This document shows positions 1-64,000 of a stretch of DNA of 64,000 bases, piece by piece. Within the stretch, counting starts at the first letter, position 1. Each line of letters begins with the position of its first letter. The position numbers and the translations under genes are program-made. This DNA is from Alphaproteobacteria bacterium. Lineage in GTDB: Bacteria > Pseudomonadota > Alphaproteobacteria > Rs-D84. Location of the stretch: assembly GCA_017471445.1 (NCBI GenBank), contig JAFUTJ010000018.1, positions 10,871-74,870 on the forward strand, written 5' to 3'. Under the pieces are notes generated by a model. The model was not told where the DNA came from. It saw nothing but the letters and a program-made list of their open reading frames with translations, and searched no databases.

Positions 1-405
1 AACAACGTATTTTGTAAAACTGTGGTCGTCGGTGCCCATATTCTGGTAAATCTGGGATTCAGACACATTCGAATTGTTTTGTGACACGTCATAGATTGCG
101 CCACTGCCAAAATTAATAAACTTGCCAAAATGGTCGCGGTTGCGTTCCATATTCTGAAACATGCGCACATTTGTATAGAACAGGTTTGTTAAATCCGCCG
201 CCGCACGATGCCCGGGCTTTACCGCCGTGTGCAACACCGCGTCAAAATACCGCCCATTAAAGAATTTATCAACCGATGCGGTGTCGGCAACATCCAAATC
301 GCGATGCCCCGGCGCAACGATATTATACCGTTCCCCCATGGATGATTCGCGAATGTTGCGACCGATAAAACCAGTACCACCGGTCAATAAAATTGTTTTC
401 TTCAT
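1..405 (-). CDS. NAD-dependent sugar epimerase/reductase (extended SDR), N-terminal 135 codons; gene continues past the left edge
   Basis: Minus-strand frame open to position 1. ATG at 405-403. N-terminus MKKTILLTGGTGFIGRNIRESS carries the Rossmann GxxGxxG motif. Starts 6 nt after the rfbH stop, so it belongs to the CDP-sugar operon. Confidence 0.7.
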   Translation of the reverse strand, partial: MKKTILLTGGTGFIGRNIRESSMGERYNIVAPGHRDLDVADTASVDKFFNGRYFDAVLHTAVKPGHRAAADLTNLFYTNVRMFQNMERNRDHFGKFINFGSGAIYDVSQNNSNVSESQIYQNMGTDDHSFTKYVV

Positions 406-410
406 GGCAA

Positions 411-1778
411 TCAACGCGTACGCCCCCGAACAAATTCATGTATTACGCGGGACGTTTGTTGCATGTCACGCGGTGTATTATTCTGGGCACAACCGACCCA
501 AAACGTATGATTCATTATAAATTCTGTCCCCGGCAACCGTGCGTAATCACGTTCTGTCAAATCGCGTGAATTAACCACCCGCCCATCGCCAATACGTACC
601 GGTACATCATTGTTTTTCAGCATCGGTTGACGCAATATATTACCTGCAAACAACTGACGTGTGCCGATACCATTTTGTTCCAGATGCGTTACCATTTCTT
701 GTTTATTAAACGGCGCATCATCACGTACCGATATCAGGTACCCAAACCATGACGGCATGCATTTCTTATCAACCGTTGGCAAAATTAAATAGTCACGCAA
801 ATCGCGCAATTGCGTATTCAACACGCCCGCATTTTCACGGCGCATATCTAAAAATTGGTCCAATTTACCCAACTGGGCCAGACCAATGGCCGCCTGCCAA
901 TCTGTTACTTTCAGGTTATAACCAATATTAGAGTACGTATATTTATGATCATACCCGTCTGGCAATGCCCCCAATTTCATACCAAAGCGTTTATTACACG
1001 TATCATCTGTTCCTGGATTACACCAACAATCACGCCCCCAGTCGCGGAAAGATAACACGGCACGACGCAATTTTGCATCATTTGTGATTACTGCACCACC
1101 TTCACCCATTGTGATATGATGGGCAGGATAAAAACTAAACGTTCCAATATGGCCAATTGTTCCGGCGTATTTGTCTTGCCATTTCGCCCCCAGGGCATCG
1201 CAACTGTCTTCGATAACGTACAGGTTATGTCGCGCAGCAATGTCCATAATCGCATCCATATCGTACATATTACCCAATGTATGCGCCAAGAATATCGCAC
1301 GCGTTTTTGGCGAAATCGCACGTTCTATTTCTTCAATTTTGATGTTATAAGTCCCAATTTCACAATCAACAAACACCGGCACCAATCCATTCTGAATTAT
1401 TGGATTTACCGTTGTCGGAAACCCAGCCGCAACCGAAATAACTTCATCACCACGACGTAATGCATTCGCCCCAAGTGTTGGCGACGTTAATGCCGACATA
1501 GCCAGCAAATTCGCCGATGACCCAGAATTTGTTGTCATGGCATAGCGCACCCCCAGTTTTTCGGCAAATTTCTGTTCAAATTGTGTGTTAAAACGCCCCG
1601 CCGTCAGCCACATGTCCAGTGACGCATCAATCATATTTTGCAATTCTTCTGCACCAATATTTTTTCCTGAGGCCGGAATATACTTTTTTTCTGATTGCGA
1701 TTTTTCCTGAACATCCAATTCGGCATATTGTTTTGCCAAATCTCTCATTTGTTGACGAATTTGTTCCTTGGTAAGCAT
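411..1778 (-). CDS. rfbH: CDP-4-keto-6-deoxy-D-glucose 3-dehydrase (E1), DegT/DnrJ/EryC1 fold
   Basis: 455-aa ORF. SFYPAHHITMGEGG has His where aminotransferases have the PLP Lys. The Cys pattern C-X57-C-X1-C-X7-C (DSC...DCWCNPGTDDTC, counted by hand) matches the E1 [2Fe-2S] site. Confidence 0.8.
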   Translation of the reverse strand: MLTKEQIRQQMRDLAKQYAELDVQEKSQSEKKYIPASGKNIGAEELQNMIDASLDMWLTAGRFNTQFEQKFAEKLGVRYAMTTNSGSSANLLAMSALTSPTLGANALRRGDEVISVAAGFPTTVNPIIQNGLVPVFVDCEIGTYNIKIEEIERAISPKTRAIFLAHTLGNMYDMDAIMDIAARHNLYVIEDSCDALGAKWQDKYAGTIGHIGTFSFYPAHHITMGEGGAVITNDAKLRRAVLSFRDWGRDCWCNPGTDDTCNKRFGMKLGALPDGYDHKYTYSNIGYNLKVTDWQAAIGLAQLGKLDQFLDMRRENAGVLNTQLRDLRDYLILPTVDKKCMPSWFGYLISVRDDAPFNKQEMVTHLEQNGIGTRQLFAGNILRQPMLKNNDVPVRIGDGRVVNSRDLTERDYARLPGTEFIMNHTFWVGCAQNNTPRDMQQTSRVIHEFVRGRTR

Positions 1779-1779
1779 A

Positions 1780-2868
1780 TTATTTACTCCATTCTACATT
1801 TTTAGCACGCGCAGCATTTACAAAATCGTTTATTTGCTGTTGTGTATATTTAACCATATCTTCTTTGGAATAATGTGCACGATACCATTTTGTTGTTTCT
1901 TCAATTGCATGCTGTGCATTCCAAATTGGCAAAAATCCCAGTTCACGTTTTGCCTTATCTATATTTAATTGCAACAGGTTTGCTTCATGTAACCCATCGC
2001 CATTTCCGACAACAACTTTTCCATCACCCCATACGTCTGCAACCATACGCGCAACATCCGCCACACGCACGGGCGTGCCATATTCCGGGCCAAAGTTATA
2101 CCCGGTTGCAAACTTGTTACCATGTTGCAGTAATTTTTGCCCCAAAATCATATAACCCGCCAATGGTTCCAGTACATGTTGCCACGGACGCGTTGCATGC
2201 GGATTGCGTATTTCAACAGTTTTTCCATCGCGAAAAGCGCGAATACAATCTGGGACCAAACGATCGCACGCCCAATCGCCACCGCCAATAACATTACCTG
2301 CACGCGCCGTTGCCAGTGAATACGGCCCACCGTCGCCCAGGAACGACCGACGATACGATGCACTTAAAATCTCTGAGCATGCCTTGGACGAAGAATACAT
2401 ATCATAACCACCGAACGGTTCGTCTTCTGTATAACCTGCTGCTTTTTCTTTATTTTCATAGCATTTATCTGTGGTTACGTTAACAACCGCGCGCACCGAC
2501 GATGTTTGACGTGCCGCTTCTAATACATTTAATGTACCCATCACATTTGTTTGATATGTTGATATCGGCATATCGTACGACAACCGCACAATTGGTTGTG
2601 CCGCCAAGTGAAATACAATTTCTGGTTTTGTTTCGTTCATAAACCCACGCAAGGCATCAAAATTACAAATATCAGCATGTTGTTCTGCGTCTATCACCCG
2701 ACCAAGATTTAATACGTCATACATTTTCTCGTCACTATCAGGTAACAGAGAATACCCAACAACATTTGCACCAATATTTTTCAACCAGAACGCCAACCAT
2801 CCACCCTTAAAACCCGCATGTCCGGTAACAAAAACCGTTTTACCGCGATATATATCGTCAAAAACCAT
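1780..2868 (-). CDS. rfbG: CDP-glucose 4,6-dehydratase
   Basis: 362-aa ORF with VFVTGHAGFKGGW Rossmann motif and YSSSK (YxxxK) catalytic motif. Lies between rfbF and rfbH; its stop is 1 nt before the rfbH start. Confidence 0.85.
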   Translation of the reverse strand: MVFDDIYRGKTVFVTGHAGFKGGWLAFWLKNIGANVVGYSLLPDSDEKMYDVLNLGRVIDAEQHADICNFDALRGFMNETKPEIVFHLAAQPIVRLSYDMPISTYQTNVMGTLNVLEAARQTSSVRAVVNVTTDKCYENKEKAAGYTEDEPFGGYDMYSSSKACSEILSASYRRSFLGDGGPYSLATARAGNVIGGGDWACDRLVPDCIRAFRDGKTVEIRNPHATRPWQHVLEPLAGYMILGQKLLQHGNKFATGYNFGPEYGTPVRVADVARMVADVWGDGKVVVGNGDGLHEANLLQLNIDKAKRELGFLPIWNAQHAIEETTKWYRAHYSKEDMVKYTQQQINDFVNAARAKNVEWSK

Positions 2869-2870
2869 GA

Positions 2871-3659
2871 TTAACGCCCCTGTGTATTATTCCAAATTTT
2901 CCATGGTGCATTACCTGCGTCCCACATCTTGTTCAATTCTTGTTTATCTTTTAACATATCCATTGGCCGCCAGAAACCACGATGCTTATACATCCCCAAT
3001 TTTCCATCACGGCTTAAATTCTGCAACGGCGATTTTTCCCAAATCGCAGAATCTTCATTTGGAATATAGTCAAATACCTGGGGTTCACAAACAAAGAATC
3101 CGCCATTTATCCAACTGTTTTCATTTTTTGGTTTTTCTTGGAAATTCGTAACAGTACCATCTGGCGCAGCCTCTACTATACCAAAGCGTCCTTCGGGTTG
3201 AACGGCGGTTAATGTTGCAAATTTACCCGATTTTTTATGAAAATCAATTAATGCCGGGATATCAACATCCGACACACCATCGCCATATGTCAACATAAAC
3301 GTATCATTAATATACGGCCGTGCATAACGAATGCGACCACCTGTCATTGTGTCTTTGCCGGTATACAACATTGTAACCCGCCACGGTTCCGCACGATTTT
3401 CCAGAACGGTGCGTTCGCCGGTTGACAAATCAACCGTCATGTCGCAATGCCGCAATGAATAATTTGCGAAATAATCTTTTATAACCTCGTGCTTATAACC
3501 ACCCAAGATTATGAAATCGTTAAATCCATAATGGGCGTAAATATTCATAATATGCCAAATAATCGGATAACCGCCGATTTCAACCATTGGCTTTGGCTTA
3601 ACAGATGTCTCTTCCCCCAGGCGCGTGCCTAATCCCCCCGCCAAAATAACGACTTTCAT
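2871..3659 (-). CDS. rfbF: glucose-1-phosphate cytidylyltransferase
   Basis: MKVVILAGGLGTRLGEETSVKPKPMVEIGG sugar-nucleotidyltransferase signature. ORF-track start 3716 trimmed to ATG 3659, which is preceded by AAGGAGG. Confidence 0.85.
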   Translation of the reverse strand: MKVVILAGGLGTRLGEETSVKPKPMVEIGGYPIIWHIMNIYAHYGFNDFIILGGYKHEVIKDYFANYSLRHCDMTVDLSTGERTVLENRAEPWRVTMLYTGKDTMTGGRIRYARPYINDTFMLTYGDGVSDVDIPALIDFHKKSGKFATLTAVQPEGRFGIVEAAPDGTVTNFQEKPKNENSWINGGFFVCEPQVFDYIPNEDSAIWEKSPLQNLSRDGKLGMYKHRGFWRPMDMLKDKQELNKMWDAGNAPWKIWNNTQGR

Positions 3660-3673
3660 TGCACAGCCTCCTT

Positions 3674-4795
3674 TTAAGATTTGTTCATCGTTTGGCGAAA
3701 AAGGTTCCAACGCCAATTCTTTGGCGCGATAAAGTGCAAAATACGACGCAATATTAATTTCAGCAAAGTCCCTGCCCCAATATACTTTGCCGCATTTTGC
3801 AAATACTTGTTAAATGCATGCGAATTTACGTACAGGTCACGAAATTCACGCACCGAAAACCCAAACCGTCGTATCAACGCATCACGCATACGCGGCATAT
3901 TCATTAATCCATGCAAATAAATATATCCAGAAATTGCCGCCGAAATATCGTCACCCTTCATATTATGCACGGCAAAAATAAATGGAATATATTTTTTATC
4001 ACGTGGCCCCAACTTTGCGACATACGGCACATCAGAACACAAATCCCGTACAGTTTCAATATCGGTTATATTATTTATTATTGCCGAATACGGAATACGT
4101 TCAAAAAACAGTCTGGGGTCCATCCGCCCATCAAACATACGCGAAACATTGGCATCATGTATGCGATATGAAACCAACTTATCATCCAGATAGTGCATAC
4201 GACCACCACGGCTTAACAAATCACACCACATACCAATATCTAATGTTGTTATCGCACTGTCATCAATATATGCATGTTCCAAGGCAGACCGCCGCACCAT
4301 AACAGTTGGATAATAAATCGACGTTTCCCCACGCATCAATTGCCGCATTATGTCACGCGCGGTTAAATCCCCCCCCCCGCACGCCACATTTTTATAATTG
4401 ATTGAACGTCCCAAATGGTCAATAAAGTCCATGCGCGAACATACCATTGCACAATCGGCATTACGTTCCATAAAATCAACCAATGTACCAATACAGTTCG
4501 GGCGCATAACATCATCGGCACAAAAAAACTTTATGTATCGACCGGTGGCATGTGCCAACATGTCGCGTAATAATAAACCACACCCTGCCCCGGCATTGTG
4601 CCTTTTATCAATATGAATAATACGTTTATCATTAAAAGAATGCGCAATTTCCCGTGAATTATCGGTTGATGCATGGTTTAACAATATCAATTGGAAATCA
4701 CAAAAATTCTGGGCCAACACAGACTCTATGCTCTTTCGTAAAAACTTAGCATCATTATAATAAGATATAAAAACTGACACTAACGGTTTGTTCAT
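3674..4795 (-). CDS. family 2 glycosyltransferase
   Basis: KPLVSVFISYYNDAKFLRKSIESVLAQNFCDFQLILLNHASTDNS is a GT-A/GT2 N-terminal signature. Start trimmed from 4894 to ATG 4795 (MNKPLVSVF). Confidence 0.7.
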   Translation of the reverse strand: MNKPLVSVFISYYNDAKFLRKSIESVLAQNFCDFQLILLNHASTDNSREIAHSFNDKRIIHIDKRHNAGAGCGLLLRDMLAHATGRYIKFFCADDVMRPNCIGTLVDFMERNADCAMVCSRMDFIDHLGRSINYKNVACGGGDLTARDIMRQLMRGETSIYYPTVMVRRSALEHAYIDDSAITTLDIGMWCDLLSRGGRMHYLDDKLVSYRIHDANVSRMFDGRMDPRLFFERIPYSAIINNITDIETVRDLCSDVPYVAKLGPRDKKYIPFIFAVHNMKGDDISAAISGYIYLHGLMNMPRMRDALIRRFGFSVREFRDLYVNSHAFNKYLQNAAKYIGAGTLLKLILRRILHFIAPKNWRWNLFRQTMNKS

Positions 4796-5035
4796 TATTC
4801 TGCCCGATTTCCCATTGTACTTATAAAAGGAATAAATACAACATTCTTGACAACAACGAAAAAAGTCACTTCTGTCGTTGCGAATATAGTACACGCATAA
4901 AACAGAAAGTCAACATTAATTATTCATAATCTTTAACCGTATTTAAGGTTTACAAAATTATAACACAAAATACCACCGACAATAACATTTCTGGCAAATC
5001 TGGACCAGATTATACATGTTATTTACAAGACTCTG

Positions 5036-5063
5036 AAATAAAACCCGCCCGTTTGGGCGGTTT
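5036..5063 (-). terminator. intrinsic terminator of the efflux operon
   Basis: CCGCCC-N4-GGGCGG hairpin (5045-5060) directly after the TolC stop, followed on the minus strand by GUUUUAUUU. Confidence 0.7.
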
Positions 5064-6365
5064 TTATTTATCGGTTTTAATCCCTAGGTTTTCCGGTGTT
5101 AATTTACCCATTGCCGCCAGAATCGCAAAATATGCCGATTTCTTGCCATGTTCGGCGCGAACCAACGATACACGCGCATTTAATAATTCTTGTTCCGCAT
5201 TTAATACATCCAAAACCGTACGGCGACCATTTTTCTGTTCATCTTTGACACCGGATAATGCCATTTCGGCGGCGCGCACACCCGCATTTGCCGCATCAAT
5301 TGCCGCGATTTGCGCATCATATGCATTCCACGCCGCCCGCAGGTTTTCAATAACCGCCGCGCGGGCATCCATTTTTTGTTCATCAATGCCAGCAACGGTT
5401 GCACGCACCTTGTCAACATGGGCAAAAGCATTACCTTTGTCATACAGTGGCACGGTTACATAAACGCCGACGCGGCCATCACGCACGCGGTCAATGTATG
5501 GCATATTATTCACCTGCATATACGACGCGCGCAGGTCAACCGATGGCAACATGCTTTTGCGCGCAACGGTTACATTTTCCGATGCCGCAGTGCGTTTGGC
5601 ATCCAATGCCAATAATGCCGGGTGATGGGCAATGGCGTATTCTTCGGCATCGGCCAATGATTTCGGGAAATGTGATGCCATGCGCGACGTGTCAACATCG
5701 GTAAAGTCGCCCGTGTCGGTGCCATATATACGGCGAAATGATTCCATTGCGTTATTATACTGGGCACGGGCATCCGCAGTGCCGTATTTGGCCGCTTCCA
5801 TGCGTGCCGCAGCCTGGGCTACATCGGTCTTGGTCATTTGACCAACCGATTGACGTGATTGGAAGTTGTCATGATATTGGCGCAGAACCCGTTCATTATT
5901 TTGTGCCAATTTTAATACTTCACGTGAATTCAGTACATTTATATATGCATTTATCGCATCAAAAAATACCGATTGTTGCGTTGCGTCACGCGCCGATTCT
6001 GACGCATTTTGCGCCGCACGGGCACTGCGCACACCGGCCACAGTACCAAATCCAGAAAACAAATTTTGTTGAAATTGAACACCAATTTCAGATGGCACAT
6101 AATCTTCGTCACCACCGACAAACATACCCAGCATTTTATCGTCTGTGTGTAAATTTGTACGCGCCAAACCAATATTACCCGCCACCCCCAGATATGGTTT
6201 ATACCCGGCACGCGCCACATCAACATCAGCCGCAGCAACATTAACATCGGCCATGGCCGCCCGAATTGTCGGATTTGTATCATAAACATTTTGCAATTCG
6301 GCATACATGTCTGCGTATGCTGGAACGGCCATCATAATCATTACTATTGCACAATACTTTTTCAT
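5064..6365 (-). CDS. TolC-family outer membrane efflux protein
   Basis: 433 aa with signal peptide MKKYCAIVMIMMAVPAYA. Two-repeat coiled-coil/barrel composition typical of the OEP family. Last gene of the ABC efflux operon. Confidence 0.8.
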   Translation of the reverse strand: MKKYCAIVMIMMAVPAYADMYAELQNVYDTNPTIRAAMADVNVAAADVDVARAGYKPYLGVAGNIGLARTNLHTDDKMLGMFVGGDEDYVPSEIGVQFQQNLFSGFGTVAGVRSARAAQNASESARDATQQSVFFDAINAYINVLNSREVLKLAQNNERVLRQYHDNFQSRQSVGQMTKTDVAQAAARMEAAKYGTADARAQYNNAMESFRRIYGTDTGDFTDVDTSRMASHFPKSLADAEEYAIAHHPALLALDAKRTAASENVTVARKSMLPSVDLRASYMQVNNMPYIDRVRDGRVGVYVTVPLYDKGNAFAHVDKVRATVAGIDEQKMDARAAVIENLRAAWNAYDAQIAAIDAANAGVRAAEMALSGVKDEQKNGRRTVLDVLNAEQELLNARVSLVRAEHGKKSAYFAILAAMGKLTPENLGIKTDK

Positions 6366-6384
6366 ATTATTTACCCCCCAATTG

Positions 6385-7476
6385 TTAATTTAATGTTATT
6401 CTGAATTTACGTATCGCAACCCACCACATGACGGCACCAACCGCGCACAGCATGCCGCAATAATACGCAAAATAACCAACTGTTGTACCCTTTAACATAA
6501 TATTACGCACCAGATATACATAATGTGTTAATGGATTTATAAAACTAACCCAACGTAAAACCAGCGGAAAGTTTTCCGATGGTATTAACGCCCCAGATAA
6601 CATCAGGCACAAAAATGCGACAATCATAACACCCAACATGGCCTGCTGTTGCGTACTGGTATAATTGGCCAACAACACCGACATACCTGTGCCCGCAACA
6701 CAAAATGCCAAGAATGCCCCGACAAATGCCCAGAACGACCCGACAAACGGAACATTAAATGCAACCATTCCGACAACCAATACAATTACCATACACAAAA
6801 ACGCAACAAACACATACGGCAATGATTTTCCCAAAATAATCGTATGTTTAGAAATTGGCGCAGCCAACAATGTCTCAAAAGTTCCCATTTCTTTTTCTTT
6901 GGTAATCGCGGTTGTTATCAACAACATCAGCATTATAAACGTTATACACGCAACCAATGATGGAACCATAAACCATTTTGTATTCATTTCCGGATTAAAC
7001 AGGATTCGCGTACTAAATTGTATTGGCACACTGCCCAAATCCATACCCATATCAACGGCAACCGCGGCAACAATACCTTGTAAATATGCCTCGATTGATT
7101 GAGCCTTTAATATATTCATAGAATCAATTAACACCTGCATTTCACCATCACCGCGAATAACAGATTTTGCCAACCCACCCGACGGCGCAATAATTGCAAC
7201 ATCGGCATTACCACTTTGCACAGCGGTTATGGCATCCATTTTTGTATCACGTGCACGAATAAAGAACCCAGACCCAATCGCATGGTTATAAACACGTTCC
7301 ATAATGACATCATTCGGTGCCATATCAACCGCCAGACGAATATGATTTGCCTCTAACGTTATGGCACCCGACAATATCAATATCTGAACCGCCGGCATAA
7401 TCAGCACCGCAACAACCAATGCCGGTGTGCGCAACATTGCCGTTATTTCTTTCTTGAAAAATCCCCAAATGGTCAT
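6385..7476 (-). CDS. ABC-2 type transporter permease (YbhR/YbhS-like)
   Basis: Large periplasmic loop after TM1, then 5 C-terminal TM helices. Start set to the ATG overlapping the upstream stop (ATGA at 7476-7473). Confidence 0.8.
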   Translation of the reverse strand: MTIWGFFKKEITAMLRTPALVVAVLIMPAVQILILSGAITLEANHIRLAVDMAPNDVIMERVYNHAIGSGFFIRARDTKMDAITAVQSGNADVAIIAPSGGLAKSVIRGDGEMQVLIDSMNILKAQSIEAYLQGIVAAVAVDMGMDLGSVPIQFSTRILFNPEMNTKWFMVPSLVACITFIMLMLLITTAITKEKEMGTFETLLAAPISKHTIILGKSLPYVFVAFLCMVIVLVVGMVAFNVPFVGSFWAFVGAFLAFCVAGTGMSVLLANYTSTQQQAMLGVMIVAFLCLMLSGALIPSENFPLVLRWVSFINPLTHYVYLVRNIMLKGTTVGYFAYYCGMLCAVGAVMWWVAIRKFRITLN

Positions 7477-8606
7477 TCCAGCGTCCTTCTGAATTTTATT
7501 GCACATGCGACCAGCAATAATACGGCAATCAGTCCCAGGAATGCCAAATCTGGCATCATGTTGACCAGACTGCTGCCCTTTAAGAACTGGTCACGCGTTA
7601 AATCCATATAGAATCGCGCCGGCATTACCGATGATACAATTTGATACGGGCGCGACATATATTCAACCGGAAATATAAATCCCGATAAAACAACCGTCGG
7701 CAATAAACCAATTATTATCGCGAATTGAATGGCAACTTCTTGCCGGTGGGTGGAAACAGATATTAACAACCCAATTCCCAAATAACCCAATATAAACAAT
7801 ATAGTCCCCAATCCCAACGTAAAATAATTCCCCATAAATGGAACACCAAAAACGGTGCGCGCAATTATAAAAACAAATATAAAACCGATGAAAGACAATA
7901 CTGCATATGGTAACCCTTTGCCAAAAATTATTTCCATTGGCGTTGCTGGTGTAGACAGCAACATTTCCATTGACCCACGTTCCCATTCACGACATACCGT
8001 CAATGTGGTCAACATTATTGCCACCAACGCAATAATCGCCGCCGCCAATCCCGGCACTGCAAACCACCGCGAATTTAATTCTGGGTTAAACAGGTATCGT
8101 GTTTTGAACGAAAATCTATCTTCAACAACGTATCGCGGCAAATCAAAAATCTTGAAATATGAATTTATATTTACTGCGGTCAAATACATTGAAACAGCCA
8201 TCATTGCCGTATTGTCGGCCCCATCCAGTATAATTTGTGCACGGGCATTATCGCCAGAATTTATATCACGTTGAAAATTTGGCGGAATTACCAATACCGC
8301 ACGGGCACGTTCGGTAATAATTTCATCAAACCCATCGTCTGGGTTGGTTAACATATACGGTTTAAAATACCCCGAACTGCCAAACGTTTCGACCAATTTA
8401 CGTGATGCAACGGTATGGTCATTATCAACATACGCCAAAGATATTGACTTTACATTAAATTCAATTGAATTTCCAAGAATCAGCACGATTATTAATGGCA
8501 ATAACAATGCAATAAACATTGTAAACGGATCGCGCAATATATGCTTAAATTCTTTGGAAAATATGGCGCATGCGCGTGACATTGAAAAACTGCGTAATAT
8601 CACCAT
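7473..8606 (-). CDS. ABC-2 type transporter permease (YbhS/YbhR-like)
   Basis: 377 aa, paralogous architecture to 6385-7476. Follows the ATPase genes. Confidence 0.8.
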   Translation of the reverse strand: MVILRSFSMSRACAIFSKEFKHILRDPFTMFIALLLPLIIVLILGNSIEFNVKSISLAYVDNDHTVASRKLVETFGSSGYFKPYMLTNPDDGFDEIITERARAVLVIPPNFQRDINSGDNARAQIILDGADNTAMMAVSMYLTAVNINSYFKIFDLPRYVVEDRFSFKTRYLFNPELNSRWFAVPGLAAAIIALVAIMLTTLTVCREWERGSMEMLLSTPATPMEIIFGKGLPYAVLSFIGFIFVFIIARTVFGVPFMGNYFTLGLGTILFILGYLGIGLLISVSTHRQEVAIQFAIIIGLLPTVVLSGFIFPVEYMSRPYQIVSSVMPARFYMDLTRDQFLKGSSLVNMMPDLAFLGLIAVLLLVACAIKFRRTLE

Positions 8607-8610
8607 TGGT

Positions 8611-9516
8611 TTATCCCCTCTCTACTAATTTAATAAACACATCTTCCAATGATGGGGCAATACGCGTTATATTAAAGTCGCGGCTATATTTTTTTATTTG
8701 CGCATTTTCATTTAATCCATCGCGAAAACGAATATGCCAATGCACACCAAACGGTTCACACATTTCCATATCGTCAGACGGTGGCAATATCGGATTTTTT
8801 ACCCGTGGCGCAAAAGACAATAACCCGGCCCCAAACGTTTGCTTTTTCAGATTTTGCGGACTGTCCAGTGCGATTAACTGTCCCGAACGCATTAACGCAA
8901 CACGGCCACAATTTTCGGCTTCATCCATGTAATGAGTTGTCACAAACACGGTTTTACCTGTATCTGCCAATTGGCGTATTAGTCGCCAAAAACGGTCACG
9001 TGCCATCGGTGAAACGCCCGCCGTTGGTTCATCCAAAAATATTATTTTTGGTTCATGCAACAACGCAACACACAGGGCAATTTCTTGCTTAATCCCACCG
9101 GGCAAATCTTTGACAATTGTATTCAATTTCATATCAAATCCAATAAAGCGCAATAATTTATCGCGCGTCTTGATATACTTTTCACGCGGAATATTACGCA
9201 ACGCGGCCGCAAAATCAAAATTTTCATAAATTGACAATTCGTTATACAGTGTAAACTTTTGAGACATATATCCAACGTGCGATTTTATAATATTTTCGGC
9301 ACCGGCAACAAATTCTGTATTATTTACAAAAACACGCCCACCCGTTGCCCGCAACAACCCGCACAACACGCGAATTGTTGTTGTCTTGCCTGCACCATTT
9401 GCACCCAAGAAGCCGAATATTTCCCCCGACGCAACCGAAAAAGACACATCGCGCACGGCATAAAAATCGCCAAAACAAACATCCAGATGACGAACATCAA
9501 CAATTGGCCGCATCAT
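8611..9516 (-). CDS. ABC transporter ATP-binding protein
   Basis: Walker A GANGAGKTT, signature and Walker B (IIFLDEPT). ATGA overlap with the upstream ATPase gene. Confidence 0.85.
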   Translation of the reverse strand: MMRPIVDVRHLDVCFGDFYAVRDVSFSVASGEIFGFLGANGAGKTTTIRVLCGLLRATGGRVFVNNTEFVAGAENIIKSHVGYMSQKFTLYNELSIYENFDFAAALRNIPREKYIKTRDKLLRFIGFDMKLNTIVKDLPGGIKQEIALCVALLHEPKIIFLDEPTAGVSPMARDRFWRLIRQLADTGKTVFVTTHYMDEAENCGRVALMRSGQLIALDSPQNLKKQTFGAGLLSFAPRVKNPILPPSDDMEMCEPFGVHWHIRFRDGLNENAQIKKYSRDFNITRIAPSLEDVFIKLVERG

Positions 9517-10256
9517 TTGTTATTACCCCCGCGCACCAAGAAAAATTCATCAAAATTCGCACATTTGTACTTGTTCAACAATTCACGTGGTTCACCGGCC
9601 CCCAAAACATGCCCAGAATCCATCAAGACAACACGATCACAGCGTTCTGCTTCATCCATATATGCGGTTGTCATAATAACCAAAATCCCCGAATTTAAAG
9701 CATCGTGTAACAAATTCCAAAATTCACGCCGTGATATCGGATCAACGCCATTTGTTGGTTCATCCAACAACATAACGCGCGGCGACCGCAGCAATGCACA
9801 CATTAACCCCAGTTTCTTATACATCCCACCCGACAGATTACCCGCCGTGCGGTCCAAGAATTTATCTAAACGGGTTAATTTTAACAATTCTGTACGCTTT
9901 TTACGAAATTCCGCATTATCCAAACTGTACAACCGACGAAAGAAATCCAGATGTTCCCCGACCGACAAATCAGAATACAAACTTTGACTTTGTGGCATAT
10001 AAGCAATATTTTGACGAAATTCATCAAAAGACACACTGTGTCCGTCGCAAAAATATTCGCATCCACCAACATCAGCGCGCATTAAATCCAACATTATACG
10101 AAACAATGTTGTTTTACCTGCACCCGCTGGACCAATTACACCATACAAATTACCAGTATGAAAATCCAACGACACATTGTTCAGCGCCGACACATCGCGG
10201 AACGATTTTGACACATTATTCACGCGTATTTCAATATTGCCAACACGTTTATTCAT
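9513..10256 (-). CDS. ABC transporter ATP-binding protein
   Basis: Walker A GPAGAGKTT, LSGGMYKK signature, MLLDEPT Walker B. First of two separate ATPase genes (fused as YbhF in E. coli). Confidence 0.85.
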   Translation of the reverse strand: MNKRVGNIEIRVNNVSKSFRDVSALNNVSLDFHTGNLYGVIGPAGAGKTTLFRIMLDLMRADVGGCEYFCDGHSVSFDEFRQNIAYMPQSQSLYSDLSVGEHLDFFRRLYSLDNAEFRKKRTELLKLTRLDKFLDRTAGNLSGGMYKKLGLMCALLRSPRVMLLDEPTNGVDPISRREFWNLLHDALNSGILVIMTTAYMDEAERCDRVVLMDSGHVLGAGEPRELLNKYKCANFDEFFLVRGGNNK

Positions 10257-11001
10257 TTATTAAATCGCTCTCAATTGTCATACCGGATTTTAATGTCAAA
10301 TCAGGGTTATCAAACCGAACCTTGACACCGTACACCAAACGCATTCTTTCTTCGCGTGTTTGTACGTTCTTGGGTGTGAATTCGGCATTCTCGCTGATTT
10401 TCACGATATGTCCGGAAAATCGCATATTTGATGCCTCGGGCAAAATGCCGGTAACTGTTTGACCAACGCGTAATTTATACAAAACATCATACGGCACATA
10501 AAAATACGCCCATATATCATCCGGATTTGATATCGTAATCAATGGTGTGCCAGGCGCGACAATTTCGCCAACTTCACGAAATCTGGTCGTTACCGTACCA
10601 TTAATTGGCGATGTCACATGACACCAACTTAACTGTAAATCATTGCCATTTTTACGGGCGGTTGCGGCATCCAATTCCGCTTGGGATGCATGTTCACGCC
10701 GAAACAGTTCAACAATACGGTTATAATCATTATCAATTTGTGGCGCAGAAACACGTTGCGTATCACACGACAAATCAATTAACGCATCCCCCGCAGATAC
10801 CGTATCACCTTCGGCGACGTGTATTTGTGACACGTCCGACGCAACACGCGCAGACAACACAACGCGTGATGTTTCCAATGTACCCGCATACATAAACGGC
10901 ACACAAAACCAGCACCGGTATACCACATAACCCGCGATACACATTGCCGCACAAATTCCGGCATATACATATTGACGTTTTGTTATTTTTGACATATTCA
11001 T
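10249..11001 (-). CDS. HlyD-family periplasmic adaptor (YbhG-like)
   Basis: 250 aa with N-terminal TM anchor and lipoyl/beta-barrel adaptor motifs. ATGA overlap with the TetR stop. Confidence 0.75.
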   Translation of the reverse strand: MNMSKITKRQYVYAGICAAMCIAGYVVYRCWFCVPFMYAGTLETSRVVLSARVASDVSQIHVAEGDTVSAGDALIDLSCDTQRVSAPQIDNDYNRIVELFRREHASQAELDAATARKNGNDLQLSWCHVTSPINGTVTTRFREVGEIVAPGTPLITISNPDDIWAYFYVPYDVLYKLRVGQTVTGILPEASNMRFSGHIVKISENAEFTPKNVQTREERMRLVYGVKVRFDNPDLTLKSGMTIESDLINE

Positions 11002-11609
11002 TTGTTCCCCCCATATAATAACAATTCAATATTGTTTAAGATTTGTTCTTTGGCATGGGCCAAAAATTCCTGCGGGCGATGATATGCACTGTTATGCAAC
11101 CGCAATGACATCACCGGACTAAAAATACAATGCGCACGAATGTATGCCGCATCTTCATCAACACCTATTTCGTCCATTATCAGACGCGTTATCCGCATCT
11201 TTAATGGGTTTATTATATCGTTATATATCTTGTTATATCCGCCCCCAGGCGAAATAAATTCACGCACAACAATCATTGTCATTTCATTTGATATACCATC
11301 AGAAAACAAGAAATCAAAAAAACACCCCAGCGCAAACCTTATACGTTCAATCGGTGTCTTGTCATGCGCGGACACATATTCATCAATATTGCGAACAAAT
11401 GCACTTTTTACCTGGGCGACAATATCATCAATAACCGCATCATACAATTTTTGTTTGGAACCAAAATAATAATTTATCGTACACAGGTTTACCCCAGATT
11501 TATAAACCAAATCACGTGTTGACACACCGTCAAACCCGTGTTCTGCAAACATTTGTGTCGCCGTGGCCAATAATTTTTCACGCGTATTGCGCATTCTTTT
11601 CCTTTCCAT
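10998..11609 (-). CDS. TetR/AcrR family transcriptional regulator
   Basis: N-terminal HTH: LLATATQMFAEHGFDGVSTRDLVYKSGVNLCTINYYFGSKQKLY. First gene of the efflux operon. Confidence 0.85.
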   Translation of the reverse strand: MERKRMRNTREKLLATATQMFAEHGFDGVSTRDLVYKSGVNLCTINYYFGSKQKLYDAVIDDIVAQVKSAFVRNIDEYVSAHDKTPIERIRFALGCFFDFLFSDGISNEMTMIVVREFISPGGGYNKIYNDIINPLKMRITRLIMDEIGVDEDAAYIRAHCIFSPVMSLRLHNSAYHRPQEFLAHAKEQILNNIELLLYGGNK

Positions 11610-11641
11610 GCGGCATATAATATCACCAACACATTTTTAAG

Positions 11642-11653
11642 TCAAACGTTTGA
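11642..11653. promoter_or_regulatory. perfect 12-bp palindrome TCAAACGTTTGA, candidate TetR operator
   Basis: Read directly, 33-44 nt upstream of the TetR start codon in the operon promoter region. Confidence 0.4.
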
Positions 11654-11796
11654 TTTTATTCCCAGTGCAAAAAAATTGTTTTTAATCGTGTTTCTGTTTG
11701 TATTAGCCGATTTTATTCGCATTTATTATCACGCAATTGCAATAATATCTGTTCATATTCACATAACAAATAATTTATTAATAACATAAATAACGT

Positions 11797-12747
11797 TTAT
11801 TTTGCGATAAATGCATCTTCACAATTTTGCGCCATACGCATCATACGATTAGTTAATGTTACCAGCGATATATTAAACCCAACCGACACCCCCGAACCAA
11901 CTGTTGACACACCGGCCAAAACATTTGATGTCGTATTCAGATTCTGTTCTTTACGCTTTCCGGCATTTGTGTCATCATTGCGCACCGCATCAGAATTTGA
12001 TGCAGCACTGGTCACTGTTCCGACAATTGCCGCCGTACCACCAACAACAGATGCACCTAATACCCATTTTTCGCGTTTTTCTATTTTCTCTACATCGGTA
12101 ACATCAATCGCCACACAGTTATTAATTGCATTATCAATTGACATACGAATCGGGTGTTCATATGGGTTCACACCTGCGGCCGACATTTCATCACGAACAG
12201 ATTTTAATTCCATTATTGCGCGATTACACGCGGTTATATGCTGGGCCAGATCAGATTGATTTACGTTGATACCACTGATTATTGCGGACGCAATGTGTGT
12301 TGCGCCCGCCCCGGCCAGCAACCCCGTACGCCAATTTCCCAAATTACGCGATTGGTCACGTAATTGTTGCAACCGTGCAATTTCACCCATTGGCATCATA
12401 ACCGCATCAAAAAATTCTGAATCTGTCATGGCGGCGACACGGTCTGCATCACAGCCACCCGCATTACAAATTTGTTGTTCTATACGATTAATTTCACTAT
12501 CAACCGAATTCTTTTTTATACCGGCATATAACGCGCCACCGCCCATTGCCGCCCCAGCCGCACTAACCACAGTATTTACACGACTGATACCAGAAACAGA
12601 CGATATCTGGTCGGCGATACCACCACATACGCCACGCGCAATATCAAACGTTGCACCCGCGGTATCAATAACATCCGCCCCCAGACGACCCGGACACGTA
12701 ATAATTGCAATAAAGGCGTAAAATACAACTCGCACACGCATGTTCAT
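11797..12747 (-). CDS. hypothetical secreted/membrane protein, Gly/Ala-rich segments
   Basis: Start trimmed from 12843 (which overlaps tRNA-Pro) to MNMRVRVVFYAFIAIITCPG, a signal-like N-terminus. No recognisable domain. Confidence 0.55.
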   Translation of the reverse strand: MNMRVRVVFYAFIAIITCPGRLGADVIDTAGATFDIARGVCGGIADQISSVSGISRVNTVVSAAGAAMGGGALYAGIKKNSVDSEINRIEQQICNAGGCDADRVAAMTDSEFFDAVMMPMGEIARLQQLRDQSRNLGNWRTGLLAGAGATHIASAIISGINVNQSDLAQHITACNRAIMELKSVRDEMSAAGVNPYEHPIRMSIDNAINNCVAIDVTDVEKIEKREKWVLGASVVGGTAAIVGTVTSAASNSDAVRNDDTNAGKRKEQNLNTTSNVLAGVSTVGSGVSVGFNISLVTLTNRMMRMAQNCEDAFIAK

Positions 12748-12798
12748 AATTATAACACACCCACGGGCATATAACGAAAATAAAAAAATAACAAAATC

Positions 12799-12875
12799 TG
12801 GTCGGGGCGACAGGAATCGAACCTGCGACCCCTTGCACCCCATGCAAGTACTCTACCAGGCTGAGCTACGCCCCG
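12799..12875 (-). tRNA. tRNA-Pro (anticodon GGG)
   Basis: Hand-folded 77-nt cloverleaf: CGGGGCG acceptor, anticodon loop AUGGGGU, GGTTCGATTCC T-arm, encoded CCA. Confidence 0.9.
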
Positions 12876-13009
12876 ACATGCCCATAATACTAAACCACAA
12901 CAGCTAAAAATACAAATGATTTTTACACAACAATTTTGTTCTTGCACGAATCGATAAAATGCTATTAGTATGCGCATGTAATTTAACCGTCAGCCAAAGG
13001 AAAGGAACA

Positions 13010-13384
13010 ATGATTATTGGTATTGGAATTGACCTGGTGGAAAGCGGCCGATTCTTGGATTGGTCCGCATTCAAAAAACAACGCATATTTACAAAAAAAG
13101 AATTGGAATACGCCGATAATGACAACGCAAATGCAGAAAAACATTTGGCAAACTTTTGGGCCGCACGCGAGGCGTGTCTGAAAGCACTGGGGACAGGTTT
13201 TGGTGATGAAATTGCGTTTCCCGATGTGTCGGTAACACACAATGATGCCGGCCAACCAGAATTATTATTAAACGGTGGGGCCAAGGCACGCCTGAAAGAA
13301 TTGGCGGGGGGCGCGGCAAAGGTGCACCTGTCTATTACAGACCAGGCGGATTATTCCGCCGCAATGGTTGTTATTGAAAAGTAG
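13010..13384 (+). CDS. acpS: holo-[acyl-carrier-protein] synthase
   Basis: MIIGIGIDLVE...FTKKELEY...FWAAREACLKALGTG is the AcpS signature. Start trimmed to ATG 13010 after AAAGGAA. Confidence 0.85.
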   Translation: MIIGIGIDLVESGRFLDWSAFKKQRIFTKKELEYADNDNANAEKHLANFWAAREACLKALGTGFGDEIAFPDVSVTHNDAGQPELLLNGGAKARLKELAGGAAKVHLSITDQADYSAAMVVIEK

Positions 13385-13396
13385 AAATATTCTGTT

Positions 13397-13502
13397 TAGT
13401 GAACAGTGTATGAATGCCCGCGTGTGAAACACGCGGGCGCATAATTATATAAATTGCGTCGCATGGAATTATCCATTCGACGCATGAAAACACTGTTCAC
13501 TA
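13397..13502. repeat. 106-bp element: perfect 13-bp terminal inverted repeats enclosing two hairpins (MITE-like or structured RNA)
   Basis: TAGTGAACAGTGT (13397-13409) and ACACTGTTCACTA (13490-13502). Inner hairpins are GCCCGCGTGT-GAA-ACACGCGGGC (13416-13438) and 13455-13484. Confidence 0.5.
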
Positions 13503-13514
13503 TTAACTATTCTC

Positions 13515-14330
13515 TTAATTGGTTGGCACCAATTTCCCGCCCTGCCCCGGTTTTGCACTAATCCAACACGTTGCGCCATTACGTGGTACGGCCATGGCGT
13601 ATTTTGTGTGCTTTTCGGCATATATGTTTATTCCGTTCATTGCGGTGTCACCAATCCGGCACAGTGGTAAACACCGGTCATCGGATGTGTGACCGAATCC
13701 ATCGTCACATTCCCACGGACAATTTCCAACATCCGGTGTGCCCGCACCGGTATAGTGTGCATTTGCCGGGGCATTTGTGCATGGTTTTAGTTCAGAATAT
13801 TCACATATTGTCCTTGTGGCTATGCTTGCGGGATTACCATGAAAACAATCGGCCAGGTAATAACCTTTTGATACCCCAGTATATACGCTATATACATCGG
13901 TTGTACCACGATAGTAACTGTTCCATTCAACGCCGTCCCTAATCGTAGTGTAATAATGTGATTTAAGTATTCTATAGGTATTACCATCATTTAATGGCAT
14001 TTGTACAAAAACATTTACATAACACTCTTTCACTTTTGTTGCGTCACTCACACCACGTCCCGTATATGTTCCGGCGCCTGCCACTCCTACAGACACTGCC
14101 TCTGGATAAATAGTCGCCCAGTCGACATCGTTTGCGGGACACTTAATACGCATATTATCCCCAGGGCAATAATGACCGTTACCACATACAACGCAAACAC
14201 CCGTGCCGTCGTCATAATACCCGGCCTTGCATGTTGCGGCATGGGCCGTGCCGACACCGCCAACCGCCGCCAGTACACAAATCGCCATACCACGAATTTT
14301 ATGTTTATTATAACATATAAATCTTGTCAT
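13515..14330 (-). CDS. secreted cysteine-rich repeat protein
   Basis: Signal peptide ending in AHA. CKAGYYDDGTGVCVVCGNGHYCPG furin/GCC2-GCC3-like Cys spacing. SD GGGGGA lies 9 nt before ATG 14330. Confidence 0.65.
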   Translation of the reverse strand: MTRFICYNKHKIRGMAICVLAAVGGVGTAHAATCKAGYYDDGTGVCVVCGNGHYCPGDNMRIKCPANDVDWATIYPEAVSVGVAGAGTYTGRGVSDATKVKECYVNVFVQMPLNDGNTYRILKSHYYTTIRDGVEWNSYYRGTTDVYSVYTGVSKGYYLADCFHGNPASIATRTICEYSELKPCTNAPANAHYTGAGTPDVGNCPWECDDGFGHTSDDRCLPLCRIGDTAMNGINIYAEKHTKYAMAVPRNGATCWISAKPGQGGKLVPTN

Positions 14331-14608
14331 GATTTCATTCCCCCATTTGGTTTATTAAATTAAAAACGCCGCAACAGAAATCGCGGTCGGGGTGTTCAAC
14401 AATCATGTACATCTATGATTCCGGCGGCCTTGGTGGATTTTAAGCCATTTATAACCGTCGGCACCCCAACAATGGTTGGGGAATACATAAATGCGATGCA
14501 CGGCAAATGCCGACACCGGATGTACATGGGCCGTTGAAAGCCCCCTGAACCCAACTGATGCCGGGTTCATGCATAGATAATTTTAATGAAACGGTAAAAT
14601 AATTACAA
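14331..14608 (-). promoter_or_regulatory. promoter plus ~243-nt structured leader (copy B of a repeated leader)
   Basis: TTGTAA (14608-14603), 17-nt spacer, TAAAAT (14585-14580). Segments 1 CCCCAAC, 2 GUUGGGGUG, 3 CACCCCGAC, then the terminator. Shares sequence blocks with 40095-40415. Confidence 0.6.
14362..14386 (-). terminator. leader (attenuator) terminator of copy B
   Basis: CCGCGA-UUUCUG-UUGCGG followed by CGUUUUU, about 30 nt before the SD of the 14330 gene. Confidence 0.55.
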
Positions 14609-14632
14609 TATAAAATTATTGATATGCGCATT

Positions 14633-14657
14633 AAAAAACGCGGCATCGCCGCGTTTT
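14633..14657 (-). terminator. intrinsic terminator after rplI
   Basis: CGCGGC-N3-GCCGCG hairpin directly after the rplI TAA, followed by U6. Confidence 0.75.
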
Positions 14658-15263
14658 TTATTCTGCCGTGGCGGCATCCGCCGATTCCGACGGTTCTGAC
14701 TTTACATCAGATTCTGTTTTTTCTGATTCTGTTTCCGATTCAGCGGCCGGTTCTTCGTCAACCTTCTTGGTACCGAACGTCAAAACCTTGCCCGCAACCA
14801 ATGCGTCAATTTCATCTTGGGTTTGTGCAACATAAACACGCACCGGAACAATAACATCGGCATGCAATGCGATTTTTGTATCAAACGCACCAACCGATTT
14901 AATCGGGGCCCCCAACATAACCTGGGCGGATTCAACAGATACATTTGCAACATCTTTTAACATGCGCGCGATATCACGCGTAGACACCGAACCATACAAT
15001 TGACCAGTATCACCCGCCTGGCGTATCATGTGCAATTTTGCGTTACGCACCGCGTCAACATTCGCCTCGGCGGATTTACGTGCGGCTTCGTGGCGGGCCG
15101 TTAATTCTGCCTTTTGGGCTTCAAATAATGCGACGTTTTCACGTGTGTAACGCATCGCCTTGCCATTTGGCAATAAATAGTTACGTGCGAAACCAGTCTT
15201 TACTTCAACCGTATCGCCGATATTGCCCAGTTTTGTAATTTTTTCTGTTAAAATAACTTTCAT
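14658..15263 (-). CDS. rplI: 50S ribosomal protein L9 with acidic C-terminal extension
   Basis: MKVILTEKITKLGNIGDTVEVKTGFARNYLLPNGKA. About 50 extra acidic residues at the C-terminus. Confidence 0.9.
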   Translation of the reverse strand: MKVILTEKITKLGNIGDTVEVKTGFARNYLLPNGKAMRYTRENVALFEAQKAELTARHEAARKSAEANVDAVRNAKLHMIRQAGDTGQLYGSVSTRDIARMLKDVANVSVESAQVMLGAPIKSVGAFDTKIALHADVIVPVRVYVAQTQDEIDALVAGKVLTFGTKKVDEEPAAESETESEKTESDVKSEPSESADAATAE

Positions 15264-15294
15264 AATCTGTCCTTTCTTTATTAAAAGTTAGGGA

Positions 15295-15522
15295 TTAACC
15301 CAAATTGTTACGAACGAACGGCAACAGCCCCAAGTGACGTGCGCGTTTGATGGCCGTGGCCAATGCGCGTTGGTCTTTCTGGGAAACGCCGCTGATGCGG
15401 GACGGAACAATCTTGCCACGTTCGGTGATATAGTGTCCCAATAATTTCGCATCTTTGTAGTCAATAACCTTGCCCTTTAACGGGTTTGATTTTTTACGAT
15501 AAATTGCTGCACGAACTGCCAT
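15295..15522 (-). CDS. rpsR: 30S ribosomal protein S18
   Basis: [38 protein letters not shown]. Start overlaps the rpsF stop (TAATG). Confidence 0.9.
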
Positions 15523-15860
15523 TATTCTGCCTCCTCGGTATTCTTTTTCATCATAACGGATGGTGTTTCCGACAACTTTTCAACGCGAACATTCAAGAAG
15601 CGAATAACGTCTTCGTCAATGCGGGAACGGCGTTCTAATTCGGTTATTTGCGCACCCGGCAATTCAATGTTCAGCATGACATAATGTGCCTTGCGATTTT
15701 TACGAATTACATAGGCCAGATTTTTCAATCCCCAAAATTCGGTTGATTTCACATCACCGCCCAATTCATTAATGATACCTGTGAACTTTGCCGCTTTTTC
15801 TTTGACCTGCGGTTCGGTCAAGTCTTGGCGAAAAACCAAGACACTTTCGTAATATGCCAT
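15522..15860 (-). CDS. rpsF: 30S ribosomal protein S6
   Basis: [22 protein letters not shown]-track start 16064 runs into tRNA-Arg, so trimmed to ATG 15860. Confidence 0.9.
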
Positions 15861-15885
15861 TTTATTTCCTTTGGTCTTTATATCA

Positions 15886-15908
15886 GGCGACGACCCCATG
15901 CCGTCACC
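15886..15908 (-). promoter_or_regulatory. hairpin in the rpsF 5' UTR, possible S6:S18 autoregulatory leader
   Basis: GGUGACG-N9-CGUCGCC, 7 bp including one G-U pair, between a CATAAT -10 box (15927-15922) and the SD. Confidence 0.3.
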
Positions 15909-16031
15909 AGGAACACCGCACATTATGAACATTTTTTTGATAAAATCAAGAAATTTAATAATAACGTTTCGGATTCTTGACCAATTCACACAATATGCCC
16001 AGCAATAACACACAAGGTAATCGTGATATTT

Positions 16032-16107
16032 TGGCATCCCCAACAGGATTCGAACCTGTATCAAGGGTTTAGGAAACCCCTATTCTATCCGATTGAACTA
16101 TGGGGAC
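16032..16107 (-). tRNA. tRNA-Arg (anticodon CCT)
   Basis: Hand-folded 76-nt cloverleaf: anticodon loop UUCCUAA, ACAGG-TTCGAAT-CCTGT T-arm, encoded CCA, G1-U72 pair. Confidence 0.85.
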
Positions 16108-16200
16108 ATGAAATGCCATGCATATTCTATTCCGCTTATTTTGATATTGCAAGTTCATTTCTGCAAATGTATAATGGCACCCGAAAGCAAAGGATTAACA

Positions 16201-17139
16201 ATGGGCAACAGATTGGTCGGATATGGTTCATACCTGCCACGGCGCGTTATGACAAACCATGATTTTGCAAAGATTTTGGACACATCTGACGAATGGATTG
16301 TTCAACGCACCGGTATCCGCGAACGCCACTATGCCGCCGATAACGAAACCGTGGCAGATATGGCGGTTATTGCGGCCACACGTGCATTGGAAAACGCAAA
16401 ATTGACCATTGACGATATTGACCTGATTATTGTTGCAACAACAACCCCAGAATTAGATTTTCCATCGGTCGCGGTTCAGGTTATGGGACGTCTGAACGCA
16501 ACACATGATATCCCGGCGTTTGATGTCCGCGGGGCGTGCACCGGTTACATATATGCGCTGCATTGTGCACGCGCATTCTTTACCGCCGGTATTCATGAAC
16601 GCATAATGATAATTGGCGCAGAAAAATTATCACGATTTATTGATTGGTCTGACCGCAGTACGGCTGTGCTGTTCGGTGACGGGGCGGGCGCAATGATTTT
16701 CCAACGTTCAACGTCCAGTTATTCTGGCATTATTGACACGGTTGTGATGTCTGATGGAAAATGCTTTGGCATGTTACACGGAACACCCGACCACCACATT
16801 GCTATGAACGGCCCAGAAACATATAAAAAGGCCGTTACATGCATGCCAGAGGCCGCACGTTACATCATGGAACACGCAGGCATTACGGCGGACAACGTTG
16901 ATTGGATTATTCCGCATCAGGCAAACCTGCGAATAATACAAAGTGGGGCCCAGCGTTTGGGATTTCCACTGGAAAAAATCTTGGTAACGGTGGACAAACA
17001 CGCAAATACCAGTGGTGCGTCGGGTGTGCTGGCATTGGCATATGGATTTGACAACGGATTAATAAAACCAGGCCAGTTGATTTTGTACCCTGCATTTGGC
17101 AGTGGACTGACCTGGGGGGCAACGCTGATACGCGTTTAA
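16201..17139 (+). CDS. fabH: 3-oxoacyl-ACP synthase III
   Basis: MGNRLVGYGSYLPRRVMTNHDF...DEWIVQRTGIRERH, active-site GACTGY, HQANLRI, NTSGAS. Start trimmed to ATG 16201. Confidence 0.9.
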   Translation: MGNRLVGYGSYLPRRVMTNHDFAKILDTSDEWIVQRTGIRERHYAADNETVADMAVIAATRALENAKLTIDDIDLIIVATTTPELDFPSVAVQVMGRLNATHDIPAFDVRGACTGYIYALHCARAFFTAGIHERIMIIGAEKLSRFIDWSDRSTAVLFGDGAGAMIFQRSTSSYSGIIDTVVMSDGKCFGMLHGTPDHHIAMNGPETYKKAVTCMPEAARYIMEHAGITADNVDWIIPHQANLRIIQSGAQRLGFPLEKILVTVDKHANTSGASGVLALAYGFDNGLIKPGQLILYPAFGSGLTWGATLIRV

Positions 17140-17167
17140 TAGGTGTTTTATAAAAAAGGGGTAAAAT

Positions 17168-17455
17168 ATGGCAACAATAACCAGAAATGATTTCGCCGCC
17201 AGATTGCGCGAACGCTTTGGATTAACAACCGCGGATGCATATAAAATGGTTGACGTGATATTTGATGAAATCAGTGAATCATTGGTCAATGGCGAAGAAG
17301 TAAAATTTGCCGGATTTGGCAGTTTCAAGATTCTGAATAAATCGGCACGCATGGGCCGCAACCCAAAGACCGGAACGCCCGCGGTAATATCGGCGCGGCG
17401 TGTTGTGTCTTTCCGCCCCAGCAGTGAATTTCGCACCCGTGTCGCAGACAAATAA
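17168..17455 (+). CDS. ihfA: integration host factor alpha-like (HU/IHF family)
   Basis: 95 aa with GFGSFKILNKSARMGRNPKTGTPAVISARRVVSFRPS. Confidence 0.8.
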   Translation: MATITRNDFAARLRERFGLTTADAYKMVDVIFDEISESLVNGEEVKFAGFGSFKILNKSARMGRNPKTGTPAVISARRVVSFRPSSEFRTRVADK

Positions 17456-17607
17456 CAAACGGCCCGGTGGTCCGTTTATCTTATTTATGATTTCAGATTT
17501 TTACCGCACGATGCGGCATTTCTTGCACCAATCAACATGACATAACGGGCCCCACAAAATTCAACAACACGACAGAACATTGTTGTTCCATAAATCCGAA
17601 AATTAAA

Positions 17608-17626
17608 ACGCGCCAATGGCGCGTTT
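17608..17626 (-). terminator. intrinsic terminator after carD
   Basis: AACGCGCC-AUU-GGCGCGUU followed by UUAAUUUU on the minus strand. Confidence 0.7.
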
Positions 17627-17627
17627 A

Positions 17628-18188
17628 TTATGAATCTTCATCTATTTCTTCTTCGTCGTCATTATCGGCGGCATTCAAATCAATTTCCTTTGGAATACCT
17701 AAAATATCTTCAATTTTGTCAGATGCAGCATCCAAATCAATTTTATGCAATACGGCAAATTCCTGGGCCATACGTTCCAACGCACGCAGATATAATTGCC
17801 GCGCAGAAAACGTCATGGTGTCGGTTTCACTGCGACGTTGCAGGTCACGAACCACTTCGGCCAGGCGCATCGGGTCACCCGAATTTATATTTTCTTCGTA
17901 CTGGGCCGCGCGACGCGCCCAAATCATACGTTTTGCCCCCGCCCGACCCTTGGCCGATGCGATTGCTTCATCCATTTTTTTCACCGTTGTCAATGGACGC
18001 AGTCCGGAAATTTCCACGCGGTCCATCGGCACACGCAGCGTCATATGATTACGCTCAAAATCAATAACCAACATTTTTATCGCCTGGCCAGCGATTGTCT
18101 GTTCCTCAACACGCAACAGTTTCCCAACACCCTGGGTTGGATAAACAACATACTGTCCGGCCTTAAAATCTAACTTTTTGCTTGGCAT
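17628..18188 (-). CDS. carD: CarD/CdnL family RNA-polymerase-binding regulator with acidic tail
   Basis: FKAGQYVVYPTQGVGKLLRVEEQTIAGQ...MTLRVP. C-terminal DNDDEEEIDEDS tail. Confidence 0.85.
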   Translation of the reverse strand: MPSKKLDFKAGQYVVYPTQGVGKLLRVEEQTIAGQAIKMLVIDFERNHMTLRVPMDRVEISGLRPLTTVKKMDEAIASAKGRAGAKRMIWARRAAQYEENINSGDPMRLAEVVRDLQRRSETDTMTFSARQLYLRALERMAQEFAVLHKIDLDAASDKIEDILGIPKEIDLNAADNDDEEEIDEDS

Positions 18189-18281
18189 ACACTATACCCC
18201 TTGGGTTGCCACTCTTCTCTGTACCACGGTCATTATACCATAAAATATCAGAAAAACAAATGGTTGTGCAAAAAATAATTT

Positions 18282-18872
18282 TTATCGCGGAAACGTGCGC
18301 CGAATTGTCCCGGTACGACGAATCGTCGACGCCTTGATTGTTGCGCCCGACACGTCGGTATTCTGGGTCGTACACACCCATTCATGGGTACGCGGGTCTT
18401 CGATTGCAACCGTGCCAGATTCACAGTTGGGCCGCCCCAATCGCCACGAAAAACATGTTCCGTTTTGATATGATTGATACGTTGAATTATCTGCGCCATC
18501 GCGTGTGTACGCACCATATTCGGCATTCCACGCGCCAACCGGTTGACCGCGACACCATACGCGTTCCCCCCAACATTCAACACAACGCCCCGTCGCATCA
18601 CATAATTGCCCAGGCGAATCCGTCATACGATAACCACGCGCAGGCGTATCACCCGTCCCCATATTTGTATTGGTTTCCAAATCGCGACACCATAATTTTT
18701 GACATTCTGCGGCGTCTATACCATCAATTTTTGCGCGACTGGCATAAATATAGCCCGGGCCGCACGACGTAAAATCTGCCAATGCCATTATTGGGAACAA
18801 ACAACAAACGCAAATAAAAAATGCTTTTCTATACATGTCTTGTATTTTACACTTTTTTATGATACTTCGCAA
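18282..18872 (-). CDS. secreted cysteine-rich protein
   Basis: Signal peptide MYRKAFFICVCCLFPIMALA (alternative start 18836). 12 Cys in the mature part, including CGPGYIYA. Confidence 0.55.
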   Translation of the reverse strand: MRSIIKKCKIQDMYRKAFFICVCCLFPIMALADFTSCGPGYIYASRAKIDGIDAAECQKLWCRDLETNTNMGTGDTPARGYRMTDSPGQLCDATGRCVECWGERVWCRGQPVGAWNAEYGAYTRDGADNSTYQSYQNGTCFSWRLGRPNCESGTVAIEDPRTHEWVCTTQNTDVSGATIKASTIRRTGTIRRTFPR

Positions 18873-18877
18873 ACACT

Positions 18878-19318
18878 TTATTGACCCAATCCTGCTGGAC
18901 TGAATCGGCCGATGTTATTAAACAATTCTTGCAATGCATTTAATTCAATTGCCGCCGGAATTTCTGTTTCACCAGATGCAATCTTTATATTTTGCAAATC
19001 ACCATCGCGCAAAACCTGCGTTTTTGTAACCGCACCACCATTTACCCATGCCAATAACACAGTTTTATTATCGTATGTTTTTGGTAATGGGCCACGATAA
19101 TTTTCATCTGCGCCATAGTAAATCCATATCTCGTCACCATATATTGTTTTGGTTTGTGGTGCCCCGATTTCAGATTCCAACGCGGTGGTTGTCTTTATTG
19201 ATGCAACACGTGATTCCAAATCGTCTGGAAAAACATAGCCACGGTGTTTTGTTTGGAATGTGCACCCCATACACATGGCACACATAACCCAGCAAACGGC
19301 ACAAATATTTAATTTCAT
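18878..19318 (-). CDS. bamE: outer membrane lipoprotein BamE (SmpA/OmlA family)
   Basis: Lipobox CMGC, then HRGYVFPDDLESRVASIKTTTALESEIGAPQTKTIYGDEIWIYY. Confidence 0.6.
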   Translation of the reverse strand: MKLNICAVCWVMCAMCMGCTFQTKHRGYVFPDDLESRVASIKTTTALESEIGAPQTKTIYGDEIWIYYGADENYRGPLPKTYDNKTVLLAWVNGGAVTKTQVLRDGDLQNIKIASGETEIPAAIELNALQELFNNIGRFSPAGLGQ

Positions 19319-19323
19319 TTTAT

Positions 19324-22300
19324 TTACCCTTCCCCGTTTTCCTTGGTTTGACCTGTCATCATTGCAAAGTGCGCAATGTAACGCTTTAATTCATTGCGAT
19401 ACCGGTTGTTTGTACGTGCCGCATCAACCAATTTATCAAAGTTCGGATTCGCAGACCGCGCCGCGCCAAAACGACTTTCGGTTTTCAAGAAATCATCTAA
19501 ATCAACCGATATTTCACCTGAATCCATACTGAACGGATTATGGCCATCCGCGATTAAACGCGGGTCAAACCGATACAACGGCCACGCCCCTGTTGCAACC
19601 AATTGCGATTGGTGTGCCGGCCCATTTTGCAATGCAAAACCATGCGCAATACATGGCGCATACGCCAATATGATTGATGGACCGGGGAACGATTCCGCTT
19701 CGCGGAATGCGCGTATTGCCTGAGCAGGATTTGCACCAATGGCAATTTGCGCAACGTATGCGCCCGACATCATGGCAATCATACCCAAATCTTTTTTCGC
19801 ATGTTCTTTGCCACCAATGGCGAATTTCATACTGGCCCCGAATGGGGTAGATTTTGATTGTTGCCCACCGGTGTTGGAATAACCTTCGGTGTCAAGGACC
19901 AATATGTTTACATTTTCACCGCTATGCAGAATATGATCCAAACCACCGTATCCAATATCATATGCCCATCCATCACCGCCGACAATCCATACCGATTTAT
20001 CAACAATTTCACCAACCAGTGATAGTGCCGCCGCCGCACGTGGATTTTCGTCTTTTGATAGTTTTTGACGCAGCATATCAATAATTTCACGTTGTTTTGT
20101 GACATCGCGTTCTGCGAACATTTCGGTGACATTCGGCACGTTTAATTCGAACAACATCCCCTTTAACATTTCGCGTTTCTGATTTAATGCCAATCGCATC
20201 CCCAGCCCGTATTCTGCATTATCTTCAAATAAAGAATTTGACCACGCCGGGCCACGCCCACATTTATCGGTTGTCCATGGGGTTGTCGGCAAATTCGCCC
20301 CATAAATTGACGAACATCCCGTTGCATTCGCAACAACCATACGATCGCCAAACAAATGCGACATTAATTTAATGTATGGCGTTTCACCACATCCGGCACA
20401 TGCACCGGGAAACTCAAAATAATGCGGCAATAATTCAATATGCTTTGGAATATTCAGGTTTAATTTTTCGCGCGGAAATTCTGGCAACCGTTCTGATGCA
20501 TTAAACGCATCTTGGGCCGCAACCGCATCATTCGCAGCAACCATAGCCAGCGCACGAACAGGACAATTGTTTACACACACGCCGCACCCGGTACAATCCG
20601 CCGGTGATATGTTCAGTGTATAATACATGTCTGGTCCCAGTTCTGCGGTCTTCATCGGCACAACAATTATACCGCTTGCGCGCGCGTCGGCAACCTGATG
20701 CGTTGTCAATGCACGAATACGTATTGCCGCATGTGGACACAGCATAGAGCATTTACCGCACTGAATACATTTTTCTAAATCAACCGATGCAACGCGTGAT
20801 GAAATTGCACGTTTTTCATACTTGGACGTGCCAACCGGGTATTGTCCGGCACCAAATGTGCCGTCTGTGCGAAATCGCGACACCGGTATTGCGTCGCCCC
20901 GCCCCGCCGCCATTTCACCCAGTGTGCCGGCAATTTCCGCCGGTGCATCGGTCGTCATGGCCGGAACAAAATCTGGCGCAAAGTTTGATACCGACGACGG
21001 CAACGTATATTCATGTAAAAATTCCGCCGCACGGTCAACCGCCGCCCAGTTGGCAGATACCACATCCATGCCTTTCTTGCGGTATGTTTTTTCAATTGCA
21101 ACCTTGGCCGATTCTGCGGCGATTTTTGGGTCAATAACACGGGTCAGGTTAAAGAAATTTAACATGATAAACGTGTTAATACGATTCCCCAATCCTAATT
21201 CCGCGGCGGCCGTATTTGCATCCAAGAAAAATACACGCGCACGCATCCGCATCAAGTGTTCTTGGGCATCCCGCGGCAGGTTTGCAAACGCCACATCCGG
21301 TGCCAATGATGTATTAATCATAACCGTACCACCCGCGCGCAGGCCGCGGAATACGTCAAAACGCTGGGCAATCATGAAATTAGAAACACTGATGAAATCT
21401 GCAACCTCTACCAAATACTGACTTTTAATGGGTGCATCGGAAAATCGCACATGCGACGCGGTCAGCCCCCCCGATTTCTTGGAATCATATACCGCGTACG
21501 ATTGCGGGTATAGTTCAGAATTTTCCCCAACAATTTTTACAATATTTTTAACCGCGCCAACGGTACCGTCGGACCCAATACCGTACAAAATTGCCGTCTT
21601 GAAATTCGGGTCTTCGATATTAAACGCTGCATCGGTTTTCAGTGACAAACCCGTTAAATCATCGTCAATTCCAACCGTAAAGTTATGATGCAACGTGTCG
21701 CACATCATATTTTCATAAATTGCCTTAACATCACGTGGCTTAAATTCTTTGGACCCCAGACCATATCGCCCACCAAATACCGCACATGTATCGCCGATAA
21801 CCGTCTTAACATCCGTATATAACGGTTCACCCAACGCCCCCGGTTCCTTGGTCCGATCCAGAACCGCAATGCGTTTCACCGTATTTGGCAACGCCGCACG
21901 AAATGCATCCGTTGGGAACGGGCGATACAAGTGAACCCGTATCAATCCCAACCCACGCGGCAGATGCGCCAAGGTTTCCGCGATTGTTTCGCATGCACTG
22001 CCCATGGCAACGATAACATTTTCGGCCGCCGGGTCACCAATGTATTCAACCAAATTGTACCTGCGCCCCGTCAATTCGGCAAATTTATCCATGCAATTTT
22101 GTACAATTTCAGGTGTCGCATTGTACAGCGGGTTTGCCGCCTCGCGCCCTTGGAAATAAACATCTGGGTTTTGGGCGGTACCACGAATTGCGGGCGCATC
22201 CGGGGTTAAGCCACGGGCGCGATTTTCCAAGACTAATTTTTCTGGTATCATTTCACGCAACACATCATCTGAAATACGCGTCAAACGCGATTCTTCGTGA

Positions 22301-22824
22301 CTGGTGCGGAACCCATCAAAGAAATGTAAAAACGGTACACGTGCACGAATTGTTGCCGCATGGGCAATCGCCGCCATATCGTGTGCAGCCTGGACATTAT
22401 GTGACGATAACATCGCAAACCCGGTTCCGCGCACGGACATAACGTCACTGTGGTCACCAAAGATTGATAATGCATGTGTCGCCAATGCACGCGCCGCGAC
22501 ATGCATTACAAACGGCGTTTGTTCACCTGCGATTTTGTACATATTTGGTATCATCAACAGCAACCCTTGGGATGCAGTAAATGTCGTGGCCAACGACCCC
22601 ATCTGTAATGCGCCGTGCATTGCGCCGGCCGCGCCACCTTCGGATTGCATTTCAATTATTTGCGGAATTGCGCCCCAAATATTTTTCTTGTGTTGAAAAG
22701 ACCATTCATCCGCCAATTCGCCCATCGTAGAACTGGGGGTAATTGGATAAATCGCCGCAAAATCAACACACCGATACGCGACATCTGCCGCCGCCCAGTT
22801 TCCATCAACAATTAATTTATTCAT
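19324..22824 (-). CDS. nifJ: pyruvate:ferredoxin (flavodoxin) oxidoreductase, single-chain
   Basis: 1166 aa. Two ferredoxin CxxCxxCxxxCP motifs (CIQCGKCSMLCP, CTGCGVCVNNCP) and a TPP-binding GGDGWAYDIGYGGLDH motif. Confidence 0.9.
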   Translation of the reverse strand: MNKLIVDGNWAAADVAYRCVDFAAIYPITPSSTMGELADEWSFQHKKNIWGAIPQIIEMQSEGGAAGAMHGALQMGSLATTFTASQGLLLMIPNMYKIAGEQTPFVMHVAARALATHALSIFGDHSDVMSVRGTGFAMLSSHNVQAAHDMAAIAHAATIRARVPFLHFFDGFRTSHEESRLTRISDDVLREMIPEKLVLENRARGLTPDAPAIRGTAQNPDVYFQGREAANPLYNATPEIVQNCMDKFAELTGRRYNLVEYIGDPAAENVIVAMGSACETIAETLAHLPRGLGLIRVHLYRPFPTDAFRAALPNTVKRIAVLDRTKEPGALGEPLYTDVKTVIGDTCAVFGGRYGLGSKEFKPRDVKAIYENMMCDTLHHNFTVGIDDDLTGLSLKTDAAFNIEDPNFKTAILYGIGSDGTVGAVKNIVKIVGENSELYPQSYAVYDSKKSGGLTASHVRFSDAPIKSQYLVEVADFISVSNFMIAQRFDVFRGLRAGGTVMINTSLAPDVAFANLPRDAQEHLMRMRARVFFLDANTAAAELGLGNRINTFIMLNFFNLTRVIDPKIAAESAKVAIEKTYRKKGMDVVSANWAAVDRAAEFLHEYTLPSSVSNFAPDFVPAMTTDAPAEIAGTLGEMAAGRGDAIPVSRFRTDGTFGAGQYPVGTSKYEKRAISSRVASVDLEKCIQCGKCSMLCPHAAIRIRALTTHQVADARASGIIVVPMKTAELGPDMYYTLNISPADCTGCGVCVNNCPVRALAMVAANDAVAAQDAFNASERLPEFPREKLNLNIPKHIELLPHYFEFPGACAGCGETPYIKLMSHLFGDRMVVANATGCSSIYGANLPTTPWTTDKCGRGPAWSNSLFEDNAEYGLGMRLALNQKREMLKGMLFELNVPNVTEMFAERDVTKQREIIDMLRQKLSKDENPRAAAALSLVGEIVDKSVWIVGGDGWAYDIGYGGLDHILHSGENVNILVLDTEGYSNTGGQQSKSTPFGASMKFAIGGKEHAKKDLGMIAMMSGAYVAQIAIGANPAQAIRAFREAESFPGPSIILAYAPCIAHGFALQNGPAHQSQLVATGAWPLYRFDPRLIADGHNPFSMDSGEISVDLDDFLKTESRFGAARSANPNFDKLVDAARTNNRYRNELKRYIAHFAMMTGQTKENGEG

Positions 22825-22961
22825 TTTTCACTTTCCCTTTACAAAAAATAAAATTACATCCGTGAAATAATAACCCCATTTGCATCGCAAGGCAAGACAT
22901 TAAAAATAAACTTGACAAATTACACATCGGTATTAATCTATGCTAACAAAAATCCAAAACA

Positions 22962-23627
22962 ATGGGGGTAAATGTGGCAGATATTATAAACAAGTCTGGT
23001 TCTGCAAACTATATTGCGGGCCACAAAATATTTTTACTGGACAAATTAAACGACGAAACATGCGCCGAATTAATCGGCAACATCAGCAATATGGTTGACA
23101 ACATAAAGTGGCAACACCAATATGACACCATATCAACACAAATTAACAACCCGTATAAAATCAACGCCACACCACAGATAATTGACGTTTTTATAAATTC
23201 ACCCGGCGGTTCTGTTAATTTTATGAACAGCATAATGGCATTATTAACAATTGCCCGCGCCAAGAACGCGATTATTCGCACAAATGTAATTGGCAACGCA
23301 TGCAGTTGCGCCAGCATGATTGCCGTCCAAGGCACACCCGGTTTTCGCATAATGTATGAACAATCATATCATCTGATACATTATGGCAGCAGTAAATACA
23401 CCGTTAACAAACCAACAGAAATTGATTCTGCGACACGGTATGAAAAAGAAATGCGTGAAAACCTGAATGCGATATACATGAACAATACCGGTTTGACCAA
23501 ATCCGATTTGGCAAAATTCCAAAAGACAGAATATAACTATATTCCCGCGATGAAATGTCTGGACAAGAATATATGCGATTGGGTTTTAACCGCAAACGGC
23601 CAATTCATTACACGCAGGCAACGCTAA
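22962..23627 (+). CDS. ClpP-family (S14) protease paralog with Ser-His-Asn triad
   Basis: INSPGGSV motif. Hand alignment to E. coli ClpP places S118 (CASM), H140 (LIH) and N192 (TEYN versus TERD). Confidence 0.65.
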   Translation: MGVNVADIINKSGSANYIAGHKIFLLDKLNDETCAELIGNISNMVDNIKWQHQYDTISTQINNPYKINATPQIIDVFINSPGGSVNFMNSIMALLTIARAKNAIIRTNVIGNACSCASMIAVQGTPGFRIMYEQSYHLIHYGSSKYTVNKPTEIDSATRYEKEMRENLNAIYMNNTGLTKSDLAKFQKTEYNYIPAMKCLDKNICDWVLTANGQFITRRQR

Positions 23628-23640
23628 AAAAACAAAACAA

Positions 23641-23666
23641 AAAACCGGGGGCACGCCCCCGGTTTG
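23641..23666. terminator. bidirectional terminator between the ClpP-like gene and ctpA
   Basis: CCGGGGG-CACG-CCCCCGG flanked by an A-run and a T-run. Confidence 0.75.
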
Positions 23667-25133
23667 TTATTTTGCGGGTGGTACCGCACATGTCCCGGGT
23701 GTAACATCGTCATATATCGCACCGGTGCCATCCGTCGCATCGGCGGACGACGGTATAATTGGCGAACGCGATTGTATTTTTGACATTGCAACAACCATGT
23801 CCATTGCACGTTGCAACTGATAATCACGCGCATCCTTTTCTTCATCACTTAATTTTTCATATTCAAAGCGATCATCATCTTTATCATCGTCGTTTTTAGC
23901 TGATTTTTTTGCGTCTTTATCTTTTTTCTTGGCTGCATCGTTTTTCAGTGAATTCTTAAACGATGCCTCGGAATACATGCTTTCGCGTTTTTCCAAGACT
24001 TCTAATTTACTATGTAAAACCTCAACATCCGGGGTTATACCTTCGTTTTGTATTGAACGCCCCGACGGTGTATAGTACCGCGCAACCGTTATATGAATCG
24101 CCGTACCATCGCCCAGTGGCTTTTGTTGTTGAACACTGCCCTTGCCGAACGATTGCGACCCCATAATAACCGCGCGCCCATTGTCTTGCAAGGCACCCGC
24201 AACGATTTCCGACGCAGATGCCGACCCGTGGTTAATTAATACCACAACCGGTTTACCATTTGTCATGTCGCCTGGTGTTGCAAAACTGCGGTCTATTTCG
24301 GTTGCAGACTTGCCACGGGTGGACACAATTTCACCACCATCCAAGAATGCATCAGAAACATCAATCGCCGCCGTCAGATACCCGCCCGGGTTATTGCGCA
24401 CGTCCAAGACATAACCCGCAACATTTTTCTTTTCTAAATCCGTCAACGCGTCTTTTAATTCCTTGGCGGTGGTTGCACCAAAATCAGAAATGCGAACATA
24501 TCCAATTTTTGGTGTATCTGGGTCATCACGGTCTGCACCATCTTGGAACTTTTCACTAAATTTAACCGATTTCACCTTGATAATTGCACGTTTCAGTGTA
24601 ATTGTACGCGGTTCTTTATCGTCTGATACAATCGTTAACTTTACTTTGGTTCCCGGGCGACCTTTCATCTTTTTTGTCGCCTGGTTCAATGTCATATCAA
24701 AGACCTGTTCGCCATCAATATGCGTGATGTAATCACCCGCCTGAATTCCGGCATCGGCGGCCGGTGTATCGTCAATTGGCGCAATAACACGCACCGCCCC
24801 ACGGTCAGACGTTATCTGAATCCCCAGCCCGCCAAATTCGCCATGCGATTTATCATTAAAATCCTTGAAATCATCCAACGACAGGTATGACGAATGCGGG
24901 TCCAGTGCCCCCAGCATACCACTCATTGCACCTTCTAACATCTTTTTTTCGTCGGCTTCTTCAACAAAACTGTCACGCGCTGTTTCGAACACCAACGCCA
25001 GTTTCTTTAATTCATTATATATCTCTTCATCGGTCAGATGAACAACGGGTTCTTCTTTTTTCTTTTTGTCTGCGGCATTTGCCACAACCGGCATAAATAA
25101 CGCAAATAAAACAACCAGATACTTTAACGACAT
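23667..25133 (-). CDS. ctpA: carboxy-terminal processing (S41) protease
   Basis: Signal peptide, PDZ region (GGLGIQI, AGIQAGDYITHIDG), GSASASEIVAGALQD catalytic Ser region. Lys/Asp-rich C-terminal extension. Confidence 0.85.
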   Translation of the reverse strand: MSLKYLVVLFALFMPVVANAADKKKKEEPVVHLTDEEIYNELKKLALVFETARDSFVEEADEKKMLEGAMSGMLGALDPHSSYLSLDDFKDFNDKSHGEFGGLGIQITSDRGAVRVIAPIDDTPAADAGIQAGDYITHIDGEQVFDMTLNQATKKMKGRPGTKVKLTIVSDDKEPRTITLKRAIIKVKSVKFSEKFQDGADRDDPDTPKIGYVRISDFGATTAKELKDALTDLEKKNVAGYVLDVRNNPGGYLTAAIDVSDAFLDGGEIVSTRGKSATEIDRSFATPGDMTNGKPVVVLINHGSASASEIVAGALQDNGRAVIMGSQSFGKGSVQQQKPLGDGTAIHITVARYYTPSGRSIQNEGITPDVEVLHSKLEVLEKRESMYSEASFKNSLKNDAAKKKDKDAKKSAKNDDDKDDDRFEYEKLSDEEKDARDYQLQRAMDMVVAMSKIQSRSPIIPSSADATDGTGAIYDDVTPGTCAVPPAK

Positions 25134-25291
25134 AATCTTTTTCCCCTGCTATAAAATCCCTGTGTATGACAGAACGATAGAACAATTTGCGTAATGGTGC
25201 AACACGATTTTTTTATTAACACGCACACACCATATTTTATTGACAAATAATATTTTATGTACTATCTTTTTTTACAAAAGACGGTGTTTAT

Positions 25292-26056
25292 ATGCCAAAA
25301 CAGAAACAAAACACAGACCTGATGATTACTATTGAACAAAATCGCAAAAAACTGACAGAAATGTTGTCAGGAACCGACACATGCAAACGCCTGAATAACC
25401 TGAATTGGTTACGGCACGAAATGTCATATTCTGAACCGCGCACACTGTTTACGCCACCCCCGGGCCACAAAGCCTCAGATTGGCTGGATTACACATACAT
25501 GAAGAATACCGAAGCCGCGTATGACAAAATCGCAACATTCTTTTGCGCGATGCCCGATGCCACAAACAAAATAACAATAGAAGACGTTTATGACATTCAC
25601 CGCATTTTAACCAATAATACCAATATGCAAATCAGCGGTGGAATCTTGCGCGACAACACAAAAATCTTGAATATACGCCAAAAAGACGGCACGCGCATAT
25701 ACGCGCCCGATGCATGTATAGTGAAATATCAACTGAAAGAATTAATATACAATCTGAATACATCCACGAAAAAACCGATTGTTAATGCATTTAATGTACA
25801 CTATGAAATGATAATGTTACAACCGTTTGAAGACTTTAATAAACGCACTGCCCGCGCTGTTATGAATATGTACTTGGTACAAAATGGATACCAACCTGTT
25901 GTATTCAACGGCAAGAAAGACCGCCCAGAATACATCGACGCAATCGCCGCACGCGCAAACGGTGACACCGGCGCATATATGCAATACATGATGAAATGTA
26001 CGGTCCGCACCCAACAACAACTGATTAACATAATCAAAAAATCACGGATTTTGTAG
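25292..26056 (+). CDS. Fic/Fido-domain protein with degenerate active-site motif
   Basis: Fido-like layout, but the motif reads QPFEDFNKRTAR (25820-25855) instead of HPFx[D/E]GNGRxxR. Confidence 0.65.
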   Translation: MPKQKQNTDLMITIEQNRKKLTEMLSGTDTCKRLNNLNWLRHEMSYSEPRTLFTPPPGHKASDWLDYTYMKNTEAAYDKIATFFCAMPDATNKITIEDVYDIHRILTNNTNMQISGGILRDNTKILNIRQKDGTRIYAPDACIVKYQLKELIYNLNTSTKKPIVNAFNVHYEMIMLQPFEDFNKRTARAVMNMYLVQNGYQPVVFNGKKDRPEYIDAIAARANGDTGAYMQYMMKCTVRTQQQLINIIKKSRIL

Positions 26057-26067
26057 TCACCACGCAA

Positions 26068-26880
26068 TTATTGGCCACTTGTATCTGTGACACCTGCCGC
26101 CTGCAATATCGCTTCACGAAGGTAGTAATTAACCCTAATTTTTTCGGCACACATCGACGCACACGAACATGCGCAATCAGTGGTATTCCAACCACGCTCC
26201 TCTAAATATACCCATTTAGATTCTGGAAAACTACGCGGTCCCATCCCATTATCCGCCTCGTCCAACCGACACCAACAATATTGCCCTAATATTTCGTCTT
26301 TATTTAATTCCCTTCCCTCCCTGGTTGCTAAGTTTTCTCTACCTGAATCTTTGGCGCAACTGGCAACGCCGGCAAGATACCCCGGATACGGGAACGAGAC
26401 ATACCAGCCTTGAATTTTGCTATAATCACCAACATCCCTGCCACACACATCTCTATCGCCTACGCCTAGCCACTGCAGCGTTCTATCATCTGAATCTATT
26501 ATGTAAGGTATACCAAAATCATCACCGACGGGGCTGACATCATCATCACTTTCACCCCCCTGGGACGAACCGCCACCACTGCTGCTGCCAGAACTGGTGC
26601 CGGTTAATGTTATATCGGTTGTATATGAAAATACGTATGATCGATTTGGGTTAAACGTTGTGCCATTGTATGTCCACGCGGTTATGCCGCCGCATGATGT
26701 GGACGGGGGCGTTGTAAAATTTGTGCCATATTCCACCGAAACCGCCTCGGGTGCACTTGCCCTATTTGCGCACACGTACGTAATTTTATATTTTGTGCCA
26801 TTACATAATGTAAATGCACACGCCGCACCGGCAAAACCAACACCACAAATTATTCCCCAGAAACACTTTGACAACGCCAT
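26068..26880 (-). CDS. secreted protein: beta-repeat-like N-module, Ser/Gly linker, Cys-rich C-domain
   Basis: Signal peptide. KYKITYVC...YGTNFTT...AWTYNGTTF resembles Listeria-Bacteroides (Flg_new) repeats and the N-module of 39072-40094. Confidence 0.6.
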   Translation of the reverse strand: MALSKCFWGIICGVGFAGAACAFTLCNGTKYKITYVCANRASAPEAVSVEYGTNFTTPPSTSCGGITAWTYNGTTFNPNRSYVFSYTTDITLTGTSSGSSSGGGSSQGGESDDDVSPVGDDFGIPYIIDSDDRTLQWLGVGDRDVCGRDVGDYSKIQGWYVSFPYPGYLAGVASCAKDSGRENLATREGRELNKDEILGQYCWCRLDEADNGMGPRSFPESKWVYLEERGWNTTDCACSCASMCAEKIRVNYYLREAILQAAGVTDTSGQ

Positions 26881-26978
26881 AATATTCCCCCATACATTTG
26901 TAAATTTGCGAAATAATTATACCACCGTAAAAAATCCTTGCAAAGTAAAAAAATATATGTCAGAATACCCCACGCAAT

Positions 26979-27055
26979 GCGAGCGTAGCTCAGTTGGCTA
27001 GAGCGCAACCTTGCCAAGGTTGAGGTCGAGGGTTCGAGCCCCTTTGCTCGCACCA
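26979..27055 (+). tRNA. tRNA-Gly (anticodon GCC)
   Basis: Hand-folded 77-nt cloverleaf: GCGAGCG acceptor, anticodon loop UUGCCAA, GAGGG-TTCGAGC-CCCTT T-arm, encoded CCA. Confidence 0.9.
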
Positions 27056-27056
27056 A
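27039..27056 (+). repeat. attL: 18-bp direct repeat CCCCTTTGCTCGCACCAA (3' end of tRNA-Gly)
   Basis: Identical 18-mer recurs at 30198-30215. Confidence 0.8.
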
Positions 27057-27070
27057 GGTTTTTCATTAGA

Positions 27071-27097
27071 AATCCGGGCGTTTGCACCGGATTTTTT
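27071..27097 (+). terminator. hairpin plus T-run that now follows tRNA-Gly (island-borne)
   Basis: AATCCGG-N9-CCGGATT followed by TTTTTG. Confidence 0.55.
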
Positions 27098-27188
27098 GTT
27101 TTATATCACAAATTACCGGTGCGGATAATGTTTTGAATTTTCAACATTTTTTGCTTTTGCACACTTGAAAAATAAAGGATGAAAACCT

Positions 27189-27440
27189 ATGTTTAAGAAG
27201 TGTAAAGCAAATTGTCAAGCAAATGACAACCTGTATTTAAGGGGTGATGTATTTTATTATATGGTCGAATTACCGCGTCAAGATGGTAAACGCCGATATT
27301 TTATAAAATCATTGCACACTAAAAATTATTATGAAGCGTTAGAAAAGACAAAAAATATGAAAAAAGCGGTGGAATTATACACTATGGACACGAAAAAATT
27401 ATTAAAACGCGCCAAGGAATTGATGGGCAGAGTGGCGTAA
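27189..27440 (+). pseudogene. tyrosine integrase N-terminal remnant (83 codons)
   Basis: NLYLRGDVFYYMVELPRQDGKRRYFIKSLHTKNYYEALEK resembles the N-terminal arm-binding segment of tRNA-associated integrases. No catalytic domain follows. Confidence 0.45.
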
Positions 27441-27903
27441 AGCGTTAAATAAACGGCGGTTGGGGCAATTATTGGATGAGTTGCAACCAAACGACATTTT
27501 AATTGCTACCGAAATATCAAGATTGGGCAGGTCTTTATTGGAAGTTATGCATATTTTAGAAAATTGTTTAAATAAAAATTGTCAGGTCTGGACAATAAAA
27601 GAAAATTATCGCCTGGGCAACGATATTCAATCAAAAGTTATGGCATTCGCATTCGGTTTATCCGCAGAAATAGAACGCAATTTAATATCGCAACGCACCA
27701 AGGCTTCCTTGGAAAATGTCAAATCAAAAGGCAAAAGATTGGGGCGTCCTTTTTCGGCGCAATCAAGAAAACTGAAATTATACAAAAACACAAAAAAAGT
27801 TAAAGAATTATTGGATATGGGTTTAACAATATACCGAATTGTAAAAATCATGCAGGTAAAACAAACAACCGTATCAAGATTCATAAATCGTATGGGTTGG
27901 TAA
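27424..27903 (+). pseudogene. serine recombinase (resolvase) remnant lacking the catalytic-Ser N-terminus
   Basis: Clearly similar by eye (long identical runs such as AFAFGLSAEIERNLISQRTK) to residues ~42-190 of the full-length resolvase at 52541-53266. Homology starts at ~27436 (ALNKRRLGQLL). No YIRVS motif. Confidence 0.7.
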
Positions 27904-27944
27904 TTTTATTCATGCCTTAACACATATTCACCATGGCAACCACT

Positions 27945-28934
27945 CTAGTTTGGGTTGAATTCCATATAATATTCTTCTTCGTTTATTTTTGTGAATTTAA
28001 CGTATCTATTTCCAAACCGGTCCAAATCGTCCAATGTTATAGGAGCACCTAACGGCACGCCTAGTCTACGTCTAAAATATTCACCAAATTCACTATTATT
28101 ATTGGTTGTGTGTATAGCTTTATTACCATCTTGTGCCACAACACATACAAAAGGGAACCCATCTGAAGTCAACACAGAAAACGGTTGCCCACGTGGTGGG
28201 AAAAAACCACTTCTGCCTATTTCTGCTGGTATCGGTATATACGCCTGATTTGGGTTTCTGCCATCTCTCTGCCCCCAATTCAAACCGGAATGTATGTGCA
28301 TAGTTTGATTCCTTTCTGAAAACAAAGGAAGCAAGACCCAATCTTGCCATTCTACACCGGCATTTTCAACGAGCACCTGTTGTTCTTCATCTGCATTTTC
28401 TCTCACTCTTGCAACGCGTGGTCGTAGAACATCCTCTCTAACCATTTCCTCTGCTTCGTCACAAGTGCAATATAAAGACAGGGACACTTTGGAATTAAAA
28501 TATTCCAGAGCTTGAACAGGATCACATTCCGTTGCTATCTCGTCCTGTTCTTTTTTAAACGCATTTATCGTATAATTTGCAGAAGCAAGAAATGCCTTTT
28601 GTGGAATACCATTTTTTAGCCATGTATAAAGTTTTGTATGTATCGGACTTGCGTCTGATTTTATATAAGAACACACAAAGTTTGGACGATTAGCAACAAG
28701 TTTAGTAAAGTTCTTATGGTGTGTTTTAGAAATACCAGAAATTGTAGGTGTCATACCTATAATCAACTGTATTTTTAAATCTTGTTTTTCAAATCGTTCT
28801 TCAATTTCTGCTAAATTATGCACAACCATGGCAGGCGTTGAAAAACCTGACACAATTCGTAATTCATCGCAGTTCTGCGCTGGTTCAAGTAGTATTTTTT
28901 CAAACAAATCGTTTTTTAAAATAATATCTGACAT
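27945..28934 (-). CDS. type II restriction endonuclease, PLD (HxK) nuclease with B3-like DNA-binding C-domain (NgoFVII/BfiI type)
   Basis: SPIHTKLYTW...LASANYT PLD motif. C-terminal NQAYIPIPAEIGRSGFFPPRGQPFSVLTSDG. Lies 3 nt downstream of the methyltransferase gene. Confidence 0.6.
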   Translation of the reverse strand: MSDIILKNDLFEKILLEPAQNCDELRIVSGFSTPAMVVHNLAEIEERFEKQDLKIQLIIGMTPTISGISKTHHKNFTKLVANRPNFVCSYIKSDASPIHTKLYTWLKNGIPQKAFLASANYTINAFKKEQDEIATECDPVQALEYFNSKVSLSLYCTCDEAEEMVREDVLRPRVARVRENADEEQQVLVENAGVEWQDWVLLPLFSERNQTMHIHSGLNWGQRDGRNPNQAYIPIPAEIGRSGFFPPRGQPFSVLTSDGFPFVCVVAQDGNKAIHTTNNNSEFGEYFRRRLGVPLGAPITLDDLDRFGNRYVKFTKINEEEYYMEFNPN

Positions 28935-28937
28935 ACT

Positions 28938-30014
28938 TTACACTTTTGCTTCCATTGTTTCATAATCATTACCAAGAATTGTATTTAATAGTGCTTCAAA
29001 TATTATCTTCATACCCCTAGGTGGAACCGCCATACCTATTTGTTTACGAACACTTTCTTTTGACCCGACAAACATAAAATCATCTGTAAATGTTTGAATT
29101 CTTGCTCGTTCACGATTTGTTAAAGCACGGTTTTCTTTATAGTGGTATACGTGTGTGCCACCACCACCACTACCAGTAATAGTGTATGAAGGCTCATCTG
29201 CTTTCAGCCGTTTATAAATTTGACTTATTTTTGCACCTTTTACATTTAATTGAAGATGTGGTGGCAATTTTGCGGTAAAAGCATTTTCACCTTCCTTTAT
29301 ATATTTCAACCTTTCCACAACCATTGCAGATTGAGCAGTTAATTCGTTGTTTGGTGCTTTTTCTGGAATGTCTTTCAAAGCAGTTCTTACAGAAGTGTCG
29401 ATTTTTTTATACGGTTTTGTCGATGGTATTTTAAAGTTTAAATTTATATCATTGCGTATTCCAACAATAATAACTCTATGCCTTTTTTGTGGCACTCCAT
29501 ACTCTTCAAAATGGTATAAATTTGGATATATGTTATATCCACAATTTTTAAAAGCTTCTAAAATTTTATTAAAAGCTTCACCATCATTAGCATTGCGCAA
29601 GCCACTCACATTTTCAGCTATAAAAAATTTCGGTTTAAATTCTTCCAATGCTTTCACACAGTATTGATACAGTGCACCAAAAACCCCACGTAATCCTTTT
29701 TGTTCGCCAACAGTGCTGAAATCATTGCAAGGGAAACCAAAGGTCAAACAATCTATTTCACCATATTTAGAATGAATTTTCGTAAAATCCATTTTACGAA
29801 TGTCTTCACAAATTATCGCTTCTGGATTCAAATTTCTTTTATATGTTTCACACGTATCTTTATCGTAGTCCGTAGCCCAAACATGTTTAATTTTTAATCC
29901 GTCCACATCAGCAAGTTTTGCCCCCAGTCCAATACCACCAGGACCACAAAACAATTCAGCCAACCTTAAAACACCATTTAAAGCTTCTGCATTATATGTG
30001 GATGTTTTTTTCAT
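28938..30014 (-). CDS. DNA (cytosine-5)-methyltransferase
   Basis: Motifs I FCGPGG, IV GFPCNDFS, VI ENV, VIII QKRHR, IX RALTNRERARIQTF and X GMAVPP, in canonical order. Confidence 0.9.
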   Translation of the reverse strand: MKKTSTYNAEALNGVLRLAELFCGPGGIGLGAKLADVDGLKIKHVWATDYDKDTCETYKRNLNPEAIICEDIRKMDFTKIHSKYGEIDCLTFGFPCNDFSTVGEQKGLRGVFGALYQYCVKALEEFKPKFFIAENVSGLRNANDGEAFNKILEAFKNCGYNIYPNLYHFEEYGVPQKRHRVIIVGIRNDINLNFKIPSTKPYKKIDTSVRTALKDIPEKAPNNELTAQSAMVVERLKYIKEGENAFTAKLPPHLQLNVKGAKISQIYKRLKADEPSYTITGSGGGGTHVYHYKENRALTNRERARIQTFTDDFMFVGSKESVRKQIGMAVPPRGMKIIFEALLNTILGNDYETMEAKV

Positions 30015-30197
30015 ATATTCCTCTTCACTTTCGATACAACTGTAACCGATTTATAACTAATTGTAAATATCATTTTTTTGTTTACTTTTGACCGAAAACA
30101 CGGTAAATTCAAAAAGTGTCAGACAAACTGATAAAAAAGCAGGTAAAAGCGGTCAAAAGGGCTGAAAAATTGGCTAAAAAAGCTAAATGCGTTCTCC

Positions 30198-30215
30198 CCC
30201 CTTTGCTCGCACCAA
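30198..30215 (+). repeat. attR: second copy of CCCCTTTGCTCGCACCAA
   Basis: Exact 18/18 match to 27039-27056. Confidence 0.8.
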
Positions 30216-30223
30216 AAATTCTG

Positions 30224-30254
30224 CGGGGTTCAGCAATTTGAACCCCGTTTTTTT
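30224..30254 (+). terminator. probable original tRNA-Gly terminator, displaced by the island
   Basis: CGGGGTTCA-N6-TGAACCCCG followed by T7, 9 nt after attR. Confidence 0.7.
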
Positions 30255-30274
30255 ATGCATTTTTTGTTGTATTA

Positions 30275-30337
30275 AATTTCCCAGAATTTCCCTAATTTTT
30301 CCTAAGTGGCACAATTTTTTGACACAAAATTGACACA
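30275..30337 (+). repeat. two sets of helically phased direct repeats
   Basis: AATTTCCC at 30275 and 30285, and AATTTTTCC at 30294. GGCACAA at 30308, TTGACACA at 30319 and at 30330. Confidence 0.5.
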
Positions 30338-30851
30338 CATAATTACATATCAAATATAGAACCGTGGTTATTATTGCTATTTTTAGATTTATGAATAAAA
30401 TAATTCTGCCTTGAATCCAAAAGATTGCTTTCGGCGTTTCCCGGCACCGTTATATCCATAGCTTATGGTGCTGGGAGCGTTTGTAACCAATGAAAAAAAT
30501 TATATATTATTTTATATTCGTTTTTATGTTCCATACCGTTTGTTATAATGTTGTGGAAAATAGTTTTATCTGAGAATAAAGATTGTTTAGAGGGATTGTT
30601 GATAAACATAAACGGTTCTAAACGAAAGGTTTGCGAAACCAGAATGTAAAAATTGTTCCCCTATGGAAATACAAATCGTGGGTGCAATTGATAAGTTAAT
30701 GTCAGATTTACAAGGACTTGCAACAGACACAGTAAAAATAGCACTATCAAACAGTAACAGTGTTATTACCTATAAGGCCCCTGTGTTAAGGTTTATATTA
30801 TTGCATTTATTGTGATTGGTGGTTATAGTTATTGTTGTGAAAGGAGCTGCC

Positions 30852-31961
30852 ATGACTCAGATATTATCAGAAGTATATTTGGACTATTCGGATATTCTGA
30901 TCCGGCCAAAGATGGGTGTAAACCTGAATTCGCGACGCGATGTGAATTTGGCACGTACATTTAAATTCAAACACGGTCAGGTTCGGACAGGACTGGGCAT
31001 ATTTAATGCGAATATGGCAACCGTTGGCAATTTTGATGTGGCGCGTAAATTACTGGGGCGCGGTATGTTTGCAACCATTCACAAGCACTATACGGTGGAT
31101 GAAATTGGGAATTTTATTAAAAGTGCATCCGATGAAAATATATTACTGGATAATTTGTTTATAACAATTGGACTGCGCAATATAGATGCAGAAATACAAA
31201 AATTGTCGGATTTGGCCGCCAAATATGGTTGGGTAAAATCGCGCAATATTTGTATAGAGGCACCAAATTTTTATATTCCAAATGCATTGGATATATTGCA
31301 CCGGGTGCGTAATAAATTTCCAGATGCGGTTATTATGGTTGGAAATATTGCAAGTGCGGATATATGTCTAAAACTGTTGGATTGGGCAGATATTATAAAG
31401 TGTGGCATCGGTTCGGGGTCGGCGTGTTTGACACGCAAACAGACAGGATGTGGCACGCCTATGGTATCGTTAATCCTTGAATGTGCGGATGTTGCGCATT
31501 CGGTTGGTGGACATATTTGTGCCGATGGTGGAATTGTTGATGCCGGCGATATATGCAAGGCGCTGTGCTTAAATTCTGATTTTGTTATGATTGGTGGTAT
31601 GTTTGCCGGCACGGATGCGACCGCCGGCAATATTATTGAAAAACACTATGAAACGAATGAAATTGTTGATGGTAAACGTGTTATTCAAACAAAATATTTC
31701 AAACGTTATTATGGTATGTCATCAAAATATGCAAATAATAAATTTGCCGGCGGTATGTCAGATTATAAAACATCCGAAGGACGTGAACTGTTGATACCGT
31801 ATGTTGGTTCTTTGGACAAAGTATTACAGGATATTACTGGTGGAATTGCATCATGTTGCACCTATATCGGGGCAACATCGGTAAAGCATTTGTCAAAATG
31901 TGCGACAATAATTCGTGTTCATAACCAATTAAACCGCGTGTTTGAGAAATATTCTGTATAA
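30852..31961 (+). CDS. guaC: GMP reductase
   Basis: Alignable along its length to E. coli GuaC (DVLIRPK, ANMDTVG, HKHY, catalytic GSGSACLTR, YGMSS). Start at ATG 30852 after AAGGAG. Confidence 0.85.
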   Translation: MTQILSEVYLDYSDILIRPKMGVNLNSRRDVNLARTFKFKHGQVRTGLGIFNANMATVGNFDVARKLLGRGMFATIHKHYTVDEIGNFIKSASDENILLDNLFITIGLRNIDAEIQKLSDLAAKYGWVKSRNICIEAPNFYIPNALDILHRVRNKFPDAVIMVGNIASADICLKLLDWADIIKCGIGSGSACLTRKQTGCGTPMVSLILECADVAHSVGGHICADGGIVDAGDICKALCLNSDFVMIGGMFAGTDATAGNIIEKHYETNEIVDGKRVIQTKYFKRYYGMSSKYANNKFAGGMSDYKTSEGRELLIPYVGSLDKVLQDITGGIASCCTYIGATSVKHLSKCATIIRVHNQLNRVFEKYSV

Positions 31962-31967
31962 TTAACA

Positions 31968-31991
31968 ACCGCCCGATTGGGCGGTTTGATT
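31968..31991. terminator. bidirectional terminator between convergent genes
   Basis: ACCGCCC-GATT-GGGCGGT with T-rich tracts on both strands. Confidence 0.7.
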
Positions 31992-33173
31992 TTACCTTTT
32001 CTTTGGACCAAATATATTCTTTGCGATTTGTTTAATTTTACTGCGTTTTTGTTCAATATTTGGTGTTGGTTGGGGTGTCGGTTTTTCTTTCAATGAATCA
32101 TTCCAATATTTTTCAATAATTGGTTTTATATGCGAATTATGATTTAACATTTTAATCACTGTTTCACGTGATATATTTGGATTTGTCATTAATATCATTT
32201 CCATGGTACGGAACCAAGTCAATGTATCAAATTTGGTTCTGATTAATGCATCAACAACCTTTGGGGATAATCCAATAAATTTAGACGATTGGAATGATCC
32301 ATTATTAATGGTTTCTACTGCTTCTAAATATTGTTTGGTTGTACCATTTTGTTTAATCTGATGTGCCTTTTGAGGTCCCACGATAATGCAAAATTCTAAT
32401 TCTGCATCTGCATTATCAGCAAACAGTTCTAACAGTTTTAAATTAGTATAACTTCTAATTGCGAGAACTTGTACAGATTTCGGCATTGCGCCTTTTATAA
32501 AATCGCTTTCAAACTTGGTTAAATATTGTAATACACGTTTTCGTCCAGCAATATATTCCCAATCTGCCACAGACAACCCCTGTTGTTTTAATAATGCACT
32601 GACATTACGTGCGGTTTCAGAATATTCTATGGTTTCAATTTTACTTTCGATTTCGTCCAATATTAAAATTAATTCCTGATTTGTATAAGTTATATTTGGA
32701 ATATATTTAAATATACCGGCAATCTTGCTGTATTTTGCGTGTTGAATTGCGGTGGCGACAACCTTTCTGGGAAAATTTATTTTTGATGAGTATTCTCGCA
32801 AATCCAAATCATAAATAAAATGTTCCAATGTTTCATCCGACATTTTTACGCCATATTTCAGATATAAATCGGCATAACTGTCGGCAGCACTTTCACAATT
32901 TGCGTATTTATGACAATCAAAAATAACTTTTTGGATATCGGCATCAATTAATTCAGGTGATAATCCAGCACTTAGAAATGTACGCAACATTTCTAAAATT
33001 GACCAACTGTGACGGGGGCGGGGGACGCTATGCAAGCGATTGATTTCAGTATCAACCAAACGTGCATTACCAAACAGATATATCAAATCTTGTTTATCAA
33101 CCATTGATAAGTATGGATAAATAGTTGCTGGGTTATTGCAAATCTCGTGTAATATTTTTCTATTAATTGCCAT
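31992..33173 (-). CDS. hypothetical helical protein, 393 aa, Lys/Pro-rich tail
   Basis: Long AT-rich ORF. No motif recognised. Confidence 0.5.
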   Translation of the reverse strand: MAINRKILHEICNNPATIYPYLSMVDKQDLIYLFGNARLVDTEINRLHSVPRPRHSWSILEMLRTFLSAGLSPELIDADIQKVIFDCHKYANCESAADSYADLYLKYGVKMSDETLEHFIYDLDLREYSSKINFPRKVVATAIQHAKYSKIAGIFKYIPNITYTNQELILILDEIESKIETIEYSETARNVSALLKQQGLSVADWEYIAGRKRVLQYLTKFESDFIKGAMPKSVQVLAIRSYTNLKLLELFADNADAELEFCIIVGPQKAHQIKQNGTTKQYLEAVETINNGSFQSSKFIGLSPKVVDALIRTKFDTLTWFRTMEMILMTNPNISRETVIKMLNHNSHIKPIIEKYWNDSLKEKPTPQPTPNIEQKRSKIKQIAKNIFGPKKR

Positions 33174-33196
33174 ATGAGTCCCTTTTGATTTTTTTA

Positions 33197-34297
33197 TTAA
33201 AGTTTTTTCACATTGTTGTTTGTTATAAAGTTAGTTATATTTTCTTTGACTTGTTCACGCATGTGTTCGGCATATAAACAATCACCACATGTTTTTTCGT
33301 AACAGTTATAACACATTTTTGGTGGATATGCGTCCAAATGCATATCGTATGCCACACCCAGTTTTGCAAATTTTTTTATCCAACGATTAAAAGTGATATC
33401 ATAGTCCGGATGCCGGGCCAATTCATTTAACAATACGGAAAAACGTTGAATGTTGCTGACCGCGTATTTGTGGCGCATTTCTGAATTATTCGTAATATTA
33501 GACAGTGTATTTTCATGCCGATTATAAAAATATGTTGCATCTTTGACTGTCGCAACCTTATCGGCATAGATTACCGCCAACATACAGAATAAAATATCTT
33601 CGTCCAGTTGCATGTTTGGTATAAATCGCAGGCTATGTTTATTCAGCATACTGCGCCTGTACAATGCGAAATTGGCATTTTCGCGAACATCTGCGTGTTG
33701 TAAAATTGCATCTTTATTATCAGGGCGTGAATCATATACATAATCCGACGCATATGTATGACCGCGTCCATACATACCCGCATTATTAACCGTTATTTTA
33801 CCCGCAAAGACAACATCTGCCGATACTTTGTTTGCAATATCTAGCATATTTATGAAATATTTATCGTCAAAACATCGTGCATTAAATTTTGGTATACCAC
33901 GTTCATTACATGCTATACGCATATTATTCAGTGAATTATGATAATTCGCCCCATTAAAATATGCATCAAATCCAGACACATTTAATCCAACCATATCATC
34001 ACAGTCAACAAATGTCACATATTCCCCAGACGATGCCGCAATACCGTTGTTACGCGCAACCGATACACCGGCATTTTGTTGGTCTATAATATATATGTTG
34101 TTATATTTTTGTGCGAATTTATTCAATATCTGTGCCGTATTGTCGGTTGAACCATCATTAACAACCACGATTTCATATTGTGGCGCATTTTGTTGACGCA
34201 AAATACTGCCCAGACAGCGTTTAATATACCGCCCGCCATTATACACAGGAATAATAATTGACAAATCTGTTCTCATCATGTTGACAAATATAGACAA
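33197..34297 (-). CDS. family 2 glycosyltransferase
   Basis: LSIIIPVYNGGRYIKRCLGSILRQQNAPQYEIVVVNDGSTDNT and the DCDD (DxD) motif. Confidence 0.75.
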   Translation of the reverse strand: MSIFVNMMRTDLSIIIPVYNGGRYIKRCLGSILRQQNAPQYEIVVVNDGSTDNTAQILNKFAQKYNNIYIIDQQNAGVSVARNNGIAASSGEYVTFVDCDDMVGLNVSGFDAYFNGANYHNSLNNMRIACNERGIPKFNARCFDDKYFINMLDIANKVSADVVFAGKITVNNAGMYGRGHTYASDYVYDSRPDNKDAILQHADVRENANFALYRRSMLNKHSLRFIPNMQLDEDILFCMLAVIYADKVATVKDATYFYNRHENTLSNITNNSEMRHKYAVSNIQRFSVLLNELARHPDYDITFNRWIKKFAKLGVAYDMHLDAYPPKMCYNCYEKTCGDCLYAEHMREQVKENITNFITNNNVKKL

Positions 34298-34433
34298 AAA
34301 ATTGTAAAAAACAATTATTTCTTTACATTTAATTACATTTTGTTAATAATCAGGTCTGTTAACCACACCCATTAGGGCGAAGATATGAAATTAATAAAAA
34401 AATTTTTACGTTAACGGGTGCGACCAGAATTCG

Positions 34434-34463
34434 AACGGACGCACCTGAACTGCGTCCGTTTTT
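34434..34463 (+). terminator. terminator-like hairpin in the lysS leader
   Basis: AACGGACGC-N9-GCGTCCGTT followed by TTT, ending 30 nt before the lysS ATG. An alternative 8-bp helix pairs 34415-34422 with 34440-34447. Confidence 0.5.
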
Positions 34464-34492
34464 AATAACATGCAACACAAGGGAAAACCAAA

Positions 34493-35962
34493 ATGGCGGA
34501 AAATAACAATACAATATCAACCAACGAATTACAGGCCCGCATGCAAAAGGCGGAAAATATTCGCGCGCGCGACGGTGTTGTATGGAAAGATAAATATGAA
34601 CGCACGCATAAAATTGTTGATGCACGCAACTTGGCCGATGGCACGCATGTACGCCTGTGCGGGCGCGTTACGGCGTTGCGGTGGCTGGGGAAATTAATGT
34701 TTGGGCGTATCTATGATATCGAAGGCGAAATTCAATTTTCCATGTCCCGCGAAGAACTGGGCGAAGAGCAATATAAATTTATGAAAGCAAATGTTGATTT
34801 GGGGGATTTTATTGGAATTGACGGCGAATTATATCACACAACCGCAGGCGAATTAACGGTACGCGTTACAAAATATGATATTCTGGCCAAGGCACTGCGC
34901 CCGTTGCCAGAAAAGTTTCATGGTCTGACCGATACGGAAACACGTTATCGCCAGCGTTACCTGGACGTTATTTCCAATCCGGAATCGCGTAATGTTTTGT
35001 TGGGCCGGTTCAAGATGACGCAATACTGGCGCGATTTTATGAATAAAAATGGATTTTTGGAAATTGAAACACCAATTCTGCAAAACGTTGCATCTGGTGC
35101 GGCGGCCCGACCATTTACAACACACCACAACACACTGGATTTAGATTTTCAATTACGCATTTCGCCGGAATTATTCTTGAAAATGGCAATTGGGGCCGGT
35201 TTTGACCGTGTATACGAAGTGGCCAAAGATTTTCGTAACGAAGGCATGGATGCAATGCACCTGCAAGAATTTACAATGGTTGAATGGTACGCGGCATATT
35301 GGGACTTTCACAAAAACATTAAATTCACATGGGATTTAATTCAAGAACTGCTAATGAAATGTCGCGGCACATTACAAATTGAATACCAGGGCACAAACTT
35401 GGACTTTTCATCATACGAAATGGTGGATTACACCGCGAAGATGAATGAACTGTTTGGGTGCAATATTTTGGACTTTGACGATGTTAACGTATTGCGTCAA
35501 AAATTGGTTGATGACGGTATGTTCCCAATGTCAGAAATTGCCGATTTAATGTCAATTCCGGCGTTGGTGGATTATGTGTACAAACGCAAAATCCGCGGCG
35601 ACATTGTAAAGCCAACATTCCTGTATAATTACCCGGCATATATGGTGCCATTGGCACGTCGCAATAATGACGACGTACGCCGCATTGATATGTATCAATT
35701 GCTGGTGTGTGGCGCAGAAATATGCAAGGGCTATTCCGAATTGGTCAACCCAATTCAACAGTTGGCGGCGTTTGAAGAACAGGCGAAAAACATTGCCGGT
35801 GGCGATGAAGAGGCATTTAATCCCGACAACGACTTTGTGCGTGCAATGGAACACGGTTTCCCGCCGATTTCTGGCGTGGGCGTTGGTGTAGACCGTCTGG
35901 CCAGTATTATATTTGACCAACCAACATTGCGCGATGTAATATTGTTTCCAATGATGAAATAA
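34493..35962 (+). CDS. lysS: lysine--tRNA ligase, class II
   Basis: 489 aa with N-terminal OB anticodon-binding domain and class II core motifs (FLEIETPIL, YEVAKDFRNEG, GVGVGVDRL). Confidence 0.9.
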   Translation: MAENNNTISTNELQARMQKAENIRARDGVVWKDKYERTHKIVDARNLADGTHVRLCGRVTALRWLGKLMFGRIYDIEGEIQFSMSREELGEEQYKFMKANVDLGDFIGIDGELYHTTAGELTVRVTKYDILAKALRPLPEKFHGLTDTETRYRQRYLDVISNPESRNVLLGRFKMTQYWRDFMNKNGFLEIETPILQNVASGAAARPFTTHHNTLDLDFQLRISPELFLKMAIGAGFDRVYEVAKDFRNEGMDAMHLQEFTMVEWYAAYWDFHKNIKFTWDLIQELLMKCRGTLQIEYQGTNLDFSSYEMVDYTAKMNELFGCNILDFDDVNVLRQKLVDDGMFPMSEIADLMSIPALVDYVYKRKIRGDIVKPTFLYNYPAYMVPLARRNNDDVRRIDMYQLLVCGAEICKGYSELVNPIQQLAAFEEQAKNIAGGDEEAFNPDNDFVRAMEHGFPPISGVGVGVDRLASIIFDQPTLRDVILFPMMK

Positions 35963-35968
35963 CATGCA

Positions 35969-37363
35969 ATGACAAATACAGAATCTGAAACTTTTGCACG
36001 TGATATAACCGCCGAAAACGACCGACGTAATTTGGACACAATTGACGCAGCATGTCGCAGTGGGCGTATTAATGACACAACCGCAGATTATTTGCGATTG
36101 CTGTATTCCGATTCAATGAATTGGTTTCGTAATGTGTTCTGGGTTCTGGGGAAATGTTTCGGTGCGCCAAAAACCGCAGTTGTGCAGTACAACATTAATT
36201 CTGATGATACAACCGCGCCACGAATGAAAATTGCCGACATTAACCCATTATCGTCATATTTGGTTCAACATCGTTTGGACGCAGACCCCATGCGCAACCA
36301 ATTCTTTACAACAACAAATTGCCATCAAATTGACCTGTCGGTGTCGTCGATTGTCAGTGTGATTGTTGGTGCCCAAAAAAACATTGAACGCGCAATTGAT
36401 AAAATTACTGGGAAATACTATTCGGCATATGCTGATGAATCAATTGAAACCGTACAAAAAATTATTGCGGCAAATATATCAGAACCCGATGCACATTTAA
36501 TTGCATCGCAATTGCGCACAAAATTTGCCAACCAATATATAACGTCGGCCGCAGAAGCGGCATTGGAATTAATTGGTGCGGGCAATGAACGCGTTGCCGC
36601 CGAATTGGTGCGTGCGCTGGACAAAATTACCCCACCACATAAACGCCTGCAAGACGTTTGGCGGGCCAAGTGTCTGTTTGACCTGGTGCCCCAGGCGCGC
36701 ACATTTATTGAACGCATGCGCGAAATTATGCCAGATCGAATAATTTCATGGCGTGACCGTTTTTACGATATGGAAAACACGCGAAATTATCGCGACGCAA
36801 AACTGATTATAAACATCGGCACACATGACAATGTTGTTCCAATGGAAATTATTGTCCAAGTACGTACGTTCTTTGAATTTGAACGTCAAACCCACGCAGC
36901 ATACGAATTAAGCCGTGGGCATGCCCCAAAATGGCGCGATATCGAAGACCAAGTTGCCGAATTCATGGCCGATGGCGTGTGCCAGTATAATTTGATGATA
37001 TGCCGATGCATGGACGATTTATTTGAACGTGTTGGTTGGAATATTTTATACAACCGTGCCGACGATATCGCCATGTTCGAAGGGTTCCCGCACGATTGCC
37101 ACCTGTATTACCCGGCACAAATACTGGACAAAATAACTGATAAATTGGATACCGCGGTTCGCAATGAAATCTTTCATATCACAGATTCACCGGTAAAACT
37201 GACCCGGGCCCAAGAAATTATGATTTTCCGATATATGGCGCGATTTGTTCTAATTTCGGCAATGCCGTATGCACGGTCGGATTGGACGGTGCCGTCTGAT
37301 ACACTGGCCGGGAAATTATTTAACTTTGTTATGAAAGAGGTTCAGCGTTATTACAAGAAATAA
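35969..37363 (+). CDS. hypothetical protein with a distant RelA/SpoT-like (RSH) nucleotidyltransferase motif
   Basis: EIIVQVRTFFEFERQTHAAYE (36845-36904) resembles the E-x-Q-x-RT...H...Y synthetase motif. Upstream DVWRAK and YRDAKLII resemble the DxxGxR and YxSxH strands. Confidence 0.35.
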   Translation: MTNTESETFARDITAENDRRNLDTIDAACRSGRINDTTADYLRLLYSDSMNWFRNVFWVLGKCFGAPKTAVVQYNINSDDTTAPRMKIADINPLSSYLVQHRLDADPMRNQFFTTTNCHQIDLSVSSIVSVIVGAQKNIERAIDKITGKYYSAYADESIETVQKIIAANISEPDAHLIASQLRTKFANQYITSAAEAALELIGAGNERVAAELVRALDKITPPHKRLQDVWRAKCLFDLVPQARTFIERMREIMPDRIISWRDRFYDMENTRNYRDAKLIINIGTHDNVVPMEIIVQVRTFFEFERQTHAAYELSRGHAPKWRDIEDQVAEFMADGVCQYNLMICRCMDDLFERVGWNILYNRADDIAMFEGFPHDCHLYYPAQILDKITDKLDTAVRNEIFHITDSPVKLTRAQEIMIFRYMARFVLISAMPYARSDWTVPSDTLAGKLFNFVMKEVQRYYKK

Positions 37364-37406
37364 TGTTGGGCTGTACTTTTATAAAAATAAGGTCTATAAT
37401 TTGCAC

Positions 37407-38447
37407 ATGTTTAGTTTTATAAAATCTTGGTTTATGCCGCGCGCGAATGTTATGACCGCCGGCGAAGTTGCCGAAAAATTCGGTCTGGAATTACGCGGTG
37501 ATAAAAATGCGGTTATTCGCGGTGTTGCACCAATTGCGGATGCGCGCCCGGGGCAACTCGCGTTCTATTCTACCGAACAAAACAGTGCCGCATTCAAGAT
37601 TTTACCAATTGACGTATTACGCAATACGCGCGCAACGGTAATATTGTTACAACCGGAACAAATTAACGATGCGCCAAATGGGGCAACACTGTTAATTACC
37701 GATACGCCACGCGGGAATATTGTAAAAATATTGGGTAAAATTTATCGTGAACCACCGCGCCGCGGTATCAGTCGCCGTGCCACAATTGAACGTGGTGTGT
37801 TTATGCGCAAACGTAAAACCGTATATGTTGGACAATACGCCACAATTGAACGCGGTGCAGTTATTGAAAGCGACGTAAAAATATATCCCGGCGCATTTAT
37901 TGGCCGCAATGTAACAATTGGCCGCGGCACTGTTGTTGGTCACGGTGCACACATTGAAAATGCAACCATTGGTGCCGAATGCGTGATTCATTCGGGTGCG
38001 GTTATTGGCAAAGATGGCTTTGGTTACACCCGGCAAAATGGCCACAATGTGTTTATTCCACATGTTGGGCGTGTTGTATTGGGCGACCGCGTATCGGTTG
38101 GTGCAAATACTTGCATTGACCGCGGTGCAATGACCGACACAACCATTGGCGACGGAACCAAAATTGATAACCTGTGCCAAATTGCACATGGCGTTGTTGT
38201 TGGTGCCGAATGTTTCTTGGCATCGGGTGTTGGATTAACCGGCGGTGTAAAAATCGGCGACCGTACATTACTGGCCGGTCAGGTTGGTGTTGCAAACGGC
38301 GTACACATTGGCAACGATGTTGAAATTGGCGCAAAATCCGGCGTATTCCGCGATATTCCCGACGGCGAACGCCAAATGGGATTCCCGGCGGTTGCAGGAA
38401 CGGAATTCTGGCGACACTATATATGGCTAAAAAAGAACGCAAAATAA
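37407..38447 (+). CDS. lpxD: UDP-3-O-acylglucosamine N-acyltransferase
   Basis: Hexapeptide repeats throughout. Start is uncertain: TTG 37401, ATG 37407, or ATG 37452, the last fitting E. coli LpxD best. Confidence 0.85.
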   Translation: MFSFIKSWFMPRANVMTAGEVAEKFGLELRGDKNAVIRGVAPIADARPGQLAFYSTEQNSAAFKILPIDVLRNTRATVILLQPEQINDAPNGATLLITDTPRGNIVKILGKIYREPPRRGISRRATIERGVFMRKRKTVYVGQYATIERGAVIESDVKIYPGAFIGRNVTIGRGTVVGHGAHIENATIGAECVIHSGAVIGKDGFGYTRQNGHNVFIPHVGRVVLGDRVSVGANTCIDRGAMTDTTIGDGTKIDNLCQIAHGVVVGAECFLASGVGLTGGVKIGDRTLLAGQVGVANGVHIGNDVEIGAKSGVFRDIPDGERQMGFPAVAGTEFWRHYIWLKKNAK

Positions 38448-38460
38448 TGGGGTAAAAAAT

Positions 38461-38898
38461 ATGATTGACGCAACGGGCATTGAAAAAGTGATTCCACATC
38501 GCGGTGATATGCGCATGATTGATGAAATTCGCGAATACACCGAAAGCAGTGGTGTTGGTATTCACTATGTGCGCGATAATGAATTCTGGTGCACTGGCCA
38601 CTTTCCCGGTAACCCGATTATGCCCGGCGTTTTACAAATCGAAGCCCTGGCTCAAACCGCATGCTTTATCACGTTCAAGAAATTGGGCGTTACGTATGAA
38701 AACACACTTGGGTTCTTTACCGCAATGGAAAAGATTAAGTTTTCACAAATGGTAAAACCGGGCGATATGTTGGAATTACACGTTGAAACAATTATGTCAA
38801 AAATGACAATGTATAAATTCCACGGAATCGCAATGGTATGTGGCAAAAAGGTAGCCGAGGCGACATTTACCGCGATTATGCAAACAACCGCGAAATAA
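38461..38898 (+). CDS. fabZ: 3-hydroxyacyl-ACP dehydratase
   Basis: IPHRGDMRMID...HFPGNPIMPGVLQIEALAQ. Confidence 0.9.
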   Translation: MIDATGIEKVIPHRGDMRMIDEIREYTESSGVGIHYVRDNEFWCTGHFPGNPIMPGVLQIEALAQTACFITFKKLGVTYENTLGFFTAMEKIKFSQMVKPGDMLELHVETIMSKMTMYKFHGIAMVCGKKVAEATFTAIMQTTAK

Positions 38899-38950
38899 AA
38901 AACTGGACAACCGGCATTTTTTATTTTAATATCGTTTGGCTTTGAGTTAT

Positions 38951-39026
38951 GGATGATTAGCTCAGTTGGTAGAGCATCTGCTTTACACGCAGAGGGTCAG
39001 CGGTTCGAGTCCGTTATCATCCACCA
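38951..39026 (+). tRNA. tRNA-Val (anticodon TAC)
   Basis: Hand-folded 76-nt cloverleaf: GGATGAT acceptor, anticodon loop UUUACAC, encoded CCA. Confidence 0.9.
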
Positions 39027-39044
39027 TTCTTTTTAGAATATATC

Positions 39045-39073
39045 ACATCACGATTGTTCAGTGATGTTTTTTT
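39045..39073 (+). terminator. terminator after tRNA-Val
   Basis: ACATCAC-N9-GTGATGT followed by T7. Confidence 0.7.
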
Positions 39074-40094
39074 ATTCCCGCCCATAAATAAATTCACCGG
39101 TGCCCAAATTTGGGTAAAATTTTTGTTCAACCATGTCCCACATACCATTAGACGGCACAACATAATCACCAATACGCATACCACGCGGAATTGGCACATA
39201 TCGGCGAATAACAGATTGGTCATCACTAAAATTCGCATAATAGATTTTTGCCATACTATATTCCGTTGGATAACCGTTATTGCTATGTGCTGCGAATAAA
39301 TATACAGATACATTGGCTTTAATAGATTCTAAACCCAGCATCCCCGATGCGATTCCTGATATAGAAAATTTTTTGGTATTCATAAAATTTACATCACAAA
39401 TATGTCGTTCTGAATCAGATGCTTTTTCATGCCAGTCACAACCCAATGAATTACGGTGCGCAACACAAAATGGTGCACGTGCTATTGCACCCTGATGCGC
39501 CAACAAAAAATTGGGATTCCACACACCAAACACTGCGGCATCCGCTTTCCGTGTAATGTTTTCTGGGGTAAATGCAAAATCAATTTGTACACCGGTATTA
39601 CTGATTGGTATTATGTTGGTATCAATATATTGCGTTCCGGTGCTTTCCAAATACACATATGGGTCGGCATTAATCAGTTTACCGCCCGCAATTGTGTATA
39701 ACGAACTGTAATCTGCGTGTAATACAATGTCGTGCGTATATGCGTACGGAATTGTTGTGTTTGATGTAATAATTGTGTCACTGTCATCAACACGCCATGC
39801 GGGCGCATTGTTACAACCAACACCGGTTGTAAAGTTATTACCATACGCGGTGCTTTGTTGTGTTGGCGCATTCCCACCCGCCGGACAATCGTATGTTACC
39901 CTATATTGTTTCGGTATACAGAACTTTACATTTTCTGGTAATTCGGCATTTGCGAAATTGCCAACACAAAGGCCAAAACATAAAACACAAATGGCATTGA
40001 ATCCCACACGGCACATGGTTTCATGCGTATCTGTAACATTCTTGCCACCACACCTTGTTACCCTGCCCTTTGTTTCACATATACCATGTAACAT
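39072..40094 (-). CDS. secreted protein: beta-repeat-like N-module plus unknown C-domain
   Basis: Start set to ATG 40094, which has SD AAGGAGAG (the ORF-track ATG 40121 lies in the terminator U-tract). Signal-like CVLCFGLCVGNFANA. QYRVTYDC...YGNNFTT...AW module. Confidence 0.6.
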   Translation of the reverse strand: MLHGICETKGRVTRCGGKNVTDTHETMCRVGFNAICVLCFGLCVGNFANAELPENVKFCIPKQYRVTYDCPAGGNAPTQQSTAYGNNFTTGVGCNNAPAWRVDDSDTIITSNTTIPYAYTHDIVLHADYSSLYTIAGGKLINADPYVYLESTGTQYIDTNIIPISNTGVQIDFAFTPENITRKADAAVFGVWNPNFLLAHQGAIARAPFCVAHRNSLGCDWHEKASDSERHICDVNFMNTKKFSISGIASGMLGLESIKANVSVYLFAAHSNNGYPTEYSMAKIYYANFSDDQSVIRRYVPIPRGMRIGDYVVPSNGMWDMVEQKFYPNLGTGEFIYGRE

Positions 40095-40415
40095 AATATG
40101 CCTCTCCTTTTTCTTAATCATGAATAAAAAAACACCGCCGGTGGGAACAACGGCGGTCGGGGATTAAGAAAATCATAACAAACAATGATCCCGTGACCTT
40201 TGGACAGGTGCCCTGTTATATAATCACAGCCCCCCGACCGTCAAAAAAAATGTTGGTCGGGCGATAAAATACATGGCGCACATGCGCCGACGTATTCTTC
40301 GTACATCGGATTACGGTATGATCACACCGGTTTGTTATGGGCTTTCTTACGACCCCGAACCCGTCATCCACACGGATTCATTACGAATACTACAAAAAAG
40401 CACAAATAAATACAA
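40095..40415 (-). promoter_or_regulatory. promoter plus ~285-nt structured leader (copy A of a repeated leader)
   Basis: TTGTAT (40415-40410), 17-nt spacer, TAGTAT (40392-40387). Segments 1 CCCGACC, 2 GGUCGGGG, 3 CCCCGACC, 4 terminator. Shares blocks with 14331-14608. Confidence 0.6.
40126..40157 (-). terminator. leader (attenuator) terminator of copy A
   Basis: ACCGCCG-N10-CGGCGGT followed by GU7, about 30 nt upstream of ATG 40094. Confidence 0.65.
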
Positions 40416-40422
40416 GCGTATT

Positions 40423-40941
40423 TTATCGTGAACGCGTGGTAATGCGACGGCGATACATTTTTACACTGTCGCGTGCATCGGCCAATTCAATACGTAATTT
40501 GTCATTTTCCATACGGTATAAATTACTGGCTGCGGAATTTAATACATTGCGGTTTTGCATATTTTCAGAACGCAACACCCGAATTGAATCACAAACGGAC
40601 GAAACACTGTCATAATCAATGCTTAATCTTTCTATCGCAACGTCCAGATTATCAACACGTTCCGTAAATTTGCGCAAAGAATCCATCGTATTAGAATCAC
40701 ATTCGGTTGTTGCACAATACATATTTATTTGATTGGTAACATCAACTAATTTCGCATGCACAACATTAACCCGCCCCATGTCCGGCGTGGCCGGTTTTAC
40801 ATCCTGTTCGGTGGTCGACCTGAAACCACGTGTGGCAACAATGCCGATTAATAAACCAACGCCAATTCCGCCGCCCAAGAACAATAAATCACGTGATATT
40901 CTGCGCATAGTTAACCTGTTTTTGCGGCTGATTTTTAACAC
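40423..40941 (-). CDS. hypothetical single-pass membrane coiled-coil protein
   Basis: TM segment LLFLGGGIGVGLLIGIVA, then helical heptad-like sequence. No known motif. Confidence 0.5.
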   Translation of the reverse strand: MLKISRKNRLTMRRISRDLLFLGGGIGVGLLIGIVATRGFRSTTEQDVKPATPDMGRVNVVHAKLVDVTNQINMYCATTECDSNTMDSLRKFTERVDNLDVAIERLSIDYDSVSSVCDSIRVLRSENMQNRNVLNSAASNLYRMENDKLRIELADARDSVKMYRRRITTRSR

Positions 40942-41006
40942 AAATGCACAAAATTGTCAACCAGCAACATAAAAAATTAAAATAAATCGCGCATATTATG
41001 GTATAA

Positions 41007-42794
41007 TTGGGCCAAAGGACAAAAACATTGCCACGTCAAACACCGCCTGATTCCGACAAGACCAAGCCCCAGCCAACATCATGGCGGCGGCGGTTAGTGG
41101 TATATTTATTAAACATAATAATGTTTGGGGTAATTGGAATTGCAGGGTACGTCAGTTATATATACCTGGACATGCCATCATTAGATGCGATATTGCACGA
41201 AACGCGCGATGCAGCGGTTGTCTTCTTGGACCGGGATGGTCGCGAAATACGCAGTGTTAACCGCATAATGGGCATGCCGGTGTCGGTTGATACGTTGCCG
41301 CCGTACGTGTGGCAATCAATAATCGCAATTGAAGACAAACGTTTCTTTCAACACGGGCCCGTTGATATGCGTGGTATTACGCGCGCAATGGTTGGTAACC
41401 TGGCCCGGGGACGCATTGCGGCGGGCGGTTCATCAATTACCCAACAAACGGCCAAGAATATATTCCTGACGCGGGACAAAAAAATATCACGCAAGGTTCA
41501 GGAATTAATATTGTCATATTGGCTGGAAAACCGGTTTGATAAAAATCAGATTCTGGATTTATACATGAACCGCGTGTCGCTGGTTGGTGGCATGCGCGGC
41601 ATTGACGCCGCGGCGCGCGCCATGTTCGGCGTTGGTGCAGCCGATATGACATTGGCGCAAAGCGTACAAATTACCGCGATGTTAAAAGCGCCAACATCGT
41701 ACAGCCCACTGCGCAACCCAGAACGCAACATTGCGCGCGCACGTGTAATATTGGCCGAAATGGTACGCCAGGGGTATATAACACTGGCCGCGGCACGCGA
41801 TGCGGCGCACGAATTGGCACCGGCACGTCCAACACCCGACACAAACGTATACCGTTATTGGACAGACTTTGTCCTGGACGAGGTTTATTCGCGCCTGGGG
41901 ACGGTATCATCAGATTTATATGTGTATACAACACTAAATCGGCAATTACAGGAACATGTCGCCGCCACATTGCCAAAAAAACTGACCGGGTACCAGGGTG
42001 CGGTTATTGCCATGGAATACGATGGCGCGGTTCGCGCAATGTCCGGCGGTGCCGATTACCAGGCCAGCCAATTTAACCGCGCAACCGCCCCCCGCCAACC
42101 GGGCAGTGCGTTTAAACCGGTGGTATACCTGGTTGCACTGGAAAACGGCATGACACCCAACACCATGGTGAACGATGCGCCATTTGCAATTGGGGATTAC
42201 AACCCACAAAACTATAACAAACGATATTACGGCGATATTACATTGGCCACGGCATTCGCAAAAAGCGTGAATTCGGTGCCACTGAAACTAACCCAAAAAT
42301 ATGGGATTGATGCGGTGCTGAATATGGCGGGACGACTGGGTGTTGGCACAAAACTGCGACGGGAATATTCAACCGTTTTGGGCGCATCAGAAATGACACT
42401 GATTGATTTGACAAACATATATGCGGTTATTTGGAATAATGGTGAATCTGTGCGGCCATATTCAATAACAAAAATTACCGATGCGTCGGGCACAATTCTG
42501 TACGAACGTAACCCATCTGACCCAATTCATATATTGGGCGACGAAACCATCGAATACATGACACAAATGATGGGGGATGTTGTAACAACCGGCACCGGAA
42601 AACGCGCCAATGCCGAACATGTTCGTGGCGGTAAAACCGGTACCAGTAACAATAACCGTGACGCATGGTTTGTTGGCGCAACCGACAAATTGGTTATTGG
42701 TGTATGGGTTGGTAACGATGATTTTACACCCATGGAATCATCCATCACAGGCGGTACAATACCGGCCGAAATCTTTCATGATATTGTAAATTAA
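41007..42794 (+). CDS. bifunctional penicillin-binding protein 1A (GT51 transglycosylase / transpeptidase)
   Basis: EDKRFFQHGPVD, GGSSITQQ and RKVQE (GT51). SAFKP, SVN and KTGTS (transpeptidase). Start uncertain: TTG 41007 overlaps a TATAAT box, and TTG 41028 has an AAAGGA SD. Confidence 0.85.
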   Translation: MGQRTKTLPRQTPPDSDKTKPQPTSWRRRLVVYLLNIIMFGVIGIAGYVSYIYLDMPSLDAILHETRDAAVVFLDRDGREIRSVNRIMGMPVSVDTLPPYVWQSIIAIEDKRFFQHGPVDMRGITRAMVGNLARGRIAAGGSSITQQTAKNIFLTRDKKISRKVQELILSYWLENRFDKNQILDLYMNRVSLVGGMRGIDAAARAMFGVGAADMTLAQSVQITAMLKAPTSYSPLRNPERNIARARVILAEMVRQGYITLAAARDAAHELAPARPTPDTNVYRYWTDFVLDEVYSRLGTVSSDLYVYTTLNRQLQEHVAATLPKKLTGYQGAVIAMEYDGAVRAMSGGADYQASQFNRATAPRQPGSAFKPVVYLVALENGMTPNTMVNDAPFAIGDYNPQNYNKRYYGDITLATAFAKSVNSVPLKLTQKYGIDAVLNMAGRLGVGTKLRREYSTVLGASEMTLIDLTNIYAVIWNNGESVRPYSITKITDASGTILYERNPSDPIHILGDETIEYMTQMMGDVVTTGTGKRANAEHVRGGKTGTSNNNRDAWFVGATDKLVIGVWVGNDDFTPMESSITGGTIPAEIFHDIVN

Positions 42795-42805
42795 AGGAAT
42801 GGTAA

Positions 42806-44581
42806 ATGAACAGTACAAAATTACCAAAATCTTTGTGGCGTTTTTATTTTGCATATGGTGCACGCGGACACTGGGGGACATTGGCAATATGGTTTATTGC
42901 ATTTTTGGGTGTCGCGGCCGACGGTGTATTATTTCCAATGATTGAACGTTGGTTTATCGCTTTGTTTGAACAAACACCGCCCGCAGGTATATCATTTATT
43001 GAATTTGCAATGCCAACCATTATATTGTGCGTTTCGTTATTCATCTTAATTGATTTAATGAATATTTTGCGTGGTGTTATGCACGGACGATGGAATCCAA
43101 AAATATCAAACCAAATAAGTGATATATTAACAGATTACGTACATCATCAGTCTATGTCGTTTTGGACCGGACGTATGCCAGGAAAAATAAATTCGCAGAT
43201 AAATTATGTTGCGACCGGATTTCGTACAATTGAAAAATTTATAAATATGTTTATGTCAATGATGATAATAATTGTAAACGTTGGCATTGTCTTAAACATA
43301 AACAAATACGTTGCATTTATATTCGCGGCGGTTTTTGTATTCAGAATGATATATGGATTGGCATTATTGCGCCCGATGAACCGCAGTTCTGCAAACGCCA
43401 GTGATTCCAGCAGCACATTATCCGGCAAGATTGTTGACAGTATTTCTAATTATTCTGTGGTAAAATTGTTTGCGGCGGCGACATCTGAACGAAAATATAT
43501 GGCACCACACCGCATCGCAAATATAAAAAACAAAATAACCGCACAATTTTTCCAGCGATTATTCTGGGCCGTACCAAATATTGTATGGAATTTCGCATTT
43601 GGCGGCGTAATGTTATGTTGTGTGATTCTGTATTCACGTGGTGAAATATTGGTATCAGAAATTGTATTTACAATATCTGTGTTCTTTAACGTTATGTTTC
43701 GTATTTCGCATATTATTGGCGAAATCCCAGACATCGTTGATAATATCAGCAGTGCACACAAATCATACACAGAATTAGTTCAACCCATTGATGTAATGGA
43801 TGCAGACAATGCAAAAATATTAAATGTTAAACATGGCGAAATTGAATTCCGTAATGTCAGTTTCAAGTACAAAAACAAATATATATTGCGTAATTTATCA
43901 TTAAAGATTGCACCGGGTACACGGATTGGTCTGGTTGGGGCATCGGGTGCCGGGAAAACAACACTGGTTAATCTGTTAATGCGATTATATGATACAACAT
44001 CTGGCGACATACTGGTTGATGGGCAAAATATACGCGATGTAACCCAGGATTCATTGCGTCAAAATATTTCATTTATTCCCCAAGAACCAACAATGTTTAA
44101 TCGTACACTGCGCGAAAATATTGCATACGGTAATCCAAACGCAACAAATGCCCAAATACGTCATGCCGCCCGCCAGGCCGCCGCAGATAAATTCATAACG
44201 GCAACAGAACAGAAATACAATTCGATGGTCGGCGACCGCGGAATAAAATTGTCGGGTGGGCAACGACAACGGGTTGCAATTGCACGCGCATTCCTGAAAA
44301 ATGCACCAATTTTAATTCTGGACGAAGCAACATCTGCCCTGGATTCACAGACCGAGGTTGAAATACAAAAATCGTTCGAAAAATTGGCACGTGGCCGCAC
44401 CACAATTGCAATTGCGCACCGATTATCAACACTGCGCAATATGGACGTAATTGTTGTTATTGAACGCGGACGCATACTGGAAATGGGAACGCATACACAA
44501 TTAATACGACGCGGTGGCGAATACGCCAGATTATGGAAAATGCAAAGTGGCGGATTCTTACAAACCAATGACAGGAAATAA
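42806..44581 (+). CDS. ABC exporter, fused permease/ATPase (MsbA-like)
   Basis: Six-TM N-domain. GASGAGKTT, LSGGQRQRVAIARA, ILILDEATSALD. Confidence 0.85.
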   Translation: MNSTKLPKSLWRFYFAYGARGHWGTLAIWFIAFLGVAADGVLFPMIERWFIALFEQTPPAGISFIEFAMPTIILCVSLFILIDLMNILRGVMHGRWNPKISNQISDILTDYVHHQSMSFWTGRMPGKINSQINYVATGFRTIEKFINMFMSMMIIIVNVGIVLNINKYVAFIFAAVFVFRMIYGLALLRPMNRSSANASDSSSTLSGKIVDSISNYSVVKLFAAATSERKYMAPHRIANIKNKITAQFFQRLFWAVPNIVWNFAFGGVMLCCVILYSRGEILVSEIVFTISVFFNVMFRISHIIGEIPDIVDNISSAHKSYTELVQPIDVMDADNAKILNVKHGEIEFRNVSFKYKNKYILRNLSLKIAPGTRIGLVGASGAGKTTLVNLLMRLYDTTSGDILVDGQNIRDVTQDSLRQNISFIPQEPTMFNRTLRENIAYGNPNATNAQIRHAARQAAADKFITATEQKYNSMVGDRGIKLSGGQRQRVAIARAFLKNAPILILDEATSALDSQTEVEIQKSFEKLARGRTTIAIAHRLSTLRNMDVIVVIERGRILEMGTHTQLIRRGGEYARLWKMQSGGFLQTNDRK

Positions 44582-44633
44582 AAAAATCAAAATCCGTTTT
44601 TATCGGGTGCATTTTTATGATATAATACCGTGT

Positions 44634-45617
44634 ATGAAAGAAAGGTTATTGTTTATTTTACCAATTGTACTGTGCACGACAATCCATTCTGCGAATGCTG
44701 ATTGGCAGTATCGTGGCACATATATTGGCGATGGCGCATACACCGATGACGGGTCGCGGTTTGTTTTATCGCTGCGTGGTGGCGCGTCGTTTGGCATGGG
44801 AAAAATACAAAACGATATTGGCGCGTTAACAACCGGCTATTACCTGAATGAAAGCAGTGGTATCGTCGTTTCTGATGCATATTATGAATCATGCGTTGCA
44901 AATGGCGGTTGTACCAGCGGCTTTGTTGATGCCGGAATTGGCAGTTTGGCAACCCTGCCGGCCAAGGATAATTTTGAGGCGTTATCATTTACGGCGGGCG
45001 CATCACTGGGGTGGACATTGCCCAATCGTCCGCAATGGCGGATAGAAGCGGCATGGGACCACATGGCCGAAAGTGAATATAATGCCAGCCCCATATTCGA
45101 AGGCGAACTGGGGTTGAGTGGTGGCGACATTGCGGGACTGACCGTGCATGCGCAAAGCGGCGGTGTGGAATCAACCATAACCACCGATGTTATCAGTGCG
45201 ATGATTACATATGATTTTTATGACGGTCTGCAAAAACCGGTTGGCAAGATTATTCCGTACCTGGGCCTGGGGGTTGGTTACGCGTTAAGTAAAACAATTA
45301 TGAATTTATCTGACCCGTATGGCGATTTGTCGGCGGACGTTGATTTGCGCGAAAACTTTGGAACCGAAGGTGATTACGGTGTTGTTCAATTTTATCGTTC
45401 CGAATATACAACATCAAACATTTCTGGGTTGATTGTTGCTGGACTGTCATACGGACTTAGCGATAATGTATTTGTTGATTTGGCGGCGCGTATTATGTAT
45501 GTACCAAACGCAAAGTGGGTCTTGCAAAACAACGATGAAACCCGTCACCGCGATTGGTTCAGTGCCCAAGATTTAATATATGCAAACTTTACATTGGGTC
45601 TGCGGTTCGAATTTTAG
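44634..45617 (+). CDS. outer membrane beta-barrel protein
   Basis: Signal peptide MKERLLFILPIVLCTTIHSANA. Alternating beta-strand pattern. C-terminal LGLRFEF. Confidence 0.7.
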   Translation: MKERLLFILPIVLCTTIHSANADWQYRGTYIGDGAYTDDGSRFVLSLRGGASFGMGKIQNDIGALTTGYYLNESSGIVVSDAYYESCVANGGCTSGFVDAGIGSLATLPAKDNFEALSFTAGASLGWTLPNRPQWRIEAAWDHMAESEYNASPIFEGELGLSGGDIAGLTVHAQSGGVESTITTDVISAMITYDFYDGLQKPVGKIIPYLGLGVGYALSKTIMNLSDPYGDLSADVDLRENFGTEGDYGVVQFYRSEYTTSNISGLIVAGLSYGLSDNVFVDLAARIMYVPNAKWVLQNNDETRHRDWFSAQDLIYANFTLGLRFEF

Positions 45618-45898
45618 TAAACAACGTACACGTCGCATCACGCGGATAATACAGAACATATAACATAAATACAAAACCAAAAAGTTTCTTGATTAACGAT
45701 AAAATATAAATATAATTAATGCATCAATCTTTGCAGGCCTTTATTGGTTTGCATGATATTTCCAAATGCGTATAGTTTATTATAGAATTGCATATGGATT
45801 GCCGCGCCACCACAGATTCACTACGAATAAAGATATTTTTTATTGGCAATGAATTGTGTGGTTGGCGCAAATGTTGAACAAAAATAAAAGGATTAAAT

Positions 45899-47731
45899 AT
45901 GGTAAAAGTACGCAAAAAAACGGCGGCAGCCCCGGTTGACACGCCAAAGCAAAAAAAAGTTGCGCACACAGAAAAAAAATCGCCCCGTCGTCCGACACCA
46001 ATCGCAGATATGCCGACGCACGAATCTGATAAAAATGATGAAAAAATCTATTTCATGGCATTGGGCGGTTTGGAACACATCGGCCAAAATATGTACCTGT
46101 ATAAATACAAGGGCAAATTTTTGGTCGTTGATTGTGGTATGGGTTTCTTGGAAGAAGAAATCGGCGCGGGTGACGTTCAATACTGTGACACAACATGGCT
46201 GGAAAAGCGCAAGCGCGACGTTGTTGGCTTTGTCATAACACACGGTCACGAAGACCATATTGGCGCATTAAAGTTTATATGGCCAAAGTTCAGAAAGCCA
46301 ATTTACTGTACACGGTTTCCGGCGGAAATATTGCGTCGTACGTTTGCAGGGTTGGAAATGGATTTTGACCCGAATAAAGATATTGTTGAATTTGACCACC
46401 ATGGCGCAACACTGGATTTGGCCCCATTTACCGTTGAAACGTTCCATGTTTCCCATTCTGTACCAGAGGCGCAGATGTTAATCATCAAAACACCCGCAGG
46501 AAAAATCCTGCACACAGGTGACTGGACATTCAATGATGATAACCCAGTAGAAGACCCAACAGATTTTGCGCGACTGCGCGAAATTGGCTCAGACCCAAAA
46601 TTATTGGCATGCGTCAGCGATTCAACATCTGCATCGCGCCAAACCAAACAAACGACCGAGGTTCAGGTTCGCGATACCCTGACCGAAATTATGAAAAATG
46701 CACCCGGGCGTGTTTTGGTTACGGGGTATTCACGGTCACTGGCACGCATGAAAATGTTTGCCGCCGCCGCGCACGCCGCGGGCCGCGTTGCCGCAATCAA
46801 AGAACGCAGCAATCCGAACCCGGTACCATATGTGGGGCTGCCGGAATTTCGTGAAATGGGTATTGATATGGGTTACCTGAACAAGGATGATGTATATCTG
46901 CACAGTGATATTTGCGATTTGCCCGCGGAAAAACAGGCCATATACCTGACGGGTTCCCAGGGCGAAAAATACGCAATGTTAACGCGCCTATGCCATGGCC
47001 AGGTCAAAGAATTAAAATTACAACCAACCGATACCGTACTGTTCAGTGCGATTATAATCCCAGGCCGTGAACAAGACGTATCGTTCTTGTATAACAAATT
47101 GGCACGTATGGGTGTTCGCACGCACACGATATTTGATACAGACGACCTGCATGCCAGTGGACACGCCGGTCGCCCGGAATTTGAACGATTCTATGACATG
47201 GTTCATCCCCAGGTTTCAATCCCAATGCATGGCGATTATATAAACGAAATGCTGAATGGAAAAATGGCAATGGAACGCGGTGGTGCAAAACATATGATGG
47301 TTGTCCACAACGGTGAAATGATTGCACTGGCCGATGGTGCGGAACCGTATGTGTGCGAAACAATTGATGCGCGTTTTGTTGTGATGGAAGGCGAAACCGA
47401 ACGCAGTGCCGATGACCCAGTATACAAGAACCGCAAGAAAATTGCCGCCAATGGTGCCGTGTTCGTGACATTGCCGGTCGACAAACGCGGGTTCTTAAAA
47501 GGCACGCCAGAGGTTTCATCGGCCGGTATATTCGAAAGCGACGAAACCGGATTCATGAAGCGTCAGATTCAGATTGAAATCACGCGTGCGGTTGATGCAT
47601 TAACCAAGACCGAACGCAAAGACCGGGCAAACTTGGTTCGTGCGGTCCAGGCTGCATCAAACAAGGTCGTACGTGCATCATTGGGGGCGGACAAAAAACC
47701 GCAATACAGTGTGCACTTTGTGCAAAAATAA
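45899..47731 (+). CDS. rnj: ribonuclease J with Lys-rich N-terminal extension
   Basis: Metallo-beta-lactamase HGHEDHIGAL, beta-CASP region, 610 aa. Confidence 0.85.
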   Translation: MVKVRKKTAAAPVDTPKQKKVAHTEKKSPRRPTPIADMPTHESDKNDEKIYFMALGGLEHIGQNMYLYKYKGKFLVVDCGMGFLEEEIGAGDVQYCDTTWLEKRKRDVVGFVITHGHEDHIGALKFIWPKFRKPIYCTRFPAEILRRTFAGLEMDFDPNKDIVEFDHHGATLDLAPFTVETFHVSHSVPEAQMLIIKTPAGKILHTGDWTFNDDNPVEDPTDFARLREIGSDPKLLACVSDSTSASRQTKQTTEVQVRDTLTEIMKNAPGRVLVTGYSRSLARMKMFAAAAHAAGRVAAIKERSNPNPVPYVGLPEFREMGIDMGYLNKDDVYLHSDICDLPAEKQAIYLTGSQGEKYAMLTRLCHGQVKELKLQPTDTVLFSAIIIPGREQDVSFLYNKLARMGVRTHTIFDTDDLHASGHAGRPEFERFYDMVHPQVSIPMHGDYINEMLNGKMAMERGGAKHMMVVHNGEMIALADGAEPYVCETIDARFVVMEGETERSADDPVYKNRKKIAANGAVFVTLPVDKRGFLKGTPEVSSAGIFESDETGFMKRQIQIEITRAVDALTKTERKDRANLVRAVQAASNKVVRASLGADKKPQYSVHFVQK

Positions 47732-47755
47732 AAAACGCCCAAATGGGCGTTTTTA
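47731..47755. terminator. terminator after rnj
   Basis: ACGCCC-AAAT-GGGCGT flanked by A5 and T4. Confidence 0.75.
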
Positions 47756-47886
47756 TATACCCCACACCATAATATATACAAAAACAATTGTATGCTGCCG
47801 CAAACATCACTATTGCAACACATATAATGAAATGATATTCCAACCCGGATTGTTCACATACGGTGTATTAAAACAGTACGCTGTTT

Positions 47887-48297
47887 TTAATACACAAAAT
47901 TATTATCTTGCATATGACGATTTATAACCATGCGTAAATTGTTACGTGCAAATATTGACGGCATGCGGCCCATGCGCCACACTTCGCGCGCCAACGCGGC
48001 CTTGAACAATATTTTATCGGCACGGCCATCTGTTATTCCCGGAATGTTTTCAATAAAACTGGCCGGTGAATGCGGGTAAAATTTCATATACAAATGCCAA
48101 TTATACAGGTACGCAAATTCATAACCGTATTCGTTTTCCAACGTAATGAATTTATCACCCGGATTTAATCTAATTCGGCCATTTTTTTCACGCACCGCAG
48201 ATATCGGCAATACAATTTCCGACATCGGATTATATTCCATGATTATGTTGGCATGTGCATTATTAAAGGAAATGCTTGAAACACGATTTACTTTCAT
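47887..48297 (-). CDS. hypothetical protein, paralog of 48294-48695
   Basis: 136 aa. IVLPISAVREK...PGDKFI...DGRADKILFKAALAREVWRMGRMP aligns with the upstream gene product. ATGA overlap. Confidence 0.55.
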   Translation of the reverse strand: MKVNRVSSISFNNAHANIIMEYNPMSEIVLPISAVREKNGRIRLNPGDKFITLENEYGYEFAYLYNWHLYMKFYPHSPASFIENIPGITDGRADKILFKAALAREVWRMGRMPSIFARNNLRMVINRHMQDNNFVY

Positions 48298-48695
48298 TTG
48301 ATACCCCCCCGATTTTTTTGTAATTGGGCAAACATTGCCATATTAATTGAAAACCATGGTGTCGGCAACCGTCTATTTTTGGCCAGATTTCGCACCAACG
48401 CAACATTAAACCAAAAACGGTCCAAACTTCTATCGTCACGAATACCGCGAAATCGATTACCAAATGAATCTAACTCATATTCCTTTATGCCACCTGTATA
48501 ACAATAATAAATGTTGTTTCCAAAACTATACGCGGCAATTTTGCCATCACGCAATGTGTGCACGCGTATTTTATCGCCAATACTGATTTTATCACGCATT
48601 GAATACGGCAACCGAATAACAAATGCGCCATTGCATTCAACCTGTATTTCCCGATGGGATTTAATATAAATACGCTCTGCCCTGTATGTTTTCAT
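48294..48695 (-). CDS. hypothetical protein, paralog of 47887-48297
   Basis: 133 aa. VIRLPYSMRDK...IGDKIRV...DDRSLDRFWFNVALVRNLAKNRRLP. Confidence 0.55.
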   Translation of the reverse strand: MKTYRAERIYIKSHREIQVECNGAFVIRLPYSMRDKISIGDKIRVHTLRDGKIAAYSFGNNIYYCYTGGIKEYELDSFGNRFRGIRDDRSLDRFWFNVALVRNLAKNRRLPTPWFSINMAMFAQLQKNRGGIK

Positions 48696-48716
48696 TTTAT
48701 CAACTGTTACATTTCA

Positions 48717-48746
48717 TATAATAAATCCAGCACACGCTGGATTTAT
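48717..48746 (-). terminator. terminator after tsf
   Basis: 11-bp hairpin ATAAATCCAGC-N4-GCTGGATTTAT, 25 nt after the tsf stop. Confidence 0.6.
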
Positions 48747-48770
48747 TACAATGCCTATATAATACGTAAT

Positions 48771-49640
48771 TTACGCCAACATCTTGGCCACTTCATCGGC
48801 CAGATTATCATTACGCTTTTCAATGCCTTCGCCCAGTACAAAGTATGCGAACCCGGCCAATTTACCACCGGCGGATTCAACAACCTGTTTAACGGTCTGG
48901 GATGGATCCATAACAAACGGCTGTTCTTCTAATACAGATTCCGCATACCATTTGTTAATACGGCCGGCAATCATCTTTTCGGCAACCGCATCCGGTTTGC
49001 CCGCCGTTACACCCGATTCAACGAACACTTTCTTTTCGCGTTCAACCGCCACCGGGTCAACGTCGGCAATGGTCATAAATTCCGGCTTGTTCGCAGCAAT
49101 ATGCATTGCGATTTTGTTCCCAATTTCGTCAATTTTCGAATCATCGCCATTAATTGCAACAACAACACCAATTTGCCCCATACCTGGAACTAATGCATTG
49201 TGGATGTATGTAAATACCTTATCACCGGTTACCTTGGCAATACGGCGCAGATTCATATTTTCGCCAATTGTGGAAATTGTTGCCGCGATATCATCTTTGA
49301 CCGCATTTAATGTCGCATCAAAATCACCACCCAATTCGGCCGCCTTTTGTGCAACATTTGCAACCAATGTTTGGAACTTGTCATTTTTGGCAACAAAATC
49401 TGTTTCCGCGTTCAGTTCAACAACACAGCCCATACCATCACACTTCACAACGGTAACCAATCCCGATGCCGCAACCCGTCCAGCCTTGGACGCAGCCTTT
49501 ACAATACCCTTTTGGCGCAGCCAGTCCGCCGCCGCTTCGATATCGCCATTGTTTTCAATCAACGCCTTTTTACAATCCATCATACCTGCGGATGTTTTTT
49601 CACGCAGTTCTTGGATTAATTTTGCTGTTACTTCTGCCAT
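48771..49640 (-). CDS. tsf: elongation factor Ts
   Basis: MAEVTAKLIQELREKTSAGMMDCKKAL. Start trimmed from 49766 to ATG 49640. Confidence 0.9.
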   Translation of the reverse strand: MAEVTAKLIQELREKTSAGMMDCKKALIENNGDIEAAADWLRQKGIVKAASKAGRVAASGLVTVVKCDGMGCVVELNAETDFVAKNDKFQTLVANVAQKAAELGGDFDATLNAVKDDIAATISTIGENMNLRRIAKVTGDKVFTYIHNALVPGMGQIGVVVAINGDDSKIDEIGNKIAMHIAANKPEFMTIADVDPVAVEREKKVFVESGVTAGKPDAVAEKMIAGRINKWYAESVLEEQPFVMDPSQTVKQVVESAGGKLAGFAYFVLGEGIEKRNDNLADEVAKMLA

Positions 49641-49659
49641 AATTTGCCCCCCTTGGTGG

Positions 49660-50511
49660 TTATTTTGTTGCCTTGTCTGCCAATTTGCTGCGACGCGCCT
49701 CGCGTGCTTCGGCCGTCTTGGACTTTTCGCGTAATTCTTTTTCACGCATTTCGTCTTCCAAATCATCGGCGGCGGCGGCCTTCATATCAGATTCCACCTT
49801 TTTACCAGCCGCACCCCCCAGGCGTTTTTCAATCCCAGACAAAATCGCATCAACAAACAAATCGCAATACAGTTGTGTTGCACGTGCCGCATCGTCATTA
49901 CCCGGTACCGGATAATCAACCATTTCCGGATTTGCATTCGTATCACAAATCGCAATCGTCGGAATATCCAACGTTCTTGCTTCGCGTACAGCATTCATTT
50001 CACGCGGAACATCAATAACAACCATCGCCTGGGGTGTACCATGCATTTCCAAGATACCGCCAAAAATGCCGCGCAGTTTTTCAACTTCTTTGGTCATAAC
50101 GCCGACTTCTTTTTTGGTCAGTCCCAATTTATCCGCGTTTTCAATATCAGATTCCATTTTTTTCAGACGACGAATTGATTGCGAAACCGTTGTCCAGTTT
50201 GTCAACATACCGCCCAACCAACGGTTATTTACATAAAATTGGCCGCAACGTTCCGCCGCATCTTTGACAATATCTTTGGCCTGGTGCTTGGTCGCAACGA
50301 ACAAAACCTTGCCACCGGCGGCGGCAATCGCCTCTAACGCGACCAACGAACGATGCAACAACGGTGCCGTCTTGTTCAGGTTGATAATATGAATTTTATC
50401 TTTGACCCCATAAACATATGGTGTCATCAGCGGATTCCAACGACGCGTATGGTGTCCAAAGTGTACGCCGGCTTCCATTAACTGTTTCATTGTAAATGTT
50501 GGCAATGCCAT
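49660..50511 (-). CDS. rpsB: 30S ribosomal protein S2 with charged C-terminal extension
   Basis: MKQLMEAGVHFGHHTRRWNP. Confidence 0.9.
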   Translation of the reverse strand: MALPTFTMKQLMEAGVHFGHHTRRWNPLMTPYVYGVKDKIHIINLNKTAPLLHRSLVALEAIAAAGGKVLFVATKHQAKDIVKDAAERCGQFYVNNRWLGGMLTNWTTVSQSIRRLKKMESDIENADKLGLTKKEVGVMTKEVEKLRGIFGGILEMHGTPQAMVVIDVPREMNAVREARTLDIPTIAICDTNANPEMVDYPVPGNDDAARATQLYCDLFVDAILSGIEKRLGGAAGKKVESDMKAAAADDLEDEMREKELREKSKTAEAREARRSKLADKATK

Positions 50512-50700
50512 ATTCTAATCCTTTTTTCTGTTATTATACCCTCGCCTATGGGGAAATAATAAAACCGCTTTCACGGACAGAAATCCACCCACAGGTTGTG
50601 TTATTCGCGCAACGCGCGTGTCGCCATTTTGGGACAAATACATGAAAAAATCAAGCAAAAAGTAACAGAATCAAATCACATACAATTTACACACAGTGCG

Positions 50701-50729
50701 TTGACAAACGCAATTATTTGTACTATATA
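50701..50729 (+). promoter_or_regulatory. near-consensus sigma70 promoter TTGACA-17-TATATA
   Basis: Read directly. The -10 box ends 8 nt before the subtilase ATG. Confidence 0.5.
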
Positions 50730-50737
50730 TTTCAGGG

Positions 50738-52558
50738 ATGAGTGTAGTGAACAAAATCTTTGCTGTATTTTTATGTATTGCGGCATGCAATGCGGCAATG
50801 GCGGGCGATTGCACAAATCCAGAATATGCCCGCGCCCACACATTTGAGTGTAAGAAATTTGATTTTACCGGCACAACCACATTGGCTATTGGCGGCGCAG
50901 TTGCCGCCGCGGGCGGTGTTGCTGCGGCCATTGCATCAATGGGACACGGTGGTGGCGGCAGCACACCAGACGCACAACCGTATGCCGCACCAACCGCACG
51001 CACATATTACGTCGGAACCGATATTGATTCTGCAACATTATCCGCCGTACAACAGCGTTATGAATACACAAAAAACACCATTGCATACGATGAAATAAAT
51101 TTGGCGTATTCAATTGCGCGCGGATTTACCGGCAAAAATTCAACCATTGCAGTTATTGATTCTGGTAACGATACATGGCATGGACAAACCGTTGCAAAAA
51201 TTGCAGGCGGCCCAATCGCGCCAGACGCAACCATAAAAACGTATAAAGTCACCGATGCATCAATGAACTTTATCCCATATTCTGAAATCGGCGCAGTTAT
51301 ACGAACCACCGATGCAAATATATTTAACAACAGTTGGAATATCAATATGGCGGCCAGCGCAATTACCACCCGCACCCAGATTGAGAATATAACAACCCCC
51401 GAATTTATTTCTGATATTGCAAATACAGCCAAAACACGTGATGCAATATTCGTCTTTGCCGCCGGAAACAATGGTTGGGCACAAAGTGGCGCAATGTCCG
51501 CCCTGCCCCGCGTGGTTAATGAAACACGTGGTCATGTTGTAAACGTCGTTGCATTTGACACAGAAACAAATCAGTTGGCCGATTTCAGCAATGCGTGCGG
51601 CGTTACAAAAGAATACTGTATTACGGCACCGGGAACAAATATTTCGGTTGGTATTATACCGGCATCAGGTACCAGTTTTGCCGCCCCAATCGTTTCCGCC
51701 GCAATTGCCACAATACGCCAAGCATTCCCATATATGACTGCAACGCAAATAACAGAATTACTGTTTACCACCGCACGTGATTTGGGCAATCCGGGCGTTG
51801 ATGACATTTATGGTCACGGTATGCTGGACCTAGAATCCGCAACCCGTCCCGTTGGTGCACCGGTTATTGCAATAACCGAAACACAAACCGTTCCGATGCG
51901 TGCGGCGCGTATACCTGGGACAATGGCGCATAATATAAAAAACGCCGATGTAAAATTGGCGTACTTTGATAAATTTGGCCGCGCATTTAACACAAATATT
52001 GATGACAACATAAAAATACAAAATCCAGGTCGTGGATTCAGTGTGCTGCGCGATAAAAACAACAACCACATGAATATCGGCAATATTGAAATGGGATTCA
52101 TGTCATCAGATTTTTTGGCCGCATATGGGTTTATCGGCACCGATAATCGCACGTCAATGACGTATATGGCAATTAATGATTCTTTTAATATCGGCAATGC
52201 ACAAATTCATCCACGCGCACAATTTGGTATAATGCGCCCACGTCCATCCGATGATTCTATCATTGCCGACTTTTCCAATATATATACGACAACATTATCA
52301 GTTGACGCATACGTACATGATTTTCATTTTGGTATTTCTGCACCAGACATGATAACAAACGGTTACATGAAAATGCACGTCGCAACCGCCCGCGCAAACA
52401 CCGGCGAAATATTGTTTACAAATTACAATGTACCAATGCGGTCACGACCATCAATTGAATATTCATTAGGCTATAAATTTATAACCGCGGCATTTGTCGA
52501 CAATCCATATGGTTCAGATGAATTTTATGTAATTGCGAAATCAAAATTGCGTTTCTGA
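50738..52558 (+). CDS. subtilisin-like (S8) serine protease with C-terminal beta-barrel (autotransporter-like)
   Basis: Asp IAVIDSG, His WHGQTVA, Asn NNSW, Ser SGTSFAAP. C-terminus ends KSKLRF. Confidence 0.8.
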   Translation: MSVVNKIFAVFLCIAACNAAMAGDCTNPEYARAHTFECKKFDFTGTTTLAIGGAVAAAGGVAAAIASMGHGGGGSTPDAQPYAAPTARTYYVGTDIDSATLSAVQQRYEYTKNTIAYDEINLAYSIARGFTGKNSTIAVIDSGNDTWHGQTVAKIAGGPIAPDATIKTYKVTDASMNFIPYSEIGAVIRTTDANIFNNSWNINMAASAITTRTQIENITTPEFISDIANTAKTRDAIFVFAAGNNGWAQSGAMSALPRVVNETRGHVVNVVAFDTETNQLADFSNACGVTKEYCITAPGTNISVGIIPASGTSFAAPIVSAAIATIRQAFPYMTATQITELLFTTARDLGNPGVDDIYGHGMLDLESATRPVGAPVIAITETQTVPMRAARIPGTMAHNIKNADVKLAYFDKFGRAFNTNIDDNIKIQNPGRGFSVLRDKNNNHMNIGNIEMGFMSSDFLAAYGFIGTDNRTSMTYMAINDSFNIGNAQIHPRAQFGIMRPRPSDDSIIADFSNIYTTTLSVDAYVHDFHFGISAPDMITNGYMKMHVATARANTGEILFTNYNVPMRSRPSIEYSLGYKFITAAFVDNPYGSDEFYVIAKSKLRF

Positions 52559-53266
52559 TTCAATAATCATTTGTTCTTCGGCAATCATCTCTCGCATGGC
52601 GATTTCACGCGCCGTCGCCAATTCTATTTCTGATATGCGTGTTGCAGTTGTACGACCGTGACCGTCGGTTTCGGTGCGAATATCACTGTTGTCAATAAAT
52701 CGCGCAATGGTATTACGATGTACGTGTAACCGGCGCGCAATTTGCTTTCGTGTGCGCCCATCGTTCAGACGTTGAACAATATAATCTTCGCGACCAATTA
52801 ATTTATGATTTATCACACCAGATGGTCGCCCCAGGCAAATACCTTCGCTTTTGACACGCGCCAATGCCTCTTTGGTGCGTTGCGATATTAAATTACGTTC
52901 AATTTCCGCAGATAATCCAAACGCAAACGCCAAAACTTTACTGGTGATATCGGCCCCCAATCGATAATTGTCTTTTATTGTCCATATTTGGGCACCGACA
53001 TTCATACAGTGGTGCAAAATGCTCATAATTTGTAATAAATTCCGCCCCAGGCGTGATAATTCTGATGCAATAATTAAATCATCGCGACCAATACGCTTAA
53101 TCAGCCACCCCAGTTTTCGTTTGTTCAGATCTTTGGTTGATGAAATTGTTTCTTCTACCCACATGTCGATAACGATTTCTTGGCGGTCACAAAATTTTTT
53201 AATCTCGAAACGCTGGTTTTCAGTTGTTTGATGGTCTGTTGAAACACGTATATAGCCATATACCAC
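52541..53266 (-). CDS. serine recombinase (resolvase/invertase family), full length, with ~50-aa C-terminal tail
   Basis: MVYGYIRVSTDHQ catalytic Ser motif. HTH RKQIARRLHVHRNTIARFI. 3' end overlaps the subtilase 3' end by 18 nt. Confidence 0.85.
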   Translation of the reverse strand: MVYGYIRVSTDHQTTENQRFEIKKFCDRQEIVIDMWVEETISSTKDLNKRKLGWLIKRIGRDDLIIASELSRLGRNLLQIMSILHHCMNVGAQIWTIKDNYRLGADITSKVLAFAFGLSAEIERNLISQRTKEALARVKSEGICLGRPSGVINHKLIGREDYIVQRLNDGRTRKQIARRLHVHRNTIARFIDNSDIRTETDGHGRTTATRISEIELATAREIAMREMIAEEQMIIESETQF

Positions 53267-53361
53267 GATTTTGCTCCTTTTAATTTTTTTTTAGTGTTGT
53301 TATGAATAAAAAACTTGCTTTTTCGGTATGCGAATCTAACATATGCACGAAAGGGAAAATT

Positions 53362-56300
53362 ATGAAAAAATTCTGGAAATTTATCGTAATCGGTATCTGT
53401 ATTATCGTAACTGCATGTGTTTTTATGTTGCGCAATAATCACAATGCAGACATATCGGTATTTGATTTAGATGTCGGCACGCCAAATATTGAACGTTTTG
53501 ATGATGACGCATCCGCGTTTATCGGCAATGACGGATTACCAGACATAAATAATAACCGCAAAATATTGGGCAATGGCGAATTGGTTATTAACTATCAATG
53601 GGTGGCCGGGCCGTATGCGGGCGCACTGCGCGATAATTTGTCGGATTCTGATATTGCAAATGGCGTAAAAATTTCACCATTTATTCCGGGTAAATGGAAT
53701 CGTGTTGGACCAAATACGTTAATATTTTCACCAACCACACCGTGGCCGGCGAATCAAAAATTTCGCGTTTCGGTTTCACCGCGCATGACAAACCGCGATA
53801 TGCGTATAAAATCACACCATAAATCTTTTACCACCGAACAAATTATTGCAAAAATTGATGGCTTTAATATTTACCCGGCACCGAACACGCCGGGGCACGT
53901 TGTTGCTGTTGGAATTATTTCAACCAATTGGCCAATTGCAAACACGCCAATTGATGACCGTATAACAATTCGCCATAACGGCAAATCAATTGATTTCACA
54001 ACCAAAATGGACAGATTCCGCAAGACAATTATCATAACATCATCGCCAATCGCGGTGACCGATGTTGCGCAACGCGTTCGTATCACTGTTCGCCCATTAA
54101 ACGCCGCCAATGGCGACGCACACACAAAAAAATTATCAGCAAATGCAACAATTGAATCCACCGATAATTTTTTCAAGGTATCAAAAATTGATGCAACGGT
54201 TGCCGACGATGCGCGTGGCGACGCACATCAAATCATCTTGCTGAACCTGACGGCGGCAGCACAAAATGGCACAAAATGGTCTGATATAATAAATGCGTAT
54301 TTATTACCAGAATTTGCCGACGATAGTGATACCGACACACCACATGAATGGAAAACAGACGAAGTAACGTCCCAGGTAATAAAAAAATCCGCGCCAATAA
54401 AACTGATGCCGATGAATATTGCCACACCAAATGGCGTACACCAATATGCGTTTTCTTTTGACGCGCCAATTCGCAATTCGCGTCAAATGTTTGTGTCTGT
54501 TAATCCCGGTGCACGGTCATCCGGCGGTTTCACCATGAAAAACGCCATTTCACGCGTTATGGATATTCCATATCCACCGCGCAGTGTCAACATCACGGGT
54601 CGCGGCGCATTATTGGCCATGGGGGGAAATCGCGAAATTACAATTACGGCACGCGGCGGCGTTGATATGGCGTATGTAAACCTGTATAAGGTTGCAGCAT
54701 CGGAAATAAACCATTTAATATCGCAAACTTATAATGTATTTGCCCAGAATTTAGATTTCCGGGATTGGTCGTTTGGCGCATATGACATGGCAACCGTTTA
54801 TCAGAAAAAAGTTCCGTTTGCCGACACATCCATGACGCGAACAAATTATGCATCTGTCAACTTAGGTGACTATTTGGACCGTGATGCACGCGACAAAACA
54901 GGTATATTCATTGTATCTGTTGCGCCCGACGCGAATGCCGCCGAATATGCAGACAAGCGTTTAATTTTAATGACAAATCTGGGATTAATACGCAAACAAA
55001 ACCTGGACGGGACAACCGCATTATTTGTATCAAACCTTAGCATTGGCGGTGGCGCAGACGATGTTGAAGTTTCTGTCTTGGGGCGCAATGGTCGTGCAAT
55101 CTGGGCGGGCCGTACCGATTCCAACGGACATGTTGACATCCCCAAACTGGATGCCGATGAATACAGGAATGAAAAAGAACCAGTGGCAATTGTTGCACGC
55201 AGTGGCGACGACGTTTCTTTCATTCCATACGATTCTTATTCAACACATGTTGAATATTCACGGTTTGATATTGACGGAACATATGACACAAACACAAATC
55301 CAATTAGTGCATATGTATTTTCAGACCGTGGAATATACCGTCCGGGCGAATCCGCTGTAATTGGCGCAATTGTAAAAAATCGGTCTTTTACGCCGATGGA
55401 TGGCATTCCGGTAAAGATTACGGTTACCGATTCTCGTAATCGCGACGTTTATGAAAACATTATGTCTTTGACATCGGATGGTATGATTGATGCGAAATAT
55501 AACATACCAGACACGGCGACAATCGGTGAATACATGGTACGCGTATATTCATTGAACAATAAAAATCGTGAACAAGACATATTGGGCACAACAACAATTC
55601 GCGTTGAAGAATTTGTCCCCGACACAATGAAAATATCGGCCACCATAACCGGTGCCGGCACCGACAGTTGGATTGAATCGCAAAACATAAACGCAACGGT
55701 TGCAATGCGTAATTTATTTGGCACACCGGCAACGAATCGCCGCATCAGTGCACGCGCCGTCCTGCGACCAATTGACTTTACATTTCCACAATATGCCGAT
55801 TACACGTTTACAACAAATTATATTGGCGGAACAGGACTGGCAGAAAATACAATTACGCGTACCCAAACGCTAACAACAAACCCGGCCGATACAACAACCG
55901 ACGAATTTGGGAATGCGATTTTACCAATTGTGTTTGATGGCGTGCCGGTTGACGGGACGTATATGTTGACCCTGAATATAAATGGGTTTGTGGATGAATC
56001 GGGCAAAAGTGTCCAAACAACAATTACATCACGCGTATCAGATTACAAATATTTGATTGGGTGGAAATCGAATTCTGGTTTATCATATATTAACCGCGAT
56101 GACGCACGCAATATCCACTTTATCGCATTGGACGCAAATGCAAATATAACAAACGTATCTGATTTGACCGTGCGTATGATACGGCGTGAAAATTTAACCA
56201 GTTTGATAAAAGATTCCAATGGTTATTACAAATACAATACCGTCACCCGCGATAATGTTATTGCCGAACGCCCGTTTGCAATTGGTGATGCTGGTGCACG

Positions 56301-59043
56301 TGTTTCACTGAATACATCACGCGGCGGCACATATTTTATTCAGGTTATTGATGCATCTAACCGCACATTGGCAAATATTGAATACTTTGTGGCCGATTCC
56401 GCCGACACCGCAATGCAATCGGCACAAAACGCAGAAATGAAATTAAAATTAAGCGCGCCCGAATACGCCCCCGGCACAGATGTTGTTTTCAGTATCACGG
56501 CCCCATACACCGGAACAGGCCTGATAACGATTGAACGCGACCGTGTTTATGCATACAAATGGTTTACCATGGATTCATCAACATCGGTTCAGCATATTAA
56601 ATTACCCGATGATTTTTCCGGCACAGGTTACATAAACGTGTCGTTTGTGCGCAACATAAACAGCCCCGACATATTCACCACGCCATACGCGTATGCGGTT
56701 GCACCATTTCGCGCCGATACATCAAAACGTAAAATCGGCGTAAAATTAACCGCACCGGATGTTGTGCGCAACAACGCACTGCGCGTGCAATATGAAACAA
56801 CCCAAGACGCAAAAATAATGATATTCGCCATAAATGCCGGGATATTACAGGTTGCACGTCACGCCACACCCGACCCTTTTGCATACTTTTTCCGCAAATC
56901 CGCGTTACAGGTTGACACATATCAGATTTTGTCACTGTTATTGCCAGAATTTGGTGTTTTCGGTGAATTTGCCAAAACCGGTGGTGGCGATTGGTTTGAT
57001 AACGGCGGCGAATTACGCGCACCATTAACCAACCCATTTGGTCGTAAAACAAACCAGCCGGTCGCATTTTATTCTGAAATAATGGAAACACATGCAAATG
57101 TTCCGGGCGAAATTGAATTTCAGATTCCGGAATACTTTAACGGTGCGGTACGCATATTTGCCGTTGCGGCAAACGATTCCGCAATTGGTTCGACCGGCAC
57201 CGAAACACGTGTACAAAGCCCGGTTATAATTTCAACCACCGCGCCATCGGTTGTTGCACCCGGTGACACGTTTGACATAAACGCCGTTATTTCCAACATG
57301 ACAATGGCCAGTGGCCCCGACGCAACGGCCGATATAACCGCAACAGTGTCTGAAAATTTGGCCATAAATGGCGAAGCACACACAACAATGCATGTGCCTG
57401 AAAATACCGAACAATTGTGGAAATTCGGCGTTACCGCAGGTGAAATCTTGGGTAATGCGCAAATTGCCATAAATACGGTTATAATGGACGCAAACGGCAC
57501 ACCGCGTTCACAGCGAACAATTCCCGGCGATATAACAATTCGCCCAATTTCACCAATTGATGGCGACATACGATTTGGTACAATTGAATCAAAAACACAT
57601 TCGATAAAAAAATTCCGTATGGATATGTACCCAGAATTTGCCACACGTAAAATATATCTGTCACGTGGCGCAAACGCGTTAATGAACCCAATTGCACAAT
57701 ACTTGGCACAATATGACCACCCATGCACAGAACAAATTACATCACGCGGATTGGCACAAATTGCGGTGCCCGACGTGTTTAAAGACAACATTTCTGACAC
57801 AATTGCCGAATTAAAGAATCGCCAAAACGACGATGGTTCATTTGACCTGTATTCCGGCGGGGCGACGGGCCATAACAACGAAACCGATTCAGACGCGGCA
57901 ATGTTGACCGCATACGTTGCAAACTTTTTAATGATTGCGAATGCGCATGGGGCAACCGTACCACGGGCAATGGTGTCACGCGCGATGGATTTTCTGCGCA
58001 CGTTTGCGGGTGCCACGATAACCGATGCCGCACATGCGCATGCCGCCGCACTAGCAATATATATCGCAACGGCAAATGGGTACATCACCACCGGGTATAT
58101 TGACGCATGGGAAGAATATGCCAACAAAAACATAAAAAATTGGCAATCGGGTATAATGGGCGCATATATCGCCGCGTCATATAAAATATTAAAACAAAAT
58201 CAAAAGGCCGATGATTTAATCGCCAAATATCGCAAAAACGGCAACCGATTCATATATACCGGCGAATTTGATAACAGTGTTGCCAACGACGCAATGTATG
58301 AATATCTGATGGCAACGCATTTTGACACGGCGGCGGATTATAATAACGCGGCAATAAAATCATATATTGATTCCGGGAATTACACATCATTTACGTCTGG
58401 CATGGTTATAATGGCATTAATGGGTGCGCCCCAGGTCGATGATATGCCACAAATTACCATTACCACAGATAATGGTACACAAATCCCAACACCGCCAGCC
58501 GCGAACGGGGCAATTGTTGCAGATGTGCCTGATGACGCAACACGAATAAATATAAAATGTGATACATGTGACAGGGGAAATCCGGTGTTTTACACACTGT
58601 GGCAATCGGGAATACCGAAAAATGTAATGGCAAAATCAAACGGTTTGGACATAACGCGCGAATATTTTGACGACGCTGGCAATCGCATAACATCCGGACA
58701 TGTTGGTGACACAATAACGGTAAAAATAACCATTCGTGCACGTGGACGCACCGACAATGTACCAAATGTCGCGATTGTCGATTTGGTACCTGGTGGATTT
58801 ATTTCGGGCAACATATCGGGCGAATTTGATTTCGCCGAATCACGCAGTGACCGCGTTGTTATATACACAACCGCACAGCGTACCGCACGCACGATAACAT
58901 ATACCGCGCAATTGGGAACCGCCGGTATTTTCCAGATTCCCGCCATACGCGCCAACGCAATGAATAACCCACAAATTTATGCCGTTGGTCACACGGGCGG
59001 CACATTCACGGTTCTGAATGCAACAAATGAACAAGATATTTAA
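53362..59043 (+). CDS. alpha-2-macroglobulin family lipoprotein (YfhM-like)
   Basis: Lipobox IVTAC. About 1890 aa. Thioester motif CTEQ at 57724-57735. Followed by pbpC. Start trimmed to ATG 53362. Confidence 0.85.
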   Translation: MKKFWKFIVIGICIIVTACVFMLRNNHNADISVFDLDVGTPNIERFDDDASAFIGNDGLPDINNNRKILGNGELVINYQWVAGPYAGALRDNLSDSDIANGVKISPFIPGKWNRVGPNTLIFSPTTPWPANQKFRVSVSPRMTNRDMRIKSHHKSFTTEQIIAKIDGFNIYPAPNTPGHVVAVGIISTNWPIANTPIDDRITIRHNGKSIDFTTKMDRFRKTIIITSSPIAVTDVAQRVRITVRPLNAANGDAHTKKLSANATIESTDNFFKVSKIDATVADDARGDAHQIILLNLTAAAQNGTKWSDIINAYLLPEFADDSDTDTPHEWKTDEVTSQVIKKSAPIKLMPMNIATPNGVHQYAFSFDAPIRNSRQMFVSVNPGARSSGGFTMKNAISRVMDIPYPPRSVNITGRGALLAMGGNREITITARGGVDMAYVNLYKVAASEINHLISQTYNVFAQNLDFRDWSFGAYDMATVYQKKVPFADTSMTRTNYASVNLGDYLDRDARDKTGIFIVSVAPDANAAEYADKRLILMTNLGLIRKQNLDGTTALFVSNLSIGGGADDVEVSVLGRNGRAIWAGRTDSNGHVDIPKLDADEYRNEKEPVAIVARSGDDVSFIPYDSYSTHVEYSRFDIDGTYDTNTNPISAYVFSDRGIYRPGESAVIGAIVKNRSFTPMDGIPVKITVTDSRNRDVYENIMSLTSDGMIDAKYNIPDTATIGEYMVRVYSLNNKNREQDILGTTTIRVEEFVPDTMKISATITGAGTDSWIESQNINATVAMRNLFGTPATNRRISARAVLRPIDFTFPQYADYTFTTNYIGGTGLAENTITRTQTLTTNPADTTTDEFGNAILPIVFDGVPVDGTYMLTLNINGFVDESGKSVQTTITSRVSDYKYLIGWKSNSGLSYINRDDARNIHFIALDANANITNVSDLTVRMIRRENLTSLIKDSNGYYKYNTVTRDNVIAERPFAIGDAGARVSLNTSRGGTYFIQVIDASNRTLANIEYFVADSADTAMQSAQNAEMKLKLSAPEYAPGTDVVFSITAPYTGTGLITIERDRVYAYKWFTMDSSTSVQHIKLPDDFSGTGYINVSFVRNINSPDIFTTPYAYAVAPFRADTSKRKIGVKLTAPDVVRNNALRVQYETTQDAKIMIFAINAGILQVARHATPDPFAYFFRKSALQVDTYQILSLLLPEFGVFGEFAKTGGGDWFDNGGELRAPLTNPFGRKTNQPVAFYSEIMETHANVPGEIEFQIPEYFNGAVRIFAVAANDSAIGSTGTETRVQSPVIISTTAPSVVAPGDTFDINAVISNMTMASGPDATADITATVSENLAINGEAHTTMHVPENTEQLWKFGVTAGEILGNAQIAINTVIMDANGTPRSQRTIPGDITIRPISPIDGDIRFGTIESKTHSIKKFRMDMYPEFATRKIYLSRGANALMNPIAQYLAQYDHPCTEQITSRGLAQIAVPDVFKDNISDTIAELKNRQNDDGSFDLYSGGATGHNNETDSDAAMLTAYVANFLMIANAHGATVPRAMVSRAMDFLRTFAGATITDAAHAHAAALAIYIATANGYITTGYIDAWEEYANKNIKNWQSGIMGAYIAASYKILKQNQKADDLIAKYRKNGNRFIYTGEFDNSVANDAMYEYLMATHFDTAADYNNAAIKSYIDSGNYTSFTSGMVIMALMGAPQVDDMPQITITTDNGTQIPTPPAANGAIVADVPDDATRINIKCDTCDRGNPVFYTLWQSGIPKNVMAKSNGLDITREYFDDAGNRITSGHVGDTITVKITIRARGRTDNVPNVAIVDLVPGGFISGNISGEFDFAESRSDRVVIYTTAQRTARTITYTAQLGTAGIFQIPAIRANAMNNPQIYAVGHTGGTFTVLNATNEQDI

Positions 59044-61417
59044 TTACTTTCGCATAATGCCGCGCCATCGGCGCATTTTATATGCATGTATTTGCGTATG
59101 TGTTGTGATTTATGTGATATTGCGTCTTTTCATTGTACCACCATTGCTGGGCGATGTACATTTTTCCCGCGCATATTATGACCGCAATGGCACACTGATG
59201 CGATTAACATTAAGTGCGGATGAAAAATACCGAACCTTTACGCCATTAAACGAAATCAGTCCAACATTACGCCGCGCAACCATTTTATACGAAGACAAAT
59301 ATTTCTATTATCATTTTGGCATAAATCCAATTGCAATAATACGGGCAACCATGGCATACATGCGTGGCCAACCACACCCAGCGGGCGCATCCACAATTAC
59401 AATGCAGGTTGCACGCATAAAATATAACCTGAACACTAAAACGATTGGCGGAAAATTAAAACAGATTGCAATCGCAATATACATTGACGCATTTTATTCT
59501 AAATCAGAAATTTTAACCGCATACCTGAACCTGGCACCATATGGCGGAAATATCGAAGGGATTGGTGCTGCGGCACTGGTATACTTTCATAAACCCGCCG
59601 CCGATTTATCAATGATTCAGGCAATAACACTGGCCACCATTCCGCAAAACCCAACCAAACGCGGTTTAAACACGGAATCGGGCCTAAAATACATAACGCG
59701 CATGCGTTCAGATTTGGTGCGCCGTTGGATTGCCGCAAACCCAGCCGACAAAAACATTGAAACATTTGCAAATATGGAACTGGCACGGTTTGGGGTTGGC
59801 GACCTGCCCTTTATGGCACCGCACTTTATAAATCGTGAATTGTCACGCACAAATTATTGGGCCACACGCGGCGAAAATCAATCGCATGTGCAAACAACAT
59901 TGAATATGGAATTACAGAATAAATTAACGCATCGCATACGCACAGAAATCGCGCGCCGACGTGAATCCGGCATAAAAAACGCCGCGGCAATATTGGTAAA
60001 CTATAAAACACGCGAAATAATATCTTATATTGGTTCGGCAGAGTATTTTAACCCAGAAATATTCGGCGAAAATGACGGTGTAAACGCCCGGCGCAGCCCT
60101 GGTTCAACATTGAAACCACTGATATACGCATACGCTGCAGATTTGGGATTAATACACGGCATGACACTGATGCGGGACGCACGGGTAAATTTTGGCGTGT
60201 ATGCACCCGAAAATTCTGATAATGAATTTTATGGCCCAGTATTGGCCCGCGACGCATTAACACATTCGCGTAATATTCCGGCAATAAATCTGGTGCGGCA
60301 AATTGGTGTGGCAAATTTTCATAAATTATTGACTGATTGCGGGGTCGCAAACCTTATGCCGCCGGAACATTATGGAATATCAATCGCACTGGGTGGTGCC
60401 GACATTTCGATGCGCGACATCGCAACAATTTATACAACAATGGCAAACCTGGGGGAATATGGCGAATTGCAAACACGCATACCACACCACGAAATAAAGA
60501 CCACGCATCTTTTATCGCCCGAGGCATTTTTTATCACCCTGGACATGTTGGGACACGCCGCCGCACCAACAAAAAACATAATGTTTTCTGCAAACAATCC
60601 CCCCCCAATAAAACATTACTGGAAAACCGGCACATCGTCATCATACCGCGACGCATGGACCGCGGGCATATTCGGCGACTTTGTATTGGTTGTGTGGGTT
60701 GGGAACTTTGATGGCCGCCCAAACAATGCATTCAGTGGTGCCCGCACCGCCGCGCCAATATACTTTGCATTAGCCGATACTGTTGCCGAATATATGGCAT
60801 CGCAGGGTACGCCTGTTCATGATAATAATTTCCTGCGCGATAACATGAATATTGCAACGGTACAAATGTGCGATGGCGTGGGCGGCATCGCCGGGCCATA
60901 TTGCCCACACGTTGTTGATGCATACTTTATACCCGGTAAATCGCCAATTGACACATCGCCCATTTACCGCGCGGTAAAAACCGACCGCGAAACAGGCCGC
61001 CGTGCGTGCGGTAACGACACATCGCGCCCAACCGATATGCGCGTATATGAATTTTGGGACGCAGAATTTCTGGACATGTTCCGCCGCGCCGGAATACGCC
61101 GCAACACGCCACCACCATTTATGCCGGGATGTGATTTGAATACAATCGCAATGAACGCAAATCCACCGGTAATAATTTCACCACGCGCCGATACAAAAAC
61201 CGTAATACTGGGTGAAAACGATACGGCACAAATATCATTCCGGGCCGTTACCGAATCCCCATATGCAACAATATTCTGGTTTATGGACAATGAAATAATC
61301 GGCGAAACAAAATCCGGTACGGAAATTACGCGCGATGTCAAAATGGGTCCACACACCATCCGCGCCGTTGATACAAATGGCACCGCCACAACCGTGGATT
61401 TTAGTATTGTGCGATAA
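59018..61417 (+). CDS. pbpC: penicillin-binding protein 1C
   Basis: EDKYFYYHFGINP and GASTITMQ (GT51). STLKP and KTGTS. C-terminal Ig-like domain. The ORF overlaps the A2M 3' end by 26 nt; alternative starts are 59027 and 59057. Confidence 0.85.
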   Translation: MQQMNKIFNYFRIMPRHRRILYACICVCVVIYVILRLFIVPPLLGDVHFSRAYYDRNGTLMRLTLSADEKYRTFTPLNEISPTLRRATILYEDKYFYYHFGINPIAIIRATMAYMRGQPHPAGASTITMQVARIKYNLNTKTIGGKLKQIAIAIYIDAFYSKSEILTAYLNLAPYGGNIEGIGAAALVYFHKPAADLSMIQAITLATIPQNPTKRGLNTESGLKYITRMRSDLVRRWIAANPADKNIETFANMELARFGVGDLPFMAPHFINRELSRTNYWATRGENQSHVQTTLNMELQNKLTHRIRTEIARRRESGIKNAAAILVNYKTREIISYIGSAEYFNPEIFGENDGVNARRSPGSTLKPLIYAYAADLGLIHGMTLMRDARVNFGVYAPENSDNEFYGPVLARDALTHSRNIPAINLVRQIGVANFHKLLTDCGVANLMPPEHYGISIALGGADISMRDIATIYTTMANLGEYGELQTRIPHHEIKTTHLLSPEAFFITLDMLGHAAAPTKNIMFSANNPPPIKHYWKTGTSSSYRDAWTAGIFGDFVLVVWVGNFDGRPNNAFSGARTAAPIYFALADTVAEYMASQGTPVHDNNFLRDNMNIATVQMCDGVGGIAGPYCPHVVDAYFIPGKSPIDTSPIYRAVKTDRETGRRACGNDTSRPTDMRVYEFWDAEFLDMFRRAGIRRNTPPPFMPGCDLNTIAMNANPPVIISPRADTKTVILGENDTAQISFRAVTESPYATIFWFMDNEIIGETKSGTEITRDVKMGPHTIRAVDTNGTATTVDFSIVR

Positions 61418-61468
61418 ATATCGCAATACCGCCCCCCCCAATGCACATTCCATCATATCATCATATTT

Positions 61469-61499
61469 GTTGTTGGAAAAATTCCAACAACCGATTTTA
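61469..61499 (+). terminator. terminator after pbpC
   Basis: 10-bp hairpin GTTGTTGGAA-AAA-TTCCAACAAC, then CGATTTTAT. Confidence 0.6.
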
Positions 61500-61715
61500 T
61501 CGGTTGTTGATGACAATTTTTACATAAAACGTCCATCATATAATGATGTATTTATAAATATCACATAAAAGCGCAACATCATAATTAATGTGCATGCAAT
61601 TTTAATAACTAACGATTGCAGTATTGTGCACTATTTTTGTAACAGATATGCTTTAACCAATTCGCATTGAAATGGTAATAAATAATCATAATTTATGGTA
61701 TGTAATAATCTATTG

Positions 61716-61743
61716 TAAAAAAGTGCGCACCGTATGGTGCGCA
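61716..61743 (-). terminator. terminator after the small ORF
   Basis: UGCGCACC-AUAC-GGUGCGCA followed by CU6 on the minus strand. Confidence 0.7.
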
Positions 61744-61773
61744 AAACGGAACATTCAACAAATATAAATTTAT

Positions 61774-61950
61774 CTATTTTTCATTTTGGCCTGGAACGAT
61801 ACCATTGGCATCACCAAATGTTATTCCACGCGCCTGGAACGCGGCAACCAAATTCACAACCGCATCCGCCCCCCGCCGATAACCTGCGCCGCGTGCTTGG
61901 CGACGTATCTCTTGGGCGGCGACCCCATATTTATCAACTGTATCTGTCAT
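61774..61950 (-). CDS. small hypothetical protein (58 aa)
   Basis: AAGAGG lies 8 nt before ATG 61950, and a clean terminator lies 30 nt after the stop. Noticeably more GC-rich than its AT-rich surroundings. Confidence 0.45.
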   Translation of the reverse strand: MTDTVDKYGVAAQEIRRQARGAGYRRGADAVVNLVAAFQARGITFGDANGIVPGQNEK

Positions 61951-62057
61951 TTTCAATGCCTCTTAAAAACATCTCTCCTGACGGGGTCATTTTATACCAA
62001 CATATATTTTTTGTCAAGCATTAAAACACCCCACCCCCAACAATACCAGAACCGTAT

Positions 62058-63671
62058 TTATCGCATAGATACACCGGAATATTCTTGTATTTCCATTGTA
62101 ACCGGACGCGGTTCATCTATTGACGTATATTGCGTTTCCTTTACCACACGCACACGACGGTTTTCTGCATTTGGTGTACCATCTGGTGTTTGTATCTTCA
62201 AATCTTCTTCACCACTGGAAACGGCGACAATCTGACTGGCTGGGATGCCATACCCAATCAGCATTTTACGCACCGCTTCGGCACGACGGCCACCCAATGC
62301 ATAGTTATACGCATTACTGCCGGCGGTATCTGTATGTCCAACAACAGACACTTTAATGTTTTTATTTGATTGTGTGGCTGCGGCCAATTGATGTATCAAA
62401 TCTTGATATTCCGGTTTAATATTTGATTTGTCAAAATCAAATCGAACCTCAAAAATTTCTTCCATGACATGCTGTTTGGGTTCCAACGGAATCTGCTGAA
62501 CCTTTATCATTGTTTTTTCACCAGCAGTCGCCTGAATATCATCCAACCGTTTATTTATTGCCGCCAATTCCGCACGCATCGCCATCATCATGTCAACAAA
62601 TTCGGCACGTGTTACCAAGTCATCGCGAACCGGTGCAACGGGTTGCGGTTCTGAAACATGTTCTTCCACAACAACGATTGGCGCAGGCTGTGGCTGGGGC
62701 TGGCCTTCGATAACGACAACAGACGGCTGTTGCGGACTTTGTGGTTGCTCCATTATAACGACCGGCGAAACGCATGTACCGGCATCATTACGTTTTTGAC
62801 AACTGCATTCACCGGCATTTTGCCGCGCCAACGGGCATTCGCGCACAGATGTCAAAGAATTTCCGTTGTTATTGTTACTGTTGCTGATTGACTTGTCACC
62901 GCCATATATATTCTGATTAAACACCAACGGTTGAACCGGTTCCGGGTTAATCAAGTGTTCGGGCACATTAACATTATTTACAATTATGACCCCTTCGCGG
63001 GTGCGGGTGGCATTGCCAATTGATGCCATGTTACGTGTTTCCGGATAATATTCTGATGCAACACGAACGTCAGACTTTTCAACCACCCGTGCCTTTGCCA
63101 CAGGCTTTACAATCTTGCCACCTGTGCAATCGCGCAGCGCGGTCATCGTTTTATAGTAACGGTTTCGGCATTCATCGGCCGTTGCATCTTGGCCAGATGC
63201 CGCCGCCGACAGCCAACAATCGTATTTCGCCTGGGCTTCGGCTGCCAATTCGGGGTTAGTATAGCTGGCATCGTTCTTTAATTGTTCCATCAAATCGCCA
63301 TACGCATCGGCCAGTTCGCGTCCCATTTCGCCATCAACCGGCCAATCCCCCAAACCCTCTGGAAATGGGGTTTCGCCAGAAAATGCGGCAACCGCTTTTT
63401 GCGCGAACAGTTCGCCCATCTCAGAATATCCACTGGTACGGGCATTATAAATTGCATACGAACGATAATTCATTGCCAATTGATTCAAGAAGGAATCGCG
63501 ATGCGGTGCCGAATACACATCCAGTGATTCAATATAATCCACCGTTGGTGTTGGCACATCGCCAGAATCGCGCGTATACACCGAATTGGCACACGCCGCC
63601 AACAATGCGACAACGCCACAACAAAACGCCCAATTGAACACAGAAACACAAAATCTTGATTTATTTTGCAT
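62058..63671 (-). CDS. OmpA-family lipoprotein with Pro/Gln-rich linker
   Basis: Lipobox LLAAC. C-terminal OmpA domain VVGHTDTAGSNAYNYALGGRRAEAV. Confidence 0.8.
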   Translation of the reverse strand: MQNKSRFCVSVFNWAFCCGVVALLAACANSVYTRDSGDVPTPTVDYIESLDVYSAPHRDSFLNQLAMNYRSYAIYNARTSGYSEMGELFAQKAVAAFSGETPFPEGLGDWPVDGEMGRELADAYGDLMEQLKNDASYTNPELAAEAQAKYDCWLSAAASGQDATADECRNRYYKTMTALRDCTGGKIVKPVAKARVVEKSDVRVASEYYPETRNMASIGNATRTREGVIIVNNVNVPEHLINPEPVQPLVFNQNIYGGDKSISNSNNNNGNSLTSVRECPLARQNAGECSCQKRNDAGTCVSPVVIMEQPQSPQQPSVVVIEGQPQPQPAPIVVVEEHVSEPQPVAPVRDDLVTRAEFVDMMMAMRAELAAINKRLDDIQATAGEKTMIKVQQIPLEPKQHVMEEIFEVRFDFDKSNIKPEYQDLIHQLAAATQSNKNIKVSVVGHTDTAGSNAYNYALGGRRAEAVRKMLIGYGIPASQIVAVSSGEEDLKIQTPDGTPNAENRRVRVVKETQYTSIDEPRPVTMEIQEYSGVSMR

Positions 63672-63766
63672 ATGAAAATCCTTACCTTTCTTGCCAACTA
63701 TTATACGTTTTTTTACAATATGAGTAAAGGGGAAAATAACGCAACAGCATGCGCCAAAACATCACG

Positions 63767-63994
63767 TTATTTGTCCAACAATTGGGTTGCAATACTGCCC
63801 AGCGACCCCAGCCCAGACAAAGCACCACCGCTGTTTAACATATTGCTGACTGTGTCCATAACTGTTGCGGAACTTGTCGGCTGGCCCACTGTGCCGATTG
63901 TATTAATCAAAAATTCGCCCCACATTGCGCGCTTGCGTGCGCTTAACTTTGCCGTTGAACAGTTTTCAATTTTTGATATTAATTTTGATGCCAT
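63767..63994 (-). CDS. hypothetical small protein; may extend past the right edge
   Basis: 75-codon ORF. The frame stays open to position 64000. No motif recognised. Confidence 0.3.
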   Translation of the reverse strand: MASKLISKIENCSTAKLSARKRAMWGEFLINTIGTVGQPTSSATVMDTVSNMLNSGGALSGLGSLGSIATQLLDK

Positions 63995-64000
63995 GCTCGC

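Follow-up and report, generated by a model that had tools for sequence, protein, structure and literature searches.

We find that Candidatus Enterousia harbours a family of 5′ leader RNAs, present in many copies and not described before, and that the leader at 14331–14608 on the minus strand of the window (the whole 64,000-nucleotide stretch of DNA analysed here) is a genuine member of it. We refer to this leader as copy B, and to a second member in the same window as copy A. A new structured RNA with two covariation-backed conformations is rare and clean comparative evidence for a switch, and we think it fairly probable that the leader is a factor-dependent, co-transcriptional transcription attenuator, that is, a bistable leader controlling read-through of its terminator. 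The RNA family is new, and the control would be a variation on a kind already known. The host MAG of the window comes from a ruminant gut, and rplI similarity places it in Candidatus Enterousia, an uncultured gut lineage of the order Rs-D84 with genomes of ~0.75–1.0 Mb (PMC12306168).

Layout of the leader

Copy B is a promoter-proximal leader of ~240 nt. On the minus strand, read over 13600–15400, the rplI terminator precedes its promoter, and its own terminator lies ~30 nt upstream of the start codon of the gene that follows. The two conformations are called State I, which combines a 5′ hairpin (P0), a copy-specific long-range clamp, a hairpin of segments 1 and 2 and the full terminator, and State II, a three-way junction P1/P2/P3 closed by the pairing of segment 2 with segment 3 (P1). 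The elements of copy B are as follows.

14608–14603 and 14585–14580, minus: promoter, −35 TTGTAA, 17-nt spacer, −10 TAAAAT (sequence reading and consensus scanner)
14568–14547, minus: P0, the 5′-terminal hairpin, GAACCCGGC / GUUGGGUUC (per-sequence fold)
14544–14519, minus: 5′ strands of the clamp, H0 GGGG (14544–14541), H1 UUCAACGG (14538–14531) and H2 CAUGUACAUC (14528–14519) (folds)
14543–14539 with 14532–14528, minus: Px, local hairpin of State II formed from the clamp 5′ stretch, GGGCU / GGCCC (folds)
14518–14494, minus: Pa, variable internal hairpin (fold)
14481–14475, minus: segment 1, CCCCAAC, pairing with segment 2 in State I
14470–14462, minus: segment 2, GUUGGGGUG, partner of segment 1 in State I and of segment 3 (helix P1) in State II
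14461–14421, minus: P2, hairpin with a conserved AUA-containing internal loop (UUAUAAAU ... CCAAGG) (model alignment)
14420–14401, minus: P3, hairpin AAUCAU-N8-AUGAUU of State II (sequence reading and fold)
14413–14389, minus: 3′ strands of the clamp, H2′ GAUGUACAUG (14413–14404), H1′ UUGUUGAA (14402–14395) and H0′ CCCC (14392–14389) (folds and duplex energies)
14394–14386, minus: segment 3, CACCCCGAC, the 3′ strand of P1 (sequence reading and model alignment)
14388–14362, minus: intrinsic terminator, stem CCGCGAU / GUUGCGG with a CG:CG extension possible across a bulged A, U-tract CGUUUUU (scanner and stem analysis)
14344–14339 and 14330–14328, minus: SD GGGGGA and start codon ATG of the regulated gene (sequence reading)
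13515–14330, minus: regulated gene of leader B, encoding a 271-aa protein with a signal-peptide-like N-terminus and 16 Cys (5.9%)

Several of these stretches have double roles. In the fold of State I, the loop and 3′ arm of P3 serve as the 3′ strand of clamp helix H2, while the 5′ part of segment 3 pairs with H0 and its 3′ end is common to the terminator stem. Pa is found in all copies by per-sequence folds, with differing sequence and length. The terminator of copy B is a GC-rich stem-loop with the U-tract directly after it, as is characteristic of intrinsic (Rho-independent) terminators, and the consensus scanner returned it unprompted (14386–14369 plus CGTTTTTAAT).

The earlier note on this DNA had located the promoter, the three segments, the AAUCAU hairpin, the terminator, the SD, the ATG and a 41-codon ORF from AUG 14574, and in our reading of the minus strand all of these coordinates are exact. 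The scanner concurs that a terminator follows segment 3, and both the sequence and the model alignment bear out the proposed pairing of GUUGGGGUG with CACCCCGAC in copy B (9 bp, one G-U). The 5′ hairpin P0 and the three-way junction closed by segments 2 and 3 had been overlooked.

Copy A has the same elements in the following places.

~40094–40410, minus: copy A, same family (77.8 bits with model R2, see below)
40379–40357, minus: P0
40356–40330, minus: 5′ strands of the clamp
40261–40255, minus: segment 1
40239–40232, minus: segment 2
40183–40159, minus: 3′ strands of the clamp
40162–40155, minus: segment 3
40157–40126, minus: terminator and U-tract
40094, minus: ATG

Its segments 1, 2 and 3 read CCCGACC, GGUCGGGG and CCCCGACC on the minus strand, just as had been claimed. 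The clamp helices are UAAGAAAG / UUUUCUUA and CAUAACAAAC / GUUUGUUAUG in copy A and UUCAACGG / UUGUUGAA and CAUGUACAUC / GAUGUACAUG in copy B, and the clamp sequences of the two copies are wholly different.

The leader family in Candidatus Enterousia

Covariance models find at least 43 copies in ~1.0 Mb of Candidatus Enterousia DNA, and the density is about one leader copy per 25 kb. By blastn over 80 rplI neighbourhoods from distinct species we recovered 41 instances, and 12 kb commonly contained two or three. It was the scan with rplI that opened the genus: a protein-pattern scan of genome contigs with the A-type family gave no relatives, and a DNA pattern scan of metagenome contigs with the 5′ motif returned four GC-rich coding sequences, chance matches only. 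Homologous leaders (L008, L009 and L010) precede paralogues of copy A's gene in related MAGs, and blastn led from these to more copies in front of other genes. The two-copy picture of the earlier note thus gives way to a family that extends across the genus, with dozens of copies per genome.

The family falls into two types. In type 1, to which both A and B belong, P2 has the internal loop AUAnAAC...AAAG with an inner stem and P3 has the form GUCAU...AUGAU, while type 2 has the P2 loop GAAUAYAYUGAAUAA. Two models were used. Model R1 represents type 2 at full length and gave an alignment of 25 sequences, and it barely detects type-1 copies; model R2 derives from 11 type-1 copies outside the window, of which the 3′ domains were used, and its alignment holds 33 sequences of both types. 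Plain MAFFT on full-length leaders scrambles the variable middle, and the type-1 clamp was therefore read from per-sequence folds and tested by comparing cognate with non-cognate duplex energies.

When the window was searched with R2, filters off, copy A scored 77.8 bits (E = 2.5e-17) and copy B 60.7 bits (E = 4e-13). Only these two matches are strong, the third-ranked one being a tRNA-Pro at 18.5 bits. Copy B is accordingly a true second copy of the structured leader, found by a model that contains no window sequence, and the structure-aware comparison that the earlier note had called for, run here as a covariance-model search, puts the shared blocks far beyond chance. In its minimum-energy fold copy B has the elements of State I in the order P0, clamp H0/H1/H2, hairpin of segments 1 and 2, P2 and terminator, and its segments 2 and 3 form a helix of 9 bp (8–10 bp in the family), the 3′ end of segment 3 being shared with the base of the terminator over 3 bp.

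State I, the clamped fold

The minimum-energy folds of both window copies contain a long-range helix, with z-scores of −3.5 and −5.2. In this clamp, the string GGGG-N-8 nt-CC-10 nt that follows P0 has three partners, namely the AAUCAU hairpin (its loop and 3′ arm), the linker and the CCCC of segment 3. The 25-sequence R1 alignment was fitted to State I alone and, like the R2 alignment, to the very model that made it. Under State I 92.9% of its cells are paired, against 37–47% when the partners are slid by 1–3 columns. On the same alignment both sides change at 38 of 49 pairs, and the covariation score is 0.564 compared with less than 0.1 in controls; none of 500 shuffles reaches any observed value. 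In P0, all 8 pairs have changed on both sides in the type-2 alignment, with 97.8% of cells paired.

For type 1, each of the 14 sequences folds individually into the State I architecture (14/14), and H2 is essentially hypervariable. When the 5′ clamp strand of each leader was paired with the 3′ strand of every leader, the cognate duplexes averaged −20.5 kcal/mol and the non-cognate ones −9.7 kcal/mol, and the own 3′ strand was the best partner for 32 of the 39 5′ strands. For copy B the cognate duplex has −25.8 kcal/mol, against −15.0 kcal/mol with the best non-cognate partner. G-U pairs are frequent and some are invariant (for example 25/25 at one H0 pair of the R1 alignment), which identifies the structure as RNA of this strand.

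The clamp and the hairpin of segments 1 and 2 define what is, by computed energies, the thermodynamically dominant fold. State I has a predicted energy of −105.9 kcal/mol in copy A and −88.3 kcal/mol in copy B, compared with −86.1 and −73.3 kcal/mol for State II, so that State I is favoured by 15–20 kcal/mol. The simple attenuator drawn in the earlier note, with 1:2 and 2:3 pairings and a terminator, was right about the alternative pairings and about the terminator, but missed the second and larger competitor, namely the copy-specific clamp H0/H1/H2.

State II, the three-way junction

The central evidence for State II is that the three segments differ between subgroups of the family in a concerted manner (segments 1, 2 and 3 in this order).

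Type 1: CCCGACC, GGUCGGGG, CCCCGACC
Type 2a: CUCCAACC, GGUUGGAGG, CCUCCAACC
Type 2b: CUCCUGA, UCAGGAGG, CCUCCUGACC
L088: CUCCUGUC, GGGCAGGAG, CUCCUGCC

As segments 1, 2 and 3 change together across the subgroups, segment 2 can pair with either neighbour. The proposal that 1:2 and 2:3 are alternative pairings maintained by compensatory change is upheld by this three-way covariation, and the accompanying statement that segment 3 stays fixed is not, since across the family it varies together with segments 1 and 2.

On the 33-sequence R2 alignment, again fitted to its own model, 93.8% of the cells are paired under State II, against 30–52% in slid controls, and both sides change at 26 of 30 pairs. 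P1 is 97.6% paired on this alignment, with covariation at 6 of its 9 pairs, and it is 99.4% paired on the R1 alignment even though that one was fitted to State I. All seven pairs of P2 covary (7/7), and P3 covaries too. In one P3 pair, columns 232:253 of the R1 alignment, we find A-U in 13 rows and U-A in 8; because column 253 is an unpaired bulge in State I, the covariation of this pair is not explicable by State I. Support is weaker for Px (GGG[N]-8 nt-[N′]CCC), which is able to absorb the freed strand of H0 and H1 in State II.

P1 and the clamp helices H0/H1/H2 are mutually exclusive and cannot coexist. A pseudoknot that would hold both appears to be sterically excluded, because the linker between H1′ and segment 3 is only 2 nt long. 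Across both types the only unpaired nucleotides conserved to more than 90% are the AUA of the P2 loop and an AA before segment 3; the GGU/ACC pair is likewise conserved across both types. The junction itself has almost no conserved joining nucleotides, in which it differs from most ligand pockets, where such nucleotides are conserved.

Coupling to the terminator

In 29 of 33 copies the last nucleotides of segment 3 take part in the lowest three base pairs of the terminator (ACC:GGU), which abut the U-tract. A single ACC is contested by two GGUs, one at the start of segment 2 and one at the end of the terminator. Across the family the terminator has a median stem of 7 bp, with 5 of 5 modelled pairs covarying, and 31 of 33 copies have a U-rich tail after it. 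For copy B, segment 3 and the terminator overlap by ~3 nt, counting the bulged extension of the stem, and not by the 1 nt given in the earlier note; its caveat that competition in copy B is weak is largely resolved by the retention of the 3-bp overlap throughout the family.

When P1 is formed, the hairpin that is left over is shorter and is shifted by 3–4 nt from the U-tract. A shortened hairpin displaced from its U-tract should strongly reduce termination. The overlap of P1 with the terminator is only 3–4 nt and the shortened hairpin can still fold in State II, and on these models antitermination by P1 is plausible. The family has in this respect one of the features by which riboswitches are recognised, namely a covariation-backed domain coupled to a mutually exclusive terminator.

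Transcription units and downstream genes

In 33 of 39 copies P0 is preceded, at a constant spacing, by a −10-like box, and 19 have a −35-like hexamer as well; each leader is, judging from these sequences, a transcription unit of its own that starts at P0. An ORF preceded by an SD begins within 200 nt after the leader in 37 of 43 copies. Most of the downstream proteins have signal-peptide-like N-termini and 5–11% Cys and belong to several unrelated families, and about five of the ORFs encode small XRE-type HTH proteins.

The protein behind leader B matches no Pfam family above threshold. It had been described as unrelated to the protein behind leader A, and indeed the two show no significant pairwise similarity (E = 0.11), but they are linked via mosaic relatives. 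The B protein is 42% identical (E = 2e-53) to the protein behind leader C (L008:3403–4170), and leader C is 70% identical to leader A; the B protein is also 34% identical (E = 2e-23) to P0015, which carries the N-terminal module of the A protein. From these links we conclude that the genes are mosaic, and that there has been shuffling of leaders and genes. The window contains a third paralogue (26068–26880, minus), which is without a leader. Leaders D, E and F have identical 3′ ends.

At about one copy per 25 kb, the leader may govern a sizeable share of the transcription units of Candidatus Enterousia. The genes concerned encode secreted, cysteine-rich and fast-evolving proteins, which are the likeliest to mediate contact with host or partner cells, and the leader family offers a handle on the "interaction regulon" of an organism that is not yet culturable.

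A proposed switch and its alternatives

We suggest that the leader probably acts as a signal-responsive on/off switch for genes of secreted cysteine-rich proteins. State I would be the default OFF state, in which H0, H1 and H2 clamp the P3 region and the CCCC of segment 3, and segment 1 holds segment 2; the full terminator stem would then form and transcription would stop at the U-tract. State II would be the ON state. Here P1, P2 and P3 would form the junction, which P1 closes, and the 5′ strand, now free, would fold into Px; P1 would also capture the ACC of the terminator base, leaving a hairpin that cannot reach the U-tract, and RNA polymerase would read into the gene. We infer both the assignment of ON and OFF and the co-transcriptional timing of the decision: OFF is taken as the default, and ON as the state that needs help, because State I is the more stable and its competitor strands are transcribed first. 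With State I ahead by 15–20 kcal/mol and its competitors made first, a trans-acting factor would therefore have to trap State II while the RNA is being transcribed. The strongest candidate would be either a small ligand or a protein with specificity for the sRNA-Xcc1-like junction (described below) and its conserved AUA-containing P2 loop. The trigger, once found, would show what gut signal these bacteria are sensing.

The 1:2 / 2:3 / terminator logic resembles that of classical attenuators, including the alternative pairing that defines them, and in copy B the 41-codon ORF from AUG 14574 spans the clamp strands, segment 1 and segment 2. Both points would suit ribosome-mediated attenuation of the trp type, in which translation of a leader peptide across segment 1 frees segment 2 for segment 3. 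We nevertheless hold this to be very improbable. A start preceded by an SD, for an ORF that reads through segment 1, occurs in none of 37 leaders, an ATG-initiated ORF of any kind crosses segment 1 in only 18 of the 37, and 5 type-2 copies are without any ORF there; start position, frame, length and peptide are all unconserved, and both strands of H1 and H2 vary freely, as they could not under a conserved coding constraint. The leader frames are thus not conserved peptides, as the earlier note had held, and the ORF of copy B is accidental. An intrinsic kinetic or physical switch would do without a dedicated ligand and respond to transcription speed, NTP, pausing factors, temperature or ions, or State II could be a mere folding intermediate on the way to State I. 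The helices of State II are all local or short-range and would form first during transcription, the P3 loop is the nucleation site for H2, few nucleotides are conserved outside the helices and the large energy gap favours State I. However, P1 requires that segment 1 be displaced and so is not simply the first structure to form, the selected 8–10 bp of segments 2 and 3 (three-way covariation) together with the exact ACC:GGU overlap argue for a functional end state, and the conserved AUA loop, common to sRNA-Xcc1, looks like a recognition site. On balance we consider a switch of this kind rather unlikely.

Two further readings dispense with regulation by the leader in cis. The RNA could be a constitutive structured 5′ UTR or a stable sRNA of ~200–250 nt, built from the ~22-bp clamp and the terminator, that acts in trans or as an RNase III or stability element, with gene expression reflecting unregulated, leaky read-through. 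The duplex of H1 and H2 is long enough for an RNase III substrate. Moreover, the 5′ and 3′ ends can form a panhandle in the folds of some type-1 copies, and sRNA-Xcc1, the nearest Rfam family, has been described as trans-acting and is multi-copy in Xylella (PMC2996969; PMC12189769). We see this reading as quite unlikely, in that the clamp and the P3 loop are hypervariable and copy-specific and leave no conserved seed for trans targets, the copies sit upstream of ORFs (37/43) with promoter-like boxes of their own (33/39), and one stable fold leaves the State II-specific covariation unexplained. A repeat acting at the DNA level, be it a mobile element, a recombination site or an attC-like site, seems hardly credible. 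It would account for the many dispersed copies, the mosaic downstream genes, the shared 3′ ends of leaders D, E and F and the sub-threshold matches to an integron-associated Rfam family, but the invariant or frequent G-U pairs are C-A mismatches on the opposite strand, the copies have a fixed orientation to the downstream gene with promoter, terminator and SD in the proper order, and neither terminal repeats nor a transposase were noted beside them. We therefore return to the factor-dependent attenuator as the reading that we favor, and compare it below with what is known of similar RNAs.

Relation to known RNAs

An Rfam search of the whole window at the gathering score returned four tRNAs only, and a permissive search with copy B returned terminator-like noise only, with no match to RF02221 at E up to 10; neither the gathering-score search nor the permissive ones gave a match to a riboswitch, a T-box or a protein-binding leader. 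RF02221, sRNA-Xcc1, a small RNA encoded on integrons and islands of Xanthomonas and Xylella, is matched by 4 of 5 type-1 copies searched, exactly over the domain from segment 2 to segment 3, and no other family is. The gathering score is 53, whereas copy A (40147–40239) reaches 37.1 bits and all three type-1 copies of L080 reach 33.8, 30.3 and 27.9 bits; by Rfam's own criterion the leaders are not members of sRNA-Xcc1.

The likeness is nonetheless detailed. Both RNAs have a three-way junction with a 9-bp closing helix, a first hairpin that bears a 3′ AA and has AUACAA as its internal loop, a second hairpin and a U-rich joining strand, and in both the closing helix is G-rich on one side and C-rich on the other (GGCCGGGGGG / CCCCCGGCC compared with GGUCGGGGGG / CCCCGACC). 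Both are multi-copy and lie just upstream of small genes in the same orientation; in Xanthomonas integron cassettes the gene is symE (bioRxiv 10.1101/2025.06.18.660453), and in Xylella sRNA-Xcc1 forms arrays with a spacing of about 382 bp (PMC12189769). sRNA-Xcc1 is an 88-nt transcript with its start at P1, and a role in trans has been described for it (PMC2996969). In the Enterousia leaders, by contrast, the junction lies 100–130 nt inside a longer leader with promoter-like hexamers upstream of P0, with two competitor elements before it and, after it, a terminator that shares 3 nt with it; the host is an Alphaproteobacterium, with no integron context noted. As a lead, the comparison suggests that sRNA-Xcc1 might also act in cis, and a re-reading of this widely annotated RNA as a cis-regulatory sensor is possible. 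A wider proposal, which we put forward tentatively and regard as somewhat doubtful, is that the P1/P2/P3 junction with its AUA loop serves as the aptamer for riboswitches of a new class, or as the site at which a new RNA-binding antiterminator acts, that it coordinates dozens of genes for secreted Cys-rich proteins in a symbiont-like genome of ~0.9 Mb via an unusual upstream "double clamp" platform with copy-private helices, and that sRNA-Xcc1 of Xanthomonas and Xylella represents stand-alone or cis-acting versions of this sensor upstream of symE and not ordinary sRNAs that act in trans.

Other candidates were tried and rejected. Segments 1 and 2 of copy B (CCCCAAC / GUUGGGG) recall an attC or integron site, but the other copies do not fit RYYYAAC / GTTRRRY, and the G-U pairs indicate RNA. 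Sensing of tRNA in the T-box manner was considered because P1 is similar to the acceptor stem of the nearby tRNA-Pro, but a conserved UGGN is lacking, type 2 is inconsistent with it and no T-box was matched. GGA hairpins of the CsrA type were considered for the P0 loop, but the motif is missing in copy B and in type 2.

As in the classical leaders (trp-type, PyrR, T-box and riboswitch platforms), exclusive helices would decide whether an intrinsic terminator forms, segment 1 taking the role of anti-antiterminator and the pairing of segments 2 and 3 that of antiterminator. Unlike them, the Enterousia leader has no leader peptide and has two upstream competitors (segment 1 and the 20–25-nt clamp) instead of one, its putative sensor domain lies downstream of these competitors, its antiterminator overlaps the terminator by 3–4 nt only, and its copy number is exceptionally high for a genome of ~0.9 Mb. 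High copy number is known from the c-di-GMP-I (GEMM) riboswitches, which occur in many copies per genome upstream of genes for secreted or surface proteins. The Enterousia leader is similarly many-copy and found before genes for secreted or surface proteins of unknown function, but it matches GEMM in neither sequence nor structure (no Rfam match), and its conserved core is much smaller.

Reshuffling of leaders and genes

The secreted Cys-rich proteins are mosaic and combine two modules in various ways; the N-terminal one (ELPENVKFCIPKQY...WRVDDSDTIIT) hardly varies, and the C-terminal one is a Cys module (CTNAPANAHYTG.GTPDVGNCPWECD.GF). This holds for the proteins behind copies B and A (window 13515-14330 (-) and 39072-40094 (-)), for that behind leader C (L008:3403-4170; L handles denote other Candidatus Enterousia loci) and for P0015, a relative of copy B's protein. 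Leader C resembles leader A, yet the gene behind it resembles that of copy B, and thus leaders and genes have also recombined. In leaders D, E and F the final 50 nt are 98% identical and the switch helices strongly divergent; this common 3′-end is made up of the SD and a hairpin that pairs a U-tract with an A-tract (UUUUUUAUUAGAAAAAAUAAA), and its sequence identity suggests that the 5′-ends of paralogues have recently undergone gene conversion.

Common final 50 nt of leaders D, E and F
L008:9954-10003
L009:9954-10003
L010:9953-10003

In several Enterousia species, as in the window (copy B), a leader lies directly 3′ of rplI. As both the subtypes of these leaders and the genes behind them vary between species, the site seems to be one of recurrent insertion or turnover.

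Leaders directly downstream of rplI
L080:6697-6954
L088:6731-6903
L087:6779-6878
L029:6687-6894
window 14331-14608

Two copies are decayed (L017:10373-10489 (-) and L043:6692-6921), with a junction that is still recognisable and no proper terminator; the L043 copy also has no SD-preceded ORF within 200 nt.

A distant third paralogue sharing the N-terminal module has no leader, and the tRNA gene and resolvase-like ORF beside it may mark an integrated element.

Third paralogue and neighbours
window 26068-26880 (-), secreted-protein paralogue
window 26979-27052 (+), tRNA gene
window 27460-27903 (+), ORF, resolvase-like by appearance

Behind about five leaders the gene is not one for a secreted protein but a small XRE-type helix-turn-helix gene, and these genes may encode regulators inside the same regulon.

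Leaders before XRE-type genes
L019:10276-10421 (-)
L020:2795-2960
L023:9839-10019
L031:11317-11499
L062:6863-7015 (-)

Structural likenesses

The acceptor stem of tRNA-Pro(GGG) with its flanks (window 12799-12875 (-), GUCGGGGCG ... CGCCCCGACC) mimics P1, the helix closing the junction of type-1 leaders, and ranks third in the window with covariance model R2 (18.5 bits); the likeness is probably a coincidence.

Several type-1 copies carry ACAGGGAUGU as the loop of the 5′-terminal hairpin P0, a GGA-in-loop arrangement that is reminiscent of CsrA-type sites and is missing in copy B and in type 2. In leaders C, L080c and L036, both P0 arms can pair with both terminator arms, giving a 5′-3′ panhandle.

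Type-1 leaders listed for the GGA loop or panhandle
L008:3129-3365
L080:6697-6954
L080:9460-9714 (-)

Follow-up and report, generated by a model that had tools for sequence, protein, structure and literature searches.

What kind of element lies between 40095 and 40415 on the minus strand, where a promoter and an intrinsic terminator stand in front of the gene for a putative secreted protein? The locus is part of a 64,000-nt stretch of DNA (the window), which derives from a 181-kb scaffold of an uncultured alphaproteobacterial MAG obtained in a ruminant gut study. The original prediction, made from the letters alone, saw here one of two copies of a leader with its own promoter and a terminator/antiterminator switch built from four segments. 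The analysis described below indicates that the leader is a multi-copy, lineage-wide structured RNA, constituting a new RNA family that is absent from Rfam. Its likeliest function is conditional transcription termination ahead of genes for surface and secreted proteins, a reading to which we assign a probability of roughly 55%.

Anatomy of the leader

The elements that had been listed for this copy, hereafter copy A, are each found at the predicted minus-strand position when the sequence is read. Together with those added by the present analysis they are, from 5' to 3' of the RNA:

40410..40415, minus strand: -35 box TTGTAT, read from the sequence; this hexamer is common to five family copies
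40387..40392, minus strand: -10 box TAGTAT with TG before it, read from the sequence; 17-nt spacer to the -35 box
40357..40379, minus strand: 5' hairpin H1, GAAUCCGU-loop-ACGGGUUC, from the minimum free energy (MFE) fold
40339..40356, minus strand: seg0 GGGG and local hairpin H2 (GGGU..GCCC); H2 covaries across the family
40343-40350, minus strand: 5' strand of helix P2b, GUAAGAAA, from the test of cognate against non-cognate stems
40330..40339, minus strand: 5' strand of helix P2c, CAUAACAAAC, beginning just 3' of GCCCAU; partner at 40174-40183
40262..40329, minus strand: variable central domain P4, two hairpins, one of them UACGU-GGCGCAUGUGCGCC-AUGUA
40255..40261, minus strand: segment 1, CCCGACC; partner in fold I is segment 2
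40230..40239, minus strand: segment 2, GGUCGGGGGG; partner in fold I is segment 1, in fold II segment 3
40191..40229, minus strand: hairpin P2' with A-rich internal loop (CUGUGAUU AUAUAAC..CCAAA GGUCACGG), present in both folds
40171..40190, minus strand: hairpin P3', GAUCAU-UGUUUGUU-AUGAUU, fold II; all 5 pairs covary
40174-40183, minus strand: 3' strand of P2c, GUUUGUUAUG, fold I; inside the P3' hairpin
40165..40171, minus strand: 3' strand of P2b, UUUCUUA; junction J3/1 in fold II
40155..40162, minus strand: segment 3, CCCCGACC; partner in fold I is the GGGG of seg0, in fold II segment 2
40126..40157, minus strand: intrinsic terminator ACCGCCG-N10-CGGCGGU then U7; stem 40157-40134, U7 40132-40126
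39072..40109, minus strand: Shine-Dalgarno (SD) sequence AAGGAGAGG (40101-40109), ATG at 40094 and the 340-aa open reading frame downstream of copy A

Segment 2 had originally been given as GGUCGGGG (40239-40232, minus strand). The position of the -10 box suggests a transcription start at about 40381-40384. With only 3 of 6 matches in its -35 box, the promoter of copy A lies below the stringency of the promoter scan; despite this weak -35 it sits at the position that is conserved throughout the family. The terminator scan reports the terminator at 40155-40133, and the last 3 nt of segment 3 are part of its stem. The 340-aa protein has no Pfam match. Its first 32 residues are polar and lead into a hydrophobic stretch (residues 33-47), and a paralogue is located behind another leader (copy H in L007).

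A second copy in the window

The second leader, copy B, precedes a different gene and contains the same elements:

14362..14608, minus strand: copy B as a whole; the profile match spans 14364-14568
14580-14608, minus strand: promoter TTGTAA-17-TAAAAT, found by the promoter scan
14546-14569, minus strand: H1
14519-14528, minus strand: 5' strand of P2c, CAUGUACAUC, pairing with GAUGUACAUG
14475-14481, minus strand: segment 1
14462-14470, minus strand: segment 2
14404-14413, minus strand: 3' strand of P2c, GAUGUACAUG
14386-14394, minus strand: segment 3
14369-14386, minus strand: terminator, from the terminator scan; U-run 14362-14366
13515..14330, minus strand: Cys-rich secreted protein of 271 aa, with more than 25 paralogues in its family

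The proteins encoded behind the two copies are unrelated, as had been proposed (BLASTP E=0.11). Comparison of copy A by blastn with copy B and with the window reveals no similarity, so that the likeness between the two is confined to short blocks and to structure. Nevertheless, this likeness is real and not due to chance. A profile built by nhmmer from 61 copies of other genomes retrieves from the 64-kb window only copy A (40129-40380, E=6e-33) and copy B (E=2.4e-28), with full-length matches in both cases, and both leaders fold better than their dinucleotide shuffles (z = -5.3 and -5.0, respectively). The recovery of both copies by a profile from outside the genome, the folding scores near -5 and the unrelatedness of the downstream proteins argue together against chance resemblance. 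The view that the leader itself is the conserved unit is borne out. The blocks named as shared fared less well: those such as CCGGUGU belong to a variable central hairpin and not to a universal core. The central block CGGUGCAAAGCAUCGUAAUCC, considered as a conserved ligand core, was likewise rejected, being only the stem of that hairpin and missing from minimal copies. No third copy is found in the window by nhmmer or by the covariance model; a weak match of the latter at 12784-12880 is a tRNA.

A family of leaders in the order Rs-D84

The order Rs-D84 has genomes of 0.75-1 Mb, and a dependence of its members on other cells is suspected (PMC12306168). An exact-pattern scan of 185,579 species-representative genomes yielded 58 loci, 57 of them in gut or rumen Alphaproteobacteria MAGs, several being 'Candidatus Enterousia', while the remaining one is a chance match. 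Contigs that encode some of the paralogues of the copy B protein carry further leaders, in front of related and unrelated genes alike. The search for more copies in relatives, as advised in the original prediction, was continued with R1, a covariance model of the 3' domain of the leader. In 585 kb of related loci it detects 75 copies, the helices of which covary, from about 45 uncultured gut and rumen Alphaproteobacteria (Rs-D84, 'Ca. Enterousia'), and in the window A and B only. All hosts of the leader are uncultured. The density is 2 copies per 64 kb in the window, and a single MAG, CAJOGD01, has 7 copies within about 40 kb sampled. Variants exist, among them an 'E-type' subtype in which segment 3 is CCUCCAACC.

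Several of the family tests were based on the 63 full-length copies. The leaders measure 193-286 nt (median 221), and their elements follow one another in the order H1, GGGG plus H2, 5' strand of P2c, P4, 1:2 hairpin, P2', P3', a U-rich stretch, segment 3 and terminator. The central hairpin P4 varies among copies and is reduced to a single short hairpin in some. A promoter of the form TTGnnn-16..18-TAnnnT is present in 52 of the 63, and in 48 of these 52 the -10 box ends 6-8 nt ahead of H1, which implies that the RNA begins at H1. Together with the terminators that the scan finds in both A and B, this conserved position agrees with the proposal of a leader that has its own promoter and intrinsic terminator.

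Downstream genes were surveyed as open reading frames of at least 80 aa (n=64). The start codon lies a median of 26 nt 3' of the leader, at 50 nt or less and on the same strand in 53 of the 64 copies, leaving no space for a second promoter. About 48 of the 64 reading frames begin with a signal-peptide-like hydrophobic stretch. Three families recur behind the leader, namely a Cys-rich one with CxxGYY/YCPGD motifs, one that starts with '..ADRKTATSLKYV..' and one that starts with '..T..YVD..KQ..', and Pfam has no match for any of them. Others encode surface-polysaccharide enzymes (GT2 glycosyltransferases and a Stealth capsule-type enzyme), a PLD-like protein and an XRE-type regulator. The leader is associated with genes for the surface and for secretion, which form a coherent set. 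No reading frame follows four of the copies; Rfam and ARAGORN detect no known RNA downstream of these four.

Two alternative folds

The MFE folds of both A and B contain an element that had escaped the four-segment description: a long-range helix, P2, which joins the 5' region to the region just before segment 3. The logic of the segments largely holds, but the scheme was incomplete, and with P2 added the switch is one between two global folds, beyond four segments. Its hypervariable core, P2c, consists of 7-11 contiguous base pairs (mean 9.2) in all 63 full-length copies, which use 53 distinct sequences. When a P2c strand of one copy is combined with the partner strand of another, 4.7 bp remain, and the duplex energy falls from -11.8 kcal/mol for cognate to -3.6 kcal/mol for non-cognate combinations. 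P2c is extended by P2b (AAGAAA:UUUCUU in copy A, UUCAAC:GUUGAA in copy B), where cognate stems average 7.7 bp as against 4.8 bp for non-cognate ones, and then by GGGG:CCCC, so that P2a/b/c amount to some 20 interrupted base pairs. This fold I, composed of P2, the 1:2 hairpin and an intact terminator, dominates the predictions: P2c is part of the MFE structure in 60 of 63 copies, and the terminator in 87%.

Fold II is a three-way junction, made up of P1 (the 2:3 helix, 8-10 bp), P2' and P3'. RNAalifold, applied to a MAFFT alignment, independently gives H1, H2, the 2:3 helix, P2' and the terminator, with compensatory changes at all six pairs of H1; H2 covaries as well, GC being replaced by AU in 6 copies. 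On A7, an alignment of the 75 copies that was fitted to the tested structure by the model, which inflates the pair counts, 96.3% of cells are paired in fold II, 22 of 27 pairs show compensatory changes and 0 of 500 shuffles score as high, while slid controls are paired at 30-50%. The three helices of the junction are 91-99% paired, with 18 of their 22 pairs compensatory, and on the same fitted alignment the P2' hairpin has compensatory changes at all 9 pairs. The MAFFT-only alignment A5 gives 92.5% of cells paired and 11 of 24 pairs compensatory, a result equalled by 3 of 500 shuffles. Furthermore, 4 of the 5 terminator pairs covary in the family, and segments 1, 2 and 3 vary in concert, GGGG/CCCC changing to GGGA/UCCC, GGGAAG/CUUCCC or GGAGG/CCUCC. 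Each of the proposed pairings 1:2, 2:3 and 3:4 is therefore kept by compensatory changes. No covariation is seen for a pseudoknot in which the H1 loop GGGA(A/U) would pair with the sequence that flanks segment 1 on its 5' side.

In the helices, G-U pairs outnumber A-C mismatches by 17:4, 8:0 and 208:17, which indicates that it is as sense-strand RNA, and not as DNA, that the structure counts. The two folds draw on the same nucleotides, since the loop and 3' arm of P3' form the 3' strand of P2c, the loop of H2 forms the 5' strand of P2b and segment 2 takes either segment 1 or segment 3; they are, therefore, true alternatives that are both under selection. In the same way, the hairpin GGRAUCAU-N8-AUGAUU of the original prediction is conserved, and P3' does covary, but its N8 'loop' is in fact the 3' strand of P2c. 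On the evidence so far, both sets of pairings are real, and the positions of promoter and terminator are conserved.

Energetics and the proposed switch

To force fold II (2:3) costs 11.8 kcal/mol on average, and 7.3 kcal/mol before the 3' arm of the terminator exists. Since fold I is the MFE structure and includes the terminator, the default state would be 'terminate', and a fold II that is less stable by 7-12 kcal/mol would need strong stabilization or a kinetic route. The pairings had been described as mutually exclusive. The 2:3 helix and the terminator stem do overlap, but they share just 1-3 nt at the base, the outermost P1 pair is present in only half of the copies, and with P1 forced about 48% of copies still form the terminator; the exclusivity of 2:3 and 3:4 is thus partial.

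The leader can be pictured as a cis-acting 5' RNA that would be made from its own sigma-70-type promoter and end in an intrinsic terminator before its gene. In fold I, the presumed default, the region after H1 would pair, as P2a/b/c, with the region before segment 3, while segment 1 would hold segment 2 in a local hairpin; the GACC of segment 3 would remain free, the full terminator would form and transcription would stop. In fold II, the putative ON state, the 5' strand would refold on itself as H2 and segment 2 would take segment 3, closing the junction, whereby P1 would capture 1-3 bp at the foot of the terminator stem, beside the U-tract, and allow read-through into the gene. A putative effector, either a small ligand or a protein that binds RNA or acts in antitermination, may tip the balance to fold II by recognizing the junction or the 5' domain. 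Alternatively, co-transcriptional kinetics could drive fold II. A classical large ligand pocket in the central domain seems unlikely, since that domain varies from copy to copy and is sometimes no more than a bare hairpin.

Relation to known RNAs

In line with what had been concluded by eye for several riboswitch classes, a search of A and B with cmscan gives no riboswitch or T-box family at E<=10, and of the 4227 families of Rfam 15 none matches the leader at threshold, the window as a whole giving 4 tRNAs at the gathering threshold. The only weak match that recurs, below threshold, is sRNA-Xcc1 (RF02221), an RNA of about 88 nt from Xanthomonas integron cassettes that occurs also in Xylella, Neisseria, Aeromonas, Pseudomonas and phage APSE. 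The three-way junctions of the two agree in layout: the closing helix is G-rich/C-rich, the first hairpin has the internal loop AUA.AA.A / GAA, the second hairpin is short, and the U-rich junction ends in AAC and precedes a further hairpin. The RF02221 model (positions 1-87) aligns end to end with copy A at 37.1 bits (E=4.7e-5) and with copy F at 41.9 bits (E=2.7e-6). The gathering score of 53 is reached by none of the copies tested; copy B has no match at E<=10, and copies C and D have none. Genuine Xcc1 loci, of which four were scored in Rfam, reach 69-73 bits. In the reverse direction, R1 recognizes two of these four, L068 (37.5 bits, E=1e-8) and L069 (36.5 bits, E=2e-8), and the other two only weakly (L067, 13.6 bits; L070, 9.9 bits).

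According to the title of a paper by Chen et al. from 2011, sRNA-Xcc1 is reportedly a trans-acting sRNA under HrpG/HrpX control and not a leader. Some genomes have several copies of it, and its loci are found some 40 nt ahead of genes on the same strand (BRO, a hypothetical protein, symE, ORF6N). In the family described here the junction is the 3' half only, and the RNA, unlike sRNA-Xcc1, begins 110-170 nt upstream at the sole conserved promoter, which argues against an independent transcript of about 88 nt. Conversely, an upstream 'lock' strand complementary to the second hairpin is not found above the level of shuffles in genuine Xcc1 loci, which makes the 5' domain and fold I features of the leader family alone. 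On account of the sub-threshold scores, the partial reciprocal recognition and this missing strand, the 3' half of the leader is best seen as a distant relative or analogue of the Xcc1 junction, and not as a member of RF02221.

With respect to mechanism, riboswitch and attenuator platforms make use of terminator, antiterminator and anti-antiterminator, as in the pbuE adenine riboswitch and the PyrR-controlled pyr leaders. The leader resembles them in having its own promoter, a long 5' UTR and an intrinsic terminator just before the reading frame, in a junction closed by a helix that has nucleotides in common with the stem of the terminator, and in the predicted sequestration of the antiterminator by P2 and the 1:2 hairpin. 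It differs in that the anti-antiterminator is an unusually long, element-spanning helix of hypervariable sequence, in the terminator overlap of 1-3 nt, and in its targets, which are surface and secreted proteins and not a single metabolic pathway. Specialized NusG paralogues (RfaH/ops, LoaP, Bacteroides UpxY) act on leaders of polysaccharide and surface-factor operons. These leaders, too, are long, contain terminators, precede genes for surface polysaccharides or secreted factors and exist at many loci per leader type; however, those systems depend on a dedicated protein together with short signals in DNA or RNA, and their leaders are not known to show two covarying global folds.

Alternative explanations

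Two other readings accept the RNA but give the switch no role. The copies could be stand-alone small RNA genes, acting in trans or sequestering a protein like sRNA-Xcc1, with a constitutive terminator and downstream genes that are expressed through incidental read-through. The complete promoter and terminator at each copy, the terminator that is kept in the stable fold I, the four copies without a following reading frame and the likeness of the 3' domain to sRNA-Xcc1, itself detected as an 88-nt RNA (PMC2996969), are all compatible with this. We consider it unlikely, given that most copies lie so close to a same-strand start codon, that some leaderless paralogues have an ordinary promoter at the equivalent place, that the hypervariable P2c offers no conserved seed for pairing in trans and that a simple sRNA has no need of two exclusive conserved folds. 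P2 could also be a determinant of processing or stability, for instance an RNase III site that sets the half-life of the mRNA, the terminator being merely leaky. RNase III substrates are usually conserved as a duplex in structure rather than in sequence; P2, an interrupted duplex of about 20 bp, has this property, and an RNase III gene is present on the related contig L008. This explanation appears quite unlikely to us: it leaves fold II, the competition between 1:2 and 2:3 and the presence of segment 3 in the terminator stem unexplained, and a cut in P2 falls upstream of the terminator and would not by itself free the mRNA. Neither of the two readings accounts for the conservation of two exclusive folds.

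Far less probable are two explanations of a different nature. Attenuation by a leader peptide of the trp type, in which a ribosome on a short reading frame over segment 1 frees segment 2 for segment 3, had been left as an alternative on account of a reading frame of 16-19 codons across segments 1-2. That reading frame exists in copy A, and several other copies have one there, but the mechanism finds no support across the 63 copies: 22 lack an ATG reading frame across segment 1, the existing ones are scattered over three frames (30/26/25), an SD-like sequence is present in just 4 copies and segments 1 and 2 are separated by a loop of freely varying length. It was rejected on the missing reading frames, the mixed frames and the few SD sequences. 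The perfect 7-11-bp inverted repeats, some 150 bp apart and in front of surface-protein gene families, have a superficial resemblance to phase variation, and might suggest that the element acts at the level of DNA, as an invertible promoter segment, a MITE or a recombination site. Such a role is hardly credible, and an inverton or MITE was rejected, because the internal orientation relative to promoter and gene is identical in 75 of 75 copies, the repeats come in 53 different sequences and differ between copies within one genome, so that there is no common recombinase site, and the helices tolerate G-U but not A-C, which fits only sense-strand RNA. Moreover, the complementarity runs on through the bulged P2b and P2a.

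Biological implications

Conditional termination may have a wider meaning, which is put forward here only tentatively. The Xcc1-like junction could be the sensor of a new class of riboswitch or RNA sensor, to which a 5' 'lock' strand was added in Rs-D84, and which would gate much of the secreted and surface proteome, one locus at a time, by one common signal; the widespread sRNA-Xcc1 elements of Proteobacteria, integron cassettes and phages would then likewise sense this signal in cis and not be trans-acting sRNAs. The leader provides a testable connection to sRNA-Xcc1, a poorly understood family found in plant and animal pathogens and in mobile elements. For RNA biology it represents a putative orphan switch of large size, for which the evidence of two alternative folds is unusually clear, and in which the hypervariable 'lock' helix is possibly held different between copies to prevent cross-pairing. 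If the density in the window and in CAJOGD01 is typical, a single type of leader would control tens of genes, mostly for lineage-specific secreted and surface proteins and for surface-glycan enzymes. If so, this leader would be the main known regulatory device for surface presentation in Rs-D84.

Surroundings of the leaders and of leaderless paralogues

The promoter of leader copy B begins directly past the terminator hairpin (about 14633-14657 of the window) of the gene for ribosomal protein L9 (14658-15263, minus strand), a protein whose C-terminal tail is long, acidic and rich in Ser and Glu (..EEPAAESETESEKTESDVKSEPSESADAATAE). With R1, the covariance model of the leader 3' domain, one weak match besides copies A and B is found in the window (12784-12880, minus strand, E=0.12); this match falls on a tRNA gene (12802-12875) and was rejected as a third leader copy, being a false positive.

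In the surface-family genes marked by '..ADRKTATSLKYV..' (L014, L019, L040 and L063), the start codon is separated from the leader terminator by an extra 150-200 nt, and this spacer contains a repeated block, GCGAAAAUUUGUAUGCGAGAAYGAGCGUAAGCGAAGUUCAAACAACUACAAAUUUGCGCGC. Paralogues of the secreted-protein genes that have no leader carry a different 5' element, consisting of two hairpins, GUGCACCAAAAAA-CCACCG-UUUUUUGGUGCAC and GUGCACAAAAAAA-CGGUGG-UUUUUUUGUGCAC, the loops of which are mutually complementary:

L007:9860-10000, two-hairpin 5' element
L008:10030-10130, two-hairpin 5' element
L004:10869-10985, two-hairpin 5' element

At L008, the called gene start is probably wrong, since it overlaps this element.

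Genuine sRNA-Xcc1 loci

At genuine sRNA-Xcc1 (RF02221) loci, the second hairpin has a loop complementary to the RBS/start region of a gene located about 40 nt downstream:

L070:1498-1640, 11 bp, p about 0.03
L069:1482-1620, 8 bp, not above shuffles
L068:1485-1620, 7 bp, not above shuffles

This complementarity is a hint of a possible cis action of Xcc1 itself on translation. Neisseria gonorrhoeae carries a genuine element and, about 140 nt after it, a second Xcc1-like one that is degenerate (L067:1707-1798). The degenerate element is nearer in appearance to the Rs-D84 3' domain (GGGGGUGC...UUUUGAACACCCCC plus a terminator), and scores 24.5 bits with R1 and 33.9 bits with the Rfam Xcc1 model.

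Leaders without a downstream ORF and diversity of the lock

Behind four of the leader copies there is no ORF; a conserved element of about 110 nt takes its place:

L009:7180-7380, minus strand, leader copy with the element
L017:895-1095, plus strand, leader copy with the element
L023:2535-2735, minus strand, leader copy with the element
L031:1810-2010, minus strand, leader copy with the element

The element follows the pattern GGGCGG..GCGCCUUCUCA..CCGCCC..ACUUCUAACAAUCAC, and has a strong terminator of its own; neither Rfam nor ARAGORN returned a match. It may be a small RNA under the control of the leader, carrying CU-rich, anti-SD-like motifs.

Finally, the sequence of P2c, the hypervariable core or 'lock' of the long-range leader helix (5' strand at 40330-40339 in copy A and 14519-14528 in copy B of the window), differs in every copy seen within a genome, with four in the species of the window and five in the related MAG CAJOGD01. 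A possible reason for this divergence is that selection disfavours trans pairing of one leader with another.
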